A DNA stretch of 64,000 bases. It comes from Methanocaldococcus sp. 28A (lineage in GTDB: Archaea; AGJL01; Methanococci; Methanococcales; Methanocaldococcaceae). Location of the stretch: NCBI GenBank assembly GCA_049852185.1, contig CP187540.1; one strand, written 5' to 3'. The notes below the pieces were generated by a model that saw only the letters and a list, made by a program, of their open reading frames with translations, had not been told where the DNA came from and searched no databases. Positions 1-64,000 of the stretch are shown piece after piece; position 1 is the first letter of the stretch; every line of letters starts with the position of its first letter. Both the position numbers and the translations under genes were made by a program.

Positions 1-1457
1 TAAGTATATTCTTTAGCAATTTTTTCAAGTTTGTTTTTAATTTGTTCTTTATAATCTTCTTCTGTAGGTCTAAATGCAAATATCTCTAACATACTGGATG
101 ATTCAATACACTTATCTAAGTCATTTTCATGTATTTTGAATTCTAAATATTCAGCTAAAGTTTGTTCCTCTTTATTATCCGTTATAACTTTAATATCTGC
201 TTGAACATCTCTTGTAAATACTGGAGGCAACATATTCTTAAAAATTATAAAGGTAAATTCTGGATTTATGCTCTCAAGTTCTTCCTTAATTTTAAGAAAT
301 AATTGCTTATCATATTTAAGTATTCCAAATTCTTCTAATTTAAGTTCATAGTATCTTTTTGGTAAGCTTCTTTTCAAAAAATTCTCAATCCAAAATTTAA
401 CATTTAAATCTTTATATTTATTGTCTTCCAGTTCTAATATCTCTTTAAGAAACAAATTATCTGTCCAAAATGAAAAATTAAGTAAAATTTCATCAGTTAA
501 TCTCTTGGAAGAATCATCATCTATTGGAAGAATTTTTTTGATATCTTCCTCATCTAATTTATCAAATGCTTCAGATAGTATTCTAATTAACATAGCATCA
601 GTAATGTTTCGAACATGATGCGTATAAACATTCTTATACATTTTATATCTGGCTATTCTTAAACTCCATGTTTCAATCGCTCCTTTTGGTGATACACCTA
701 ATGTAAAATCTTCACTTATTCTAACGTTTCTCCACAACCTTTCTAAATCATAGTATCCATACATAACACCACAATGATACGAATCTCGCAATAAATAGTC
801 CCCCTTATCAACATCTAATGAACTATCTATTATACTTCTTAGTATTTTTTGGAGAAAAGTTAAATCTTCTATCTTGTAATCTTTATTAAGAACACGTAAA
901 ACAGTATTTGCTACAGCCTCTTTAACTTTTTTATAATCTCCAGAATCTGGACCTGAAAGATAACATTCTCTTATTATATGTTTTGCTATCTCAAAACCTA
1001 CTCTTTCATGATTGTAATTTAAGTCTTTTTTTGTGTAATTTAGAGAATCCTCTAACGTATGGCTAAATGGTGCATGACCAACATCATGTAACAATCCAAT
1101 TAATCCTGCTGAAGCTACAAAGAATTGATTTTTCATCTCATCAGATTTTAGATTTTCAGTATTAGGGTCATCATCAATAGCATTGTATATCCTTTCCTTA
1201 GAGATATCATCATTCAGCAAGGTTATTGCTATCAACATTGAAAGATACATCGTGCCTATTGAATGCTCAAATCTTGAGTGTTGGGCAGAAGGATAAACAA
1301 GCTGTTCAAGTGGTAGTTGGCTAACCCATCGTAACCTTTGAAGATATTTAATATCAATTACCTGAACAAATTCATAAGGAACTTCGATAAATTTATATAT
1401 TGGGTCCCTAATTAGCTTAACATTATTTGATGGGAAATATTTAGATACAATATACAT
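1..1457 (-). CDS. HD-domain phosphohydrolase, SAMHD1/YwfO-like dNTP triphosphohydrolase (3' end at window edge)
   Basis: Translated by hand from ATG at 1457 (GGGGAGGA RBS upstream): MYIVSKYFPSNNVKLIRDPIYKFI...LQRLRWVSQL...YPSAQHSRFEHSIG...LLHDVGHAPFSH...DVDKGDYLLRDSYHCG. The frame is open to the window edge. It is absent from the supplied ORF track because no complete stop codon is in the window. Confidence 0.9.
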   Translation of the reverse strand, partial: MYIVSKYFPSNNVKLIRDPIYKFIEVPYEFVQVIDIKYLQRLRWVSQLPLEQLVYPSAQHSRFEHSIGTMYLSMLIAITLLNDDISKERIYNAIDDDPNTENLKSDEMKNQFFVASAGLIGLLHDVGHAPFSHTLEDSLNYTKKDLNYNHERVGFEIAKHIIRECYLSGPDSGDYKKVKEAVANTVLRVLNKDYKIEDLTFLQKILRSIIDSSLDVDKGDYLLRDSYHCGVMYGYYDLERLWRNVRISEDFTLGVSPKGAIETWSLRIARYKMYKNVYTHHVRNITDAMLIRILSEAFDKLDEEDIKKILPIDDDSSKRLTDEILLNFSFWTDNLFLKEILELEDNKYKDLNVKFWIENFLKRSLPKRYYELKLEEFGILKYDKQLFLKIKEELESINPEFTFIIFKNMLPPVFTRDVQADIKVITDNKEEQTLAEYLEFKIHENDLDKCIESSSMLEIFAFRPTEEDYKEQIKNKLEKIAKEYT

Positions 1458-1481
1458 TTATCCTCCCCCACAATAACTAAT

Positions 1482-1985
1482 TTAAGTATTTTTAATTATT
1501 TCCTCAATTTTTTTCATTTTTTCTATTAATGATTGAATTTTATTATCATTTAATGAACTTAATTCCGTCCAGCCCAATATTTTACTCTTTAATTTCATTA
1601 ATTCGATATCTTCCTTTGAAAGTGCCTCATCTCCTTTGTCTTTTTTTATCGTATATAATATATAGTTAATTTTAGCTAATAGTGATATTTCCTTAACTGA
1701 AATGTTCTCATTCTTTATGAACTCTATTAGTTTGTCAATTTTACTTTTGTATTCATTACTACTTTCAATTTCTTTTTCCCAAATAGAAACTAATTTTGGA
1801 TTCACCTCTAAATATTGTATAACCCTCTGTATATTCGGACTGTATGGTCCATATAAATAAGGAATATATAGCTCCTTACGTAGTTCTGGAAATATAAAAT
1901 ATGTAATTTTTTGCACGTATGTTCTCCCATACATTCCGTTTTCTTTTAATTTGTTAATTATATATGCAATTACACCCCTTATCAT
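1482..1985 (-). CDS. YwgA/SocA(Panacea)-like protein co-transcribed with the HD hydrolase
   Basis: Motif GRTYVQKITYF...YIPYLYGPYS resembles the QK..Y..YGPYS signature; it lies 24 bp upstream of the HD gene. Confidence 0.6.
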   Translation of the reverse strand: MIRGVIAYIINKLKENGMYGRTYVQKITYFIFPELRKELYIPYLYGPYSPNIQRVIQYLEVNPKLVSIWEKEIESSNEYKSKIDKLIEFIKNENISVKEISLLAKINYILYTIKKDKGDEALSKEDIELMKLKSKILGWTELSSLNDNKIQSLIEKMKKIEEIIKNT

Positions 1986-2265
1986 GAATATCCCTCTTTC
2001 GTGCTCTTAATTTATTATTTTAAATTATAATAGAATATAATAAGAAATATATACAATATTCGGTTATTTAGTATTTCTTTTTTTCGATTTTTTTCTCTTT
2101 GCATATTTTATCACCTCTTTTTTATTTGTGTTATATTTTGTTTATAATATTTATAGCCAAACCTTATTTGGTATCTTCTACATCTACGAAAGTTGCCCTA
2201 ACTACGTAATAAAATAAAACTCAACAAATTGGCTTTATTTTTGTGAGATATGGTTTAATATTTTT

Positions 2266-2485
2266 AGTTGCACTAAGTTGCAAATAGTTGCAAAATATTT
2301 CACGAAGTTGCAGGCAAGTTGCAGAGTTTTTCGCTATAAATAAATATATTAAATATATATAATATAAATAAAAAAATATAACTTGTTATTATATTATATT
2401 TTTATATATATTATATAAGTGCAACTTTTGCAACTTTTCTCTTTTTTCCGAGTTTTTTGCAACTTGTTTGCAACTTACTGCAACT
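2266..2485. repeat. Inverted arrays of the AGTTGCA heptamer flanking an AT-rich core; putative replication origin (iterons)
   Basis: AGTTGCA at 2266, 2276, 2286, 2306 and 2317; TGCAACT at 2420, 2429, 2458, 2469 and 2479. The spacer ~2335-2418 is almost purely A/T. Three more AGTTRCA copies lie at 2637-2663. Confidence 0.75.
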
Positions 2486-2711
2486 ATGCCTTAAAATCAA
2501 TAAATTGCAATAATAAAGAATTATAGGCAATTGTTCAAAAAAATAAGGATTTTTAGGACTTTTAGAAAATTGAACATTATCAGACATTATTGTTGAGTAT
2601 TCTACATATTTTTAATAAATTATTCTGATTTTACAAAGTTACAAGAAAGTTGCAAAAGTTACAAAGAAATATTTAATTATTTTTGTTATTTTGTTAATTT
2701 GTATATTTGGA

Positions 2712-3047
2712 TTAAATATTAGATGATATTAGATTAATTAATAATGATTGTTTTTTAGGAGTAAGTTCTGGAATAACCTCTTCAAGCATATACAATAAAA
2801 CTGCTTTTTTACCTAACTCGGTTAGTTTGCACATTCTTTGAGGTAACCTATATCTTGATTCTTCTTCCCATGTATTTATTAACCCTTCTTCTTCCAGTTC
2901 ATTTAACCTCCTCGTTAATGAGCCATCAGGAATGTGCGTTAATTTTTTGAGAGTCCCATAATTCATTGTTCCATGTTTATAAAGCGTTAATAAAATTTCT
3001 TTAACATACTTTTTTCCTAAAATTGATATTAACCCCATAAAAATCAC
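2712..3047 (-). CDS. HxlR/MarR-type winged-helix transcriptional regulator
   Basis: ILGKKYVKEIL...SLTRRLNELEEEGLI...LTELGKK wHTH pattern. Confidence 0.85.
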   Translation of the reverse strand: MIFMGLISILGKKYVKEILLTLYKHGTMNYGTLKKLTHIPDGSLTRRLNELEEEGLINTWEEESRYRLPQRMCKLTELGKKAVLLYMLEEVIPELTPKKQSLLINLISSNI

Positions 3048-3081
3048 TAATTTACTTTATTTTTTAGATATATAACAGAAC

Positions 3082-3414
3082 TTAACAACTACTTTCTATA
3101 ACTTTATCTCCATAAATAATCTTAATTGGTTTTTTATCATCTTTCTTTAAAATATTACAAAGTTCATAAACTATTAAGACTCTTTTACCAAAATCAGTTA
3201 GTGAATAGTAAGTTTTTGGTAATAAATTTCCAGCATCTTCTCTTCTTTTATTAAGTATTCCAGCATTTACTAATTCTTCTAACACATTTCCTAAGGTTCC
3301 CTTGTGAATTTGTAAATCCTTATGAAGTTGCCCAAAATGAACTTCGCCATGAATTGCCAAATATTGAAGGATTTCTTTAACATGTTTTTTTGCAAGTAGT
3401 TTTATAAGGTCCAT
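3082..3414 (-). CDS. HxlR/MarR-type winged-helix transcriptional regulator
   Basis: LLAKKHVKEIL...TLGNVLEELVNAGIL...LPKTYYSLTDFGKR. Confidence 0.85.
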   Translation of the reverse strand: MDLIKLLAKKHVKEILQYLAIHGEVHFGQLHKDLQIHKGTLGNVLEELVNAGILNKRREDAGNLLPKTYYSLTDFGKRVLIVYELCNILKKDDKKPIKIIYGDKVIESSC

Positions 3415-3439
3415 AAAAAATCACCAAGCATCATTGTAT

Positions 3440-3817
3440 TTATATACTTGCATGTGCATTATTTGTATTAACATCAAATGTAATTTTATTCTCCCCAGCA
3501 ATTTCTAAACTGACTGTGCTTATTAAAGACTCTTTTTCTAATTTATCAACAATGTCTTCAATTTTATAGAGAATTAAAGCACTTCTACCTTTTGGAGTAA
3601 TCCCGTAATAGGATTTTGGTAATTTTTGTCCAGTATCAACTTCCCATTTTTCAACAAGACCAGCTTCTATAAGTTCATTTAAAATATTTGTTAATATTTT
3701 CGAATTTATCTTTAATGTTTTTTGAATTTCACTAAAATACATATTCTTTTTGTTTAGCAGTTCTAAAATCTCTCTTGCATGTTTTTTTGCCAATATTTTA
3801 ATTATCATTTCTCTCAC
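3440..3817 (-). CDS. HxlR/MarR-type winged-helix transcriptional regulator
   Basis: ILAKKHAREIL...YFSEIQKTL...LNELIEAGLVEK...LPKSYYGITPKGR. Confidence 0.85.
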   Translation of the reverse strand: MREMIIKILAKKHAREILELLNKKNMYFSEIQKTLKINSKILTNILNELIEAGLVEKWEVDTGQKLPKSYYGITPKGRSALILYKIEDIVDKLEKESLISTVSLEIAGENKITFDVNTNNAHASI

Positions 3818-3986
3818 CCTTTATTTTTTTATTTTTTTAACCCTTTTGTTAAAAGATAACTAATTTCAATTTAGGTAGTAATTGTTATATATTGACAAAC
3901 TATCATTTTCTACGGTTATTTCGAAAAGTTTATATAGTATAATTATACAATAACTTACCATTAGGTAATAACTGTATGAAGGTGAG

Positions 3987-4175
3987 ATGTTGAAAGTCCA
4001 AAAAGAAACTTGGAAAAAACCAAGAAATGTAAGAATAGCTTTAGTAGGGTACATCAAAGAGCAAGGAAACTCTGCAGGATTTTATCCTTACATTCCTAAA
4101 GAATACATTGGAAAAAGAGCATTATTAATCATAGATTCAGACGATGAAGAAGAATTTGAAAAAATTAAAAATTAA
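3987..4175 (+). CDS. DUF2080-like small (AbrB-type) mobile-element protein
   Basis: GNSAG..YIPKEYIGKRALLII motif; GGTGAG RBS. Confidence 0.65.
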   Translation: MLKVQKETWKKPRNVRIALVGYIKEQGNSAGFYPYIPKEYIGKRALLIIDSDDEEEFEKIKN

Positions 4176-4184
4176 GGTGATAAC

Positions 4185-5444
4185 ATGGATGAAGTTAGCG
4201 AAAAAATCTTATCATATTTATCAAAAGTAAATAAAGCATCCAATAGAGAATTGGCTGAGGAACTTGGGATTAATAAAGGGACCATATCAAAAGTTTTAAG
4301 AGACCTCCAAGATAGGGGAATAATCAAAGTTGTAGGACAAGAAAGTAAGACCAAATACTACGCCCTTGTTAGACCCTTCCAACAAGCCAGTAGTGATGAT
4401 AACCAAATTCAACACATCCAAATCCCAAAGGATATTAACACAATAACAGGTATTAGAGCTATTATTAGGAATGCTTTAAGTCAGAATAATTGGCATTCTA
4501 CATCTTATAGTCTCCCATTAACAGCACTCTTAATTAGCAAATACACAAATTTGAGGTTAATTATCTTTGGCTCTCAGTATGTAGGAAAAACAACATGTAT
4601 AAAGGCAGTTTATCCTGACTTAGAAAATAATCCAAAAATATTGGTAGATATGCATAGGAAAGACATGTATCAATACATAGACATGGTTAAAGACAATATC
4701 AAAATTATAGAGCAACAATATTTGCACGATTGGAGGTTTGAAGACACTAAGATATTTGATAGGTTTGATGTTGTGCCAAAGTCAAGAATTGCCCCAAGTG
4801 AGTTTTTATTTCGATTCCTTCCTTTAAGAATAAAAATGCCTTCAGAGTTTGATAATGACTTTAAATTCTTTACTTTAGATTTAGATGACTTTAAGATAAT
4901 AAAAACAATTCCTAAAGACATAAAAGATAAATTTATTGAAAAACTCAACCACTTAAAGTTCTTTACAATTGATGTTGGAGCTTGTAGGACGTATTTAGAG
5001 ATTTTAAAAGAGAAAGAAATTGCCAATCTCTACCATGTAGATAGAGAAGGAAACATGGACCAACAGCTTTCAGCAAGGCAGTGGAGGATTGAGAGAGAGT
5101 ATAGTGCAGTATTAAAAAATGACTTCTTAACTGTAAATCATAGAAAATTAAAGGGAATAAACGAGCTTTGGCAACCTGTATCTATGGATAATGGGCTTTT
5201 ACACCATGCATTTGAGATTTTAAGGTTTAGTTACTCATTAAATAAAAATCCAGATGTGGCTGTGGATGATGCCTATAGGTTCATGAAATACATTCTCAAA
5301 ACTTTCACTTTGGTTAAAGAGGATTCCTCAAAGAATAATGTATCATATCCTACTCGAAATGTAGAAAGTGGGGAGGGAGTTTTCAGCATTCCTACTGTTG
5401 GAAGTAGTTATTTCATCCCTGCTAATAAGATGGTAATTCCTTAA
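4185..5444 (+). CDS. N-terminal wHTH plus P-loop NTPase-like protein, possible replication/regulatory protein of the element
   Basis: HTH NRELAEELGINKGTISKVLRDL; Walker A-like GSQYVGKTT; GGTGAT RBS. Confidence 0.6.
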   Translation: MDEVSEKILSYLSKVNKASNRELAEELGINKGTISKVLRDLQDRGIIKVVGQESKTKYYALVRPFQQASSDDNQIQHIQIPKDINTITGIRAIIRNALSQNNWHSTSYSLPLTALLISKYTNLRLIIFGSQYVGKTTCIKAVYPDLENNPKILVDMHRKDMYQYIDMVKDNIKIIEQQYLHDWRFEDTKIFDRFDVVPKSRIAPSEFLFRFLPLRIKMPSEFDNDFKFFTLDLDDFKIIKTIPKDIKDKFIEKLNHLKFFTIDVGACRTYLEILKEKEIANLYHVDREGNMDQQLSARQWRIEREYSAVLKNDFLTVNHRKLKGINELWQPVSMDNGLLHHAFEILRFSYSLNKNPDVAVDDAYRFMKYILKTFTLVKEDSSKNNVSYPTRNVESGEGVFSIPTVGSSYFIPANKMVIP

Positions 5445-5550
5445 TTATCAAAGGAGGAGGGGTAAATCTGGATAAAATATTGTATCACTTACAGCTTGAC
5501 ATTAAGAGAACATACGAGCTATATAAAATATTAGTCTTTTGGTGAGAGGT

Positions 5551-5793
5551 ATGAAAGCTGCTTTTAGTTTATGTAAGAATATAGATAGTAGGATGCTGAG
5601 ATATTATATCCATAAGCTGGAACATCTTGGACATATAGACCCTTTGAAACTTAAGGAGGTTATTGAGGCTAAGAAGAAGTATAGAAAAATTATAACATTA
5701 TCTAACAAAGAGGCTGAGATTTTGAGTAAATATGGAAAAGCATCAAATCTTTACATAAATTATTTAATGTTGGTGGATGGGGATGAGGAATGA
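5551..5793 (+). CDS. MJ0366/DUF2540-like ribbon-helix-helix protein
   Basis: KNIDSRMLRYYIHKLE...EAKKKYRKIITL...GKASNL closely resembles MJ0366 as I recall it; it overlaps the integrase start. Confidence 0.7.
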   Translation: MKAAFSLCKNIDSRMLRYYIHKLEHLGHIDPLKLKEVIEAKKKYRKIITLSNKEAEILSKYGKASNLYINYLMLVDGDEE

Positions 5794-6766
5794 GAATGAA
5801 AATTTCAATTTTAATCTTTTGCTTATAAAAAAGCCGAGAGGAGAAGAATTTGAGGAAACTGATGAAATTAGACATTGGTTAGAAAAATTTAAAGAGGAAA
5901 GGGAATTCGATGGGATAAAGCCAGAGACTATAAAAGGAGATTTAGCGAGGTTAAAAGTTTTTTTAGGTTTCTGTTATCACAGATTAAACAAATCTCCTGA
6001 TAAGCTTAAAACTCATGATTTTGTTAAGTTTTTCAATTATTTAGAAAAAGAGAGGGGAGTGTCTAAGAATACACAGAGAAAATACTATCTTTTGTTAAAA
6101 GTGTTTTACAAAGTTATGAGGATGCAGCATGTTATAAAAGAGTTTGTTGAAGAGAGTAGGGAAAGAAAGAGGTTTGCTAAGATTGAGATTAAGAAGAGAG
6201 ACCCTGCAGATGCTGAAATAATTAACATGGTCCTACAGAAAATAATGGAGTCAAGGAGTAGAACTAAAATTAGAGATGCTTTGATTATCAGGTTTAAGTG
6301 GGATACTGGTTGTAGAATTTCTGAGATATTAAATCTTAGGTTGAAAGATTGTGATTTAGAGAAAGGAGTTTTTAGAATAACTGATACTAAATCTCATGAG
6401 GAGAGAATTGTAGCATGTAGAGAGGACACATTAGAATTTTTGAGGCAGTATGTTCAATTCAATATTAAGAAAGGACCTAATGATTATTTGTTCCAGAACC
6501 ATAAAGGAGAACAAGTTGATAGAAACTGGATTAGTTATGTGTTTAGGAAAGCTGTTAATGAACTAAAAGAAGAGGGCAAGATACCAAAGAATAAGAGAAT
6601 TGTTTTACACTCAGTTAGGAGTGGGAGAATTATGGATTTGTTGGAAAAACTGCCGATTGATGTTGTGAGTGAGATAGTGGGTCATCACAGCATAGAGGTA
6701 ACTATGAGGTATGTGGATGAGAAAAAGAGATTGAGGGATTATATCAAAATACTTAAAAAAATTTAA
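5777..6766 (+). CDS. Tyrosine recombinase/integrase
   Basis: RDALII...DTGCRISE, HSVR, VGH and TMRY catalytic motifs; N-terminal SAM-like domain. Confidence 0.95.
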   Translation: MGMRNENENFNFNLLLIKKPRGEEFEETDEIRHWLEKFKEEREFDGIKPETIKGDLARLKVFLGFCYHRLNKSPDKLKTHDFVKFFNYLEKERGVSKNTQRKYYLLLKVFYKVMRMQHVIKEFVEESRERKRFAKIEIKKRDPADAEIINMVLQKIMESRSRTKIRDALIIRFKWDTGCRISEILNLRLKDCDLEKGVFRITDTKSHEERIVACREDTLEFLRQYVQFNIKKGPNDYLFQNHKGEQVDRNWISYVFRKAVNELKEEGKIPKNKRIVLHSVRSGRIMDLLEKLPIDVVSEIVGHHSIEVTMRYVDEKKRLRDYIKILKKI

Positions 6767-6770
6767 CTCT

Positions 6771-6874
6771 ACTATGCATTGGACTTTTTTACTATGCGGG
6801 ATTTATCCTGCATAGTGAATTAACATTAATGTAAAAAAATTTAACAGGAATGTTTAGAAAATAGACATTAATGT
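6771..6874. promoter_or_regulatory. Putative integrase arm-binding sites next to the att site
   Basis: ACTATGC at 6771 and 6791, inverted GCATAGT at 6810; palindrome ACATTAATGT at 6823 and 6865. Confidence 0.45.
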
Positions 6875-6875
6875 A

Positions 6876-6963
6876 TGGCGCGGGGGCCGGGACTTGAACC
6901 CGGGCTGGGCGAAGCCCAACGGGATTAGCAGTCCCGCGCCGTACCAGGCTGGGCCACCCCCGC
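6876..6963 (-). tRNA. tRNA-Ser(GCT)
   Basis: Reverse complement GCGGGGGTGGCCCAGCCTGG...CGGGA CT GCT AA TCCCG, long variable arm, GTTCAAGTCC, encoded CCA. Confidence 0.97.
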
Positions 6964-6999
6964 TCTAAAAGCCAACAAACATTAATTGAACATAAGAGA

Positions 7000-7015
7000 T
7001 ATATAAACTTTTCGG
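7000..7015 (-). promoter_or_regulatory. BRE/TATA promoter of tRNA-Ser
   Basis: CCGAAAAGTTTATATA on the minus strand, ~35 bp upstream of the tRNA. Confidence 0.75.
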
Positions 7016-7025
7016 GTTGGTGGGG

Positions 7026-8048
7026 GAGGTTGTCGAAAAATATTAAACTAATTGATAGTAGATAATACGAAATATGAAGCAGGAAGAAAATAAGAAAAGG
7101 AGAGAGAAAAAGAAAAGTTCCAAGAAGCGGGAGGGATATTGGAAAGCTTACGACCTTAGATATAAGAAATACGACATAGTGGAGAGATATACATTTATTT
7201 TACGTATTATAAATAAGTTAAATCACCCCTCGATAGAAAGACGAAGGGTAGGTCGAGCTCTAGCTATATCCCATAATGAATATATGGCTGTTCAAATATT
7301 AAAACATATCTACACACTTAGTTTGAGAGACTTAGAGACCATATCGAATATCCTACCAGTAAAGCATTCAAACGAATAGATTATACCTCTTTGTCAGCCT
7401 TACTTACCTTTACGTATGTAATTATAGACAATTTACTGAAACAGCCCACCAATAAAATATATATCGCTGACTCCACGGGTGTTTCCATAAATAGATTATA
7501 TATTGAATGTATTTATCGAGGAAAACGGACTAAACGACGAGTGTTTGATAAATTGCATATTTTAGCATGCTATTATCCTAACTATGGCTATATTCCAGTA
7601 GTTGCTGCCCGTTGGGGCACTAATTATAGTTCCGATAGTGCAAACTTATTAGAAATGCTTAAACAAATCGATTTTTTAGATATTGAATATCTATTGGCTG
7701 ATAGTGGATACGATTGCTGTGAACTGTTCGAATACTCACTAAATCACAACATCTCCCCCATAGTTAAAACTAAAGAGTTTAAATGGGATTATAAAACCAA
7801 TAAGGTTAGAAAACGAATCAAAGGTATGTTTAATCAAAATTTATATAGATACCGTGGAGTCGTGGAATCCATTTTTGGTGGGCTGGAAACTAAAAACCGT
7901 CTAAAATTAAACGATAGATTGCTAAATATTAGACGAAACAGCACTATCGCTGTTGCAATAGTACATAATAATATTAATATTAATGAGATTATTCGGTATT
8001 AATACATAATACTTCATGCTCTTCCTAATTCAATTTTTCGACAACCTC
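7026..8048 (+). mobile_element. IS5-like DDE insertion sequence with a frameshifted transposase
   Basis: Terminal inverted repeats GAGGTTGTCGAAAAAT / ATTTTTCGACAACCTC; split ORFs 7074-7379 and 7391-8002. Confidence 0.85.
7074..8002 (+). pseudogene. DDE transposase (IS5-like), split into two ORFs
   Basis: IADSTG, LLADSGYD and YRYRGVVESIFG motifs. Confidence 0.85.
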
Positions 8049-8132
8049 TGGGTAATCATAAACCTTAAATATCTTTTCCCTATATAGAAATAATAAATAA
8101 TTATGTAATATTTCCTTGTAAAGGATGAAAGA

Positions 8133-9380
8133 ATGGATGAAAGAGATATCATAAAGCGATTATTAAAGAATATCAACAAAGAGAAATATATCTGATTCCA
8201 AGAGACATAAAATTACCAAAAACTAATAAAGCAATATCTATTGTTGGAGTTAGAAGGTCTGGAAAAACATCATTACTTTTTGATTTATTTAAAAAAACAG
8301 AAAAATCCATATTCTTCCCATTAGATGATGATAGAATTTTTCCACCAACTATGAAATTGTAAAGGTTGGTAAAGAAATGTATCCAAATGAAAAGATAACA
8401 TTTTTTTTGATGAAATACAAGAAGTTGAAAATTGGGAAATTGTTATAAAAAGATTAGTTGAGAGGGAAGGACATAATGTTTATTTAACTGGTTCATCTTC
8501 TAAATTATTATCAAAGGAAATTGCTACACAATTAAGAGGAAGAAATTTAAGCGTAGAGTTATATCCATTATCATTTAAGGAATATTTAAGATTTAAGGGT
8601 TTTGAGTTTGATGAAATATTGACAGAGCAAGAGAAGGTGTTAATTTTAAAGTATTTGGATGATTATTTAACTTATGGGGGTTTTCCAGAGGTTGTTCTGG
8701 AAGAAGAAAATAGAGAAGAAATTCTGAGGGAATATTTAAGGACAATCATATTTAGGGATATTGTGGAGAGACATAAAATAAAAAATATCCAAATATTGAA
8801 ACTTTTTATTAAATTTTTAATCAACTATCATACAAAAAAGGTCTCTATAAATAAGTTAGTTAATTATTTCAAGTCATTAGGAATAAAAGTCCGTAAAAAT
8901 ACGTTATATGAGTATTTAGAGTATCTCAATGATTGTTATTTTGTTTTTCCATTAAAAAAGTTCTCTTACAGTTTGAAGGAGATAAATCAAAGTTTATCTA
9001 AACCATATATTATTGATAATGGATTTATTAGAATTTTTGACATTAAACATTCGATGGATAAGGGAAAGTATTTGGAAAATGCTGTTTTCGTTGAACTGAG
9101 AAGAAGGGTTATGTTGAAAATGAAAACATATTTTATTACGAAGACACAATAGGAGAGGTTGATTTTTTAATTAAAGAGGATGAAGAAATAAAATGTTTAA
9201 TAAATGTTTGTTATGATTTAAACTTTGATAATTATAATAGAGAAGTTAAAAAATTTGTTAAAATTGGAAAAAAGTTAAATTGTAATAACTTAATTTTAAT
9301 AACTTTTGATTATGAAGATGTTAATGAAGAAGATTTTAAAGTTAAAGTTATTCCATTTTGGAAATGGTGTCTGTTAAATA
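8133..9380 (+). pseudogene. AAA+ ATPase (AAA_14/DUF4143 family), multiply frameshifted
   Basis: GVRRSGKT, DEIQ, LTGSSSKLLSKE, YGGFPE, LENAVF and EVDF fragments lie in different frames; only 8619-9152 survives as an ORF. Confidence 0.85.
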
Positions 9381-9461
9381 ACTTATAATTTAAAGTTTAC
9401 AATTTATTAAATATTTAAATAATAACTATAAAAAATATATTTGCAAAACTCCTAAATAAAT

Positions 9462-10988
9462 TTATTTGAAGAACGCATCTAAAGTTAGTTGTTTTCCTTT
9501 TTCTTCTTTTTTCTTAGTTTTCTTTTTCTCTTTTTTATTTTCTTTTTCTTCTTCAGATTTTAGTTTTTCATCTATCTTTTCTTTACTTTCTTCTTTAACA
9601 TCTTTCTCTACTTCTTTTATCTCTTCTTTTTCTTTAACTTCCTTAGGTTGTATAATTAGCTGCTCTTCTTTAACTTTTTCTTCTTTTTTCTTTTCTTTAT
9701 CTAATTTATCTTTCTCTTTTTTCTTTTTTCCTTCTAATTTTTTCTTTTCTTTCAATATTTTTAATATTTCAGAAGCTAACTTATCTCCAACTAAAACTTT
9801 TAGCTCATCCTCCTTTATATCAAAGTAATCAATTAAATCAGCAGCTACAGATGGATTTTCTTTAGCTAAAATTTTGAGCATTTGCAAATCAAATTTTGCC
9901 CTTTTTGATGATGTATGTGTTTTTTCACCAATTTTCTTTAATATTTTATTTAATATCTCCCTCTCTGCCTTTGTTTGTGTCAATAGCCTAAAAATCTTTG
10001 GATAACTATATGGAGTCCATTTTCTATACTTTTCATCTTTTGAGAGAGCAACACCAGCAGTCATTAATGTCGTTGCATACTTCCAAAAGCTGTAGTTTTG
10101 TCTTCTCATCACTCTACCTAAATATCTATCCGCCTTTGAGAGATATTCAAAAGCTCTCTCCACCTCATCTAATTTTTCATACTCTTTTGGAACATTTTCA
10201 GCTATCCATTCAATTATAACATCTGGTGTTTCATCTACATTCATCAATGCAGTTGTAGCTATCCCATAGTGCGTAGTTTTTAAAATAATCCTCAAAGCAT
10301 CAAATATATTTGCCTCTCTTTTCCTATCTGGAAGTTTTTGTGCCGCTTCATAACTCAAATCTCCAGACAAAGCTAAAGCCTCTAAGTCATTTATTGCACT
10401 TCTCAAATCTCCAGCTGAATGTTGGGCAATCATTTTTAATGTCTTATCATCCACATCAAGCCCCTCTTTTTCAGCTATCTTTTTTAGAACTTTATAGACA
10501 GAAGTTTTATTTAACGGGTTTAATTGGATTATCTCAACATAAGGTAAAAGATTCCTTATTGATGTGGCATAGGCATCATTCGCAGTTAAAATTATTGGAT
10601 TCTTTGCCTTCTTTATAATCTTTATTAGCTCAGAGACTCCTCCAGCATCCTCTTTTCCTGAAATACCATCAACCTCATCTAATACAATTAAAAATCTCTT
10701 TCCAAGGACTGAAGATGAATTAGCCGCATGCCCTACAACCTTTTTTATAATTGAAGCATTTCTCTTATCACTCGCGTTCAATTCAATAACTTCAAATCCA
10801 TAATCATTAGCTAAGGCATAAGCTAAAGTTGTTTTTCCACATCCTGGAGGTCCTACCAACAAAATCGGTTTTGGATGCTCTCCTCTCAAATAGCTTTCAA
10901 TCCATGTTTTTAGCTTTTCTTTAACTTTATCATGTCCTGCAACATCTTTCAATGATTTTGGTCTATATTTCTCCACCCAACTTAACAT
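9462..10988 (-). CDS. rfcL: Replication factor C large subunit
   Basis: [25 protein letters not shown]; C-terminal PIP box QLTLDAFF. Confidence 0.97.
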
Positions 10989-11016
10989 AAACTATCCCTA
11001 ACTAAATTATTTTTTA

Positions 11017-12027
11017 TTATTTTTTATTAATTTTAAAATCCAGAGCTAATATATATTCTCTTGGTGCATAGCTCTTAACTATCCTCTTTTCCAAAACCTC
11101 ACAATCACATTTCTTTTCAAATAATTTTATTGCTTCATCAAAATCTTTTCCAATTGTATAATAGTGTATAACTCCTCCCTCCTCTACAATATCCAATGCC
11201 TTATCAACAAATTCATAAGCAAATTTTGGTAAATTCATTATAACTCTATTTCCTTTAACATCAACCTCTCTAACATCACTCAATATAGGTATTATTTTAT
11301 GTTCCAATTTATTTAACTTTATATTCATTTTTAAAAGCTCTATTGCATGTGGATTTATATCTATAGCATAGATTTTTTTAGCGTTTCTGCAAGCGATTGA
11401 AAACGGCCCAACTCCTGCAAACATATCAACAACCACATCATCTAAAGAAACTTTTTTCATTATTCTTGCCCTCTCCCCTCCTAATCTTGGTGAAAAATAA
11501 ACTTTTGCAATATCAACATACAATCTATAACCATTCTCTTTGTGGATTGTTAGAGTTCTATTCTCTCCCGCTAAATGCTCTAACTCTCTAACTCTAAACT
11601 CCCCCTTAACTTCACTTTTTCTTCTAAAAACTCCTTTACATGGAATTAATTTATAAGCTAATTCACCAATCTCCTTTCTTATTTTTTCATCAACTTCATC
11701 AGAAATTTGTAGAATTACCAAATCTCCAATCATATCATAAGATAAAGAAATTAATCCTTCATCAATCTCTTTTCTATATTTTTTTGATATTATTTCTCTA
11801 AAACTTGGTTTTCTTTTAATTTCTTTTTTCTTTAAATCTTTTTCAACTACCTCGAACTCAATATCTAAAATGTCTTTTAAAATCTCTTCATCAACATCTT
11901 TTATTGGTAAATAAAGATAATTCACATCAGAATTTATTTTATAGTCCTTGTTTAATAAGTTATTTTCTATCAATATTCTTCTTATTCTCTCTCCATGTTT
12001 TTTGTTTATTTTTAGGCAGATTGGCAT
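11017..12027 (-). CDS. trm5b: tRNA (guanine(37)-N1)-methyltransferase Trm5b
   Basis: VYFSPRL, DMFAGVGPF and VIMNLP motifs. Confidence 0.9.
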   Translation of the reverse strand: MPICLKINKKHGERIRRILIENNLLNKDYKINSDVNYLYLPIKDVDEEILKDILDIEFEVVEKDLKKKEIKRKPSFREIISKKYRKEIDEGLISLSYDMIGDLVILQISDEVDEKIRKEIGELAYKLIPCKGVFRRKSEVKGEFRVRELEHLAGENRTLTIHKENGYRLYVDIAKVYFSPRLGGERARIMKKVSLDDVVVDMFAGVGPFSIACRNAKKIYAIDINPHAIELLKMNIKLNKLEHKIIPILSDVREVDVKGNRVIMNLPKFAYEFVDKALDIVEEGGVIHYYTIGKDFDEAIKLFEKKCDCEVLEKRIVKSYAPREYILALDFKINKK

Positions 12028-12066
12028 AGAATCACCAAATAAAATTAAATTATTTAAATTTTATTT

Positions 12067-12660
12067 TTATTTTTTTACAGACTTTAGAACTCTATAACCT
12101 CCTTTTATTGTAACAGTCTCAACATTTCCAAAGACTTCTTCCATAAATTTTGCTAATGATTTGGCTCCTTGTTTTGTCTGTATAACTACCCAAATCTCAC
12201 CATTATCCTTTAAAAGTTCTTTCCCTTCCTCAATAATCTTATGTAAAACTTCTTTTCCAGCCCTTATTGGAGGATTTGTTATAATTTTATCATACATTCT
12301 ATCCCTAACATTTTCATATAAATCGCTATGAATTACCCTAATATCATAACTTTCTAAATTATTTAATTTTATATTCTCTTTAGCCAATTTTATAGCTCTT
12401 CTATTTATATCAGTCATTGTTACTGATTTTACTTCATCAGCTAAAGCTATTCCAATAACACCATAGCCACATCCCAAATCTAATATGTTATCTCCATTAT
12501 TAACAACCACATTCTCGACTAAAATCTTAGTTCCTTTATCAATCTTTCCATAAGAAAAAACTCCACTATCTGTTTTAAATTTTAATTTTTTTCCTCTTAA
12601 AATGTCTTCAACAATTTTTATATCTGATTTGGTTGTGGGCTTTTCTGAGAAATAGTGCAT
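12067..12660 (-). CDS. Class I SAM-dependent methyltransferase (RsmC/MJ0882-like)
   Basis: SGVFS, LDLGCGYG, TNPPIRAGK. Confidence 0.9.
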   Translation of the reverse strand: MHYFSEKPTTKSDIKIVEDILRGKKLKFKTDSGVFSYGKIDKGTKILVENVVVNNGDNILDLGCGYGVIGIALADEVKSVTMTDINRRAIKLAKENIKLNNLESYDIRVIHSDLYENVRDRMYDKIITNPPIRAGKEVLHKIIEEGKELLKDNGEIWVVIQTKQGAKSLAKFMEEVFGNVETVTIKGGYRVLKSVKK

Positions 12661-12769
12661 TTTATCACCAAAATCTTTATAACTAACTTTAAATTAAAAT
12701 AATACTCTTAATTATAAAAATTGTTTTTTAAATTTCATCAATAATATTTATTTCATAATAGGTGATAAA

Positions 12770-13687
12770 ATGCATCTCTTAGATTTGGATGTGCTAAGTA
12801 GAGAAGACATTTTAAAGATTATTGAATATGGAATATACTTCAAAAAAAATAGAAGAAAACATGAGAAAATTTTAGAGGGGAAGAGTATAGCAATATTATT
12901 TGAAAAGCCCTCAACAAGAACAAGAATGAGTTTTGATATTGCTGTGTATGAATTAGGAGGCCATCCTTTAATAATGAACCAGAATGAGATACATTTAGGA
13001 AAGAAAGAGTCTATAAAAGATACTGCAAGGGTTATGAGTAGATACGTAGATGCAATAGTTGCAAGAGTTTATAAACATAGACACTTAGAAGAGATGGCTA
13101 AATACTCATCAGTCCCTATTATAAATGCGTTGAGTGATTTAGCTCATCCTTGCCAAATATTAGCTGATTTAATGACAATAAAGGAATTTAAAGGAAAATT
13201 TAATGGATTAAAAATAGCTTATTTAGGAGATGGAAACAACGTCTGTAATTCTTTAATCTTAGGTTCTGCTTTAGTAGGAATGGATATCTATGTAGGAACA
13301 CCAAGGGGTTATGAACCAAACGCTAAAACAATATTAAAAGCTAAAGAAATCATTGAAGAATATGGCGAAGGTTCTTTAACATTAACAAATAATCCAATAG
13401 AGGCTGTTGAAGATGCAGATATTATATATACTGATGTATGGATAAGTATGGGTGATGAAAAAGATAAGGAGGAGGTTTTAAAAATCTTTCCACAATTTCA
13501 AGTTAATAATAAGCTCTTAGAACATGCTAAAGATGATGTTATTGTTATGCACTGCCTACCAGCAAATAGAGGATATGAGATAACTGATGATGTTATTGAT
13601 GGAGAACATTCAGTAGTTTATGATGAGGCAGAAAATAGATTGCATGCTCAAAAAGGACTGTTTAAGTTTATATTTGAGAAATTATAA
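12770..13687 (+). CDS. argF: Ornithine carbamoyltransferase
   Basis: STRTR, HPCQ, HCLP, EAENRLH. Confidence 0.98.
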
Positions 13688-13721
13688 CTTTCATTTTTTA
13701 ATTTTTAATTTAGGACTGGAA

Positions 13722-14996
13722 TTAACCAGATAATCTTTCAATTTCTTCTGCCAATGATTTCATCCTTTCAGAAATTTCCTTAGCTTCTTTAGCGAATTTT
13801 TGCAATTCTGGTGGAGCTATTCCGATGAATAGGTCTTTCAAGTGTTTAGCAATTATTTCATAGATTTCTCTTGCGTTATTTGATGTAGCCTTCTCTTCTA
13901 ACTCAATTGTAATGAAACCATCAGCTAAAGCCGTTTGTCTTGCAGGGTCAGTCAATCTCTTGGCTATGAAGATTTTGATGTGTGGAATTAGATTTAGTTG
14001 TTGAGTTCTTCCAAATTCTTCATCTATTACCCTTCTATCTACTTCTCTTTTCCAATTCTTGCATGAAGCATAAACATAAAATTTTGTGTTTCCTATTCTT
14101 TTCCAAGACCATACATCTACTTCTATAGTTCCTCCACCTCTTGCTGGTAATCTCTTTCCTATTTCAACATAATCAAATCCCATAGATTTTAAAACATTTG
14201 CAACTATTTCCTCTAAAACTTTCCAATCAGGCGTTTTATCGTCAAATTTGAATTTTATTTCATTTACTTCTTTATTTTTTGTTTCTGTAGTAGTTTTTTT
14301 AATGTCTTCATTTTCTTCATTTTTTTCTAATATATCCTCTGGTGGAGATAATTTCTTTATAAATTCATCCTCAAGAAATGGTGCTGGTATTATTTCCTTA
14401 AACCATAAAATTCCTGAATAAATTAACGCATAAATAATATTCTCCATTCTTTTTTCTTGCTCTTTCTTTTCATCTCCTTTTAGACTATAAATATTCTCTC
14501 CCGTTGCAAGTTTGTAAGCGTCAGAAGTAGTGTATAGTGAGTATAATATTGATCCTAAGGAGGTATATCCAGAAGCTTCTAATTTTATACTTTCTAAGAT
14601 TTTCCTTAAATCTTCTTTATCTTCATCTTTGAGTTCGTTAATATATTTTTTCTTAAAATATTTATAGCAAGCTTTTCTAAATTTATCATAATACTCTCCT
14701 TCTATATTCTCTAATTGAGTTTTTACTTTTTTATAATTCTCAAATCTTCTACCTTCAGAAGAGTATTCATTAGAATATAGATTTTCTATAAATATTTCAG
14801 CAGATTTCCAAGCCACATATCCTTCCTTTCCTGATAAAAATCTGGCTAATTCCTTTTTCACAGAATTCATAGTACTTTCTTTACTCCAATCTTCTATTAC
14901 TGCTCTAAATCTCGCATATAACAAAGCTATATAAACTCCAAGAGACTTTGCATCAGTGTCTATCCATTTCTCATTAAACCATTGGGGAATTTCCAT
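13722..14996 (-). CDS. Protein with a C-terminal Mrr-like PD-(D/E)XK restriction-endonuclease domain
   Basis: WKVLEEIVANVLKSMGF...EVDV...VYASCKNW...KIFIAKRLTDPAR pattern; N-terminal region unrecognised. Confidence 0.7.
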   Translation of the reverse strand: MEIPQWFNEKWIDTDAKSLGVYIALLYARFRAVIEDWSKESTMNSVKKELARFLSGKEGYVAWKSAEIFIENLYSNEYSSEGRRFENYKKVKTQLENIEGEYYDKFRKACYKYFKKKYINELKDEDKEDLRKILESIKLEASGYTSLGSILYSLYTTSDAYKLATGENIYSLKGDEKKEQEKRMENIIYALIYSGILWFKEIIPAPFLEDEFIKKLSPPEDILEKNEENEDIKKTTTETKNKEVNEIKFKFDDKTPDWKVLEEIVANVLKSMGFDYVEIGKRLPARGGGTIEVDVWSWKRIGNTKFYVYASCKNWKREVDRRVIDEEFGRTQQLNLIPHIKIFIAKRLTDPARQTALADGFITIELEEKATSNNAREIYEIIAKHLKDLFIGIAPPELQKFAKEAKEISERMKSLAEEIERLSG

Positions 14997-15173
14997 GAGT
15001 TTACACCTCTTAACATTTGGACATGTCCTACTTGTTCTTATTATTCTGTCTCAATAATATATTCCTTAGAATATCTACTTGGATTTAATGTCATTGTTGT
15101 ATTTTTTTCTATATTTAAGTATTTTCTTAATCTTTTTATGGTAAAATATCCATAATATCCCAAAAAATAAAAA

Positions 15174-16010
15174 TTATCTAACATTCCCTTTTAAAAGAAT
15201 ATCAATCTTCTCAGTAATTTTATCCAATTCATCTTCTGACAATGGATTAGGAATTACTTTATTTTTATTTTCATAAATTGCCTTTGCTATCTCTCTAAAA
15301 ATATTGGCTATCTCACTATCTGGATACATCTCAATAATTGTCTTTTTGTAAATTTCTGCCTTTGTTATAAGATTACTCATTGGTATTTTTCCAATAACTT
15401 GAGTTCCAATTTTTTTAGCAAACTCTTCAACAATCTCTGGAGCATTTATAACACTCCTTTCATTATAAATAATCCCTCCTAATGCTATCTTTCCCCTATT
15501 TGCATATCTCTTTATTCCCTTACATATATTGTTTGCCGCATAAATTGCCATTGGGTCACATGTTGTTACGATATAAACATCATCAGCTAAGTGTTTTTGT
15601 AAAGGCATTGCAAATCCTCCACAAACAACATCCCCTAAAATATCATAAATAATTACATCTGGCTTTAATGTTTCAAAAACTCCCAATCTATTTAGCATAT
15701 CAACTGCTGTAATAACCCCTCTCCCAGCACATCCAACTCCAGGCTCTGGCCCTCCAGATTCAACACAATAAACTCCTCCAAAACCTTCAAAGACTATATC
15801 TTCCAATTCCATATTATCTGGGCCTTTTTTTCTAAAAACATCTAAAACTGTAGGTATTTTTTTACCAACTAAATTCCTTGTTGTGTCAGCCTTTGGGTCA
15901 CAACCAACAACTAAAACCTTTTTTCCTTCTTCTGCTAAAGCTGCAGCTATATTGCTTACTGTTGTAGATTTTCCAATTCCTCCCTTCCCATAGACACAAA
16001 ATTTTCTCAT
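15174..16010 (-). CDS. cfbC: Ni-sirohydrochlorin a,c-diamide reductive cyclase, NifH-like component
   Basis: [34 protein letters not shown]; no nif cluster context. Confidence 0.85.
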
Positions 16011-16049
16011 AAAAATTCACCTAATATTAATAATTGTTGAGATTAATAG

Positions 16050-17003
16050 TCAAATTAATAGTAATGCAACTATTATAAAGATATCTAAAATTAAAGTAAT
16101 AGCCGCATTAACCATAACTATTTTAGTTCCCAACTTAGCTCCAAAAAGAGAGACTTGCAATGGTAGAGAATGTTTAACATATCTACTTGAAAAAGTTAAA
16201 ACATTTCCAATAATTAATCCAATCAAAACTTCTTTTGAATTTAAAATTCCCTCATTTAAAAATCCCCCAGCCATAACTATCGCTGCTTGAACATTCATAA
16301 TTTCTGTCAATGCTAAAATTCCAACATTAGGGTTTAATTTTAATAAGGTGGTTATTGGTTGGACAAATTTCTCAACATAATCAAAAAATCCCACTTTAGA
16401 AAGATAGATAACTAAAGTCATCATAAAGAACATTGTTGGAATCAACCTTTTAGCAAATCTAAGAGTGCTTTTAAATGATTTCTTTACATTCTCTTTTTTA
16501 TCCATTTTATTTATATTAGGCATTTCAAAAGAATAATTTTTCGATATAATTGACAAATATAAAAATCCAATTATTGTCTTTATTAAAGCTACTCCTAATC
16601 TTATTAAAACAAATAAAACCCCTGTCCAACCTAAGATTGGCACAACAATTGGAATAAAAAATGTGAATGTATGTGACAAGACAGAAGGGAAAGAATTTGC
16701 TAAAGAAGTTCCTATAATCTCTTTTTCATTAATTTTATTTTCTTTCAAACCTTCAGCTAAAATTGAATATCCAACAGTTGGGCTAAAAAAGCATGTCAAA
16801 ATTGATGAAATTGATATAGGATTTATCTTTAATCTTTTTAGAATTGGAGATAACTTCTCACTAAATTTTTTCATAATTCCTATGTTCATAATGTAATTTA
16901 CAATAAAAACCGTAATTAAAACAATAATAGATATTTTTATTGAGTAATATGCCGAGATTATAAAGCTCTCTACTAACAAAGCAATATAATCCACAATAAT
17001 CAC
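16050..17003 (-). CDS. Membrane protein with nucleoside-recognition (Gate) domain
   Basis: Multiple hydrophobic segments; CFFSPTVGYS motif. Confidence 0.6.
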   Translation of the reverse strand: MIIVDYIALLVESFIISAYYSIKISIIVLITVFIVNYIMNIGIMKKFSEKLSPILKRLKINPISISSILTCFFSPTVGYSILAEGLKENKINEKEIIGTSLANSFPSVLSHTFTFFIPIVVPILGWTGVLFVLIRLGVALIKTIIGFLYLSIISKNYSFEMPNINKMDKKENVKKSFKSTLRFAKRLIPTMFFMMTLVIYLSKVGFFDYVEKFVQPITTLLKLNPNVGILALTEIMNVQAAIVMAGGFLNEGILNSKEVLIGLIIGNVLTFSSRYVKHSLPLQVSLFGAKLGTKIVMVNAAITLILDIFIIVALLLI

Positions 17004-17179
17004 CTATATTATTAAAACTTATAACATATAAATTATAAATCTAAAAAATGAAATTCAAAATGAAAATCAAATACTATCATTAAAAATCAACATCTTTTAT
17101 TATTTGTGTGTAATTCATACACACATATTAATTAGTTTAATTAGTAAGCTTTATATTAAGCGTTTATATATATCTAAGT

Positions 17180-17285
17180 TATAGTTGTGTGCAAAAGTGT
17201 TTAATTATAAGGCATTAATGAATGTTTTTCAAAAGGAAAACGTTCTTTCATTCTTAAAGTTTATTTTATTTTGCACACAACTATA
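17180..17285. mobile_element. MITE family B copy upstream of fsr
   Basis: Inverted ends TATAGTTGTGTGCAAAA / TTTTGCACACAACTATA. Confidence 0.8.
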
Positions 17286-17332
17286 AATAAACTAAAGTAT
17301 TAGTAATATAATCACATGTTTCGGGTGAAAAA

Positions 17333-19195
17333 ATGTATGAGTGGAAGTTAAACCAAATAGTTGATAGTGGAATATGTGCAAGATGTGGGACATGTACTAT
17401 AGTATGTCCTAATAGTATATTAACTTTTGATGAGAGACCAAAATTAATAGATGAGTGTTTAAGAAAAGGTCATGGAATGTGTTATGATGTTTGTCCAAGG
17501 GTATCATCAGGAAAATACCAAATAAAAATCAGAGAGAAGTTTAAGGAAGAATATTACTATGGAAAAAGTGACATTGAAGGACAAGATGGAGGGGTTGTAA
17601 CAGCATTCCTAAAATACTTATTAGAAAATGGAAAAATTGATGGAGCAATTGTTGTTGGAGATGAGTGCTGGAAACCAGTTTCATTAGTTGTTCAAAATGC
17701 AGAGGATTTATTAAAAACTGCAAAATCAAAATATGCTATCTCAACTTTAGATGCATTAAGAAAAGCTGGAGAAATGGGACTAAAGAAAGTTGCAGTTGTT
17801 GGGTTACCATGCCAAATTAATGGTTTGAGAAAACTACAATACTTCCCATACTTAGCAAAGCACGATGGAGAACTCGGTAAGAATGGAAAACCAGCTAAGT
17901 TACCAAAAATTGAATATCTCATAGGATTATTCTGTACTGAGAAATTTGAATATAACAACATGAAAGAAGTTTTAGCAAAGCATGGAATAGACATTGAAAA
18001 TGTTGAGAAGTTTGATATTAAGAAAGGAAAATTACTTGTTTATATAAATGGAGAGAAAAAAGAAATTGACTTAAAAGAGTTTGAAATCTGCCCAGGATGT
18101 AAAATTTGTAGAGATTTTGATGCAAGCATGGCTGATGTTTCAGTTGGATGTGTTGGAAGTCCAGATGGTTATTCAACAGTCATAATAAGAACTAAGAAAG
18201 GGGAAGAGATTAAAAATGCTGTTGAATTAAAAGAAGGGGTTAATTTAGAAGAAATTGAGAAATTAAGGCAGCTGAAATTAAAGAGATTTAAGAAAGAAGT
18301 TGAGAGAAGAAAGGAAAATAATGAATTCATTTCATTCTACTGGACAGCTGATTATGGTGGAATCGGAAAGAGAGCTGATGGAACTTACTTCATAAGAATT
18401 AGAGCAAAGCCTGCTGGATGGTACACTGTTGAAGAAATAAAAGAAATCTTAGATATTGCTGAAAAATACAATGCTAAGATAAAGATAACTGATAGAGGAG
18501 CTTATGAACTCCACGGCATTAGTGGATTTGATGTTGAAGATATAGTATTAAGGTTGAGGGAAAAAGGATTAATAACTGGTTCAGAAGGGCCATTAGTTAG
18601 AGCTACATTGGCATGTCCTGGAGCTGGAAACTGTAGTAGTGGTTTAATAGATACAACAGAACTATGTAAAATCATTGAAGATAACTTCAAAGAAAGACCA
18701 GCTCCATACAAATTCAAGATTGCAATTAGTGGATGTCCAAACAAGTGTGTAAGACCACAAGTACATGATATTGGTATAGCAGGAGTTAAATTCCCAGATG
18801 TTGATGAGGAAAAATGTAACGGTTGTGGAAGATGCTTTGAAGTTTGTAAAGTTGAAGCAATTTATATAAGAGGAGAAACTTCCTACACTAACTACAATAT
18901 CTGTGTTGGATGCGGAAAATGTATAAAAGCATGTCCTAATGAGGCAAGAATCGTTAAAGAAGAAGGATTTATGGTCTATGTTGGTGGTAAAACAGGAAGA
19001 GAAGTTGTTGAAGGAATCAGCATGAAGATGAACAGTGTTGATGAAATACTTAACTTAATAGATAAAGTGTTGGTTGTTTATGACAAATACGCTAAGAAAC
19101 CACAGAGAGAAAGATTAGCTGCAGTTATGAAAAGAGTAGGACAAGAAACGTTCTTAGAGGAGGTTATGGAATTAATGAAAAAAGAATCTGCCTAA
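17333..19195 (+). CDS. fsr: F420-dependent sulfite reductase
   Basis: N-terminal FrhB-like domain (GQDGG, GLPCQ, GLFC) fused to a siroheme/4Fe-4S domain (ACPG..NC, SGCPNKC) and ferredoxin motifs. Confidence 0.93.
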   Translation: MYEWKLNQIVDSGICARCGTCTIVCPNSILTFDERPKLIDECLRKGHGMCYDVCPRVSSGKYQIKIREKFKEEYYYGKSDIEGQDGGVVTAFLKYLLENGKIDGAIVVGDECWKPVSLVVQNAEDLLKTAKSKYAISTLDALRKAGEMGLKKVAVVGLPCQINGLRKLQYFPYLAKHDGELGKNGKPAKLPKIEYLIGLFCTEKFEYNNMKEVLAKHGIDIENVEKFDIKKGKLLVYINGEKKEIDLKEFEICPGCKICRDFDASMADVSVGCVGSPDGYSTVIIRTKKGEEIKNAVELKEGVNLEEIEKLRQLKLKRFKKEVERRKENNEFISFYWTADYGGIGKRADGTYFIRIRAKPAGWYTVEEIKEILDIAEKYNAKIKITDRGAYELHGISGFDVEDIVLRLREKGLITGSEGPLVRATLACPGAGNCSSGLIDTTELCKIIEDNFKERPAPYKFKIAISGCPNKCVRPQVHDIGIAGVKFPDVDEEKCNGCGRCFEVCKVEAIYIRGETSYTNYNICVGCGKCIKACPNEARIVKEEGFMVYVGGKTGREVVEGISMKMNSVDEILNLIDKVLVVYDKYAKKPQRERLAAVMKRVGQETFLEEVMELMKKESA

Positions 19196-19279
19196 ATTTT
19201 TTATATTTTTATTTTATTTTTTATTTTTAAATTTAGATTTTTAGATTATTTTATATAAATAAAAATAGAAAAAATTTAA

Positions 19280-20242
19280 TTAATCGTGAATCCCTTTCTC
19301 TGTTATTCTAAACATTGCCTCAGCATCTGGTAAGTGTGGAGAGTCATATAACTTAGCTACTCTTTTATCTCCTTTTGCCTTTCTTAAGAATATTCTAAAT
19401 GTTGCTGCGTGTCCTACTATATGCCCTCCAATTGCCTGTTCTGAAGCTCCAAATATAGCGTCTGGTCTTGCAGCTACCTGGTTTGTTACTATAACAACAC
19501 AGTTGTATAAATCAGCTAATTTATTGAGTGTAGCCATATGTCTACCTAATTTTTGCTGCCTCTCAGCTAATTTTCCTCTTCCTATATACTCAGTTCTAAA
19601 TTTTGATGTCAATGAATCTACTATAATTAACTTTATGTTGTGCCCTTCTCTTATCAAGTTCTCAACGTTTTCTGCATAAAGCATCTGCATATCTGAGTTA
19701 TAAGCTCTTGCAACTAAAATATTGTTTAAAACTTCATTTCCATCTAATCCTAAAGCCTCTGCCATTTGGATAATTCTTTCTGGTCTAAATGTCCCTTCTG
19801 TATCAATATAAACTGCTTTTGGTTCATTTAAAATTTCTTCCTTTATAGCATCATCAGCAACTATTCTATCTGGACATTGTAAATTAACACATGCTTGATG
19901 AGCAATCTGGGTTTTACCAGAACCAAACATCCCTGCAAATTCAGTGATAGACTGACTTTCTAAACCTCCTACTAAAATTTCATCTAAGTTTTTACTTCCA
20001 GTTGAGAGCTTCCATATATTTTTTCTTTGAGTTAAAACTTCACTACCACTTTTAAATCCTAAATTACACAGTTCTCTCGCGGCTTCTATAATTCTTGCGG
20101 CGGCTTTTTCACTAATTCCATCTATTTCTGTTAATTCACCAATTGTTGCAGTTGCAATTTTCATAAAATCAGTGTAACCAGCTTCTTTTAATTTCTCTGC
20201 TGTTGAAGGTCCTACGCCAGGTAGTTGAGTTAAATCATCCAT
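19280..20242 (-). CDS. radA: DNA repair and recombination protein RadA
   Basis: HhH N-terminus, [26 protein letters not shown]; no intein. Confidence 0.98.
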
Positions 20243-20394
20243 TATATCACCATGAGCATAAATTTATAGTTGTTAATATATAGATAAATTTGATGACAAT
20301 AGATGATATTGCTAAAGAACTATATGAAACTTGTTATATATAATCTCTTATATTTAACTATATAGAAATTTTTATATTGTAGTTAAATAGGAAT

Positions 20395-20504
20395 TATAGT
20401 TATGTGCAAAATAAACTAAACTTTAAAAAGGAAATTTTGAATGCCTTCCTTGGAGCATTCATTAATTCCTTATTTTATTTAAAATAGTTTTGCACACAAC
20501 TATA
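20395..20504. mobile_element. MITE family B copy
   Basis: TATAGTTATGTGCAAAA...TTTTGCACACAACTATA; internal GAATGC..GCATTC hairpin. Confidence 0.8.
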
Positions 20505-20565
20505 ATTAAAAGTCCTAAAAGAATAAAAACCTAAAGAAATAACTATAATTATGGGGGGTGTAAGT

Positions 20566-20949
20566 ATGATATCAAAATATTTGGTTAGAGATGTTATGAA
20601 AAAAGGTGTAGTTGAAGTAACCTTAGATACAAAGTTATGCGATGTTATTAAAACAATGGCAAAATATGACATATCATCTGTTGTAGTTTCTGATGGAGAA
20701 AGATTTTGGGGAATTATAACTGACACAGATATATTAAAACATTATCATGAACTAAATAAAACTGCTGAAGAAATAATGACAGTAAATCCTATAACAGTTA
20801 GTCCCGGAGCTCCATTGGAAAAAGCTATTGAGATTATGGCTGAGAAAGGAATACATCACTTATATGTTAAATCACCATGTGAAGACAAAATTGTTGGTGT
20901 TTTAAGCTCAAAAGATATTATAAAACTATTTTCAGATTTGATTGAATAA
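20566..20949 (+). CDS. CBS-domain protein
   Basis: Tandem CBS motifs ([21 protein letters not shown]); the ORF track starts at 20551. Confidence 0.9.
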
Positions 20950-21063
20950 ACTTACTAAACTTAATTTTGCAATAATACTATTTTATTTTTCTAAATCTTA
21001 TTAATGTTTATAAACAATATATGGCCATATATTTAAATATGTGGCTATATAGTTTATATTACG

Positions 21064-22323
21064 GTGATAACTATGAGGGTTTATGTTGAAGGTTATGGTT
21101 GCGTATTAAATACTGCGGACACTGAAATTATAAAGAATTCTTTAAAAGAATATGGCTTTGAATTAGTTAATAGCTTAGATGAAGCAGATATTGTAATAAT
21201 AAACACATGTGTCGTCAGATTAGAAACTGAAAATAGAATGATTTACAGAATAAATGAGATTAAAAATTTAGGAAAAGACGTTGTAGTTGCAGGATGTTTG
21301 CCAAAAGCTTTAAAGAATAAGGTTAATGGATTTTTACACATATATCCAAGAGAATCCCATAGAGCTGGAGAAATATTGAGAGATTATATTGAAAAGAACA
21401 AAAGAACAATATATGCTGAAGAAGAAATTAACAAAACACTCTATAGAAAGTTAGATTACTTAAAGCCTTCTTTAATTACACCACTACCAATATGCGAGGG
21501 CTGTTTAGGAAATTGCTCTTATTGTATTGTAAAAATAGCGAGAGGAAATTTAATATCCTACCCAAGGGAAAAAATCGTTAATAAAGCCAAAGAATTGATA
21601 AGTAAAGGAGTTAAATGCTTATTTATAACCGCCCAAGATACTGCATGTTATGGTTTTGATATTGGAGATAACTTAGCTAATTTGTTAAATGAGTTATCCC
21701 AAATAGACGGAGAATTTATAATGAGAGTTGGAATGATGCATGCAAAAAATGTCCAGCCAATATTGGATGAGCTTATAGAAGCTTATCAAAATGAGAAAGT
21801 TGGAAAATTTTTACATCTCCCTTTACAAAGTGGAGATGATGAAATTCTAAATAAAATGAAGAGAGGATATACAGTAGATGAATTTAAAGAAATTGTTAAT
21901 GAATTTAGAAGAAAAGTTAAAAATCTTTGCTTTACAACAGATATAATTGTTGGATTCCCTGGAGAAACAGAAGAGCAGTTTCAAAATACATTAGAAATCT
22001 TAAAAGAATTAAAGCCAGATTATATCCATGGAGCTAAGTATTCCCAAAGGAGAGGAACAGAAGCTGCAAAAATGAAACAGGTAGATACAAAAATTAGGAA
22101 AAGAAGAAGTGAAATATTGGATAAATTGAGAAGAGAATTGAGCTATTTAAACAATAAAAAGTACATTGGAAAAACTCTGAGAGTTTTAGTTTTAAATGAA
22201 GGAAAAGGTTATACTGACAATTTCAAAGTCGTTAAGTTTGAAGGAGGAGATGTTGGAGAGTTTAGAAAAGTAAAAATTACAGATGCTAAGACATTTGGAT
22301 TGAGAGGGGAAATTGTTTCCTAA
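21064..22323 (+). CDS. tRNA t6A37 methylthiotransferase (MtaB/MiaB-like radical SAM)
   Basis: YGCVLN, NTC, GC, CLGNCSYC, TRAM-like tail. Confidence 0.9.
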   Translation: MITMRVYVEGYGCVLNTADTEIIKNSLKEYGFELVNSLDEADIVIINTCVVRLETENRMIYRINEIKNLGKDVVVAGCLPKALKNKVNGFLHIYPRESHRAGEILRDYIEKNKRTIYAEEEINKTLYRKLDYLKPSLITPLPICEGCLGNCSYCIVKIARGNLISYPREKIVNKAKELISKGVKCLFITAQDTACYGFDIGDNLANLLNELSQIDGEFIMRVGMMHAKNVQPILDELIEAYQNEKVGKFLHLPLQSGDDEILNKMKRGYTVDEFKEIVNEFRRKVKNLCFTTDIIVGFPGETEEQFQNTLEILKELKPDYIHGAKYSQRRGTEAAKMKQVDTKIRKRRSEILDKLRRELSYLNNKKYIGKTLRVLVLNEGKGYTDNFKVVKFEGGDVGEFRKVKITDAKTFGLRGEIVS

Positions 22324-22336
22324 TTATGCTTTTCTA

Positions 22337-22726
22337 TTACTTCTTTAATTCATTTAAAACTTCATCTAAATCAACTTTTTTAATTTCACCAAATTTAACC
22401 ACATCTCCATCTCCTTCATATCTTGGGATGATATGGAAATGAACATGATTAACCTCTTGCCCAGCAGCTTTTCCATTGTTATTAACTATGTTATATCCAT
22501 CAAAACCTAATTTTTTTAATACCTCAATTGTCTTCTTAACTCCTTTTATAAAATTGCAAAGCTCATCATCTGGCATTTCATCAAATCTTTCATAATGCTT
22601 TTTTGGAATAACTAAAGTATGCCCTCTATTTCTTGGATTTATATCTAAGAAAGCTAAGACATTATCATCTTCATAAACAATCTTTGCTGGAATTTCTCCA
22701 TTAACTATTTTGCAGAATATGCACAT
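22337..22726 (-). CDS. HIT-family nucleotide hydrolase
   Basis: CIFCKI and HVHFHIIPR. Confidence 0.95.
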   Translation of the reverse strand: MCIFCKIVNGEIPAKIVYEDDNVLAFLDINPRNRGHTLVIPKKHYERFDEMPDDELCNFIKGVKKTIEVLKKLGFDGYNIVNNNGKAAGQEVNHVHFHIIPRYEGDGDVVKFGEIKKVDLDEVLNELKK

Positions 22727-22735
22727 CTTTTCACC

Positions 22736-22893
22736 TTATTTAATTAACACGTCTTTATACTTAAATAGTAATTCAATTCCATAGGACTCCGTCCTATTGG
22801 GATACTCGGGATGCACTACCTCGCTTACGCTCGGTAGTGCCTCTTTGCTGTTATTTAATTAACACGTCTTTATACTTAAATAGTAATTCAATT
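22736..22893. repeat. Perfect 43-bp direct repeat (3' end of the radical SAM gene) enclosing a 72-bp double-hairpin cassette
   Basis: TTATTTAATTAACACGTCTTTATACTTAAATAGTAATTCAATT at 22736-22778 and 22851-22893. Confidence 0.92.
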
Positions 22894-24170
22894 ATAGCTC
22901 TTATATCTTTTCCCTGCATCTTTGCTTCATTTAAATATATATTATACAATTGAGGAGTTAATGGTCTCGGCATAGATTTCCACATTTCAGCATGAATCAA
23001 TAAATCAAAACATCTTGCTTCTGCTTCACTCAATCCAAGTTTTTTATATTCACCTTCATGAATCTTATAAAGTAAATTTTCTTCCTTTGGCATAGATAAA
23101 ACTAAATTACACAGCTCTGTTGTAGGAATTGGCTCAGCAATGGATACAAAAACGTCATCGAGTTCAGCATCTACAATGAAATCTTTAGTTAATAGATAAT
23201 CCATCTCTGTCTCTGTTGGATATGCAACTATAAAGCTTCCTGCAACTTTAACTCCACAGTCCTTTGCTAATTTTATTGCATCTAAATTTTTTTCCCTATT
23301 AGTTCCTTTTTTCATATCTTTTAAAATTTTATTACTTCCACTTTCAATTCCATAAAACACCCATCCAATTGTGTAATTCTTTATAGCCTCTAATATATCC
23401 TCATCAACATAATCAACTCTCATATCTGGAACTGATAAATTGTTTTTACCAACAATCTCAGATATCTTTTCCAAAAGTTCAAAAAACTTATTTCTATTTA
23501 CTGATTTTTTGAAGCCATATAAACTTCCAGTTCCTCCACTTATTGCTATTCTTTTTGCTCCATATCTTTTGAATGCCTTAACTTCTTCAACAACATCCTC
23601 AACATCTCTACTCCTAATATTCTTTCCAAAAAACTTTGGAACTTGACAAAATGTGCAATTTCCTAAACATCCTCTGTGCGTTTCAATATAAACATTAGCC
23701 CCCCTAACTGATTGTTGCCCTATGTCTTTTGGTATCAATGGGAGAGGATGATTTAGCTCAGGTTTTTCTTTTGGGTAATTTATTACAATCTCTTCTCCAT
23801 CTCTATAAGCTAAGCCCTCCTTATCTCCTTCAATAATTTTTGGTGTTGTTATCTCTCCCTCTCCAACTATAACTCCATCTACATTTAGTTCATTTAAAAT
23901 AATCTCTGGATAAGCTGAAACACATCCAGCAACATAAACTTTGGTTTTATTTTTTCTTACTTTTTTTATAAAATCTATTGTTTCTCTAATCCTTTTATCC
24001 AATATATGCAAAGTTGAATATAGGCTAAATATAACAACATCTGACTTTAAAAATAATGTTTTATCTATTTTTCTAACTAAATAAACACTATAACCCATAT
24101 TTTTTAAAATTCCGCCAATAAGCATAGAGCCATAGGTATAAACATCTGGACTGTAAATTGTGATTTTCAT
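22851..24170 (-). CDS. B12-binding radical SAM protein, MJ0865 family (probable methyl-coenzyme M reductase glutamine C-methyltransferase)
   Basis: TYGSMLIGG N-terminus, GEGE, RGCLGNCTFCQVP, GIESGS. Confidence 0.75.
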   Translation of the reverse strand: MKITIYSPDVYTYGSMLIGGILKNMGYSVYLVRKIDKTLFLKSDVVIFSLYSTLHILDKRIRETIDFIKKVRKNKTKVYVAGCVSAYPEIILNELNVDGVIVGEGEITTPKIIEGDKEGLAYRDGEEIVINYPKEKPELNHPLPLIPKDIGQQSVRGANVYIETHRGCLGNCTFCQVPKFFGKNIRSRDVEDVVEEVKAFKRYGAKRIAISGGTGSLYGFKKSVNRNKFFELLEKISEIVGKNNLSVPDMRVDYVDEDILEAIKNYTIGWVFYGIESGSNKILKDMKKGTNREKNLDAIKLAKDCGVKVAGSFIVAYPTETEMDYLLTKDFIVDAELDDVFVSIAEPIPTTELCNLVLSMPKEENLLYKIHEGEYKKLGLSEAEARCFDLLIHAEMWKSMPRPLTPQLYNIYLNEAKMQGKDIRAIIELLFKYKDVLIK

Positions 24171-24347
24171 CCAATCCCCTTTAATTTTATTAAAAATTAT
24201 CTAAACAAAGTTAATCTTAATTTTTTTCTATTTTTTTAATTTTAAAAATTTATTTATAACAAAGTATTTTACAACTGTCTAATATCAACATTCGAAGTTT
24301 CTAACTATATATATAATATTCCCAAACCAATAATGTGAGGTGATACT

Positions 24348-24908
24348 ATGGCAGTGATAAAATTGGATAAAGTAAATAAAAACTTTGTAAATGAAGTTAT
24401 TGAAGCAGGGAAGTTGGTTTTAGGAGAAGATGTCGTAAAATCAATTAAAGCATGTTATCAATGTGGAACTTGCACTGGTAGCTGCCCAAGTGGAAGAAGA
24501 ACAGCTTACAGAACAAGAAAAGTTTTAAGAAAGGTTTTGTTAGGTTTAGATGATGTTTTAGATACTGATGATATTTGGTATTGCACAACTTGTTATACAT
24601 GCTACGAAAGATGTCCAAGAGAAGTTAAAATAACTGAAATAATAAAGACATTAAGAAATATTGCAACTCAAAAAGGAAACATGGCTTTAGCACATAGAAA
24701 AACAGCTTCTTATGTTTTAAGATTTGGACATGCAGTTCCTGCAAACAAACAGATTGTTGAATTGAGAGGAAAACTTGGATTACCAGCAAAGTCTCCAACA
24801 GCTCAATTCAGTGAAAAAGACTTAGAAGAAGTTAGAACATTAATTAAAGAGTTAGAATTTGATAAATTAATTGGATTTGACTGGGAAAAAATGGACTTAA
24901 AGGAATAA
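24348..24908 (+). CDS. hdrC: CoB-CoM heterodisulfide reductase subunit C
   Basis: [12 protein letters not shown] and [12 protein letters not shown]. Confidence 0.96.
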
Positions 24909-24939
24909 AATAAATAAAATAATAAAATTTGGTGATAAG

Positions 24940-25827
24940 ATGAAATATGCATTCTTCTTAGGATGTATCATGCCACACAGATACCCTGGAGTTGAGTTGG
25001 CTACAAAAAAGGTTATGGAAGAGTTAGGAGTTGAGTTAGAATACATGCCTGGAGCATCATGCTGTCCTGCTCCTGGTGTTTTTGGTTCATTCGACCAAAA
25101 AACATGGCTAACTTTAGCAGCAAGGAACTTATGCATTGCTGAAGAGATGGGGTTAGATATTGTAACCGTATGTAATGGATGTTATGGTTCTTTGTTTGAG
25201 GCAGCTCATATCTTACATGAAAATAAAGAGGCATTGGACTTTGTAAATGAAAAGTTAGACAAGATTGGTAAGCAATATAAGGGAACTGTCAAAGTTTTAC
25301 ATCTTGCTGAATTACTCTATAAAGAGATTGGTACTGAAAAGATTAAAGAGAAAGTTGTAAAACCATTAAACAATTTAAATGTCGCTATTCACTACGGATG
25401 CCACTTATTAAAACCATGTGATGTTAAGCATCTTGACAGTCCAGAAAGACCAACATTATTAGAGGATATTGTTACTGCAACAGGAGCTAAGCCAGTTATC
25501 TATAAAGATTATTTAATGTGCTGTGGAGCTGGAGGAGGTGTTAGAGCAAGATTCTTACAAATAGCATTAGACATGACAAGAGAAAAAATAAGAAATATGT
25601 TAGAGGTTAATGCTGACTGTATAGTTAATGTCTGTCCATTCTGTCACTTACAGTTTGATAGAGGACAAATCGAAATTAAGGAGAAGTTTGGTGAAGAATA
25701 CAAGTTGCCAGTTTTACATTTAAGCCAGTTGTTAGGTTTAGCATTTGGAATGAAACCAGAAGAGTTAGCTGTTAGCGTTCATGCAATCCCAGTAGACCCA
25801 GTTTTAAAGAAATTAGGAATAGAATAA
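24940..25827 (+). CDS. hdrB: CoB-CoM heterodisulfide reductase subunit B
   Basis: CCG domains SCCPAPG, CCGAGGG, CPFCHLQ. Confidence 0.96.
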
Positions 25828-25991
25828 ATCATTAGATTAAAATCAATTTTTTTATTTTTATTTTTTATTTTATCTCTTTTTTTTAGATTTTTTATAAGGT
25901 CAATACTAACTTTTTTAAATGTTTATTTTCAATTTGTATTAAAAATTTTCAACAGAGTGGAGAAAATATTTATATAGTAATTGGTGAAATT

Positions 25992-27065
25992 ATGGTTAAT
26001 AATAGAAATGAGATTGAAGTTAGAAAATTAGAACATATATTTTTATGTAGTTACTGCAATGTTGAATATGAAAAAACAACCTTATTAGAGGATATTGAGC
26101 TAATACATAAAGGAATCTGTGGGATTAATTTTGATGACATAGATACAGAAATAGAATTATTTGGAAAACATTTATCTGCTCCAATTATTGTTTCTGGTAT
26201 GACTGGAGGACATAGCAAGGCAAAGGAAATAAATAAAAATATTGCTAAGGCAGTTGAAGAACTTGGCTTAGGAATGGGCGTAGGTTCTCAAAGGGCAGCC
26301 ATTGTTAATGAAGATTTGATAGATACATATAGCATTGTTAGAGATTATACAAACAATTTAATTATAGGTAATTTAGGAGCAGTTAACTTTATAGTTGATG
26401 ATTGGGATGAAGAGATAATTGACAAAGCTGTTGAGATGATAGATGCCGATGCTATTGCCATTCATTTCAACCCATTACAAGAAGTTATACAGCCAGAAGG
26501 TGATTTAAACTTTAAAAACATCTATAAGCTTAAAGAAGTTATTTCAAATTACAAAAAAGGCTATAAAAACATTCCATTTATTGCTAAACAAGTTGGAGAA
26601 GGATTTTCAAAAGAAGATGCATTAATTTTAAAAAATATTGGCTTTGATGCAATTGACATCCAAGGAAGCGGAGGCTCTTCATGGGCAAAGGTTGAATATT
26701 ACAGAGTTAAAGATGAAAACATTAAAAATTTAGTAAAAAAATTTACTAATTGGGGAATTCCTACAGCTGCTTCAATATTTGAAGTAAAAAGTGTTTATAA
26801 TGGCATAGTTATTGGTTCTGGAGGCTTAAGATGTGGTTTAGATATGGCTAAGTGCATAGCAATTGGCTGTGATTGTTGTGCTGTTGCTCTGCCTATATTG
26901 AAAGCTTCTCTAAAGGGATGGGAAGAAGTTGTTAAAGTTTTAGAAAATTACATAAAAGAATTAAAGATAACTATGTTTTTAGTTGGAGCTGAGAATATTG
27001 AAGAGCTTAAAAAAACACCTTATGTAGTTAAAGGAACTTTAAAAGAATGGATTTCTCAGAGATGA
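25992..27065 (+). CDS. fni: Type 2 isopentenyl-diphosphate delta-isomerase
   Basis: RKLEH, MTGG, GVGSQR, HFNPLQE..QPEG. Confidence 0.96.
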   Translation: MVNNRNEIEVRKLEHIFLCSYCNVEYEKTTLLEDIELIHKGICGINFDDIDTEIELFGKHLSAPIIVSGMTGGHSKAKEINKNIAKAVEELGLGMGVGSQRAAIVNEDLIDTYSIVRDYTNNLIIGNLGAVNFIVDDWDEEIIDKAVEMIDADAIAIHFNPLQEVIQPEGDLNFKNIYKLKEVISNYKKGYKNIPFIAKQVGEGFSKEDALILKNIGFDAIDIQGSGGSSWAKVEYYRVKDENIKNLVKKFTNWGIPTAASIFEVKSVYNGIVIGSGGLRCGLDMAKCIAIGCDCCAVALPILKASLKGWEEVVKVLENYIKELKITMFLVGAENIEELKKTPYVVKGTLKEWISQR

Positions 27066-27111
27066 AATAAAGTTTTATTGTTAATCCTGTTATCACATTG
27101 ATTTTATTTGA

Positions 27112-27350
27112 ATAGGATTTTCGTAGGAATAACCATAGTTTTGTGCAAAAGGATATGAATTGAGTAATGAATATCTTCCTTTGGAAGAATTTCAAATTTT
27201 TAACATCATAAATATTTTAAATGAAATATAAATTGCGAAAGTCTCAATATATGATACCTTTAGATTCAAAATTACCATAATACCTCACCATATTAAAGTG
27301 AATTCAAACAGTTAATTCTTTAATTGGCATATAAACTGCGAAAATTCTAT
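27112..27350. mobile_element. Nested, degenerate MITEs (family A ends with a family B left end inside)
   Basis: ATAGGATTTTCG at 27112, ATAGTTTTGTGCAAAA at ~27135, TGCGAAAGTCT at ~27234, TGCGAAAATTCTAT at ~27337. Confidence 0.6.
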
Positions 27351-27464
27351 TTATCTTAGATGTTCGTTTATAAATTTATTTAAAACAATTAAATATTTGC
27401 AGATACAAATACAAAAAATTAAAGAATTTATAAAATTAAAATAAAAATTAAAGGATGTGAGAGT

Positions 27465-28811
27465 GTGAAATTAGAAATTATTGCAATTGGTGGTTATGAA
27501 GAAGTTGGAAGAAATATGACTGCTGTTAATGTAGATGGAGAAATTATAATATTAGATATGGGAATTAGATTAGATAGAGTTTTAATCCACGAAGATACTG
27601 ATATATCAAAACTTCATAGCTTAGAGTTAATTGAAAAGGGAATAATCCCAAACGATACAGTTATGAAAAATATAGAAGGGGAAGTTAAAGCCATTGTTTT
27701 ATCTCATGGCCACTTAGACCACATTGGGGCTGTTCCTAAATTAGCTCATAGATATAATGCTCCAATCATTGGAACTCCATACACAATTGAGTTAATTAAG
27801 AGAGAAATCTTAAGTGAAAAAAAATTTGACGTTAGAAATCCTTTAATTGTTTTAAATGCTGGAGAATCTATTGATTTAACTCCAAACATAACATTAGAGT
27901 TTATTAGAATAACTCACAGTATTCCTGACTCTGTTTTGCCTGTTTTACATACTCCTTACGGAGCTATAGTATATGGAAATGACTTTAAATTTGATAATTT
28001 TCCTGTTGTTGGAGAGAGACCTGATTATAGAGCTATAAAAAAAGTTGGTAAGAATGGGGTTTTATGCTTTATATCAGAAACAACAAGAATAAACCACGAA
28101 GGAAAAACTCCGCCAGAGATTATTGCTTCTGGTTTATTGAAAAATGATTTATTAGCTGCTGACAATGATAAAAATGGTATTATTGTAACTACTTTCTCTT
28201 CTCACATTGCAAGGATAAAATCTATAACTGATATAGCTGAAAAAATGGATAGAACTCCTGTTTTATTAGGAAGAAGTATGATAAGATATTGTGGAATAGC
28301 CCAAGATATTGGAATAGTTAAATTTCCAGATAATTTAAGAATTTATGGAGACCCAAGTTCCATAGAAATGGCTTTAAAGAATATAGCTAAAGAAGGTAAG
28401 GAAAAATATCTAATAATAGCAACAGGACATCAAGGAGAAGATGGCGCTGTGCTATCAAGAATGGCTACTAACAAAACACCATACAAGTTTGATAAATATG
28501 ATTGTGTTGTATTTTCAGCAGACCCTATTCCAAACCCAATAAACGCTGCCCAAAGGTATATGCTAGAATCAAGATTAAAATTGTTAGGAGTTAGAATATT
28601 TAAAGGGGCTCACGTCTCTGGACACGCCGCAAAAGAAGACCATAGAGATATGTTGAGATGGTTGAATCCTGAACACATAATCCCTTCACATGGTGACTTC
28701 AATTTAACTGCTGAATATACAAAATTAGCTGAAGAAGAGGGATATAGATTAGGAGAAGATGTCCATTTATTAAGAAATGGACAATGCTTAAGCTTTGAAA
28801 GAATTATATAA
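27465..28811 (+). CDS. rnj: Ribonuclease J (beta-CASP)
   Basis: GGYEEVGRNM, HGHLDHIG, HVSGH. Confidence 0.95.
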   Translation: MKLEIIAIGGYEEVGRNMTAVNVDGEIIILDMGIRLDRVLIHEDTDISKLHSLELIEKGIIPNDTVMKNIEGEVKAIVLSHGHLDHIGAVPKLAHRYNAPIIGTPYTIELIKREILSEKKFDVRNPLIVLNAGESIDLTPNITLEFIRITHSIPDSVLPVLHTPYGAIVYGNDFKFDNFPVVGERPDYRAIKKVGKNGVLCFISETTRINHEGKTPPEIIASGLLKNDLLAADNDKNGIIVTTFSSHIARIKSITDIAEKMDRTPVLLGRSMIRYCGIAQDIGIVKFPDNLRIYGDPSSIEMALKNIAKEGKEKYLIIATGHQGEDGAVLSRMATNKTPYKFDKYDCVVFSADPIPNPINAAQRYMLESRLKLLGVRIFKGAHVSGHAAKEDHRDMLRWLNPEHIIPSHGDFNLTAEYTKLAEEEGYRLGEDVHLLRNGQCLSFERII

Positions 28812-28849
28812 ATAATATAACTTTTTAATAATTTAATAAATGAGGTGGA

Positions 28850-29806
28850 ATGATGCTATTTGATAAAAACATATTACAAAAAATAGATGAGGAATTAAAA
28901 ACTTATGTAAATAAGGATGATAAGTTATATAATGCATCAAAACATCTTTTGTTTGCTGGAGGAAAAAGGATTAGACCATATTTAGCCGTTGCCACTTATA
29001 AGCTAAAGAAAGATGATATTGACGAAGTGTTACCTGCTGCTGTAAGTGTTGAACTCATACACAACTATACATTAATACACGACGACATTATGGATAACGA
29101 TGATGAAAGAAGAGGAAAGAAAACAGTTCATGTAGTTTATGGGGAACCAATGGCAATATTGGCTGGAGATTTATTATATGCAAAAGCTTTTGAAGCTATT
29201 TCAAGAATAAAAGATGCTAAAAAAGCTCATGAAGTTTTAAAAATCTTATCAAAAGCGTGTGTTGATGTTTGTGAAGGTCAAGCAATGGATATGGAGTTTG
29301 AAAACTATTATCCTACAATGGAGGAATACTTAATAATGATTAGAAAAAAGACAGGAGCTTTATTAGAAGCTTCTGTAGAGATTGGGGCAATAATGTCAGA
29401 TTGTAATGAAGAAGAAAAAAAAGCGTTGAAAGAATATGCAACAAGGATTGGATTAACTTTCCAAATACAGGATGATATATTAGATTTAATTGGAGATAAA
29501 AAGAAGATAGGTAAGCCAGTTGGTAGTGATATAAGGGAAGGTAAGAAAACTATAATTGTAATTCATGCTTTAAAAACATTAGATGAAGATAAAAAGAAAA
29601 GGTTATTAGAAATTTTAGGAAATAAAGATATTGGAGATGAAGAGATTAAAGAGGCTATTGATATATTGAAGCCTTCAATAGAATATGCAAAAGAGCTTAT
29701 GAAACAAACAACAGAAGAAGCAAAGAACTATTTAAAGATATTTGATAAAGATAGAAGAAAAGTTTTAGAAGATTTAGCAGATTTTATAATGGATAGGATT
29801 TATTAA
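28850..29806 (+). CDS. idsA: Short-chain isoprenyl diphosphate synthase (GGPP synthase)
   Basis: GGKRIRP, HDDIMD..RRG, FQIQDD. Confidence 0.95.
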   Translation: MMLFDKNILQKIDEELKTYVNKDDKLYNASKHLLFAGGKRIRPYLAVATYKLKKDDIDEVLPAAVSVELIHNYTLIHDDIMDNDDERRGKKTVHVVYGEPMAILAGDLLYAKAFEAISRIKDAKKAHEVLKILSKACVDVCEGQAMDMEFENYYPTMEEYLIMIRKKTGALLEASVEIGAIMSDCNEEEKKALKEYATRIGLTFQIQDDILDLIGDKKKIGKPVGSDIREGKKTIIVIHALKTLDEDKKKRLLEILGNKDIGDEEIKEAIDILKPSIEYAKELMKQTTEEAKNYLKIFDKDRRKVLEDLADFIMDRIY

Positions 29807-30020
29807 TGTTAAGGTAAGAAATTATTTAATAGACAGTTAGTTGGTTCTTTCAATATTTTTAAAATCTTATTTTGTATGGAATAATATAGAAACTAAAAAC
29901 GAATAAATAAAAGAAAAAATGGAAATCTCCTATATATTATTATCAAATTAATCACCTTAATAGAAAATATTATATTTTTATTCCTTTATTATTTTCAAAA
30001 TCAATTTCTAAGTGGTTTTT

Positions 30021-31976
30021 ATGGAATTTAAAAGATATATTATAGAAAAGTTTCCATATCCCAAAATTAGAGAGCCTCAAAAAAAAATGATGCTAAAAAT
30101 TTACGAATGTATAAAAAACAGGAGAAATTTGATAATTGAAGCTCCTACAGGTGTTGGAAAAACCCTCGGCTACTTAATTCCAGCATTATATTTTGCAGAA
30201 AGAGGGAAAAGAGTTTTAATATTAACTGAAACAATAGACCAGCAGGTTAGGATATATGAGGACTTAAGCTCTCTAAAGCATAATTTAAAAATTGGGTTTC
30301 TTATGGGAAAAAGTAACTTTATTTGCAAGTCAAAAGGAGGTAAAGCTAATAGATTATATTGCCAATTGAATAAAAAATGCAAATATAGGCCCAATAGAAG
30401 ACCCATCTGCTATTGTGGTACAAAAAAACAGCAAATAAATTTAGGAGATAAAGTAATTTATTACTGTCCATTTTGCACGTGTGATTATCAAAAGGCAAAA
30501 ATTGAAAGTATCTTAGCTGATATTATTGTAATGAATAACAGCATGTTTTACTATGCAAAGGAAGATATTGAGGTAAAAAGAGATATTGATATAATTATTT
30601 GTGACGAAGCTCACAAATTAGAGAATAGCATAAGAAATGCATCAACAATAACCATTAATCCAGATTTAGCAATTAATAGATTAAAATATATGGCTATCTA
30701 TTATGCCCCAAATATTTTAAAAAAGAGATTAAATACTGAAGATGAAAATTTTTGGGAAATTATTGAGATGTATTTAATAAGTAGAGGTATAGATATAGAT
30801 ATTTGCAAAGATACTATTATTTATACTGGAGAAGATTTAAATTCTTGGAAATATAAAACTGAATTGGCTGTATTAGGGGCTATTTTAGATGGGTATTATC
30901 AAATAAATAATATAAAGAACAAAATATTAAGATTTAGTGAAAATGAAGAGATTAGATATGAGGAGCTTAGATTTGAAATTGATAATAAGGCGTTAATTGC
31001 TATAGAGCTTGATTTTATCCATAAAAAGAGATTATCAGATTTATATCTCTTAGAATTTATAGAAAATATCAAAAATTTAAGATATATTAATGAAAACTAT
31101 GTGATTTATAGAAGCGGAAATTCCTTATTATGTGAGCCAGTTTTTGTTAGCTCTCATTTAAAAGAGCTTTATGGCAATTCGGTAGTTATTCACTGCTCAG
31201 CAACTATTGGAAATTTAAAAATGCATGCCTTAAAAACAGGAGTTGAAAATCCAGAATTTTTAATTTTAGAAAGCCCTTTTCCAAAAAATAGGAAGAAAAT
31301 TATAGCTCTAAAAGATGGCGTTGATATGAAGTATGAAAAAAAAGATAGAGAAAAAGCAAATAAAAATTTATTAAAAATATTGGAAGCAATAAATGGAAAT
31401 TCATTGGTCCTATTTAAGAGCTTTGAGGATTTAGATAGCTTTTACAAATTCTTAAAAAAAGAAATAACAAAAACAAATATTAAAAATAAAAATATTCACG
31501 TGTATGAACAGGGAATGGATGGAAAGGAAGCTAAAGAGCTAAAAGAAAGATTTGAAAAAATTGGAGGGATTTTATTAGCAACTGGAAGATTTGCTGAGGG
31601 TGTTGATATCCCTGGAGAAGCATTGGTTGGTGTTGTTATAGATGCTTTACCTTTCCCTGTTCCTACACCTTTAATATTAAGAGAACAAAAAATATTAGAA
31701 GAGAAATTTAAAAGTAGATGTCTTAGAGATGCCCATTGGAGAGCTTTTTTAATGACATCATTTGATAGAATGGCAAGAACATTAGTGCAAATGATTGGAA
31801 GATTAATAAGAACAGAGAATGATTATGGAGTTGTAGTTATACAAGATAAGAGGTTTGCAGATTGGGCTGGGAGAGTTATGAAAGAAAAAGGTTATTTAAA
31901 AGATAATTATGAGGTTATGAGCTTAGATATTGCCATAAACTATATTTCTAAGTTTATGAGCCAATTTGAAAAATAA
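30021..31976 (+). CDS. XPD/DinG-family ATP-dependent DNA helicase
   Basis: APTGVGKT, DEAH, SAT, EGVD, QMIGRLIR; Cys-rich insert; the ORF track starts at 30012. Confidence 0.9.
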   Translation: MEFKRYIIEKFPYPKIREPQKKMMLKIYECIKNRRNLIIEAPTGVGKTLGYLIPALYFAERGKRVLILTETIDQQVRIYEDLSSLKHNLKIGFLMGKSNFICKSKGGKANRLYCQLNKKCKYRPNRRPICYCGTKKQQINLGDKVIYYCPFCTCDYQKAKIESILADIIVMNNSMFYYAKEDIEVKRDIDIIICDEAHKLENSIRNASTITINPDLAINRLKYMAIYYAPNILKKRLNTEDENFWEIIEMYLISRGIDIDICKDTIIYTGEDLNSWKYKTELAVLGAILDGYYQINNIKNKILRFSENEEIRYEELRFEIDNKALIAIELDFIHKKRLSDLYLLEFIENIKNLRYINENYVIYRSGNSLLCEPVFVSSHLKELYGNSVVIHCSATIGNLKMHALKTGVENPEFLILESPFPKNRKKIIALKDGVDMKYEKKDREKANKNLLKILEAINGNSLVLFKSFEDLDSFYKFLKKEITKTNIKNKNIHVYEQGMDGKEAKELKERFEKIGGILLATGRFAEGVDIPGEALVGVVIDALPFPVPTPLILREQKILEEKFKSRCLRDAHWRAFLMTSFDRMARTLVQMIGRLIRTENDYGVVVIQDKRFADWAGRVMKEKGYLKDNYEVMSLDIAINYISKFMSQFEK

Positions 31977-32030
31977 TAACTTTTAATTTATACATTTAAA
32001 TTAATTAATATAACATCTAAAAATAAAAAA

Positions 32031-32108
32031 TGGTAGGGCGGCGGGGATTCGAACCCCGGACCACTCGGTTATCAGCCGAGCACTCTAACCAGGCTGAGCC
32101 ACCGCCCT
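32031..32108 (-). tRNA. tRNA-Ile(GAT)
   Basis: Reverse complement AGGGCGGTGGCTCAG...CTCGG CT GAT AA CCGAG...GTTCGAATCC...CCA. Confidence 0.97.
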
Positions 32109-32213
32109 ACAAGTGAAAGCAGAAATTAAATAATAATAACTAATATATATACTTTTCGTTTATTAATTAATTTTAATTTATTGTTTCTCTTTATTAGCTT
32201 TATACATTGCTTC

Positions 32214-32929
32214 TGTGGTATCCTAAAAATATTTCGCATCTATAAATAATAAAAAAGATAACATAAATAATATGGGCGGTGTAAAACTTGAGGATAAAAA
32301 GATTAAGGAAATTATTAGATGGAAGGAGAAGGGATTTAGAACGAGAGATATTGCTAAGAAGTTGGAAATATCCACTCGTAGAGTTCAACAGATATGGAAA
32401 GAATATCGATAGACTGGAGAAATCCCAAATATAAAGCGTAGAGGTTGAAAGCCGAGAGAAATTACTCAGGAAGAGATAGATATTGTCCTTAAAGCAGTCG
32501 AAGAATATAAGGGAACAAGCCCAGTCCATTTGGAGCATTTTATCGAACGTAGGTATAATATACATATTCCACATAATCGTATATATACTATACTGAAACA
32601 ATATGGTAAAATACAACCTAAATAGGAAAAGTTGAACGGATAAATAGAGAGATTGAATATCGACTAAATAGATTTGATAGTTTAGAAGAGTTCGTAGATT
32701 GAATGAAATCACTAATGTGGTTTCATAGCTCTTCACTACTCTCCGATTGGCATAATAAAATAAAACCACATCGTTCTTTAGATTAGACGAAAACCTAAGG
32801 TTTTCATTGCTCGCTTACTACGTAATCGATTTTAAAACTCCTTATGAAGTTTATTTCGGAAATAATATAGTTAATAATATGGAAGTGATTTCAGGAATTA
32901 TAATTGCGAAATAATTTCAGGATACCACA
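32214..32929 (+). mobile_element. IS481-family remnant (internally deleted, with stop codons)
   Basis: Inverted ends TGTGGTATCCT..ATTTCGCA / TGCGAAAT..AGGATACCACA (TGT...ACA); + strand fragment IIRWKEKGFRTRDIAKKLEISTRRVQQIWKEYR*TGEIP. Confidence 0.8.
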
Positions 32930-32993
32930 CCATAATTATAATAACCGTAAAATTTATATATTTCCTTTTACTTTTTATATGTGTCGTTAATGC

Positions 32994-33104
32994 GGGGGTG
33001 TGGTGTAGCCAGGTCTATCATCGGGGACTCCAGTTGCCTATAGGGCACTGGACCACGGCAGGAGAAATCCCTGGACCTGGGTTCAAATCCCAGCACCCCC
33101 ACCA
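32994..33104 (+). tRNA. tRNA-Trp(CCA) with an anticodon-loop intron (~33034-33066)
   Basis: GGGGGTG acceptor, GGGGA CT CCA, ~33-nt insert, GTTCAAATCC, CACCCCCACCA; TATA box TTTATATA at ~32952. Confidence 0.93.
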
Positions 33105-33194
33105 TTTTTTGCTAAGTAATAATTATTTTTTATGTTTTATTTTTTAATAATTAATTTGTAGATTTGGATATATTTATGAAAATAGCTTCGATAG

Positions 33195-33737
33195 GTGTCG
33201 AAATTGGATGAACTAAAAGTTATATCCTACAACTTATCACTATTAAAAAGATTCTATACTGACGATGAATATAAATGTAAGATGAACGCTTTAATAAATA
33301 AAATTTTAAAAGCTAAAAAAATCTTTGTTTTTGGTGTAGGAAGGAGTGGATATATTGGAAGATGTTTTGCTATGAGATTAATGCATCTTGGCTTTAATTC
33401 CTATTTTATTGGAGAAACAACTACCCCATCCTATGAAAAAGATGATTTACTAATTTTAATATCAGGTAGTGGAAAAACAGAGACTGCTTTAACAGTTGCT
33501 AAAAAGGCACAGAAAATAAATAATAATATTGTTGCAATTGTATGCGAATGTGGGACTATAGTAGAATTTGCTGAAGTAATAATCCAATTAGATGTTAAAA
33601 AATCAAAATATTTACCAATGGGGACTACTTTTGAAGAAACGGCTTTAATATTCTTAGATTTAGTTATAGCAGAAGTTATGAAGAAATTAAATTTAGATGA
33701 AAGTGAAATAATAAAAAGACATTGTAATCTGTTGTAA
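33195..33737 (+). CDS. hxlB: 6-phospho-3-hexuloisomerase (SIS domain)
   Basis: GVGRSG, MRLMHLG, ISGSGKT, PMGTTFEE. Confidence 0.93.
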   Translation: MSKLDELKVISYNLSLLKRFYTDDEYKCKMNALINKILKAKKIFVFGVGRSGYIGRCFAMRLMHLGFNSYFIGETTTPSYEKDDLLILISGSGKTETALTVAKKAQKINNNIVAIVCECGTIVEFAEVIIQLDVKKSKYLPMGTTFEETALIFLDLVIAEVMKKLNLDESEIIKRHCNLL

Positions 33738-33843
33738 TTTATTGATAGAACTTTCACATTTCATATATTGACTAACGAGTTTTTATACCGTTTCCCATTT
33801 CCATATATTATCATAGTATTTAACAAATTTGTATGATAATTTG

Positions 33844-34092
33844 TTAATATTTTCCTAATTTCTTATACAAAATTTCACCAGTCTTTTTATTTCTAATCTC
33901 TAATATTCTATGTAGTGGAATATAGGTATCAAAATATATCAGATAGTTCCCTTTAAGTTCAACATCATCCAAAGGAATGATTTTTTTATTTTCTTCAGCC
34001 CCTCTATGTAGTATAATAACTTCAAAATCTTCTTTTTTATATTTAGGATGCCAAAAGATTTTATTTAATATTTCTTTAAGCATATATCTCAC
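33844..34092 (-). CDS. MJ1316/DUF504 RNA-repair-associated domain protein
   Basis: ILNKIFWHP...IPLHRILEI motif. Confidence 0.8.
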   Translation of the reverse strand: MRYMLKEILNKIFWHPKYKKEDFEVIILHRGAEENKKIIPLDDVELKGNYLIYFDTYIPLHRILEIRNKKTGEILYKKLGKY

Positions 34093-34115
34093 ATTTTATT
34101 TATTATAATTATTTT

Positions 34116-35198
34116 TTATATTAAATCTCTATCTAATAAACCAAGTTCTTCCCCATTTTCATTAATTTTTATTCTCCCAAACCTTATTTCTTTAAGATTT
34201 TTAATTTCATCATCATTTATTGGTGATAATATCTCTAATCTTTCATTCTCAAAATCAATAGTTTTTAAAATACCTAATCCAATGCATAATCCCTCTTCAT
34301 CAATCAATCCAACTATTAAGTTGTTAAATCTTTCTGGCTCAATGTAGTATAGAATGTTTTTATCAACCTGTCTTGGCATATTTATCAAATCTCTTTTTAC
34401 TATTGTATATCTTCCCTCACATTTACTTCCATAGAGTATTTTCCATTTAAAAAGTGATTCTAATAAGTATTTTTCATCTTCCAAAATTTTCTCTCCTTGA
34501 AATATTTTAGTTCCACTAATAATTACATCATTAAAACCAATATTATAAATTTTTGAGTTTTTGAAGTATTCTTTCCATTTTTCTACTCTAATTTCTTTCC
34601 TCTCTTCTCTGCTAAATGACTTTGCATTTTCATAGACTTTTAAGTAAAAAATTCTAATTTTATTTTTAAAGGGCTTTAATATCTGTCTAAGTTCATTTCT
34701 TTTTTGCAATGCTATTATAATATCTGGCTTAATCATCTCTATTTTCATCCTCTTTAAATCAGCTCCAGAACCATGGATTAATCCTGTAGTATCAACTATA
34801 ACAACATCAGCTTTATCTTTGGCATAATCACACAGCAACTTAGTTCCTACCACCATCTCTCCAAAAAATTGAATTGGAGCTGTTGAACCAATAAAATAAC
34901 TTTTATAAGGTTTAATTTCATACAAATTGCTAAAATTTGTTTCTGGAAAGGCTAAGCTTATAGTTGCTGGAGGTAAAATGCTCTTTTGTCCAATATCACA
35001 ATCAATTATTGCCGCTTTAAATCCAGAGCTTAAAAGTTCATTAGCTAAAAAAGTAGTTAGAGTAGTTTTGCCACTATCCACTCCTCCAAGTAATAGAATT
35101 TTAATAGGCTTTTGACAATCTTTAAGATTATTTAAAACCTCAAATCTATCATCTGGAACTTCTGATGGATAATGAGATTTGTTCATCATAATACCCAC
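34116..35198 (-). CDS. Clp1/Grc3-like polynucleotide 5'-hydroxyl kinase
   Basis: GGVDSGKTT, DCDIGQ, VDTTG. Confidence 0.88.
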   Translation of the reverse strand: MGIMMNKSHYPSEVPDDRFEVLNNLKDCQKPIKILLLGGVDSGKTTLTTFLANELLSSGFKAAIIDCDIGQKSILPPATISLAFPETNFSNLYEIKPYKSYFIGSTAPIQFFGEMVVGTKLLCDYAKDKADVVIVDTTGLIHGSGADLKRMKIEMIKPDIIIALQKRNELRQILKPFKNKIRIFYLKVYENAKSFSREERKEIRVEKWKEYFKNSKIYNIGFNDVIISGTKIFQGEKILEDEKYLLESLFKWKILYGSKCEGRYTIVKRDLINMPRQVDKNILYYIEPERFNNLIVGLIDEEGLCIGLGILKTIDFENERLEILSPINDDEIKNLKEIRFGRIKINENGEELGLLDRDLI

Positions 35199-36109
35199 CA
35201 GATTAAACTGTAAATTATTAAAAATAAAATTACTACATAATCAACTGCTTTAAATGCATTTAAAGATTTTTCTACATTTATTTTTCCACTACCAAGTTTA
35301 TAATATCCAATCTTTTCTAAGGTTATATTTAAAGCATTTGCTAATGTAGCCATTGTATAGCCAGAATTTGGTGAAGGAACTCTATTAGCTTCCTTTAGAA
35401 ATCCATATATTGCTTTCTTGATATTTCCTTTATAAAATGGGGAAGCAATAATTAGCAAAATCCCTGCTATCCTTGATGGAATAAAATTGACAATATCATC
35501 TAATCTCGCAGCTAACTTTCCATACCACAAATATTTTTCATTTTTATATCCAATCATTGCATCTAAGGTATTTATTGCTCTATATACAAAAGCTCCAGGC
35601 AATCCAAAAATAATGGCATAGAATAAAGCTCCTATTATGCTATCAGTTATGTTTTCAGACAAACTCTCTACTGCTGCTGAGAGTATATGCTCTTCATCCA
35701 ATTTTGATGCATCTCTGCTAACAATGTGTTGAACAGCTTCCCTCGCTTTCTCTATATCTTTATTTTTTATATATTCAATTGGCTTTCTGCAGAACTCAAA
35801 TAATGATTTATATCCAATGGTTGTTGATAAAACAAAGGCATAGGTAAGATAATTTAATGGAAATGGTAATGATAAAATAAATTTTTCTAAAAAAATTGCT
35901 ATAATCCCTACAACTCCTATTGTTATATTTGTAGTTAAGAAGCCAAATAAAAAATCTCTATATTTATTTTTACATTTTGTAGATTTAAATATATTCTCTA
36001 AAAAATCTATTAAATTCCCTATCCAAACCGTTGGATGAATTTTCTCTGGCAATTCTCCAATAATTCTATCAAATATAACAGTTAAAAATAGAATTATCGG
36101 ATTTAGCAT
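35186..36109 (-). CDS. cbiB: Cobalamin biosynthesis protein CbiB/CobD
   Basis: HPTVWIG, VSRD, ESLSEN, NTLDAMIGY, SPNSG. Confidence 0.95.
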   Translation of the reverse strand: MLNPIILFLTVIFDRIIGELPEKIHPTVWIGNLIDFLENIFKSTKCKNKYRDFLFGFLTTNITIGVVGIIAIFLEKFILSLPFPLNYLTYAFVLSTTIGYKSLFEFCRKPIEYIKNKDIEKAREAVQHIVSRDASKLDEEHILSAAVESLSENITDSIIGALFYAIIFGLPGAFVYRAINTLDAMIGYKNEKYLWYGKLAARLDDIVNFIPSRIAGILLIIASPFYKGNIKKAIYGFLKEANRVPSPNSGYTMATLANALNITLEKIGYYKLGSGKINVEKSLNAFKAVDYVVILFLIIYSLIWWVL

Positions 36110-36140
36110 AATTTCACACTTATAAAACTATCTAAGGTGA

Positions 36141-36333
36141 TTTTGATGAACCTTTTTCTAAAAGCATAGAGGGAAACCCTCTATTGCTATACACCACGTC
36201 CATTATGTTGCCCCTAAAAGGGGCAATTAATGTCCAATATTATTATGAGGCATTGCCGAGCGAAGCGAGGCAATGCATCCGTTTTGATGAAACCTTTTCT
36301 AAAAGGTTCAAATAAAATTATCGGATTTAACAT
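36141..36333. repeat. Composite palindromic cassette between 24-bp near-direct repeats, followed by a duplicated cbiB start
   Basis: TTTTGATGAA(A)CCTTTT(T)CTAAAAG at 36141 and 36282; hairpins ATAGAGGG-AAA-CCCTCTAT, TTGCCCCT-AA-AGGGGCAA and GCATTGCC..GGCAATGC. Confidence 0.8.
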
Positions 36334-36426
36334 TATCTCCACTCTTTCCACGTCCTATAATAGGAGAATCTCTATACATGTATATTTCCTAATTTTTTTA
36401 CTATTCTCACTTTTAATTACTTTTAA

Positions 36427-37644
36427 TTATTTTACATTATTTTTAACTATCTCAACAATATTTCCAAAAATTACCTCACTTTTGCAAAAATTAGGCAAAT
36501 ATACTGCAGCTTTTCCAGAATTTGTTGCTACTTTTTTATATCCTAAATCTTCTATTGGTGAAACTACCATACAAGTATCTTTAATTATTTTTCCTCCAGC
36601 TTTTTCAATGATTTTAGAATATCCCATTCTATCTGCTATTGCTTTAATATGTAAAGAGCAACAAACCCATAAATCAGCATCTAATTTTTTATCTTTTAAA
36701 ATCTCTGCTATTTTTTTAATTTCCATTAAACTGCAGTGAGGACAGCCAACACAAATTAAATCAGGTTCTTCATTTGTTGTATTTAATGTTTCATAAGCCT
36801 CTTTAATATCCTTAATATCAATAGATATTTTCTCAACTTTATCATCAATAACTTCTTTAACCTTACACTCAGCTGTTAAATGTTTAGCATGGTATAAAGC
36901 TACTCCTCCACTTGCTGCCATTGCAGCCCCTAAGGATTTTAAATCATCGTTATTTGGAAGTAATTTGTATAGGTTTTCAAAATAAGGAATGCCATTTTTT
37001 ACAATCTTTCCAACTAAATAACCTAAAGCTCCATAAAAACTCTCTCCAAATTTAAAGTTAGATATTAATTGATTATCTAATTCAATGATATGTGTTGCTT
37101 TTCTATTTTCATCTAAGTGGTAGCCATAATATGGTGTTTTTCCTATAATTGCTGATGCCAATGCAGAAGGTCCTCCTTCTCTATTTGTCTTAGCTCCTAA
37201 AACAGAGTTTGCAAAACTCACAGCTGAACTTTCAGCCCAACTTATATGCTCTCCAAATTTTGGAAGATTTCCAACTAAGTAAGGTGTGCAAGTACATCCA
37301 ATCTCAACTCCCATTTTTTTAAATGCCTCTATTATTTTTAACTGCTTTTTGGCAAATTCCTCATCTATTCTAAGCTCTTTCCATATATCTAAATCCATTC
37401 CAGCAGGATTTAGAGTAGAATAAACTTTAACTTTAACATTTTCTTTAGCAAAATCTTCTAAAAATTCTAATCCAATATCTCCAATGGTTTTGTATGAAAC
37501 TCCCGAAATTTGAGCTGAGTTTATTAGTATTAGCTTCTCAGCTCCATAAATATCTCCCAAAGAAACCAACAAATTCATACATCTTCTTAAAACCTCTCCA
37601 TATTCTCCATCTAATATTTTCTCTTCTTCTTTAGTTAGATACAT
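36427..37644 (-). CDS. Aconitase X catalytic subunit (phosphomevalonate dehydratase large subunit)
   Basis: CTCTPY, WAESSA, GAKTNREG, GCPHCS, DTCMVV. Confidence 0.9.
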   Translation of the reverse strand: MYLTKEEEKILDGEYGEVLRRCMNLLVSLGDIYGAEKLILINSAQISGVSYKTIGDIGLEFLEDFAKENVKVKVYSTLNPAGMDLDIWKELRIDEEFAKKQLKIIEAFKKMGVEIGCTCTPYLVGNLPKFGEHISWAESSAVSFANSVLGAKTNREGGPSALASAIIGKTPYYGYHLDENRKATHIIELDNQLISNFKFGESFYGALGYLVGKIVKNGIPYFENLYKLLPNNDDLKSLGAAMAASGGVALYHAKHLTAECKVKEVIDDKVEKISIDIKDIKEAYETLNTTNEEPDLICVGCPHCSLMEIKKIAEILKDKKLDADLWVCCSLHIKAIADRMGYSKIIEKAGGKIIKDTCMVVSPIEDLGYKKVATNSGKAAVYLPNFCKSEVIFGNIVEIVKNNVK

Positions 37645-37655
37645 AATTCCACCAC

Positions 37656-38130
37656 TTAACCAACATAGTTTAATAGCATCTTACCTTTATCACTAATTTT
37701 TATATATCTTGACCTACCTATTTTTTCAGGTTTTTCAATTAATTCAAGTTCTAATAATTTTTCAACAACATTTTTATTAATCCAAACTAAATTATTATGT
37801 TTTGAGGATTTATTTGAGCTTTTGCTAATTTTTCTCCAATTGATAATCTTTTTTAAATCTTCAATATCATTACCAACAAGTTCTTTTAGTTCTATAACTA
37901 AATTTTTCATATTTTTAACACTTTGAGGGCTAACTTCTTTTTCATTTTTTCCTTCTACAACCATAACTAACTGCTTTACACTTTCATCATTATTTAAATC
38001 TACATTTAAAAACTCCTCATTTATTAGAATACTAAGCTCTTTTATAGTTAAACCTCTATTTCCTGCTCTTCCAATAAATTTTAAGAATATTAATAACTAT
38101 TCTCTTGGTAAAGTTTCAAATAGAAAAAAA
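37656..38130 (-). pseudogene. C-terminal fragment of a wHTH regulator (DUF6293/HFX_2341-like)
   Basis: Only the C-terminal wHTH (..EKIGRSRYIKISDKG) is open; the upstream frame is interrupted by a stop near 38098. Confidence 0.5.
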
Positions 38131-38220
38131 AGGTTCCAATAATCTTAGAGACTGGAGAAGAAATATAAGCGTGTAGCGAAGCAATAATGTTTTTTGTGAG
38201 AGATTATTTTTTTCTTAATT

Positions 38221-38706
38221 TTAACTTCTTTTGTAAATTTTTTTAAAATATTTATATACCATATTTAAAAATATCGGCATAATATAAAAAACACTAACAA
38301 AGCCTGCAATAAAGCCAGTTATAAATCTTAACTCATTAAAGCTTTCTCTCAATCCAATTAGTTGAGTGGTTCCATCAATTGCCATGGGAGTTAAAGCAAA
38401 TATTAAATACCATTTATTGGGAATTTTAAAATCATTTAGTTTTTTTATAAAGGGATAAATCAGCATTCCTACTAAATATCCAGTATATATACCAAAACAT
38501 CTTGCACAAACAGCCATTTTATATCCAAATATAAAATAGCTTCTTTTTGGAAGTTGGTGGCATATTAAAGAATATGCAGTATAGATATAAAAAGATATTA
38601 ACTTAAAAATTTCTGAATGCTCACCTAAATATGCAGTATAAGGTGCTAAAAAAATTCCAATGTAAAAAATTATAAAAGAAATCAACATTAAGGCACTCAA
38701 GACCAT
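38221..38706 (-). CDS. DUF2085 membrane protein
   Basis: ICHQLPKRS, VCARCFGIY, DGTTQ, RESFNELR motifs. Confidence 0.85.
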   Translation of the reverse strand: MVLSALMLISFIIFYIGIFLAPYTAYLGEHSEIFKLISFYIYTAYSLICHQLPKRSYFIFGYKMAVCARCFGIYTGYLVGMLIYPFIKKLNDFKIPNKWYLIFALTPMAIDGTTQLIGLRESFNELRFITGFIAGFVSVFYIMPIFLNMVYKYFKKIYKRS

Positions 38707-38724
38707 TATTACAAACTGCTATCT

Positions 38725-39420
38725 GTGTTTTATAGAATATTATTCCTACCTAATAGAGACGAATACGAGAAATTCAGAGAATACTGCAAAGAGTTGGGAA
38801 AGTTCAAAAGGAAGGAAGTAGAACACTTTGACGAACTTACTCCAGAAGAAGTAAATGAAATTATAAGACATATACTTCATTCCAACAGTGCAACAAAAAT
38901 AAGGGATGCATTGATAATAAGATTAACCTATGACACAGGAGCAAGAATTGGAGAAATATTAAACTTAAAACTTAAAGATTGCGACTTCAAAAAAGGAATA
39001 TTCAAATTTAGAGACACAAAAGGTAGAGAAGTAAGATTAACTGTCTGTGCTCTCGATACTTTGAAAGCATTGAAACATTATATGAATTATTACATGAAAT
39101 CAAAAAAGAGTGAAGATTATTTATTCCAAAATAAAAATGGTGGCAAAGTTGGATACTATTGGATTAGGAAGGTGTTCAATAGGACTGTAAATGAGTTAGT
39201 AGGTAAGGGGATTATCCCAAAAAATAAACGGATTACATTACATTCACTCCGACATGGACGGGTAGTAGATTTGCTAAATAAGGGTTATGGTTTGGATATA
39301 GTTGGTAGTTACGTTGGACATAAAGATATAAAGACAACTATGGTTTATGCACATTCTAATAGTCGAAAAATGAAATTATTAAAACAGATACAGAAAGACT
39401 TAGACAAGGGGACTAAGTGA
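38725..39420 (+). pseudogene. N-terminally truncated tyrosine integrase adjacent to tRNA-His
   Basis: RDALII..DTGARIGE, HSLRH, VGH, TMVY; paralogous to 5777-6766 but lacks most of the N-terminal domain and a good start. Confidence 0.8.
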
Positions 39421-39499
39421 GGTTAGGGGACTAATTCTTGATAAAAAAATAAATATAAAAAAGACCGAATAATCCTTAAAATTGCTAAAAATAAAAGAG

Positions 39500-39572
39500 G
39501 GCCGGGACCGGGAATTGAACCCGGGTCAGGGGATCCACAGTCCCCCAGGATGGCCACTACCCCACCCCGGCC
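39500..39572 (-). tRNA. tRNA-His(GTG)
   Basis: Reverse complement (G)GCCGGGG...GGGGA CT GTG GA TCCCC...GTTCAATTCC; CCA not fully encoded. Confidence 0.95.
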
Positions 39573-39582
39573 ACTTTACCTA

Positions 39583-39670
39583 TGGTGCAGGGGCAGGGAT
39601 TTGAACCCTGGAACCCCTACGGGACTGGGTCCTAGGCCCAGCGCCTTTGGCCAGGCTTGGCGACCCCTGC
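39583..39670 (-). tRNA. tRNA-Leu(TAG)
   Basis: GCAGGGG acceptor, CTGGG CC TAG GA CCCAG, long variable arm, CCA. Confidence 0.95.
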
Positions 39671-39716
39671 ACATATAACACTTAATTAACTCCAAAATAG
39701 AAAATAGAGCAAATGA

Positions 39717-39791
39717 TGCTCCGGCCGGGATTTGAACCCGGGTCGCGGGCTCGAAAGGCCCGCATGATTGGCCGGACTACACCACCGGAGC
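39717..39791 (-). tRNA. tRNA-Glu(TTC)
   Basis: GCTCCGG acceptor, CT TTC GA anticodon loop; followed by TCA instead of CCA. Confidence 0.95.
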
Positions 39792-39806
39792 TAATTATTA
39801 GTTATA

Positions 39807-39884
39807 TGGTGGGCCCGAAGGGATTTGAACCCTTGACCACTCGGTTATGAGCCGAGCGCTCTGACCAGGCTGAGCTACGGGCCC
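39807..39884 (-). tRNA. tRNA with CAT anticodon, probably tRNA-Ile2 (agmatidine) rather than Met
   Basis: CTCGG CT CAT AA CCGAG; the anticodon stem is identical to that of tRNA-Ile(GAT). Confidence 0.9.
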
Positions 39885-39913
39885 ATATCTAACATAAAAA
39901 AATAAAAAATTAA

Positions 39914-39989
39914 TGGCGCCCCCAGCAGGACTCGAACCTGCGACCTACGGATTAACAGTCCGTCGCTCTACCATCTGAGCTATGGGGGC
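39914..39989 (-). tRNA. tRNA-Asn(GTT)
   Basis: ACGGA CT GTT AA TCCGT, CCA. Confidence 0.96.
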
Positions 39990-39997
39990 ACATAAAA

Positions 39998-40074
39998 TGG
40001 TGCCGCGGGGGTGATTTGAACACCCGACAACTGGATCTTCAGTCCAGCGTTCTCCCAGGCTGAACTACCGCGGC
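39998..40074 (-). tRNA. tRNA-Phe(GAA)
   Basis: CTGGA CT GAA GA TCCAG, CCA. Confidence 0.96.
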
Positions 40075-40110
40075 ACTTAATGTTTGCATAATTATGCATT
40101 ACATTTCAAG

Positions 40111-40126
40111 TATATAAACTTTTCGG
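40111..40126 (-). promoter_or_regulatory. BRE/TATA promoter of the six-tRNA operon
   Basis: CCGAAAAGTTTATATA on the minus strand, identical to the tRNA-Ser promoter. Confidence 0.75.
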
Positions 40127-40130
40127 TTAG

Positions 40131-40830
40131 GAGTGTGTCTAAAATCGAGTAATATTTATATATTAATATAACTACAAAATAAAAAAATATGGTAACGAAA
40201 AGACGGAACTCTAAGATATATGATATAAACGAGATATTAGAAGTTTTTGATGATATTATATAGAGGATATTAAATTACCCAAAGGATTGAAGCCAAGAAA
40301 ATATTCTATCGAACTTTACTTAAAGTTTCTGTTGTTAAGGAATTTTTAGAAATATCGTTAAGAGCTATGGAAAACTTGACAAAGATGTTTTTTGGAGTAA
40401 GAATTGACCATTCAGTAATCCATTACTGGGAGAAGAAATTAAATAACTATATCATATCGATAGTAAATCAAATCCCCAAGAAATTTTGAAATTTAGATTA
40501 TGAAAAGACATTTATCGACTCAAAAAAGTTTTCGAATAAAAGTTGATAAAAATACATCCTATAACTCGATACGATTCAGAAAATAAAACATTATTTCCAA
40601 TATCTATAGGATTAGATAAATCTGGCTTAGAGTTTGCTTATGGAGAGGGATATTTTTATGGTGATGAGGAATACGATGACAAGAATACATTATTCGGAGC
40701 TTTAACCAACAGATTCGGAGATAAATTGAATACTTTCTTAACTTTGGCTTCTATTACTCGAATCGCTATTTAGGTTTGCATATATTCTTTAATCATGTTG
40801 CTGAGGTATCGTATGTAAGTCTTATCTTAG
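40131..40830 (+). mobile_element. Degenerate IS (IS5-like DDE), right TIR interrupted
   Basis: Left end GAGTGTGTCTAAAAT; near-identical to 53790-54569; transposase riddled with stops. Confidence 0.8.
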
Positions 40831-41010
40831 GGTCTGTTCAACATGGACAAATATAGATAAGAGTCCATATTGAACTTGGGCGTCATTAATCTCGCCTCTC
40901 TCTGGGTTCATTGGGAGACATGGGTCTCTGCCCCTGTCGAGAACATAAAAACCTTATGGTTTTTAAGTTCTCGCGCTTCGCTCCGAGAGAACCCCAACTC
41001 TTCCCACCAA
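40830..41010 (-). ncRNA. Orphan tnpB right-end/omegaRNA-like remnant
   Basis: Shares TGGGCGTCAT, CTCTGCCCCTGTCG and AACCCCA blocks with the tnpB 3' region (47240-47300), and a similar terminus (GTCCATGTTGAACAGACC vs GACCACGTTGGGAGAACC). Confidence 0.55.
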
Positions 41011-41105
41011 TTAAAATTAATCGAAAACTGCCCCTTTTAGGACTCTATTTTACTCCAGCATCTGAAGTAGTTATAATCTTTATTTCTTATAATATAGCAC
41101 ACATA

Positions 41106-41219
41106 TATAGTTATGTGCAAAACTATCTTAAATAAAATAAGGAGTTAGTGAATGCCTTCCTTTTGAAAAGCATTCAAAATTTCCTTTTTAAAGTTTATTT
41201 CATTTTGCACACAACTATA
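41106..41219. mobile_element. MITE family B copy, nested between family A-like ends (~41038 and 41308-41321)
   Basis: TATAGTTATGTGCAAAA...TTTTGCACACAACTATA; TGCGAAAGTCCTAT at 41308. Confidence 0.8.
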
Positions 41220-41419
41220 AATACTATCTTGAGGAGGAATATAAAAAGAATTTAAAAAAAGAAGAAAAATGGAAATTCGATTTTAAATTCCAAACTAATA
41301 CATAAAATGCGAAAGTCCTATTATTAGATGAGTTCGATTATTCAATCATGGTTATGCGTAATACTCGGTTGTGTATGCTTAATGTATATATTTATATATT
41401 CGTAGATACTGGTATTATA

Positions 41420-42298
41420 TCATTCTGAGTAGTAGTTAAATATTTTGTTATATAATTCAATGGCCTTCTCTAAATTTCCCATTTTTTCATAAGCTATAGC
41501 CTTACCAAATTGGGCACCTAAATGATATGGATTCTTTTTTAAAATTTTGTCAAATACCTTAATAGCTTCTTCAAACTCTTTTAGTCTCAAATGGATAATA
41601 CCTAAAATATGTAAAGCCCTAATATCGTCGGGTCTTATCTCAAGTGCTTTTTCTATTGTCATTATTGCTTCTGTAAGTTTATTTAATGATAATAATATTT
41701 CAGATTTTAGTATAAGTGCTGATAAAAAATTAGGATTAATCTCTAAAGCTTTGTTTAGATGATATAAAGCTTTCTCAAATTCCCCCAATTTATATAAAAC
41801 CAAACCTTTTCCAAAAAGGGCTGTTAGATTTAAAGAACTTTCTAAAACTTTGTTATAACATTTTAATGATTCTTCATATTTTCCAAATTTTCTAAGAACT
41901 TCAGCTTTCTTAAGCCATGCTAAGACACATTGAGGATTAATTTCTAAAATCTCATCGTATTCTTTTAAACATTTATCTACCATATTCATAAGTTCGTAAT
42001 CAAGAGCTTTAAGAAATCTTATTAAAGTATTTTTAGGATTATATTCCAATCCATTATTAAAAAATTTTAACGCACATTCAAAATTACCCGTTAAAGTTAG
42101 TAAAAGACCTTTTAAAAAATTAGCTAATGGATGCTTTGGATTTATGTTTAATATTTCATCACATATTCTATTTAGGCTTTCTAAAGTTATAGGTCCATTA
42201 AGAGTTTTATTTAAAATCTTTAGACATTTAGCTATATTTTCCTTATCATTTATATTATCAAAATTACAATTACTATTAAATTGTTTGTTATCTATCAT
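41420..42298 (-). CDS. Tetratricopeptide repeat protein
   Basis: Repeated KG..L..LG....AL...KALEINP TPR units. Confidence 0.92.
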   Translation of the reverse strand: MIDNKQFNSNCNFDNINDKENIAKCLKILNKTLNGPITLESLNRICDEILNINPKHPLANFLKGLLLTLTGNFECALKFFNNGLEYNPKNTLIRFLKALDYELMNMVDKCLKEYDEILEINPQCVLAWLKKAEVLRKFGKYEESLKCYNKVLESSLNLTALFGKGLVLYKLGEFEKALYHLNKALEINPNFLSALILKSEILLSLNKLTEAIMTIEKALEIRPDDIRALHILGIIHLRLKEFEEAIKVFDKILKKNPYHLGAQFGKAIAYEKMGNLEKAIELYNKIFNYYSE

Positions 42299-42577
42299 AA
42301 TTCCACCGTCCCATAGTAAATCTTTTAAACAGTTAAATTGATATTATTTATTATGTTCCTTATCTTTCCTATATATTTATTAACTATATATTTATTAATT
42401 TATAGCATTGTATATATTAAGCTTTACCTAAATAACACTAACTAATACATTTCTTTTGGAATTTTTTTAGAGATATTCTTGAACAAAACATTATATTTAT
42501 ATTATTTTCATAACATTTTCATAAACTTCTTTTATACGACTTTATTTTTTATTAGTTTTATTACCAAAATATATTAA

Positions 42578-43309
<732 letters not shown>

Positions 43310-43343
43310 TAAAAAAATAATAAAAAATAAATATGTGGTTTTT

Positions 43344-44405
43344 ATGCTTCCAAACAAAAAAGCTTTAGAAATTATTAGAAAGTATATGAAAATTTACAAT
43401 GGAAATAATGAAGAGAACATTAAAGAGAATATAATTAGAAAGTTAAAAGAAGAAAAGGTTTTAGTAGAAACTGAAGATGGAACTTATACATTAAAGGCAG
43501 ATGATGATGAAGAGATGATGCATTCAAAGGTTGGAGCTTTAAAAGAAGCAATCTATAAGTTTGCAAAGCCCTCAAAAATTGAAAATTTAAAAAATCCGAG
43601 AGTTTTAGATTTATGTAGCGGTTTAGGATATAATGCTATAGCCGCTTTACATCATAATAAAAATGCAGAGATTGATATGGTTGAAATCTGTGAAGAAGCT
43701 TTATTTTTAACTTTATTTTTAGATATCCCATATAAAGAGCATGAGATTATAAAAGATAAGGTTAGAGAATATTTTTTAAACAAAATTGGCATTGAATATA
43801 ATTCTCCTTATAATAACATCAATCTATATGTTGGAGATGCGAGAAAATATATAATAAAAGGTGATAAAAAATACAACATAGTTTTTCACGATGCATTTTC
43901 ACCAAAGAGAGACCCTACTCTCTATACTTACGATTTTTTGAAAGAAATTTATAAAAGAATGGAAGATAATGGAGTTTTGGTATCTTACTCTTCATCTATT
44001 CCTTTTAGAAGTGCTTTAGTAGATTGTGGTTTTGTAATTTCAGAAAAAGAAAGCATAGGAAGAAAGAGAGGAATAACATTAGCATATAAAAACCTAAATT
44101 TTAAACCAGATAGAATTAATGAGATTGATGAAAGAATTATAGCTTTATCAGTTATAGCACTACCTTATAGGGATAAAAACTTAAATTTAACTAAAGATAA
44201 AATAATAGAGGATAGAGAGAAAAGGAGAAAAAAGTTAAAAGAAAATTTAATTAAAATAGGAAAATATCTATCAACAAAACAAATAAAAAAAGGAAATATT
44301 CCAGAAGAAATTTTAAATATCCAAAAGGAAGATTTAAACTCATCAGAGATTATTAAAAAGATGAGAAGAGAATTTTTCAAAGATGCAAACATTTTTATAC
44401 TATAA
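43344..44405 (+). CDS. MnmC/MnmD-like SAM-dependent methyltransferase
   Basis: TEDGTYTL, MHSKVGA, DLCSGLGYN, HDAFSP; the ORF track starts at 43335. Confidence 0.85.
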   Translation: MLPNKKALEIIRKYMKIYNGNNEENIKENIIRKLKEEKVLVETEDGTYTLKADDDEEMMHSKVGALKEAIYKFAKPSKIENLKNPRVLDLCSGLGYNAIAALHHNKNAEIDMVEICEEALFLTLFLDIPYKEHEIIKDKVREYFLNKIGIEYNSPYNNINLYVGDARKYIIKGDKKYNIVFHDAFSPKRDPTLYTYDFLKEIYKRMEDNGVLVSYSSSIPFRSALVDCGFVISEKESIGRKRGITLAYKNLNFKPDRINEIDERIIALSVIALPYRDKNLNLTKDKIIEDREKRRKKLKENLIKIGKYLSTKQIKKGNIPEEILNIQKEDLNSSEIIKKMRREFFKDANIFIL

Positions 44406-44479
44406 ACCCATAGTTGTTGAGGATGCTAAAATCTCTTTTTAGCATCTTTAAAAATGAATTTTATAAGGAAGTGGAATAT

Positions 44480-45667
44480 ATGAATTTTAGTGAATTAAAT
44501 TTATCAGAGAATATTTTAACAGCCATTAAAAATAAAGGTTTTGAAAATCCAACAGATATCCAAATGAAAGTTATCCCACTATTTTTAAATGATGAAGGTA
44601 ATATTGTAGCTCAAGCAAGAACTGGAAGTGGTAAAACTGCAGCATTTGCAATTCCATTAATTGAACTCATCAATGATAGGACTTTTGCACATTATATATG
44701 TAGTAATGAAAATATGATGCCAAAGGCATCAAATATGCCTTCTAATATTTATACCTACGAAAGTCCTATCAATGAAAACAATGGAATAGAGGCAATAATT
44801 TTAACCCCAACAAGAGAGTTAGCTATACAAGTGGCTGATGAAATAGAATCATTAAAAGGTAACAAAAATTTAAAGATTGCCAAAATTTATGGAGGAAAAG
44901 CCATTTATCCACAAATTAAAGCTTTAAAAAATGCTAATATAGTTGTTGGAACACCTGGAAGGATTTTAGACCATATAAACAGAGGAACTTTAAACCTAAA
45001 AAATGTTAAATACTTTATATTGGATGAAGCTGATGAAATGCTCAATATGGGATTTGTTGAAGATATAGAGAAGATTTTAAATGCTTGTAATAAAAATAAG
45101 AGAATTTTGTTGTTCTCTGCAACTATGCCAAAGGAGATATTAAACTTAGCTAAAAAATATATGGGAGATTATAAGTTTGTAAGAGCTAAAATATATGCAA
45201 ATATTGAGCAAAGCTATATAGAAGTTAATGAACATGAGAGATTTGAAGCTTTATGTAGATTATTAAAAAATAAAGAATTTTATGGATTGGTTTTTTGTAA
45301 AACTAAGAGAGATACGAAAGAATTGGCAAATATGTTGAGAGATATTGGATTTAAAGCTGGGGCAATTCATGGAGATTTAAGTCAATCCCAAAGAGAGAAG
45401 GTTATAAGGCTTTTTAAACAAAAAAGAATTAAAATTTTAATTGCTACTGATGTTATGAGTAGAGGTATAGATGTTAATGATTTAAACTGTGTAATTAACT
45501 ATCATCTCCCACAAAATCCTGAATCTTATATGCATAGGATTGGAAGAACTGGAAGAGCGGGAAAAAAAGGAACGGCAATATCAATTATCAATAGAAAAGA
45601 GTACAAAAAATTAAAATATATAGAGAGAACTATGAAGTTAAAAATTAGAAAATTAAAATTTAAATAA
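44480..45667 (+). CDS. DEAD-box ATP-dependent RNA helicase carrying a 33-aa in-frame MITE-derived insertion
   Basis: Q motif, ARTGSGKT, PTRELA, DEAD, SAT, HRIGRTGR. The ORF track starts at 44414; the ATG at 44480 is more likely. Confidence 0.95.
   Translation: MNFSELNLSENILTAIKNKGFENPTDIQMKVIPLFLNDEGNIVAQARTGSGKTAAFAIPLIELINDRTFAHYICSNENMMPKASNMPSNIYTYESPINENNGIEAIILTPTRELAIQVADEIESLKGNKNLKIAKIYGGKAIYPQIKALKNANIVVGTPGRILDHINRGTLNLKNVKYFILDEADEMLNMGFVEDIEKILNACNKNKRILLFSATMPKEILNLAKKYMGDYKFVRAKIYANIEQSYIEVNEHERFEALCRLLKNKEFYGLVFCKTKRDTKELANMLRDIGFKAGAIHGDLSQSQREKVIRLFKQKRIKILIATDVMSRGIDVNDLNCVINYHLPQNPESYMHRIGRTGRAGKKGTAISIINRKEYKKLKYIERTMKLKIRKLKFK
44676..44769. mobile_element. MITE family A (IS701-derived ends) inserted in frame in the DEAD-box helicase gene
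   Basis: ATAGGACTTTTG...CGAAAGTCCTAT ends flanked by duplicated CAATG (ATCAATGA at 44669 and 44768, 99 bp apart). Confidence 0.9.
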
Positions 45668-45689
45668 AATTTGTTATATTGTTAGCTTA

Positions 45690-45738
45690 CCGTTTGAAAC
45701 TGTTTAATTTTTCATAGACAAAGATAGACATTTATAGA
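45690..45738 (+). repeat. Orphan copy of the tnpB element left end, inverted relative to 48504-48552
   Basis: CCGTTTGAAACTGTTTAATT-tttc-ATAGACAAAGATAGACATTTATAGA; 46/49 identical to the reverse complement of 48504-48552. Confidence 0.85.
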
Positions 45739-45830
45739 TTTCCATTACTGAGGTAAAACTATCAAGATAACTTCTACCCTTTATGCTTTTAGAATAGGTT
45801 TCATCAAAATTTAAAATTTTTATCTTAAAA

Positions 45831-46838
45831 TTAACAAACTCTTGGTATAGGGTCTCCTATTGGCATATCGACTATTCTCCTTCCTACAATTGTTTCCATT
45901 ACAACCCCTTTATGTTCTTTTGTAGCATAGCCAATAATTTCAGCATTTCTACCTAATGGATGTTCTCTCAAAATCTCTAAACATCTTTCAGCATCTTCCT
46001 TTTTAACAGCCATAACTACCTTTCCCTCATTAGCTATTGTTAAAGGGTCTAGACCAAGGATATCACAAATTGACTGAACTTCATCACTTATTGGAATGTT
46101 GTCCTCAAAGATAGTTATCCCTATATTGCTCTTTTCAGCCATCTCATTTAACGCATCTGCTAAACCTCCCCTTGTAGGGTCTTTCATTGCATTTATTTGA
46201 ATTCCTTCTTCTAAAACCTTCTCAATCATTTTATTTATTGGGGCCACATCTGACTTTATATTTGTTTCAAAATCAAATCCTTCCCTTGATAATAGAATAG
46301 CTAATCCATGCTCTCCTATATTTCCAGAGACAATTATTGCATCTCCCTCTTGAACATTACAATCTCTAATAGCTTTACCTCTATCAACAATCCCTATTCC
46401 AGCAGTTGAAATAATGATATCATCTACTCCATCAGATACTTTTGTATCTCCTGTTACTATTGCTACTTCTGCCTCTTTAGATGTCTCATTTATTGATTTA
46501 ATTATTTTCTCTAAATCCTCTAAGTTAAAACCCTCTGGAATGATTAAAGATAGAGATAGAGCTAATGGCTTAGCTCCCATAACTGCTAAATCATTTACAG
46601 TCCCACTAACAGCCAATCTGCCAATATCTCCGCCTGGAAAAAAAATAGGTTTTACAGTATGTCCATCAACGGTAAAGACAATCTCTTTATCTCCTATTGG
46701 GATAGTTGCTGAATCATCTAAGCTTTCTAACCCAATTCCTCCATTAACTGATGTTATCTCTAAATTTTTCAATATTACATCTTTTATAAGTTCCTGCATT
46801 ACCTTTCCTCCAGCTCCATGCATTCTTGTGATTTTCAT
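45831..46838 (-). CDS. hypE: Hydrogenase maturation protein HypE
   Basis: HGAGGK, GTVNDLA, GDTKV, DPTRGG, C-terminal PRVC. Confidence 0.97.
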   Translation of the reverse strand: MKITRMHGAGGKVMQELIKDVILKNLEITSVNGGIGLESLDDSATIPIGDKEIVFTVDGHTVKPIFFPGGDIGRLAVSGTVNDLAVMGAKPLALSLSLIIPEGFNLEDLEKIIKSINETSKEAEVAIVTGDTKVSDGVDDIIISTAGIGIVDRGKAIRDCNVQEGDAIIVSGNIGEHGLAILLSREGFDFETNIKSDVAPINKMIEKVLEEGIQINAMKDPTRGGLADALNEMAEKSNIGITIFEDNIPISDEVQSICDILGLDPLTIANEGKVVMAVKKEDAERCLEILREHPLGRNAEIIGYATKEHKGVVMETIVGRRIVDMPIGDPIPRVC

Positions 46839-47050
46839 AATATATCCCTAACTTTATACTTTTAATCATTTTAATAATCATTTTAATCATGTTATATCAT
46901 AGGGTGTGCATAATTAAAGAGTTAAATATAATGAAATAAAGAATAGAGTAAGATGCGAGAAAAAACTAAGGAGGTGAAATAAAATTGACCACATTGAAAT
47001 AGATATAACTACCATAGATAAATATCTTACTGATAAAATCGAACAACTGA

Positions 47051-48552
47051 GGTTCTCCCAACGTGGTCATATATAGACAAAGATAGACATTTAGGAAATT
47101 TTAATTAGATATTTTCCGTTATAATTGACTTTATAGACCATCAGAGGGAAATCTGCGATTTGAACAAAATCCGAAGGATTTTGTAGCTCGAACCTTCGGT
47201 TCGATTCCCTTACTGGAAGCTTCGCTTCCACGTTGGGATTGGGCGTCATCAGTTTCCTAATGGAAACCTCTGCCCCTGTCGTGGTAACCCCAGAGCCACC
47301 CATAATCTCTTTAACTTTTCCTAAACCTCTTTTAAAGATATTAAAGCAACTAACTAACTGTCGATTAAAAGAGTTCTTACAATTAGAGCAAAAAACAACC
47401 AGTCCTTCTTGGGACTCCATTTTACTCCCGCATATAGGACAAGTTGTCGATGTATAAGCAGGATTAACTAAAATCGTTATCGCTTTATAGCTAATTTTAT
47501 GTATTATGCTATTCCAATTACTCCTATCTAACTTTCGATTAAAATATCTATTTTTATACATCTTTCGTTTATTCAAATCTTCAAAAATAAAAATCGCATT
47601 TGGGAATAATCGGGATAGTTGAGTAGTTAATTTATGTAAAAAGTCATTAACTCTATTCTTCCTTCTTTCGAACAACCTTTTTATCTTTCTCATAACTCTT
47701 AAAGGACACTTTTTAATTAACTTTTTAAGCAAATCGATTTTTCTATCATAAATCTCTTTAATTCTATGCAGTTCTGATATGTCAATCCTTATCCATCCCT
47801 CTGTTGGATGATATAAATCGAGAGATTTTAAGTTACTATCTACTCCAACGATTATATCTCTATCTGAATAGTTTAGAGCATCTTTAAACGTTAAAAATGC
47901 TTCATTTTCTTTTAGAATAATTTCTCCTATGGATAAATCCTTAACTTTATCAAAAAACCATTCGTTTTTAATATCTAAAATTAAATATTCTTTTCTTGGT
48001 TTTATGGTTATTCTTATTTCTCCTTTATCTTTATTGTATTTTATTAATGTTGTTTTAACTCTAACAAATAATCTTTTAACTATCGGTTTTGTTTTTGTCC
48101 TATAACCCTTTTTATAATTCGAAGCCCAACTACCTAAGATAGAATAGGCAGTTTTAATAACTCCATCTATATAATGAGAGGCATAATTCCAATTTTCCAA
48201 TAGTTTGTTCCTTAAATTTCTTTTAAATTCATTAGATTTCGGTAGTTTTGGTTTGTCTTTTTTAGTCCATTCGATATTATTCCAAATTATGTCTATGCAT
48301 TCGTTTAGTTTATTTCTACATTCGGTTAAAAAGGTATTAAGTGGATAGTTATGGCTAACTTTATATGATAAGACGATTTGATAATCTAATTCTTGGTCGT
48401 TTTTTAATTTTATTTCGTTTGGCATAGTAATCGTTTAATTGTTTTTAGATTGTTATGGTTTTATATATTTTAACTCATATTTAAAGATTATCCGGAATAT
48501 TTGTCTATAAATGTCTATCTTTGTCTATAGATAATTAAACAGTTTCAAACGG
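47051..48552 (-). mobile_element. Non-autonomous IS607/IS1341-type element carrying only tnpB
   Basis: GG dinucleotide at both ends; subterminal ATAGACAAAGATAGACATTTA at both ends; no tnpA. Confidence 0.75.
47091..48425 (-). CDS. tnpB: TnpB-family RNA-guided protein
   Basis: VGVDSN (RuvC-I), FEDL (RuvC-II), YTSTTCPICG..CSNC zinc finger, NRQ in place of the canonical xRD at RuvC-III. Confidence 0.9.
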   Translation of the reverse strand: MPNEIKLKNDQELDYQIVLSYKVSHNYPLNTFLTECRNKLNECIDIIWNNIEWTKKDKPKLPKSNEFKRNLRNKLLENWNYASHYIDGVIKTAYSILGSWASNYKKGYRTKTKPIVKRLFVRVKTTLIKYNKDKGEIRITIKPRKEYLILDIKNEWFFDKVKDLSIGEIILKENEAFLTFKDALNYSDRDIIVGVDSNLKSLDLYHPTEGWIRIDISELHRIKEIYDRKIDLLKKLIKKCPLRVMRKIKRLFERRKNRVNDFLHKLTTQLSRLFPNAIFIFEDLNKRKMYKNRYFNRKLDRSNWNSIIHKISYKAITILVNPAYTSTTCPICGSKMESQEGLVVFCSNCKNSFNRQLVSCFNIFKRGLGKVKEIMGGSGVTTTGAEVSIRKLMTPNPNVEAKLPVRESNRRFELQNPSDFVQIADFPLMVYKVNYNGKYLIKIS

Positions 48553-48985
48553 CGTTATGTTAGCACCAGGGTATAATCCTAGAAAATTAGATGATAATAA
48601 AAGAAAAATGGATAAGAAGTTTGCAGAGATGAGAAAACGAATAGAACATCTAAATTCAATAATAAAAAATTAGATTATGAATCGATTCTGGACGAATATA
48701 AAAGGTTTCAATAAAAAATACGTTTTCTTATGTTATCGGTTGTAACTGCACAGATATTAGCTATCTATAACCTAAAAACTCGTGGTTACCATTCCATAAG
48801 GATTAAAGACGTTAGAGCATAAATTTAAATGTTTGAATTATGCACCACACTCTATACTAATAGAATTTATATGCTCAAAGAGCATAAACTTTCATAGTAG
48901 TACTGCAAAAGTCTTAATTATAAAAACTTTTGTCAAATATGTTTATAAAATTTTAAAATTTCTAATTGTAATTACTATTTATTGA

Positions 48986-49390
48986 GTGATAGAAATGCTT
49001 AAAACTCTACCACCAACTTTAAGAGAGAAAAAAAGATATATCGCCTTTAAAATATTGTATGATGAAGAATTAAAAGAGGGAGACGTTGTTAATTTAATTA
49101 GAAAAGCTGTTTTAGAACATTATGGAATTTGGGGAACATCCAAGGCAAATCCATGGCTTGTTTATTATGATTTTCCCTATGGAATTTTGAGATGTCAGAG
49201 AGAGAATGTTGATTATGTAAAAAGCTCTTTAATTTTAGTTAGTGAATTTAAAGAGAAGCCAATAAATATTATCTGCTTAGGAGTTTCTGGAACAATAAGA
49301 AAAGCAAAAATTAAATTTTTAAAAATAAAGAATCCAAAGAGATGGTATATAATTAGAAAAGAAAGATTGAGAGCTAAAAAGCAAAAATAA
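48986..49390 (+). CDS. rnp2: Ribonuclease P protein component 2 (Pop5)
   Basis: LPPTLREKKRYI...GVSGTIRKA. Confidence 0.93.
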   Translation: MIEMLKTLPPTLREKKRYIAFKILYDEELKEGDVVNLIRKAVLEHYGIWGTSKANPWLVYYDFPYGILRCQRENVDYVKSSLILVSEFKEKPINIICLGVSGTIRKAKIKFLKIKNPKRWYIIRKERLRAKKQK

Positions 49391-49405
49391 TTTAGGTGGA
49401 GTTTT

Positions 49406-50803
49406 ATGGAAATGAAAAATGTAAATGTAGGATTATTTGGACATATAGACCATGGAAAAACACAATTAGCAAAACAGCTAACAGAGATTGTCTCAACATC
49501 CGCATTAGATAAACCAAAAGAATCTCAAAAAAGAGGGATAACTATTGATTTAGGATTTTCTTCTTTTATTTTAGATAGATATAGAATTACTTTAGTTGAT
49601 GCCCCTGGACATTCTGAGTTAATAAGAACTGCTATTGGGGCAGGGAATATAATAGATGCTGCTTTATTAGTTGTAGATGCTAAAGAAGGACCGAAAACGC
49701 AAACAGGAGAACATCTATTGGTGTTAGACTTATTAAACATCCCAACAATTGTTGTTATAAATAAGATAGATATTGCAAGTGATGAGGAAATTAAAAGAAC
49801 TGAAATGTTTATGAAACAAATATTAAGCTCAACTATGAATTTAAAGAACTCCAAAATTGTTAAAATCTCAGCAAAAACTGGAGAGGGAATAGAAGAATTA
49901 AAGAAAGAGCTTAAAAATTTATTAGATAGCATAAATATTGAAAGAGAGATAAATAGCTATTTAAAAATGCCTATTGACCATGCATTTAAAATAAAAGGGG
50001 TTGGGACTGTAGTAACTGGAACTATACATAAAGGAAAAGTAGAGATTGGAGATACTCTAAGAATTCTACCAATAAACCATGAGGTTAAAGTTAAAAGCAT
50101 ACAGTGCTTTAAACAAGATGTTGAAAAAGCTTATGCTGGAGATAGGGTAGGAATGGCTTTAATGGGAATTGAGCCAGATAGTTTGTTTAGGGGTTGTATC
50201 TTAACTTCAGAAGATACAAAATTAAGGGTTGTAGATAAGTTTATAGCAAAGATAAAGATTCTTAATTTATTTAAATACAATTTGACTCCAAAAATGAAGG
50301 TTCATATAAATATTGGGCTTTTAACAGTCCCAGCTACGATAATTCCATATAAAATAGAGAAAATTAACGATAAAGAAGAGCCAATAATTTTAGAAGAAAT
50401 TACAGGAGGAAATTCTTGCTACTGTATCTTTAAATTAGAAGAGAAGGTTGTTGTTGAGGAAGGAGATAAAGTTTTGATAATGAGATTGGACTTGCCTCCA
50501 ACAACTTTGAGAATTTGTGGTTTTGGAGAGGTTGTAGGATTTGAAGATGTAGAAGTTAAAAAGATAGTTGTTAGAGAAGGAAAAATCGTTAAGAAAAAAG
50601 ATAAAATCTATATTGAAGGATTGGCTACATCTAAATCATCTGGAGAAAAACTTATTGGAGAAAAAGTTTATGTTCCGGATAAGGATGTGTGGGGAATTAT
50701 AAAAGGAACATTTGGAACTAAGGGAGCTTTAATTGCTGAATTTGATGGGGATATTAGTGGAGGAGAGAAAGTAGTATTGAAGAGAGTTAAAAAATGGGGG
50801 TAA
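49406..50803 (+). CDS. selB: Selenocysteine-specific translation elongation factor
   Basis: GHIDHGKT, RGITIDLGF, DAPGH, NKID; archaeal SelB C-terminus GTFGTKG. Confidence 0.93.
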   Translation: MEMKNVNVGLFGHIDHGKTQLAKQLTEIVSTSALDKPKESQKRGITIDLGFSSFILDRYRITLVDAPGHSELIRTAIGAGNIIDAALLVVDAKEGPKTQTGEHLLVLDLLNIPTIVVINKIDIASDEEIKRTEMFMKQILSSTMNLKNSKIVKISAKTGEGIEELKKELKNLLDSINIEREINSYLKMPIDHAFKIKGVGTVVTGTIHKGKVEIGDTLRILPINHEVKVKSIQCFKQDVEKAYAGDRVGMALMGIEPDSLFRGCILTSEDTKLRVVDKFIAKIKILNLFKYNLTPKMKVHINIGLLTVPATIIPYKIEKINDKEEPIILEEITGGNSCYCIFKLEEKVVVEEGDKVLIMRLDLPPTTLRICGFGEVVGFEDVEVKKIVVREGKIVKKKDKIYIEGLATSKSSGEKLIGEKVYVPDKDVWGIIKGTFGTKGALIAEFDGDISGGEKVVLKRVKKWG

Positions 50804-50897
50804 TATAGTTTTTAGCAAAATTTGTTAAAACCAAAATGAAGATTTAATGTGTCCATTATGTGCCTTATTTATTCTAAAAAGTTTTGCACACAACTAT
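50804..50897. mobile_element. MITE family B copy (degenerate left end)
   Basis: TATAGTTTTTAGCAAAA...TTTTGCACACAACTAT. Confidence 0.65.
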
Positions 50898-50950
50898 TAT
50901 ATATCCAACATAACAAAAATAATTTTATCTCAAGGTTGTCTCAATGAACT

Positions 50951-51376
50951 TTGGTGAGAACTGTGTATGTGGTTGATTTACCATACAAGAAGTTAGGTGT
51001 AGAGTGTGATGGAAAACAGTTAATATTTAAGATGAAATCTAAGGATGTAGAAGAAAGTATAAGAATGAATTTTGAATCAGCCGCTTTATTAAAAATTTTA
51101 ATGGAACAGAGTGCAGTAGTAGCAGAAAAAATAAACAAGAGTTTTAAAAAAGACAATATTAAAGATTATCACATTCATGATATTGGAACAGTTTTTGGTG
51201 TTGATGGAAGGGTTTCAATAGGTGTTTTGCCAGCAGATGAAAATAGAGTATCTTCAATTCTCATTGGATTTCATAAAAATGATAAGCATATATCAGTTGT
51301 AGTAAAACCAAAGAAAATTGCTTTGTTAAGCGTTATAATAACAAAAATTATAAGCGAAAATCTAAGATTAGATTAA
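50951..51376 (+). CDS. Hypothetical protein
   Basis: 141-aa ORF with normal codon composition; no motif recognised. Confidence 0.7.
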
Positions 51377-51777
51377 ATCATAATATTATCTATTTTTAAC
51401 TGCTTTCCTTTACCAACTACTTCATAAAAATCAATAGCAATAACTTTCATCTTTTCATCAATTACATAGTTTTTTCCATTAGTTGATAAAAGGTGGGGAT
51501 TTATAAATAACATCTCTCCGTTAAATTTTACTGCTAAATAAGGTTTTCCTCCGAATGTTTTAGAGAAGTTAATGAGTTTTTCAACATCTTCTCTGTTTAT
51601 ATAAAATTTACTTTTTGAAGAGGATTTGCATTCAAATATTAAAATCTCTCCATTTCTTCCAGCTATTAAATCAACACCCTTACTTCCAGCACTTCTAATT
51701 ACTGCAAATCCTTCCTTTTCTAAAAGTTTTTTTAATTCTCTCTCAAAAGTACTTCCTTTTCTATATTTATGCCTCAT
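51373..51777 (-). CDS. hjc: Holliday junction resolvase Hjc
   Basis: [25 protein letters not shown]. Confidence 0.95.
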
Positions 51778-52234
51778 TTTTGCTCCCTAATATTTTCTCA
51801 ACTATATTTTTAAACTCTTCTACTGATATTTTTTTCTCTTTCTTTATCATTTCATTTTCTTTAGTTAAAACGTCTTCCATTGGTTTTACTCCTTCTTTTT
51901 CAAGTTTATCTAATGCTAAACCAATTTTGTCTAAAACCGCTTGTTCAGCCTCTAATTGGTGAAAACCTTCTCTTGGCCCTCCTCCTCTAAATGCTCTACA
52001 CCTCCTCTTATCCCAAATTGGATAGCCTCTATCTTTACAAAATATCCTATTCTTTTCATAATTTCTAATCTCTTGAGCTAATTTATCTACTAACTCTTCC
52101 TCTCCTTCAATATATGCTCCAAAACATGTTTCTTTTACAACAACAGGTAGATTTAATGAATTTAAATACCTAACTAATTTACCTGGAGTCGTTAGGGAGT
52201 TTTCAGCTAAAACTATAACCTTTGTCTTTTTCAT
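51767..52234 (-). CDS. Methanogenesis marker protein 6
   Basis: KETCFG, FCKDRG, RRCRAFRGGGPREGFHQLE. Confidence 0.85.
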   Translation of the reverse strand: MKKTKVIVLAENSLTTPGKLVRYLNSLNLPVVVKETCFGAYIEGEEELVDKLAQEIRNYEKNRIFCKDRGYPIWDKRRCRAFRGGGPREGFHQLEAEQAVLDKIGLALDKLEKEGVKPMEDVLTKENEMIKKEKKISVEEFKNIVEKILGSKNEA

Positions 52235-52409
52235 TATTTCACCATAAATTTTAATATTAATTTAAATTTACTTTTTATATTTTATAAATTTTATTGTTAA
52301 TAAACTAAATCAAAGCTTTAAAAAAGAAAAAATTCTTTTAAATATATTTTGAGCATAAAGATGTTAAAAAGAAAAAAATTAAAATAAAAATAAAATTTAA
52401 AAATAAGAA

Positions 52410-53684
52410 TTATAAATCTCTTGGGTCTACAAGTTCTCCTTTAACAGCACATGCAGCAGCAGTTATTGGTGATGCTAAGTAAATCTCTGCCTCTAATGAA
52501 CCTTGTCTTCCTCTGAAATTTCTGTTTGATGTTGAGACACAAACTTCTCCTTTTCCAAGAACTCCATACAATGAACCCATACAAGCAGAGCATGAAGGGT
52601 TTGTAACAACACATCCATACCTTAAGAACTTCTCAATTATTCCTTCTTTTAAAGCTTTTAAATACTCTTCTCTTGAAGCTGGAGTTACAACAACTCTAAC
52701 ATCATCTGCTATACCACCATGCTTCTCAATGATTTCAATAGCCATTCTTAAATCTTCTAATCTTCCGTTTGTACAGCTTCCTATGAATACTTGGTCTATT
52801 GGTTTTCCTGCAACTTCCCTTGCCTGTTTAACATTATCTACATTGTGTGGGCAAGCAAAAACAGGCTCTATCTTATCAGCTTCAATCTCATAAACTTCAG
52901 CAAATTCAGCATCTTCATCTCCTTTTATTATTTCAAATGGTCTTTCAGTTCCATGTTTTTTCATAGCCTCTTTTACATATTGTATTGTTTTTTCATCTGG
53001 TTCAATAATTCCAGTTTTTCCTCCCATCTCAATAGCCATGTTTGTCATAGTCATTCTTGAAGCAATACTCATTTTTTTGACAGTTTCTCCTCCAAATTGG
53101 CATGCTTTATATGTAGCTCCATCCACTCCTACCTCTCCTATAATTGATAAAATAACATCCTTTGAAGTAACATAAGGTTGTAAATCTCCTGTAATGTTGA
53201 AGTAAATAGTTTCAGGAACTTTAAACCATAATTTACCAGTAGCAAATACGTGAGCCATGTCTGTTGAACCTATTCCAGTAGAAAATGCTCCTAAAGCTCC
53301 ATGTGTGCATGTATGACTATCAGCACCAACAACAACCTCTCCAGGAGCTATATGCCCTTTTTCTGGCAATACTTGATGACAAACTCCTTCTCTAATATCA
53401 TAAAAGTATTTAATACCTTGTTCTTTAACAAATTTTCTCATTAATATATGATTTTCAGCTGCTTTTATACTATCGGCAGGAACTTGGTGGTCAAATAAAA
53501 TAACAATTTTTTCAGGATTCCAAACTTTTTCAATTCCATACTCTTTTAATGTATTGACTGTTAAAGGTCCTGTAATATCATGAACCATTGCCACATCAAT
53601 GTTTGCCATTACAATATCTCCTGGGCTAACATTTTTCTTTCCAGAAGCTTTTGCTAATATTTTCTCTACAATTGTCATTCCCAT
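52410..53684 (-). CDS. leuC: Isopropylmalate/citramalate isomerase large subunit
   Basis: [29 protein letters not shown]. Confidence 0.9.
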
Positions 53685-53789
53685 ACTTTCACCATTGATA
53701 TCATGTCTTTATAAGAATAAGTGTGGATATACTTTTAGATTCTAAGTGATATAAAAAAGTTAAAGTTTATAAAAATTTGAGTTTGGACA

Positions 53790-54569
53790 GAGTGTATCTA
53801 AAATCGAGTAATATCTATATATTAATATAATAACAAAATAAAAAATATTGTAGCGAAAAGATGGTACTCTAAGATATATGATATAAACGATATATTAGAA
53901 GTTTTTGGATGAGATTATAGAGGATATTAAAATACCCAAAGAATTGAAGCCAAGAAAATATTCTATCGAACTATTTTAAAATTTCTGTTGTTAAGGAGTT
54001 TTTAGGAATATCGTTAAGAGCGATGGAAAAATTGACAGAGATGTTTTTTGGAGTTAGAATTGACCATTCAGTAATCCATTACTGGGAAAAGAAACTAAAT
54101 AACTATATTATATCGATAGTAAATCAAACTCTTAGGAGATTATAGAGTCTCGATTATGAGAAGACATTTATCGACTCAAAAAAGTTTTCGAATAAAAGTT
54201 GATAAAAATACATCCTATAACTCGTTAAGATTCAGAAAATAAAACATTGTTTCCAATATCTATAAGATTAGACAAATCTGGCTTAGAGTTTGCTTATGGA
54301 GAGAGATATTTTTATAATTATGGATACTCTAAGATACTCTAAATAAAATAGTTAAATTCAACTACAAGCCAATAATAAAGAAAATGAAAAGAGATAAAAG
54401 AGCTATGGTAAAGAGGAATATGCAAGGGTTTCTTCGGAGCTTTAACCAACAGATTCGGAGATAAATTGAATACTTTCTTAACTTCGACTTCTATTACTCG
54501 AATCGCTATTTAAGTTTGCATATATTCTTTAATGAGGTATCGTATGTAAGTCCTATTTTAGACACACTC
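53790..54569 (+). mobile_element. Degenerate IS (IS5-like), both ends present
   Basis: GAGTGTATCTAAAAT / ATTTTAGACACACTC, flanked by ACA on both sides; paralog of 40131-40830. Confidence 0.85.
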
Positions 54570-54744
54570 ACATTTCGTAACATTTACCTTTTTAATAATC
54601 ATCTCTCTTTGGGTAAGGATGGGTTATATAATTCACTATTGGAATTAAACCACATTGGTCTATTGTAATAAAGATGGAGACAAATTCATAGATTTAGATG
54701 TTGATAACATCCATATCATCTACTAAAAATTTTAGTTAGAGGAT

Positions 54745-55833
54745 TTACCACATTGAATATAATATACTCCCAAGAATAATCCACCAAACTAAAAGGGTTA
54801 TTGAGCTCAAAGTTCTCTCATTTATAAATAACTCCAATATCTCTCCAATTTTAGAAATAAATATATTTTTTCTCTCTTTTAATAATTCTGGGAAAGCATT
54901 CCATACGTGAAAGCCGTCTAAAGGCATAGCTGGAAGTAGATTAAATAAAGCTAATAGGAAGTTAAACCAGTAAGTCCAGTATATTGTATTTATTAATAGT
55001 GCTGTGTTCTCTGTTGGGGAAACCATAACCCCAATCTTTCCTTCATCAGAACTAATGATTTTATACGTCAGTATTTTATTATCCCTCAAAACTTTTATTT
55101 CATACTCTTTGTTTGGTTCTATAGTTTTAGCAAATTCTTTAAAATCTTCTAATGAATTTATTTTTTTACCATTAATTTCTAAAATTATATCTCCTTTTTG
55201 CAAAAACTCTGATGCAGGTTCTTTAACATCAACAATTTTTAACTCTGTTGGTAATGTATAACTAAACGATAATAATGGGATAGATATTAAAAAAATCAAT
55301 AAATTTGCTAAAGGTCCGGCTGAAGCAATAGCTCCTTTAATTTTTTTATCTGCATTTTTAAATTCATCTCCCAATTCAACAAAAGCTCCTAATGGAAGTC
55401 CCAATAACAATAAAATTCCAGAGCTCTTAACCTTAATTCCAAATGATTTGGCAAATATACCATGTGCTAATTCATGCACAGAGATTGCTATTAATAGAGC
55501 TATAATCCCAGGAATCCATGGAATTACATCTCCAAACAAAAACACAACTGGTTTTGCAGCTTCTTTTGGAAGAGTTCCTGATATCAACTTTATACTCATA
55601 ACTATTATATTGAAAAGCATAACAAATCCAAGTATTACACATATAGGTATTGATATAATCCCTATTTTCTGCCAAATTTTATACTTCCCTAATTTTTCAA
55701 CTGTTTTCATCCCAATTTTAGTTCTTAAAATTCCAAAAATTCCTCCATAAGTTTTTAAGTTTATTGAATCCCTAATAGCATATAGAATCAGCCAAATTAT
55801 TATTGCCACAATTAAGATGAATTTAGATTCCAT
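54745..55833 (-). CDS. Site-2 protease (M50) with PDZ domain
   Basis: HELAH, AGPLAN, NLLPAMPLDG. Confidence 0.93.
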   Translation of the reverse strand: MESKFILIVAIIIWLILYAIRDSINLKTYGGIFGILRTKIGMKTVEKLGKYKIWQKIGIISIPICVILGFVMLFNIIVMSIKLISGTLPKEAAKPVVFLFGDVIPWIPGIIALLIAISVHELAHGIFAKSFGIKVKSSGILLLLGLPLGAFVELGDEFKNADKKIKGAIASAGPLANLLIFLISIPLLSFSYTLPTELKIVDVKEPASEFLQKGDIILEINGKKINSLEDFKEFAKTIEPNKEYEIKVLRDNKILTYKIISSDEGKIGVMVSPTENTALLINTIYWTYWFNFLLALFNLLPAMPLDGFHVWNAFPELLKERKNIFISKIGEILELFINERTLSSITLLVWWIILGSILYSMW

Positions 55834-55951
55834 AAACTACTCCTCCATAATTTGATTTTAACTAAATTCATAAATAAAAAAAATAAAAAAAATATATATA
55901 ATAGTTGGTATGAATCCTACTACATAAAAATAAAATAATAATGGTGAGATT

Positions 55952-56389
55952 ATGGAAGCTTTAGTATTGGTAGGGCATGGTAGTAGATTACCATACAGCA
56001 AAGAACTTTTAGTAAAATTAGCTGAAAAGGTTAAAGAAAAAAATATATTTCCAATTGTTGAAATTGGATTAATGGAATTTAATGAACCAACAATCCCTCA
56101 AGCTGTTAAAAAAGCAATTGAGCAAGGGGCTAAAAAAATCATTGTAGTTCCTGTTTTCTTAGCTCATGGTATTCACACAACAAGAGATATTCCCAAAATG
56201 TTAGGGTTAATTGAAGATAACCACGAACATCATCATCACGAGCATGAACATGGGCATCATCACCACCATCACCATCATGAACATGAAAAGTTAGAAATTC
56301 CAGAGGATATTGAAATTATTTATAGAGAACCTATTGGAGCAGATGATAGAATTGTTGATATTATAATTGATAGAGCATTTGGAAGATAA
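55952..56389 (+). CDS. cfbA: Sirohydrochlorin nickelo/cobaltochelatase with His-rich insert
   Basis: VGHGSR, PVFLAHGIHT, poly-His stretch. Confidence 0.9.
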   Translation: MEALVLVGHGSRLPYSKELLVKLAEKVKEKNIFPIVEIGLMEFNEPTIPQAVKKAIEQGAKKIIVVPVFLAHGIHTTRDIPKMLGLIEDNHEHHHHEHEHGHHHHHHHHEHEKLEIPEDIEIIYREPIGADDRIVDIIIDRAFGR

Positions 56390-56395
56390 ATTTAA

Positions 56396-56486
56396 ATAGG
56401 ACTTTCGCGGGTATAGATATTAGGAGTTTTGCATCATTTCTTCCTTATTTACCTTAATATAATTAAATAATGTGCGAGAGTTCTAT
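56396..56486. mobile_element. MITE family A copy
   Basis: ATAGGACTTTCG...TGCGAGAGTTCTAT flanked by TTTAA on both sides; internal similarity to the reverse complement of 44676-44769. Confidence 0.8.
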
Positions 56487-56608
56487 TTTAAAAATTATAA
56501 AACATAAAATTATATATTTTATTTTATTGATACTAAAAACACCAAAACTTTTAAACTATTTTTTATCTATTTTTTACAAAATTTTTTGATTTTTATGGAG
56601 GTTGTATT

Positions 56609-57421
56609 ATGTTTGCTCCAGGACATATTACAGGATTTTTCTCAATATATAAACATTATGATAAATTAAAAACAGGTTCTACAGGAGTTGGAATTACTGT
56701 AGATAAAGGAGTAACTTTGGAATTAAAGGAAGGTAATGGAAATGTATTTTACAATGGTGAGAGAGTAGAAATTTGTGTAGTAGAAAAAGTTGTAGAATAT
56801 TATAAAAAATATGGATATAATGGGAACTATGATATAATCTTCTCATCTGATTTTCCTTTAGGTAGTGGTTTGGGAATGTCTGGAGGATGTGCTTTAATAT
56901 TAGCTAAAAAATTAAATGAAACACTAAATTTAAATGAAAATTATGTAGAGATAGCCCATATAAGTGAAGTAGAGTGCGGAACTGGATTAGGAGATGTTAT
57001 AGCCCAATATACAAAAGGATTTGTTATAAGAAAATCTCCAGGATTTCCTATAAATGTTGAAAAAATTGCTGTTGATTATGATTATTATGTCATAATTGAG
57101 ATTTTTGGAAAAAAAGAGACAAAGGAGATTATAAATAATAAAGAATGGATTAAAAAGATAAACAAATATGGAAAAATATGTTTGAATGAACTTTTAAAAA
57201 ATCCTACGTTGGAAAATTTCGTTAAACTTTCATACAAATTTGCAGTAAATACTGAACTAATAGACGAAAAAATTTTAGAAATCTGTGAGGATTTAAAATT
57301 TACAGTTGGAGCTTCTCAATCAATGTTAGGAAATACTTTATTTTGCATTTCAAAAAAAGAAACATTAGATGATGCTCTATCTATTTTAAAAAATCCAATA
57401 GTTTGTAAAATATATTATTAA
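56609..57421 (+). CDS. pok: Pantoate kinase (GHMP family)
   Basis: PGHITGFF, GSGLGMSG, TGLGDV, SQSMLG. Confidence 0.88.
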   Translation: MFAPGHITGFFSIYKHYDKLKTGSTGVGITVDKGVTLELKEGNGNVFYNGERVEICVVEKVVEYYKKYGYNGNYDIIFSSDFPLGSGLGMSGGCALILAKKLNETLNLNENYVEIAHISEVECGTGLGDVIAQYTKGFVIRKSPGFPINVEKIAVDYDYYVIIEIFGKKETKEIINNKEWIKKINKYGKICLNELLKNPTLENFVKLSYKFAVNTELIDEKILEICEDLKFTVGASQSMLGNTLFCISKKETLDDALSILKNPIVCKIYY

Positions 57422-57519
57422 ATTTTATTTAATACTAATTTTTAATATTCAAATATGCTAACATTTAAGTATTCATGGACAAACAGGTATAATAATTGTA
57501 ATAGAAACTTTTAAATATA

Positions 57520-58654
57520 ATAGGACTTTCGCATCCACATTTAAATACTTAGATTAACGATAAACCAATTTCTTCACACAAAGAGATTATGGCATTACCA
57601 ACAGCTATTCGATTTAGTTTTCTTCTAAGTTCGTACCAACTGATATTTTTATCGATTCTAATTTTCTCTAAGAGGTAGAAGGCTCTCATAGAAAGGGAGA
57701 TATGACCTAAAATTGGAAATTTTTTTCTAACGAAGAAATTGCCAGTATTACAGCACTGTTTAACACCCCTATGGAATTCCTCGATTCTCCAAGAGGCGTT
57801 TTTGACCTCTTGGAATTCTTCGAAACTCATAAATAGGTTATTAGTTATATAATATTTTGCCTTTCCGTTTTTGGAAAGGCAGAAGAGTCTGACATAGCCA
57901 ACTTTTCGTAGATAAACGATTAATCCATTCTTAGGAATTTCCTTAAGGTCTTCGATTGATACCCACTTTCCGTTTTTGGAGAGTTTTATCTTTCTATTCT
58001 TTTTAATTCTGCAGAGGTAGAATAAACCTAAACTATCGATAAGTTTTAAGTTATCTTTACTTGAATACCAACTATCGAAACAGATATATCTAATATTTAA
58101 TCCTTTATCCACTAAAGACTTTATTATCTCCCTACATAAATTATTTTTCGTCTTTCCATCTCTTGGTCTGTCATATACTCTAAAATCGATTGGAATAATA
58201 TGTTTTCCATTTGTAATTATGCAATCAACGATATGTATGCCTTTAATTACTCGTTTATGTAGATTACTCCAACAATAATAAGCAAATTCAGTCGATTTAG
58301 AGTAAATTTTATCTATAACAAAGTCATCTATAACGACAATATTATAATCAGGAGTGATTAAATCTTTAACGAAATTAAAAAGCTTTTCTTGTGGGAAGAT
58401 TCCTTCTTCCCAAAGTATTCTATTTATTGTATCGTGAGATATGTCGATTCCGAAAATACGCAACGTTTTCGATAACTCTACACACGAATTAATCTCTGAA
58501 AGTAATATAAAAAGCATATAAACGATAGTCCTCGACATTTTTAGCATATTTTCCCCAAAATAAACTTTTGTTTCGAAAAATTATAATATCTAATAAAAAT
58601 AGATTATCATAAAATATTATAATAAAATATTTAAATATGCTTGCAAAAGTCCTA
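57520..58654 (-). mobile_element. IS701-family insertion sequence, apparently intact
   Basis: Inverted ends ATAGGACTTTCGCA / TGCAAAAGTCCTAT; one intact transposase. Confidence 0.9.
57549..58547 (-). CDS. IS701-family DDE transposase
   Basis: VVIDD, ICFDSWY, WRIEEFHRGVKQ. Confidence 0.92.
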   Translation of the reverse strand: MLKMSRTIVYMLFILLSEINSCVELSKTLRIFGIDISHDTINRILWEEGIFPQEKLFNFVKDLITPDYNIVVIDDFVIDKIYSKSTEFAYYCWSNLHKRVIKGIHIVDCIITNGKHIIPIDFRVYDRPRDGKTKNNLCREIIKSLVDKGLNIRYICFDSWYSSKDNLKLIDSLGLFYLCRIKKNRKIKLSKNGKWVSIEDLKEIPKNGLIVYLRKVGYVRLFCLSKNGKAKYYITNNLFMSFEEFQEVKNASWRIEEFHRGVKQCCNTGNFFVRKKFPILGHISLSMRAFYLLEKIRIDKNISWYELRRKLNRIAVGNAIISLCEEIGLSLI

Positions 58655-59264
58655 TAATAAAAAAGAATTTAATTTTAATTTGGAAAAAATTGAGTATAGA
58701 GGAACATATTGTAGTGTGTGGTTTAAAAAAGATGTGGAAAGTGAATGGCTTGTGGTAGCTAATGAAGATAACTGCATAAATAGTAGATTAGCTGGGTATA
58801 AGTTTATTGATTTTACTTGGTGGGATAAAATATCATTATTAGAAGAAACCAAAAATAGAGTATTTAATGAGATAAAAAAGTTAATAGGTAGTGATTTTGA
58901 GGATAAGTTATATAGATTTGATAAAACCATTCATGTAAAAAATTTTTACCAAGGAACTTTAAAGAACATAGAAGGAATCTCGGAAGATATGAAAGGTAAA
59001 ATATGTGAGATTTGGTGTGAAGCAAATTGGAATGGAAATACAAAAGAATGGATAATGCTCAATGGAAATATGGAAATAAAATTTCATCAACATGTTAGTG
59101 CAGGTGGTGCCTATTATAGTGGTGGTAGATATGGAATATCAAGTAGATGGGTAGGTTCAGAAGCTTGTGCTCAAAATTGGAGATTAACTATGTATTTATA
59201 TCCATACTGCCTCCCATTTAGTATATCTTCTAATTTTGTTCATCAATATCTTGCAATAAAATAA
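58641..59264 (+). pseudogene. Hypothetical Trp/Cys-rich protein, probably the C-terminal part of a gene truncated by IS701
   Basis: The ORF begins inside the IS terminal repeat with no RBS. Confidence 0.55.
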
Positions 59265-59294
59265 ATTATTTTTTTATTTTTAAGAGGGAGATTT

Positions 59295-60125
59295 ATGAGC
59301 CAAACAATTAAAAAACTTATTGTAGGACCATTAATTTATCCATTTTGTAAGGAAAATCTTAAGAATTTTATTATTATTGAGTTAGTTTTAACATTTTTTG
59401 CTTATTGTTATTTAGCAATCCATTTATTTTGGAATACTTTTTACATTTTTTTTATAATGCTAATCTGTTCTTTTTTAATATATTGCATTGAGTTGGGTTA
59501 TGCTACAATGGTTTTTGAGGATTCTTTAAATGGTAAAAATGTCCTTCCAAATGTGAAAAATGTTAAAAGATTACTTATTTATGGATTAAAAGGTTATGGC
59601 TATTCTATATTATTTACAACTATTGTATGGTTTTTAGCAATTGTGATATATTTTATTAAATTTGGTAAAATACTCCCTATATTTAGTATTTTAGATAGGG
59701 TTGAGATTTGGAATTCACTCTATAATATTATTTTAAATGTTGTTTATTTAGTTGGAGTGTTTTTATTTAGCAGTTTAATCTTTGCAGTAAGTTGGAATAC
59801 GATAAACCTTCCAAATCTTTCCGTAAGTTTTTGGAATTATATTTTTATGGACTATATGTATATTTCGATATTTCTATCTTGTTATATATTTCCACTAATA
59901 ATTTTTAAAATTTACTCAAAAATACGTTTTAAAAATTTAATTAATATTGTATCTTCAAAATATATCTTAATTTCTACAATTTGCGGATTATATCTTATGT
60001 TAATTTTTAAATATATTGTATGGGCGGATATTTTTATTAAGGTTCCTTTAATAGCCTATTTATTTATAACAATAGCAAAGATGTTTGGAGTTTATTTTAA
60101 AGAGTTAAAAAAAATAATAAGGTGA
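59295..60125 (+). CDS. DUF4013-like multi-pass membrane protein
   Basis: LIYPF...LGY..VFEDSLNG...LP....LLIYGLK pattern; GAGGGAG RBS. Confidence 0.6.
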   Translation: MSQTIKKLIVGPLIYPFCKENLKNFIIIELVLTFFAYCYLAIHLFWNTFYIFFIMLICSFLIYCIELGYATMVFEDSLNGKNVLPNVKNVKRLLIYGLKGYGYSILFTTIVWFLAIVIYFIKFGKILPIFSILDRVEIWNSLYNIILNVVYLVGVFLFSSLIFAVSWNTINLPNLSVSFWNYIFMDYMYISIFLSCYIFPLIIFKIYSKIRFKNLINIVSSKYILISTICGLYLMLIFKYIVWADIFIKVPLIAYLFITIAKMFGVYFKELKKIIR

Positions 60126-60604
60126 TATTATTAAATTTTTCCAATATTATTTTTTATTTTTTATATGGAATTTTATTCATCATATCATTAAGATTTTGGA
60201 AGATTAAAAAAGATAATTCCTTCTTAATATTGTCTATATTGTGTTTTATAGCATTAATTTTACAATTCTTAAATATAAATTTATATTTGTATATATTTGA
60301 ATTATTTTTAATTATGGGAATTATTATAACAACTCTGTATATTTTGAGAAAAGATAAATTTTTGTTATTTTTGGCAGTATTTGGGTTAATAATCCCATTC
60401 TTACAATTTGATATTCCAAACTGGTTATTTAATATTTTATTACTGCCTTTATTTATCTATATTAAATTATTTGTTCCTAAAAATATGGGTGGAAGTTATT
60501 ATTACAGTCCTTTTATAATCATTCCTCTATCCATGTATGGTTATATACTAATTGGCTTAATAATAAGAACAATTTATGGTTATTTAAATAATTATAAATT
60601 TTAA
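60122..60604 (+). CDS. Hypothetical membrane protein
   Basis: Very hydrophobic; GTG start overlaps the preceding stop. Confidence 0.6.
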   Translation: MILLNFSNIIFYFLYGILFIISLRFWKIKKDNSFLILSILCFIALILQFLNINLYLYIFELFLIMGIIITTLYILRKDKFLLFLAVFGLIIPFLQFDIPNWLFNILLLPLFIYIKLFVPKNMGGSYYYSPFIIIPLSMYGYILIGLIIRTIYGYLNNYKF

Positions 60605-61242
60605 ATTTTATTTTTATTTTCAATTCTAAAAACAACTACTGGAATATTAACAACTTTCTTTTTATGAAATTCATATATTGCAGGAATTCTAAAAAATGCC
60701 TTATATATATGAGTTATTTTTCCTCCTTTATCTTCAACATACTTCATAACAAAATCTTTTGTTGGATAGTTGTGTATGGTATAAATTACATCCCCAATCT
60801 CCAAAGCTTTATCTAAAAATATCCTATCAGCGTGTTTTTTCTGAGCTCCAAAAGGAGGGTTTTGAATAATAACCTTCTTTAAATTTCTATCCTCTCTAAG
60901 CACGTAATCTAAAAATTTATTATCAACATCTCTAATATCCATGCAATAAAAATCTACATCAACATTCAGCTTTTTAGCATTTTCTTTCGCTACTTCTATA
61001 CTCTCTCTATCAATATCTACACCAATAACTCTCTTAGCTCCCAAAATTTTACTACCTATGGCTAATCTTCCAGTTCCACAGCCTAAATCAATAACAACAT
61101 TGTTATAAAAATCATTCATAGCAAAAAATAAAATATCACTTGCTAATTTTCCATCTATTGTATATTGTTCTAAATCTACTTTTGGATTTGGATGCCTTTT
61201 TAAGGAATCTAATATCATCTCTAAATGCTTTTTCTTTATCAT
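60601..61242 (-). CDS. METTL5-like N6-adenine RNA methyltransferase
   Basis: PKVDLEQY, DLGCGTG, QNPPFG. Confidence 0.9.
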   Translation of the reverse strand: MIKKKHLEMILDSLKRHPNPKVDLEQYTIDGKLASDILFFAMNDFYNNVVIDLGCGTGRLAIGSKILGAKRVIGVDIDRESIEVAKENAKKLNVDVDFYCMDIRDVDNKFLDYVLREDRNLKKVIIQNPPFGAQKKHADRIFLDKALEIGDVIYTIHNYPTKDFVMKYVEDKGGKITHIYKAFFRIPAIYEFHKKKVVNIPVVVFRIENKNKI

Positions 61243-61319
61243 TTCTTCACCTAATTAAATATATAGTTTCATGGATATCATTTAATATAAAAAAATATAA
61301 AAAAATAAAATTAATTTAA

Positions 61320-61763
61320 TTATTCAATGTTAATTCCTTTCTTAATTGATGATTCTGCTTTTGGTAATATAATTGATAAAACACCATTTTCAAATTTTGC
61401 AGATGCATTTTCTTCTTTAACAGTTGCAGGAAGTTTTATAGTTCTATAAATCTCTTCTTCTTCAGGTATCTCTGAGTAAATAATTCTTTCACTTTCAGTA
61501 ATCATCAATGGACTTCTTTTAGCCCTAATCTCTAATGTATCTCCAATTGCATTTAAAACTATATCCTCTTTATTAACTCCTGGCAACCATGCAATAACTT
61601 TTATGTGCTTGTCTCCCTCAATAATTGAGATAGGCATAAATCCTTTTCCTGATATTTGAATCCCTGTTGAGCTTTGAATTATTGTTGAGCCTGTTATAGG
61701 TGTTGCAAAGAATTCTTTTAACATTCTTTCAAACAATGTGTCAAATGGGTCTCTTCCAAACAT
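61320..61763 (-). CDS. Small heat shock protein Hsp16.5 (Hsp20)
   Basis: [21 protein letters not shown]-terminal INI motif; the ORF track starts at 61772. Confidence 0.95.
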
Positions 61764-61922
61764 GTCTCCCACCTCTATTTTTTATTCGTCATATAAATTA
61801 TGTTTTTGAAGTTCTATATAAACTTTTTGTTAATCTATAAATTTATATAAACCAATTAAATGTTTATAAATAGGTTTAACATAATTAACAAATTAACATA
61901 AAATCAGATTGAGGGATTACTG

Positions 61923-63164
61923 ATGTTTGGGAAATTAAAAGAAAAGCTTATAAAAACAGCATCAAAAATTACTGAAAAAATATATAGTAAAGGAGAAGCT
62001 GAAGAAGTTAGAGAAGAAAAAAAAGAAAAACCAAAAATTTCACTAACAAATTTATTTAAGAAAGAAGATAAAAAAGAAAAAATAGAAACAGAAATTAAAG
62101 AACCTGAATCTGAAGTTGTAAAAACAGAAACTTCTAAAGTAGAAGGAGTTAAAGAAATTAAAGAAGAAGAAAAAGAAGAGATTAAAACTATATCCGAAAG
62201 TAAAACAGAAGAGAAAAAAATAAGTTTCTTTGATAGATTTATATTAACAAGGACTATTAAGAAAGTTCTTAAAAAAGAAGTAGTTATCTTAGAAGAAGAC
62301 ATAGAAGATGTGTTAGAAGAGTTAGAGATTGAACTATTAGAGGCAGATGTTGCTTTAGAAGTCGTAGAAAAGTTAATTGAAAATATCAAAAATGAATTAG
62401 TTGGTAGAAAGATTTCTCCAGATGATAGTGTAGAAGAGATTACAATAAATGCTGTAAAGAATGCTATAAAAAACATCTTATCCCAAGATAAGATTGATAT
62501 TGAAGAGATAATCAAAAAGAATAAAGCAAAAGGAAAACCAACAGTTATTGTATTTGTTGGAATTAATGGAACTGGAAAAACTACCACTATAGCTAAATTA
62601 GCATATAAATTAAAGCAAAAAGGATATAGTGTTGTTTTAGCTGCTGGAGATACTTTCAGAGCTGGAGCTATTGAGCAGTTAGAGCAGCATGCTAAAAATG
62701 TTGGAGTTAAAGTTATTAAGCATAAAAAAGGGGCGGATTCTGCGGCAGTTATCTATGATGCTATACAGCATGCTAAAGCAAGAGGAATTGATGTAGTTTT
62801 AGCAGATACCGCAGGAAGACAGGCAACAAACACCAACTTAATGGAGGAAATCAAAAAAGTTGTTAGAGTTACAAAGCCGGATTTGGTTATATTCGTTGGA
62901 GATGCTTTAACTGGGAATGATGCTATATATCAAGCAGAAGAGTTTAATAATGCAGTAAATATTGATGGAATTGTCTTAACAAAAGTAGATGCTGATGCTA
63001 AAGGAGGAGCAGCTTTATCAATAGGTTATGCTATTGGAAAACCAATTTTATATTTAGGTGTTGGGCAGAGATATTCAGATTTAATTGAGTTTGATGCTGA
63101 CTGGATGGTTAAAAAATTGTTTGGAGAAGAAGAGTTTGAATTTTCAACTGAAAGAGAATTTTAA
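61923..63164 (+). CDS. ftsY: SRP receptor FtsY
   Basis: Acidic N-terminus, [29 protein letters not shown]. Confidence 0.97.
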
Positions 63165-63185
63165 TAATATATTTTTTATTATTTT

Positions 63186-63467
63186 TTATTCAGAATATTT
63201 ATCTCTATATGCAGCATTTGCAATTGCATGAGCTAAGAAGGGTGCTAAAATTAGATAAACAAATGCCAAAAGTGGCTCACCTAAAGCTATAAAAATTAAA
63301 AAGCATGCACAATCTATAACACCCAAAATATGTATTCTTGCATAAATGATATTTTCTCTATCTTTTTCTATCCATAATCTATAGGAAGCTAATAAAATAC
63401 CTAATGAAGCTATAAAAACAAGAATGTCATTAACAATCTCAATAAATAGTTCCATAAACATCACCAA
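63186..63467 (-). CDS. MnhG-like membrane subunit (energy-converting hydrogenase B subunit C-like)
   Basis: YARIHILG...PFLAHAIANA. Confidence 0.7.
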   Translation of the reverse strand: MVMFMELFIEIVNDILVFIASLGILLASYRLWIEKDRENIIYARIHILGVIDCACFLIFIALGEPLLAFVYLILAPFLAHAIANAAYRDKYSE

Positions 63468-63540
63468 TTTATAAGGACATTTATAATGATTAATAATGAT
63501 AAATTAAGAGAAGATTTATTTATATGTTTTGGTGAAAGAA

Positions 63541-64000
63541 ATGTTCATAGTGTTTGAAGGTATAGATGGAAGTGGAAAAACAACACAATCAAAAATTTTA
63601 GCTGGAAAGTTAAATGCATTTTGGACATATGAGCCATCAAACAGTGAGGTAGGTAGATTTATAAGAGAAATTTTATCTGGAAAAATAAAGGTTGATAATA
63701 AGAGCTTAGCTTTATTGTTTGCGGCTGATAGAGTAGAGCACACCAAATTAATAAAAGAAGAGCTAAAAAGAAGAGATGTAGTTTGTGATAGGTATTTGTA
63801 TTCTTCAATCGCATATCAAAGTGTTGCAGGAGTTGATGAGAACTTTATAAAATCAATAAATAGATATGCTTTAAAGCCAGATATTGTTTTTTTGTTAGTT
63901 GTGGATATTGAAATTGCATTAAAGAGGGTTAAAACAAAAGATATATTTGAAAAAAAAGAGTTTTTAGAAAATGTGCAGAAAAAGTATTTAGAGTTGGCTG
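63541..64000 (+). CDS. tmk: Thymidylate kinase (partial, runs off the window)
   Basis: MFIVFEGIDGSGKTTQ, LFAADR, CDRYLYSSIAYQ translated by hand. Confidence 0.93.
   Translation, partial: MFIVFEGIDGSGKTTQSKILAGKLNAFWTYEPSNSEVGRFIREILSGKIKVDNKSLALLFAADRVEHTKLIKEELKRRDVVCDRYLYSSIAYQSVAGVDENFIKSINRYALKPDIVFLLVVDIEIALKRVKTKDIFEKKEFLENVQKKYLELA

Follow-up and report, generated by a model that had tools for sequence, protein, structure and literature searches.

Palindromic repeats that lie in frame within conserved genes and add peptide to enzymes that apparently keep working are represented by the RPE elements of Rickettsia (Ogata et al. 2000; PMC2229807 and PMC10969869, in the parts drawn on here). 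Coding palindromic elements have also been reported in Methanocaldococcus jannaschii by Suyama, Lathe and Bork (2005, FEBS Lett 579:5281; via PMC2229807 and PMC2996958), and the portions of these two papers that we used cite that work for in-frame insertion in protein genes (PMC2229807) and in housekeeping genes (PMC2996958). In the sections consulted of a 2024 review of prokaryotic MITEs (PMC10969869), no mention of Methanocaldococcus was seen. To the author of the preliminary description of the present locus, no such case in methanogens was known; this claim of novelty fails in view of the M. jannaschii report, and the in-frame MITE in a DEAD-box helicase gene analysed here is a fresh case of a phenomenon already described in the genus in 2005. 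The elements of that earlier series, MJRE1-3, reportedly number 141, with three in-frame MJRE2 copies among them.

Further background concerns the place of insertion. Three human DEAD-box proteins have insertions between motifs I and Ia, measuring 10 residues in DDX3, about 150 in DDX42 and about 240 (the SPRY domain) in DDX1, and the insertion of DDX3 contributes to nucleic-acid binding (PMC3093405 and PMC4555926, in the parts used). Since these insertions all fall between the same two motifs, this site is known to be permissive.

Here, we analysed a window of 64,000 nt (C1:1472001-1536000) from a Methanocaldococcus genome of 1.556 Mb (G000; 2 contigs, 99.94% completeness). The best explanation of the data as a whole, to which we give a probability of roughly 80%, is an in-frame MITE insertion that is read through, yielding a 395-residue helicase with a 33-residue loop and an unchanged core.

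Anatomy of the insertion and the empty sites of relatives

The host gene and the parts of the insertion, with the evidence for each, are:

44480..45667, plus strand: DEAD-box RNA helicase gene, MJ0669 orthologue, 395 codons plus stop (ORF, open from 44414; Pfam; PDB 1HV8)
44670..44676, plus strand: target-site duplication copy 1, TCAATGA (repeat pair; single copy in the relatives' empty site)
44677..44768, plus strand: 92-bp MITE, translated (D)RTFAHYICSNENMMPKASNMPSNIYTYESP (nhmmer E = 4.9e-22, model positions 1-93)
44677..44689, plus strand: left terminal inverted repeat TAGGACTTTTGCA (sequence, inverted pairing, family alignment; IS left end, TAGGACTTTCGCA)
44715..44731, plus strand: central palindrome TGATGCC-AAA-GGCATCA (conserved in the MITE family alignments; inner hairpin in the RNA fold)
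44756..44768, plus strand: right terminal inverted repeat TACGAAAGTCCTA (sequence, inverted pairing, family alignment)
44769..44775, plus strand: target-site duplication copy 2, TCAATGA (repeat pair)

Both Pfam domains of the helicase are intact (DEAD, E = 1.8e-49; Helicase_C, E = 4.5e-36), and motifs Q, I, Ia, II (DEAD), III (SAT) and VI are all kept and invariant in the orthologue alignment, as had been noted at the outset for the helicase motifs. The best match among solved structures is 1HV8 (MJ0669, Methanococcus jannaschii; E = 2.1e-214), which aligns in two stretches, query 1-67 with chain 5-71 and query 98-395 with chain 69-366, leaving about 30 query residues unmatched; outside the insert, the helicase and MJ0669 are about 92% identical. 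Motif I (AQARTGSGKT) lies on one side of the insert and motif Ia (PTRELA) on the other. A whole protein identical to the 395-aa product is listed by an NCBI source.

A repeat search of the window finds the 8-nt ATCAATGA at 44669-44676 and again at 44768-44775, at a spacing of exactly 99 bp, together with the inverted pair ATAGGACTTT (44676-44685) and AAAGTCCTAT (44760-44769), whose arms reach 16 nt with 94% complementarity. These repeats are best parsed as an element of 92 bp, TAGGAC...GTCCTA (44677-44768), together with a duplicated 7-bp target, TCAATGA, the eighth repeated base being the element's last A, which equals the base preceding the first TCAATGA copy. Of the 13 positions in its ends, TAGGACTTTTGCA and TACGAAAGTCCTA, 11 are complementary, and the element is without a transposase gene. 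The insertion lengthens the gene by 92 + 7 = 99 nt (33 codons) and leaves the reading frame intact: the ORF reads ...LIELIND RTFAHYICSNENMMPKASNMPSNIYTYESP INENNG... across the insert without a stop. As predicted from the sequence, the translated insert would give the tryptic peptide TFAHYICSNENMMPK and a junction peptide ending ...ESPINENNGIEAIILTPTR. The exact repeat 99 bp apart with its inverted ends, the 33 stop-free codons and the reading as an in-frame MITE with a target duplication, all put forward in the preliminary description, are borne out by the coordinates above, by the ORF open through the insert, and by the inverted ends, the two TCAATGA copies and the family profile match. A chance match was ruled out by the E-value of that profile (4.9e-22).

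The helicase orthologue was found in 14 of 16 other family genomes at E <= 1e-60, and all best alignments start at query 98-105. A comparison with orthologues such as MJ0669 had been proposed, with the expectation that they would be free of the insert; indeed, it is absent from 14 of 14 orthologues in the genus and from PDB 1HV8. At its place the relatives' loci read ...LIEL(V/I)NENNGIEA... or near variants, and their empty site, ...ATC/GTC AAT GAA AAC AAT GGA..., holds one target copy. Among the 13 members of the helicase's 90% protein cluster, the insert occurs in the window's protein only. Residues 40-125, used as query against 5.8 billion protein clusters, gave nine proteins, none with the insert (best identity over the stretch, 64%), and a search of genome contigs with the protein of a close relative (P0001) gave no Methanocaldococcus locus among the matches listed, which were bacterial or otherwise distant at 44-58% identity. 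Contigs from four hydrothermal-vent runs (two DNA, two RNA) bridge the site without the element; these alleles, at 88-95% likeness, differ by 5-13% from the window and are also present in DNA runs, so that they represent the empty sites of relatives. No public sequencing run was found with more than 10% of the sampled words.

The element family and its IS701-family partner

With the 91-bp core of the element as query, BLAST against its own genome gave 44 matches at E <= 10. A family profile built from 15 full-length copies and run with nhmmer on the same genome found 135 distinct loci at E <= 1 and 84 at E <= 1e-3, 63 of the latter near full length; members of the family are also present in 5 of the 16 relatives' genomes at E <= 1e-5. 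In the consensus, inverted ends of 13 nt (TAGGACTTTCGCA ... TGCGAAAGTCCTA) enclose the central palindrome TGATGCC-AAA-GGCATCA. Related features elsewhere in the window are:

56397..56484, minus strand: intergenic copy of the MITE family (nhmmer at C1:1528397-1528484, E = 1.4e-6)
57521..58654, minus strand: autonomous IS701-family element, 1134 bp (shared terminal repeats; 1 of 9 full-length copies)
57549-58547, minus strand: IS transposase gene, 332 aa (NCBIfam NF049921.1; Pfam DDE_Tnp_2 and DDE_Tnp_1)
41309..41321, plus strand: lone terminal repeat GCGAAAGTCCTAT, left over from a member of the family (weak nhmmer match, E = 0.54)

The transposase scores 293.6 bits to the NCBIfam IS701 model NF049921.1 against a cut-off of 250, and the IS is present in the genome as nine full-length copies, 98.7-100% identical, and six fragments. 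The MITE consensus equals the IS ends at 13 of 13 positions on the left and 12 of 13 on the right, and visible target duplications are 5-8 bp for MITE-sized and IS-sized copies alike. The end 10-mer, allowing up to one mismatch, has 18 matches in the window against 10.7 expected, a mild enrichment (2 of 100 shuffles reach 18); its six exact matches are the two ends of the helicase MITE, the MITE start at 56396, the IS ends at 57520 and 58646, and the lone end at 41312. That the same ends bound the IS701 element and the intergenic MITE had been seen at first reading, and both were found again, parsed here as 57521-58654 and 56397-56484. The shared ends argue that the MITE in the helicase gene is probably a non-autonomous derivative of the resident IS701-family IS, and we infer that it was mobilised by the IS701-family transposase.

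The copy in the helicase gene is at best 85% identical to any other copy in its own genome and 87-89% identical to copies in G014, a close relative. The IS copies are near-identical (98.7-100%), but likeness among MITE copies is 71-89%, so that the bulk of MITE activity seems to precede the current IS burst. Dating the insertion by the distance to the nearest paralogue (11%, vs 3.7% between orthologous copies) was rejected as a lower bound, because what such a distance gives is the age of the copies' most recent common ancestor and not that of the insertion event.

A repeat with 84 loci might be misplaced by an assembler, and the four runs that were compared contain relatives' alleles only. 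However, the copy is unique, being at most 85% identical to any other in the genome, and the local target is perfectly duplicated on its two sides, which misassembly would not bring about; the assembly, moreover, consists of 2 contigs at 99.94% completeness. An assembly artefact in the helicase gene is thus extremely improbable.

The closest relatives, G014 and P0001, show 7 and 9 differences, respectively, in 354 compared residues and carry four extra codons at the insert site, where their proteins read IDDKNNENHK and INDKNNENNG. At the DNA level, G014 has ATTGATGA-TA-AAAA-CAATGA-AAAC and G000 has ATCAATGA-TAGG...CCTAT-CAATGA-AAAC. The 12 extra nucleotides of G014, which keep the frame, fit both target copies separated by two bases from the element's start and some filler. 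It is possible, though we rate it as somewhat less likely than not, that the insertion predates the split from G014 and P0001 and that these strains lost the element imprecisely, leaving a 12-nt footprint. An alternative for the same 12 nucleotides is a tandem duplication of 9 nt with 3 nt added, a reading to which the length variation of the loop in other members of the genus (-2 to +1 residues) lends some weight.

The comparison of the first 400 kb of G014 with G000 bears on both readings. Fourteen of the 29 MITE loci in this stretch have both flanks mapped in G000: six are shared and orthologous, one is a candidate that does not truly align, six are absent from G000 and one is an ambiguous 23-nt gap. 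Conversely, 11 of the 84 loci of G000 map into the G014 stretch, six of them shared. Altogether 12 mapped MITE sites are common to G000 and G014, and the orthologous copies are 93-100% identical (pooled, 490/509). Because orthologous copies are shared at mapped sites, many MITE copies predate the G000/G014 split, which is in support of the footprint. Of the sites occupied in a single genome, four are cleanly empty in the other, two retain a few bases starting TA and the rest are too diverged to read. Also in support, at one site other than that in the helicase gene, G014 shows nothing but TAAAATAA(A) in place of the element of G000. Three of the mapped G000-only sites are, on the other hand, clean empty sites in G014, which speaks against the footprint. 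If the footprint is real, cycles of MITE insertion and imprecise excision would create loop-length variants in archaeal proteins, and a working helicase would have carried the 33-residue peptide for a long time.

Open frame, predicted loop and constraint on the host gene

Only one of the six frames of the helicase MITE copy is stop-free, and that frame is the one in use. In the genome at large, 46 of the 84 family loci lack any open frame, and the equivalent frame is stop-free in 17 of 61 near-full copies and also in several G014 copies. The closest copies, 85% identical in the own genome and 87-89% in G014, read alike, ...NENMMP(K/L)ASNMPFN(I/V)YT(Y/C)ESP. The open frame is therefore a subfamily trait, not visibly acquired after insertion. 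The helicase gene stayed open because the MITE landed in a tolerable phase and orientation, and because its length plus the duplication is divisible by three. Openness alone is weak evidence of function, since a random placement of this copy would leave the frame open one time in six. The scan for further in-frame copies that had been suggested earlier returned none in the own genome, where the next longest open frame over a copy is 111 aa. A copy at G014:908403-908501, lying in a 418-aa open frame, was rejected as coding since it is upstream of the likely ATG.

The course of events that best fits these observations is as follows. A MITE of the resident IS701-family IS entered the genome's single DEAD-box helicase gene by transposition, and its insertion at TCAATGA led to the 7-bp duplication, adding exactly 99 nt. 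As the one stop-free orientation and phase of six was hit, the gene remained open, and the mRNA is most likely translated straight through, giving a 33-residue unstructured loop in an otherwise unchanged core. The inserted peptide would accordingly be made and tolerated, and the enzyme left active.

An AlphaFold2 model of the helicase, run on an 18-sequence alignment, has a mean pLDDT of 82.7 and a pTM of 0.73. Residues 68-100 are modelled as coil, with pLDDT about 32, between the helix 52-63 that follows the P-loop and the strand 105-108 that leads into motif Ia. The model matches 1hv8_A, a crystal of the open form, at E = 5e-53 and TM 0.64, and matches the closed, RNA-bound forms of DbpA, eIF4A and eIF4AIII at TM 0.84-0.88. 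The insert is thus predicted to be an unstructured loop between the motif I helix and the motif Ia strand, and the surface loop proposed in the preliminary description is compatible with this coil between two core elements; the low pLDDT denotes an absence of predicted structure and is not proof of tolerance. By analogy with DDX3, the insert may alter RNA binding by the helicase. A point against tolerance is that a floppy loop of 33 residues may be costly in a hyperthermophile.

In a protein search of the 16 relatives, the helicase orthologue was missing from G010 (99% complete) and G015 (96% complete), and the gene is dispensable in the genus. The window's own genome holds no second DEAD-box gene, the next matches being large SF2 helicases at E = 5.8e-11 and weaker. 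As the helicase is dispensable, a broken gene could persist, and the open frame might be no more than the survivor of a fairly recent insertion in a dead or dying gene whose protein is unstable or inactive at growth temperature. In keeping with this, two species do without the helicase altogether, no public run found contains the allele, and the element has no close source copy (best 85% in the own genome, 89% in G014). Against decay, however, the 395-codon frame is intact, without later stops or frameshifts, all conserved motifs are kept, and, with the insert left out, G000 and G014 give a dN/dS of 0.070 (synonymous differences, 23; non-synonymous, 7; dS 0.118), a value that sums both lineages since their split, with the time since insertion not separable, and that is like the 0.062-0.077 of four other species pairs. 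In the 48 nt directly upstream of the insert, all five differences from G014 are synonymous. Private amino-acid changes number 4 in the G000 helicase vs 2 and 3 in the two nearest relatives, which is not significant. Purifying selection thus acts on the gene outside the insert, which argues against decay, and we consider a dead or dying gene unlikely.

Removal of the 99 nt from the mRNA, for instance by the archaeal splicing endonuclease acting at a bulge-helix-bulge, would result in an ordinary short loop and had been raised in the preliminary description as an alternative. The hairpin formed by element and duplication would bring both junctions together, and whichever 99-nt register within the 8-nt repeat was excised, the result would be the ancestral sequence. 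The archaeal splicing endonuclease, however, needs two 3-nt bulges 4 bp apart. The insert region is predicted to fold into a long stem of the inverted ends and the near-palindromic duplication (-38.9 kcal/mol at 37 C, z = -5.5), and in both the minimum-energy and the centroid folds this stem is continuous, with a single 1x1 mismatch and no bulge-helix-bulge at the junctions. A search of 44300-45100 against Rfam gave only four sub-threshold chance matches (E 0.39-0.91). One RNA contig, from run X4, does skip exactly 99 nt, but it differs at 16 of 169 positions and similar short alleles occur in DNA runs, so it is a relative's empty site and not a spliced product. RNA-level removal is therefore highly improbable, and translation straight through the insert is the preferred reading. 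Removal at the protein level was rejected, a 33-residue transposon copy being far too short for an intein. It may be added that the strong RNA hairpin of the element could impede translation.

Significance and comparison with known systems

The locus offers a natural experiment: the MJ0669 orthologue, of about 92% identity outside the insert, has a solved structure (1HV8), and the enzyme described here bears a 33-residue transposon-derived loop in a hyperthermophile, growing near the upper temperature range for life. Comparing 1HV8 with the inserted enzyme would reveal how much unstructured insertion is tolerated by a thermostable RecA-like domain, and the same pair would show whether RNA binding changes through a loop located between motifs I and Ia, as it does through the insertion of DDX3. 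Methanocaldococcus coding palindromic repeats are, moreover, linked here to an identifiable, apparently active IS701-family transposase, and the putative footprint in the sister strains would make it testable whether transposon traffic gives rise to variation in protein loops.

A second in-frame case came from peptide and profile searches. In G005, a member of the MITE family lies in frame in a 513-aa polyferredoxin gene, using the same element frame (DNA match, E = 5.1e-10). Of the 15 other orthologues aligned, 13 lack this copy, and the remaining two, in G008 and G016, have a short insertion of 6 residues there. It is probably one of the cases published in 2005.

Among known systems, archaeal bulge-helix-bulge introns resemble the helicase insert in being short intervening sequences, with a length that is a multiple of three, in an archaeal gene. 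The insert differs in having no such motif at its junctions and in being a transposon copy with a target duplication. The insertions of DDX3, DDX42 and DDX1 lie at the same place in RecA-like domain 1 of enzymes that are active, but they are conserved, structured or functional, as with the SPRY domain of DDX1 and the nucleic-acid-binding patch of DDX3 (PMC3093405 and PMC4555926, as far as the parts drawn on extend). In contrast, the helicase insert is a MITE peptide found in a single genome and predicted to be disordered. To our knowledge, no transposon origin has been described for the DDX3, DDX42 or DDX1 insertions.

The RPE elements of Rickettsia, like the helicase MITE, are palindromic repeats in coding frame; unlike it, they are bacterial, about 100-150 bp long, and have no identified transposase and uncertain target duplications (PMC2229807, Table 1, within the parts used). 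In the helicase MITE the inverted ends are clear and the target is duplicated, and its genome also carries an autonomous partner IS, with 13 terminal nucleotides and 5-8-bp duplications common to MITE and IS. The MJRE elements come from the same genus and are likewise short palindromic repeats, some of them in protein genes with the frame unbroken (PMC2229807 and PMC2996958, the citing papers through which they are known here). The present case differs from these in its host gene, a DEAD-box helicase, and in its genome.

MITE copies in or beside other genes

Within a 513-aa polyferredoxin gene of the relative G005, which encodes many 4Fe-4S domains, a copy of the MITE family sits in frame between two ferredoxin-like units.

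G005:C1:1251120-1251217, minus strand, MITE-family copy in the polyferredoxin gene (locus L062, G005:C1:1249000-1253500)

The insertion adds 31 residues, read in the same frame of the element as in the helicase copy, and has no counterpart in 13 of the 15 other polyferredoxin orthologues aligned. At the loop that holds the G005 element, the polyferredoxins of two other genomes, G008 (locus L065) and G016 (locus L072), carry 6 extra residues (KDKDRK..NN..K).

In another relative, G014, a gene of about 350 aa has a MITE copy immediately 5' of its probable start codon (MNIFVEV...).

G014:C1:908403-908501, minus strand, MITE copy (locus L061, G014:C1:906500-910500)

This copy is contained in a 418-aa open frame, and could therefore be mistaken for an N-terminal extension of the protein; alternatively, it could influence the promoter.

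The helicase locus and possible traces of MITE loss

In the window the helicase gene is flanked by two genes, and no connection of the MITE to either was seen at this locus.

43335-44405, plus strand, S-adenosylmethionine-dependent methyltransferase gene (Pfam Methyltransf_30)
45831-46838, minus strand, AIR-synthase-related protein gene (AIRS and AIRS_C domains)

In the two nearest relatives by helicase protein, G014 (locus L032, G014:C1:748444-752337) and the source of protein P0001, 12 extra nucleotides (4 codons) lie exactly at the insertion site. The arrangement is reminiscent of a pair of target copies separated by a few bases, and may be an excision footprint of the MITE. A second imprecise loss may be recorded elsewhere: an 80-bp MITE of the Methanocaldococcus sp. 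28A genome (G000 C1:939804-939883) has flanks which, in the first 400 kb of G014 compared, enclose only TAAAATAA(A). The helicase itself is dispensable for some members of the genus, since the whole genomes of two species, G010 (99% complete) and G015 (96% complete), contain no orthologue of it.

Divergence of MITE and IS701-family copies

On contig C1 of G000 the IS701-family element occurs at full length at nine loci, one of which is 57521-58654 of the window. The 98.7-100% identity of these copies points to a recent burst of this element, whereas the MITE copies are far more diverged (71-89%).
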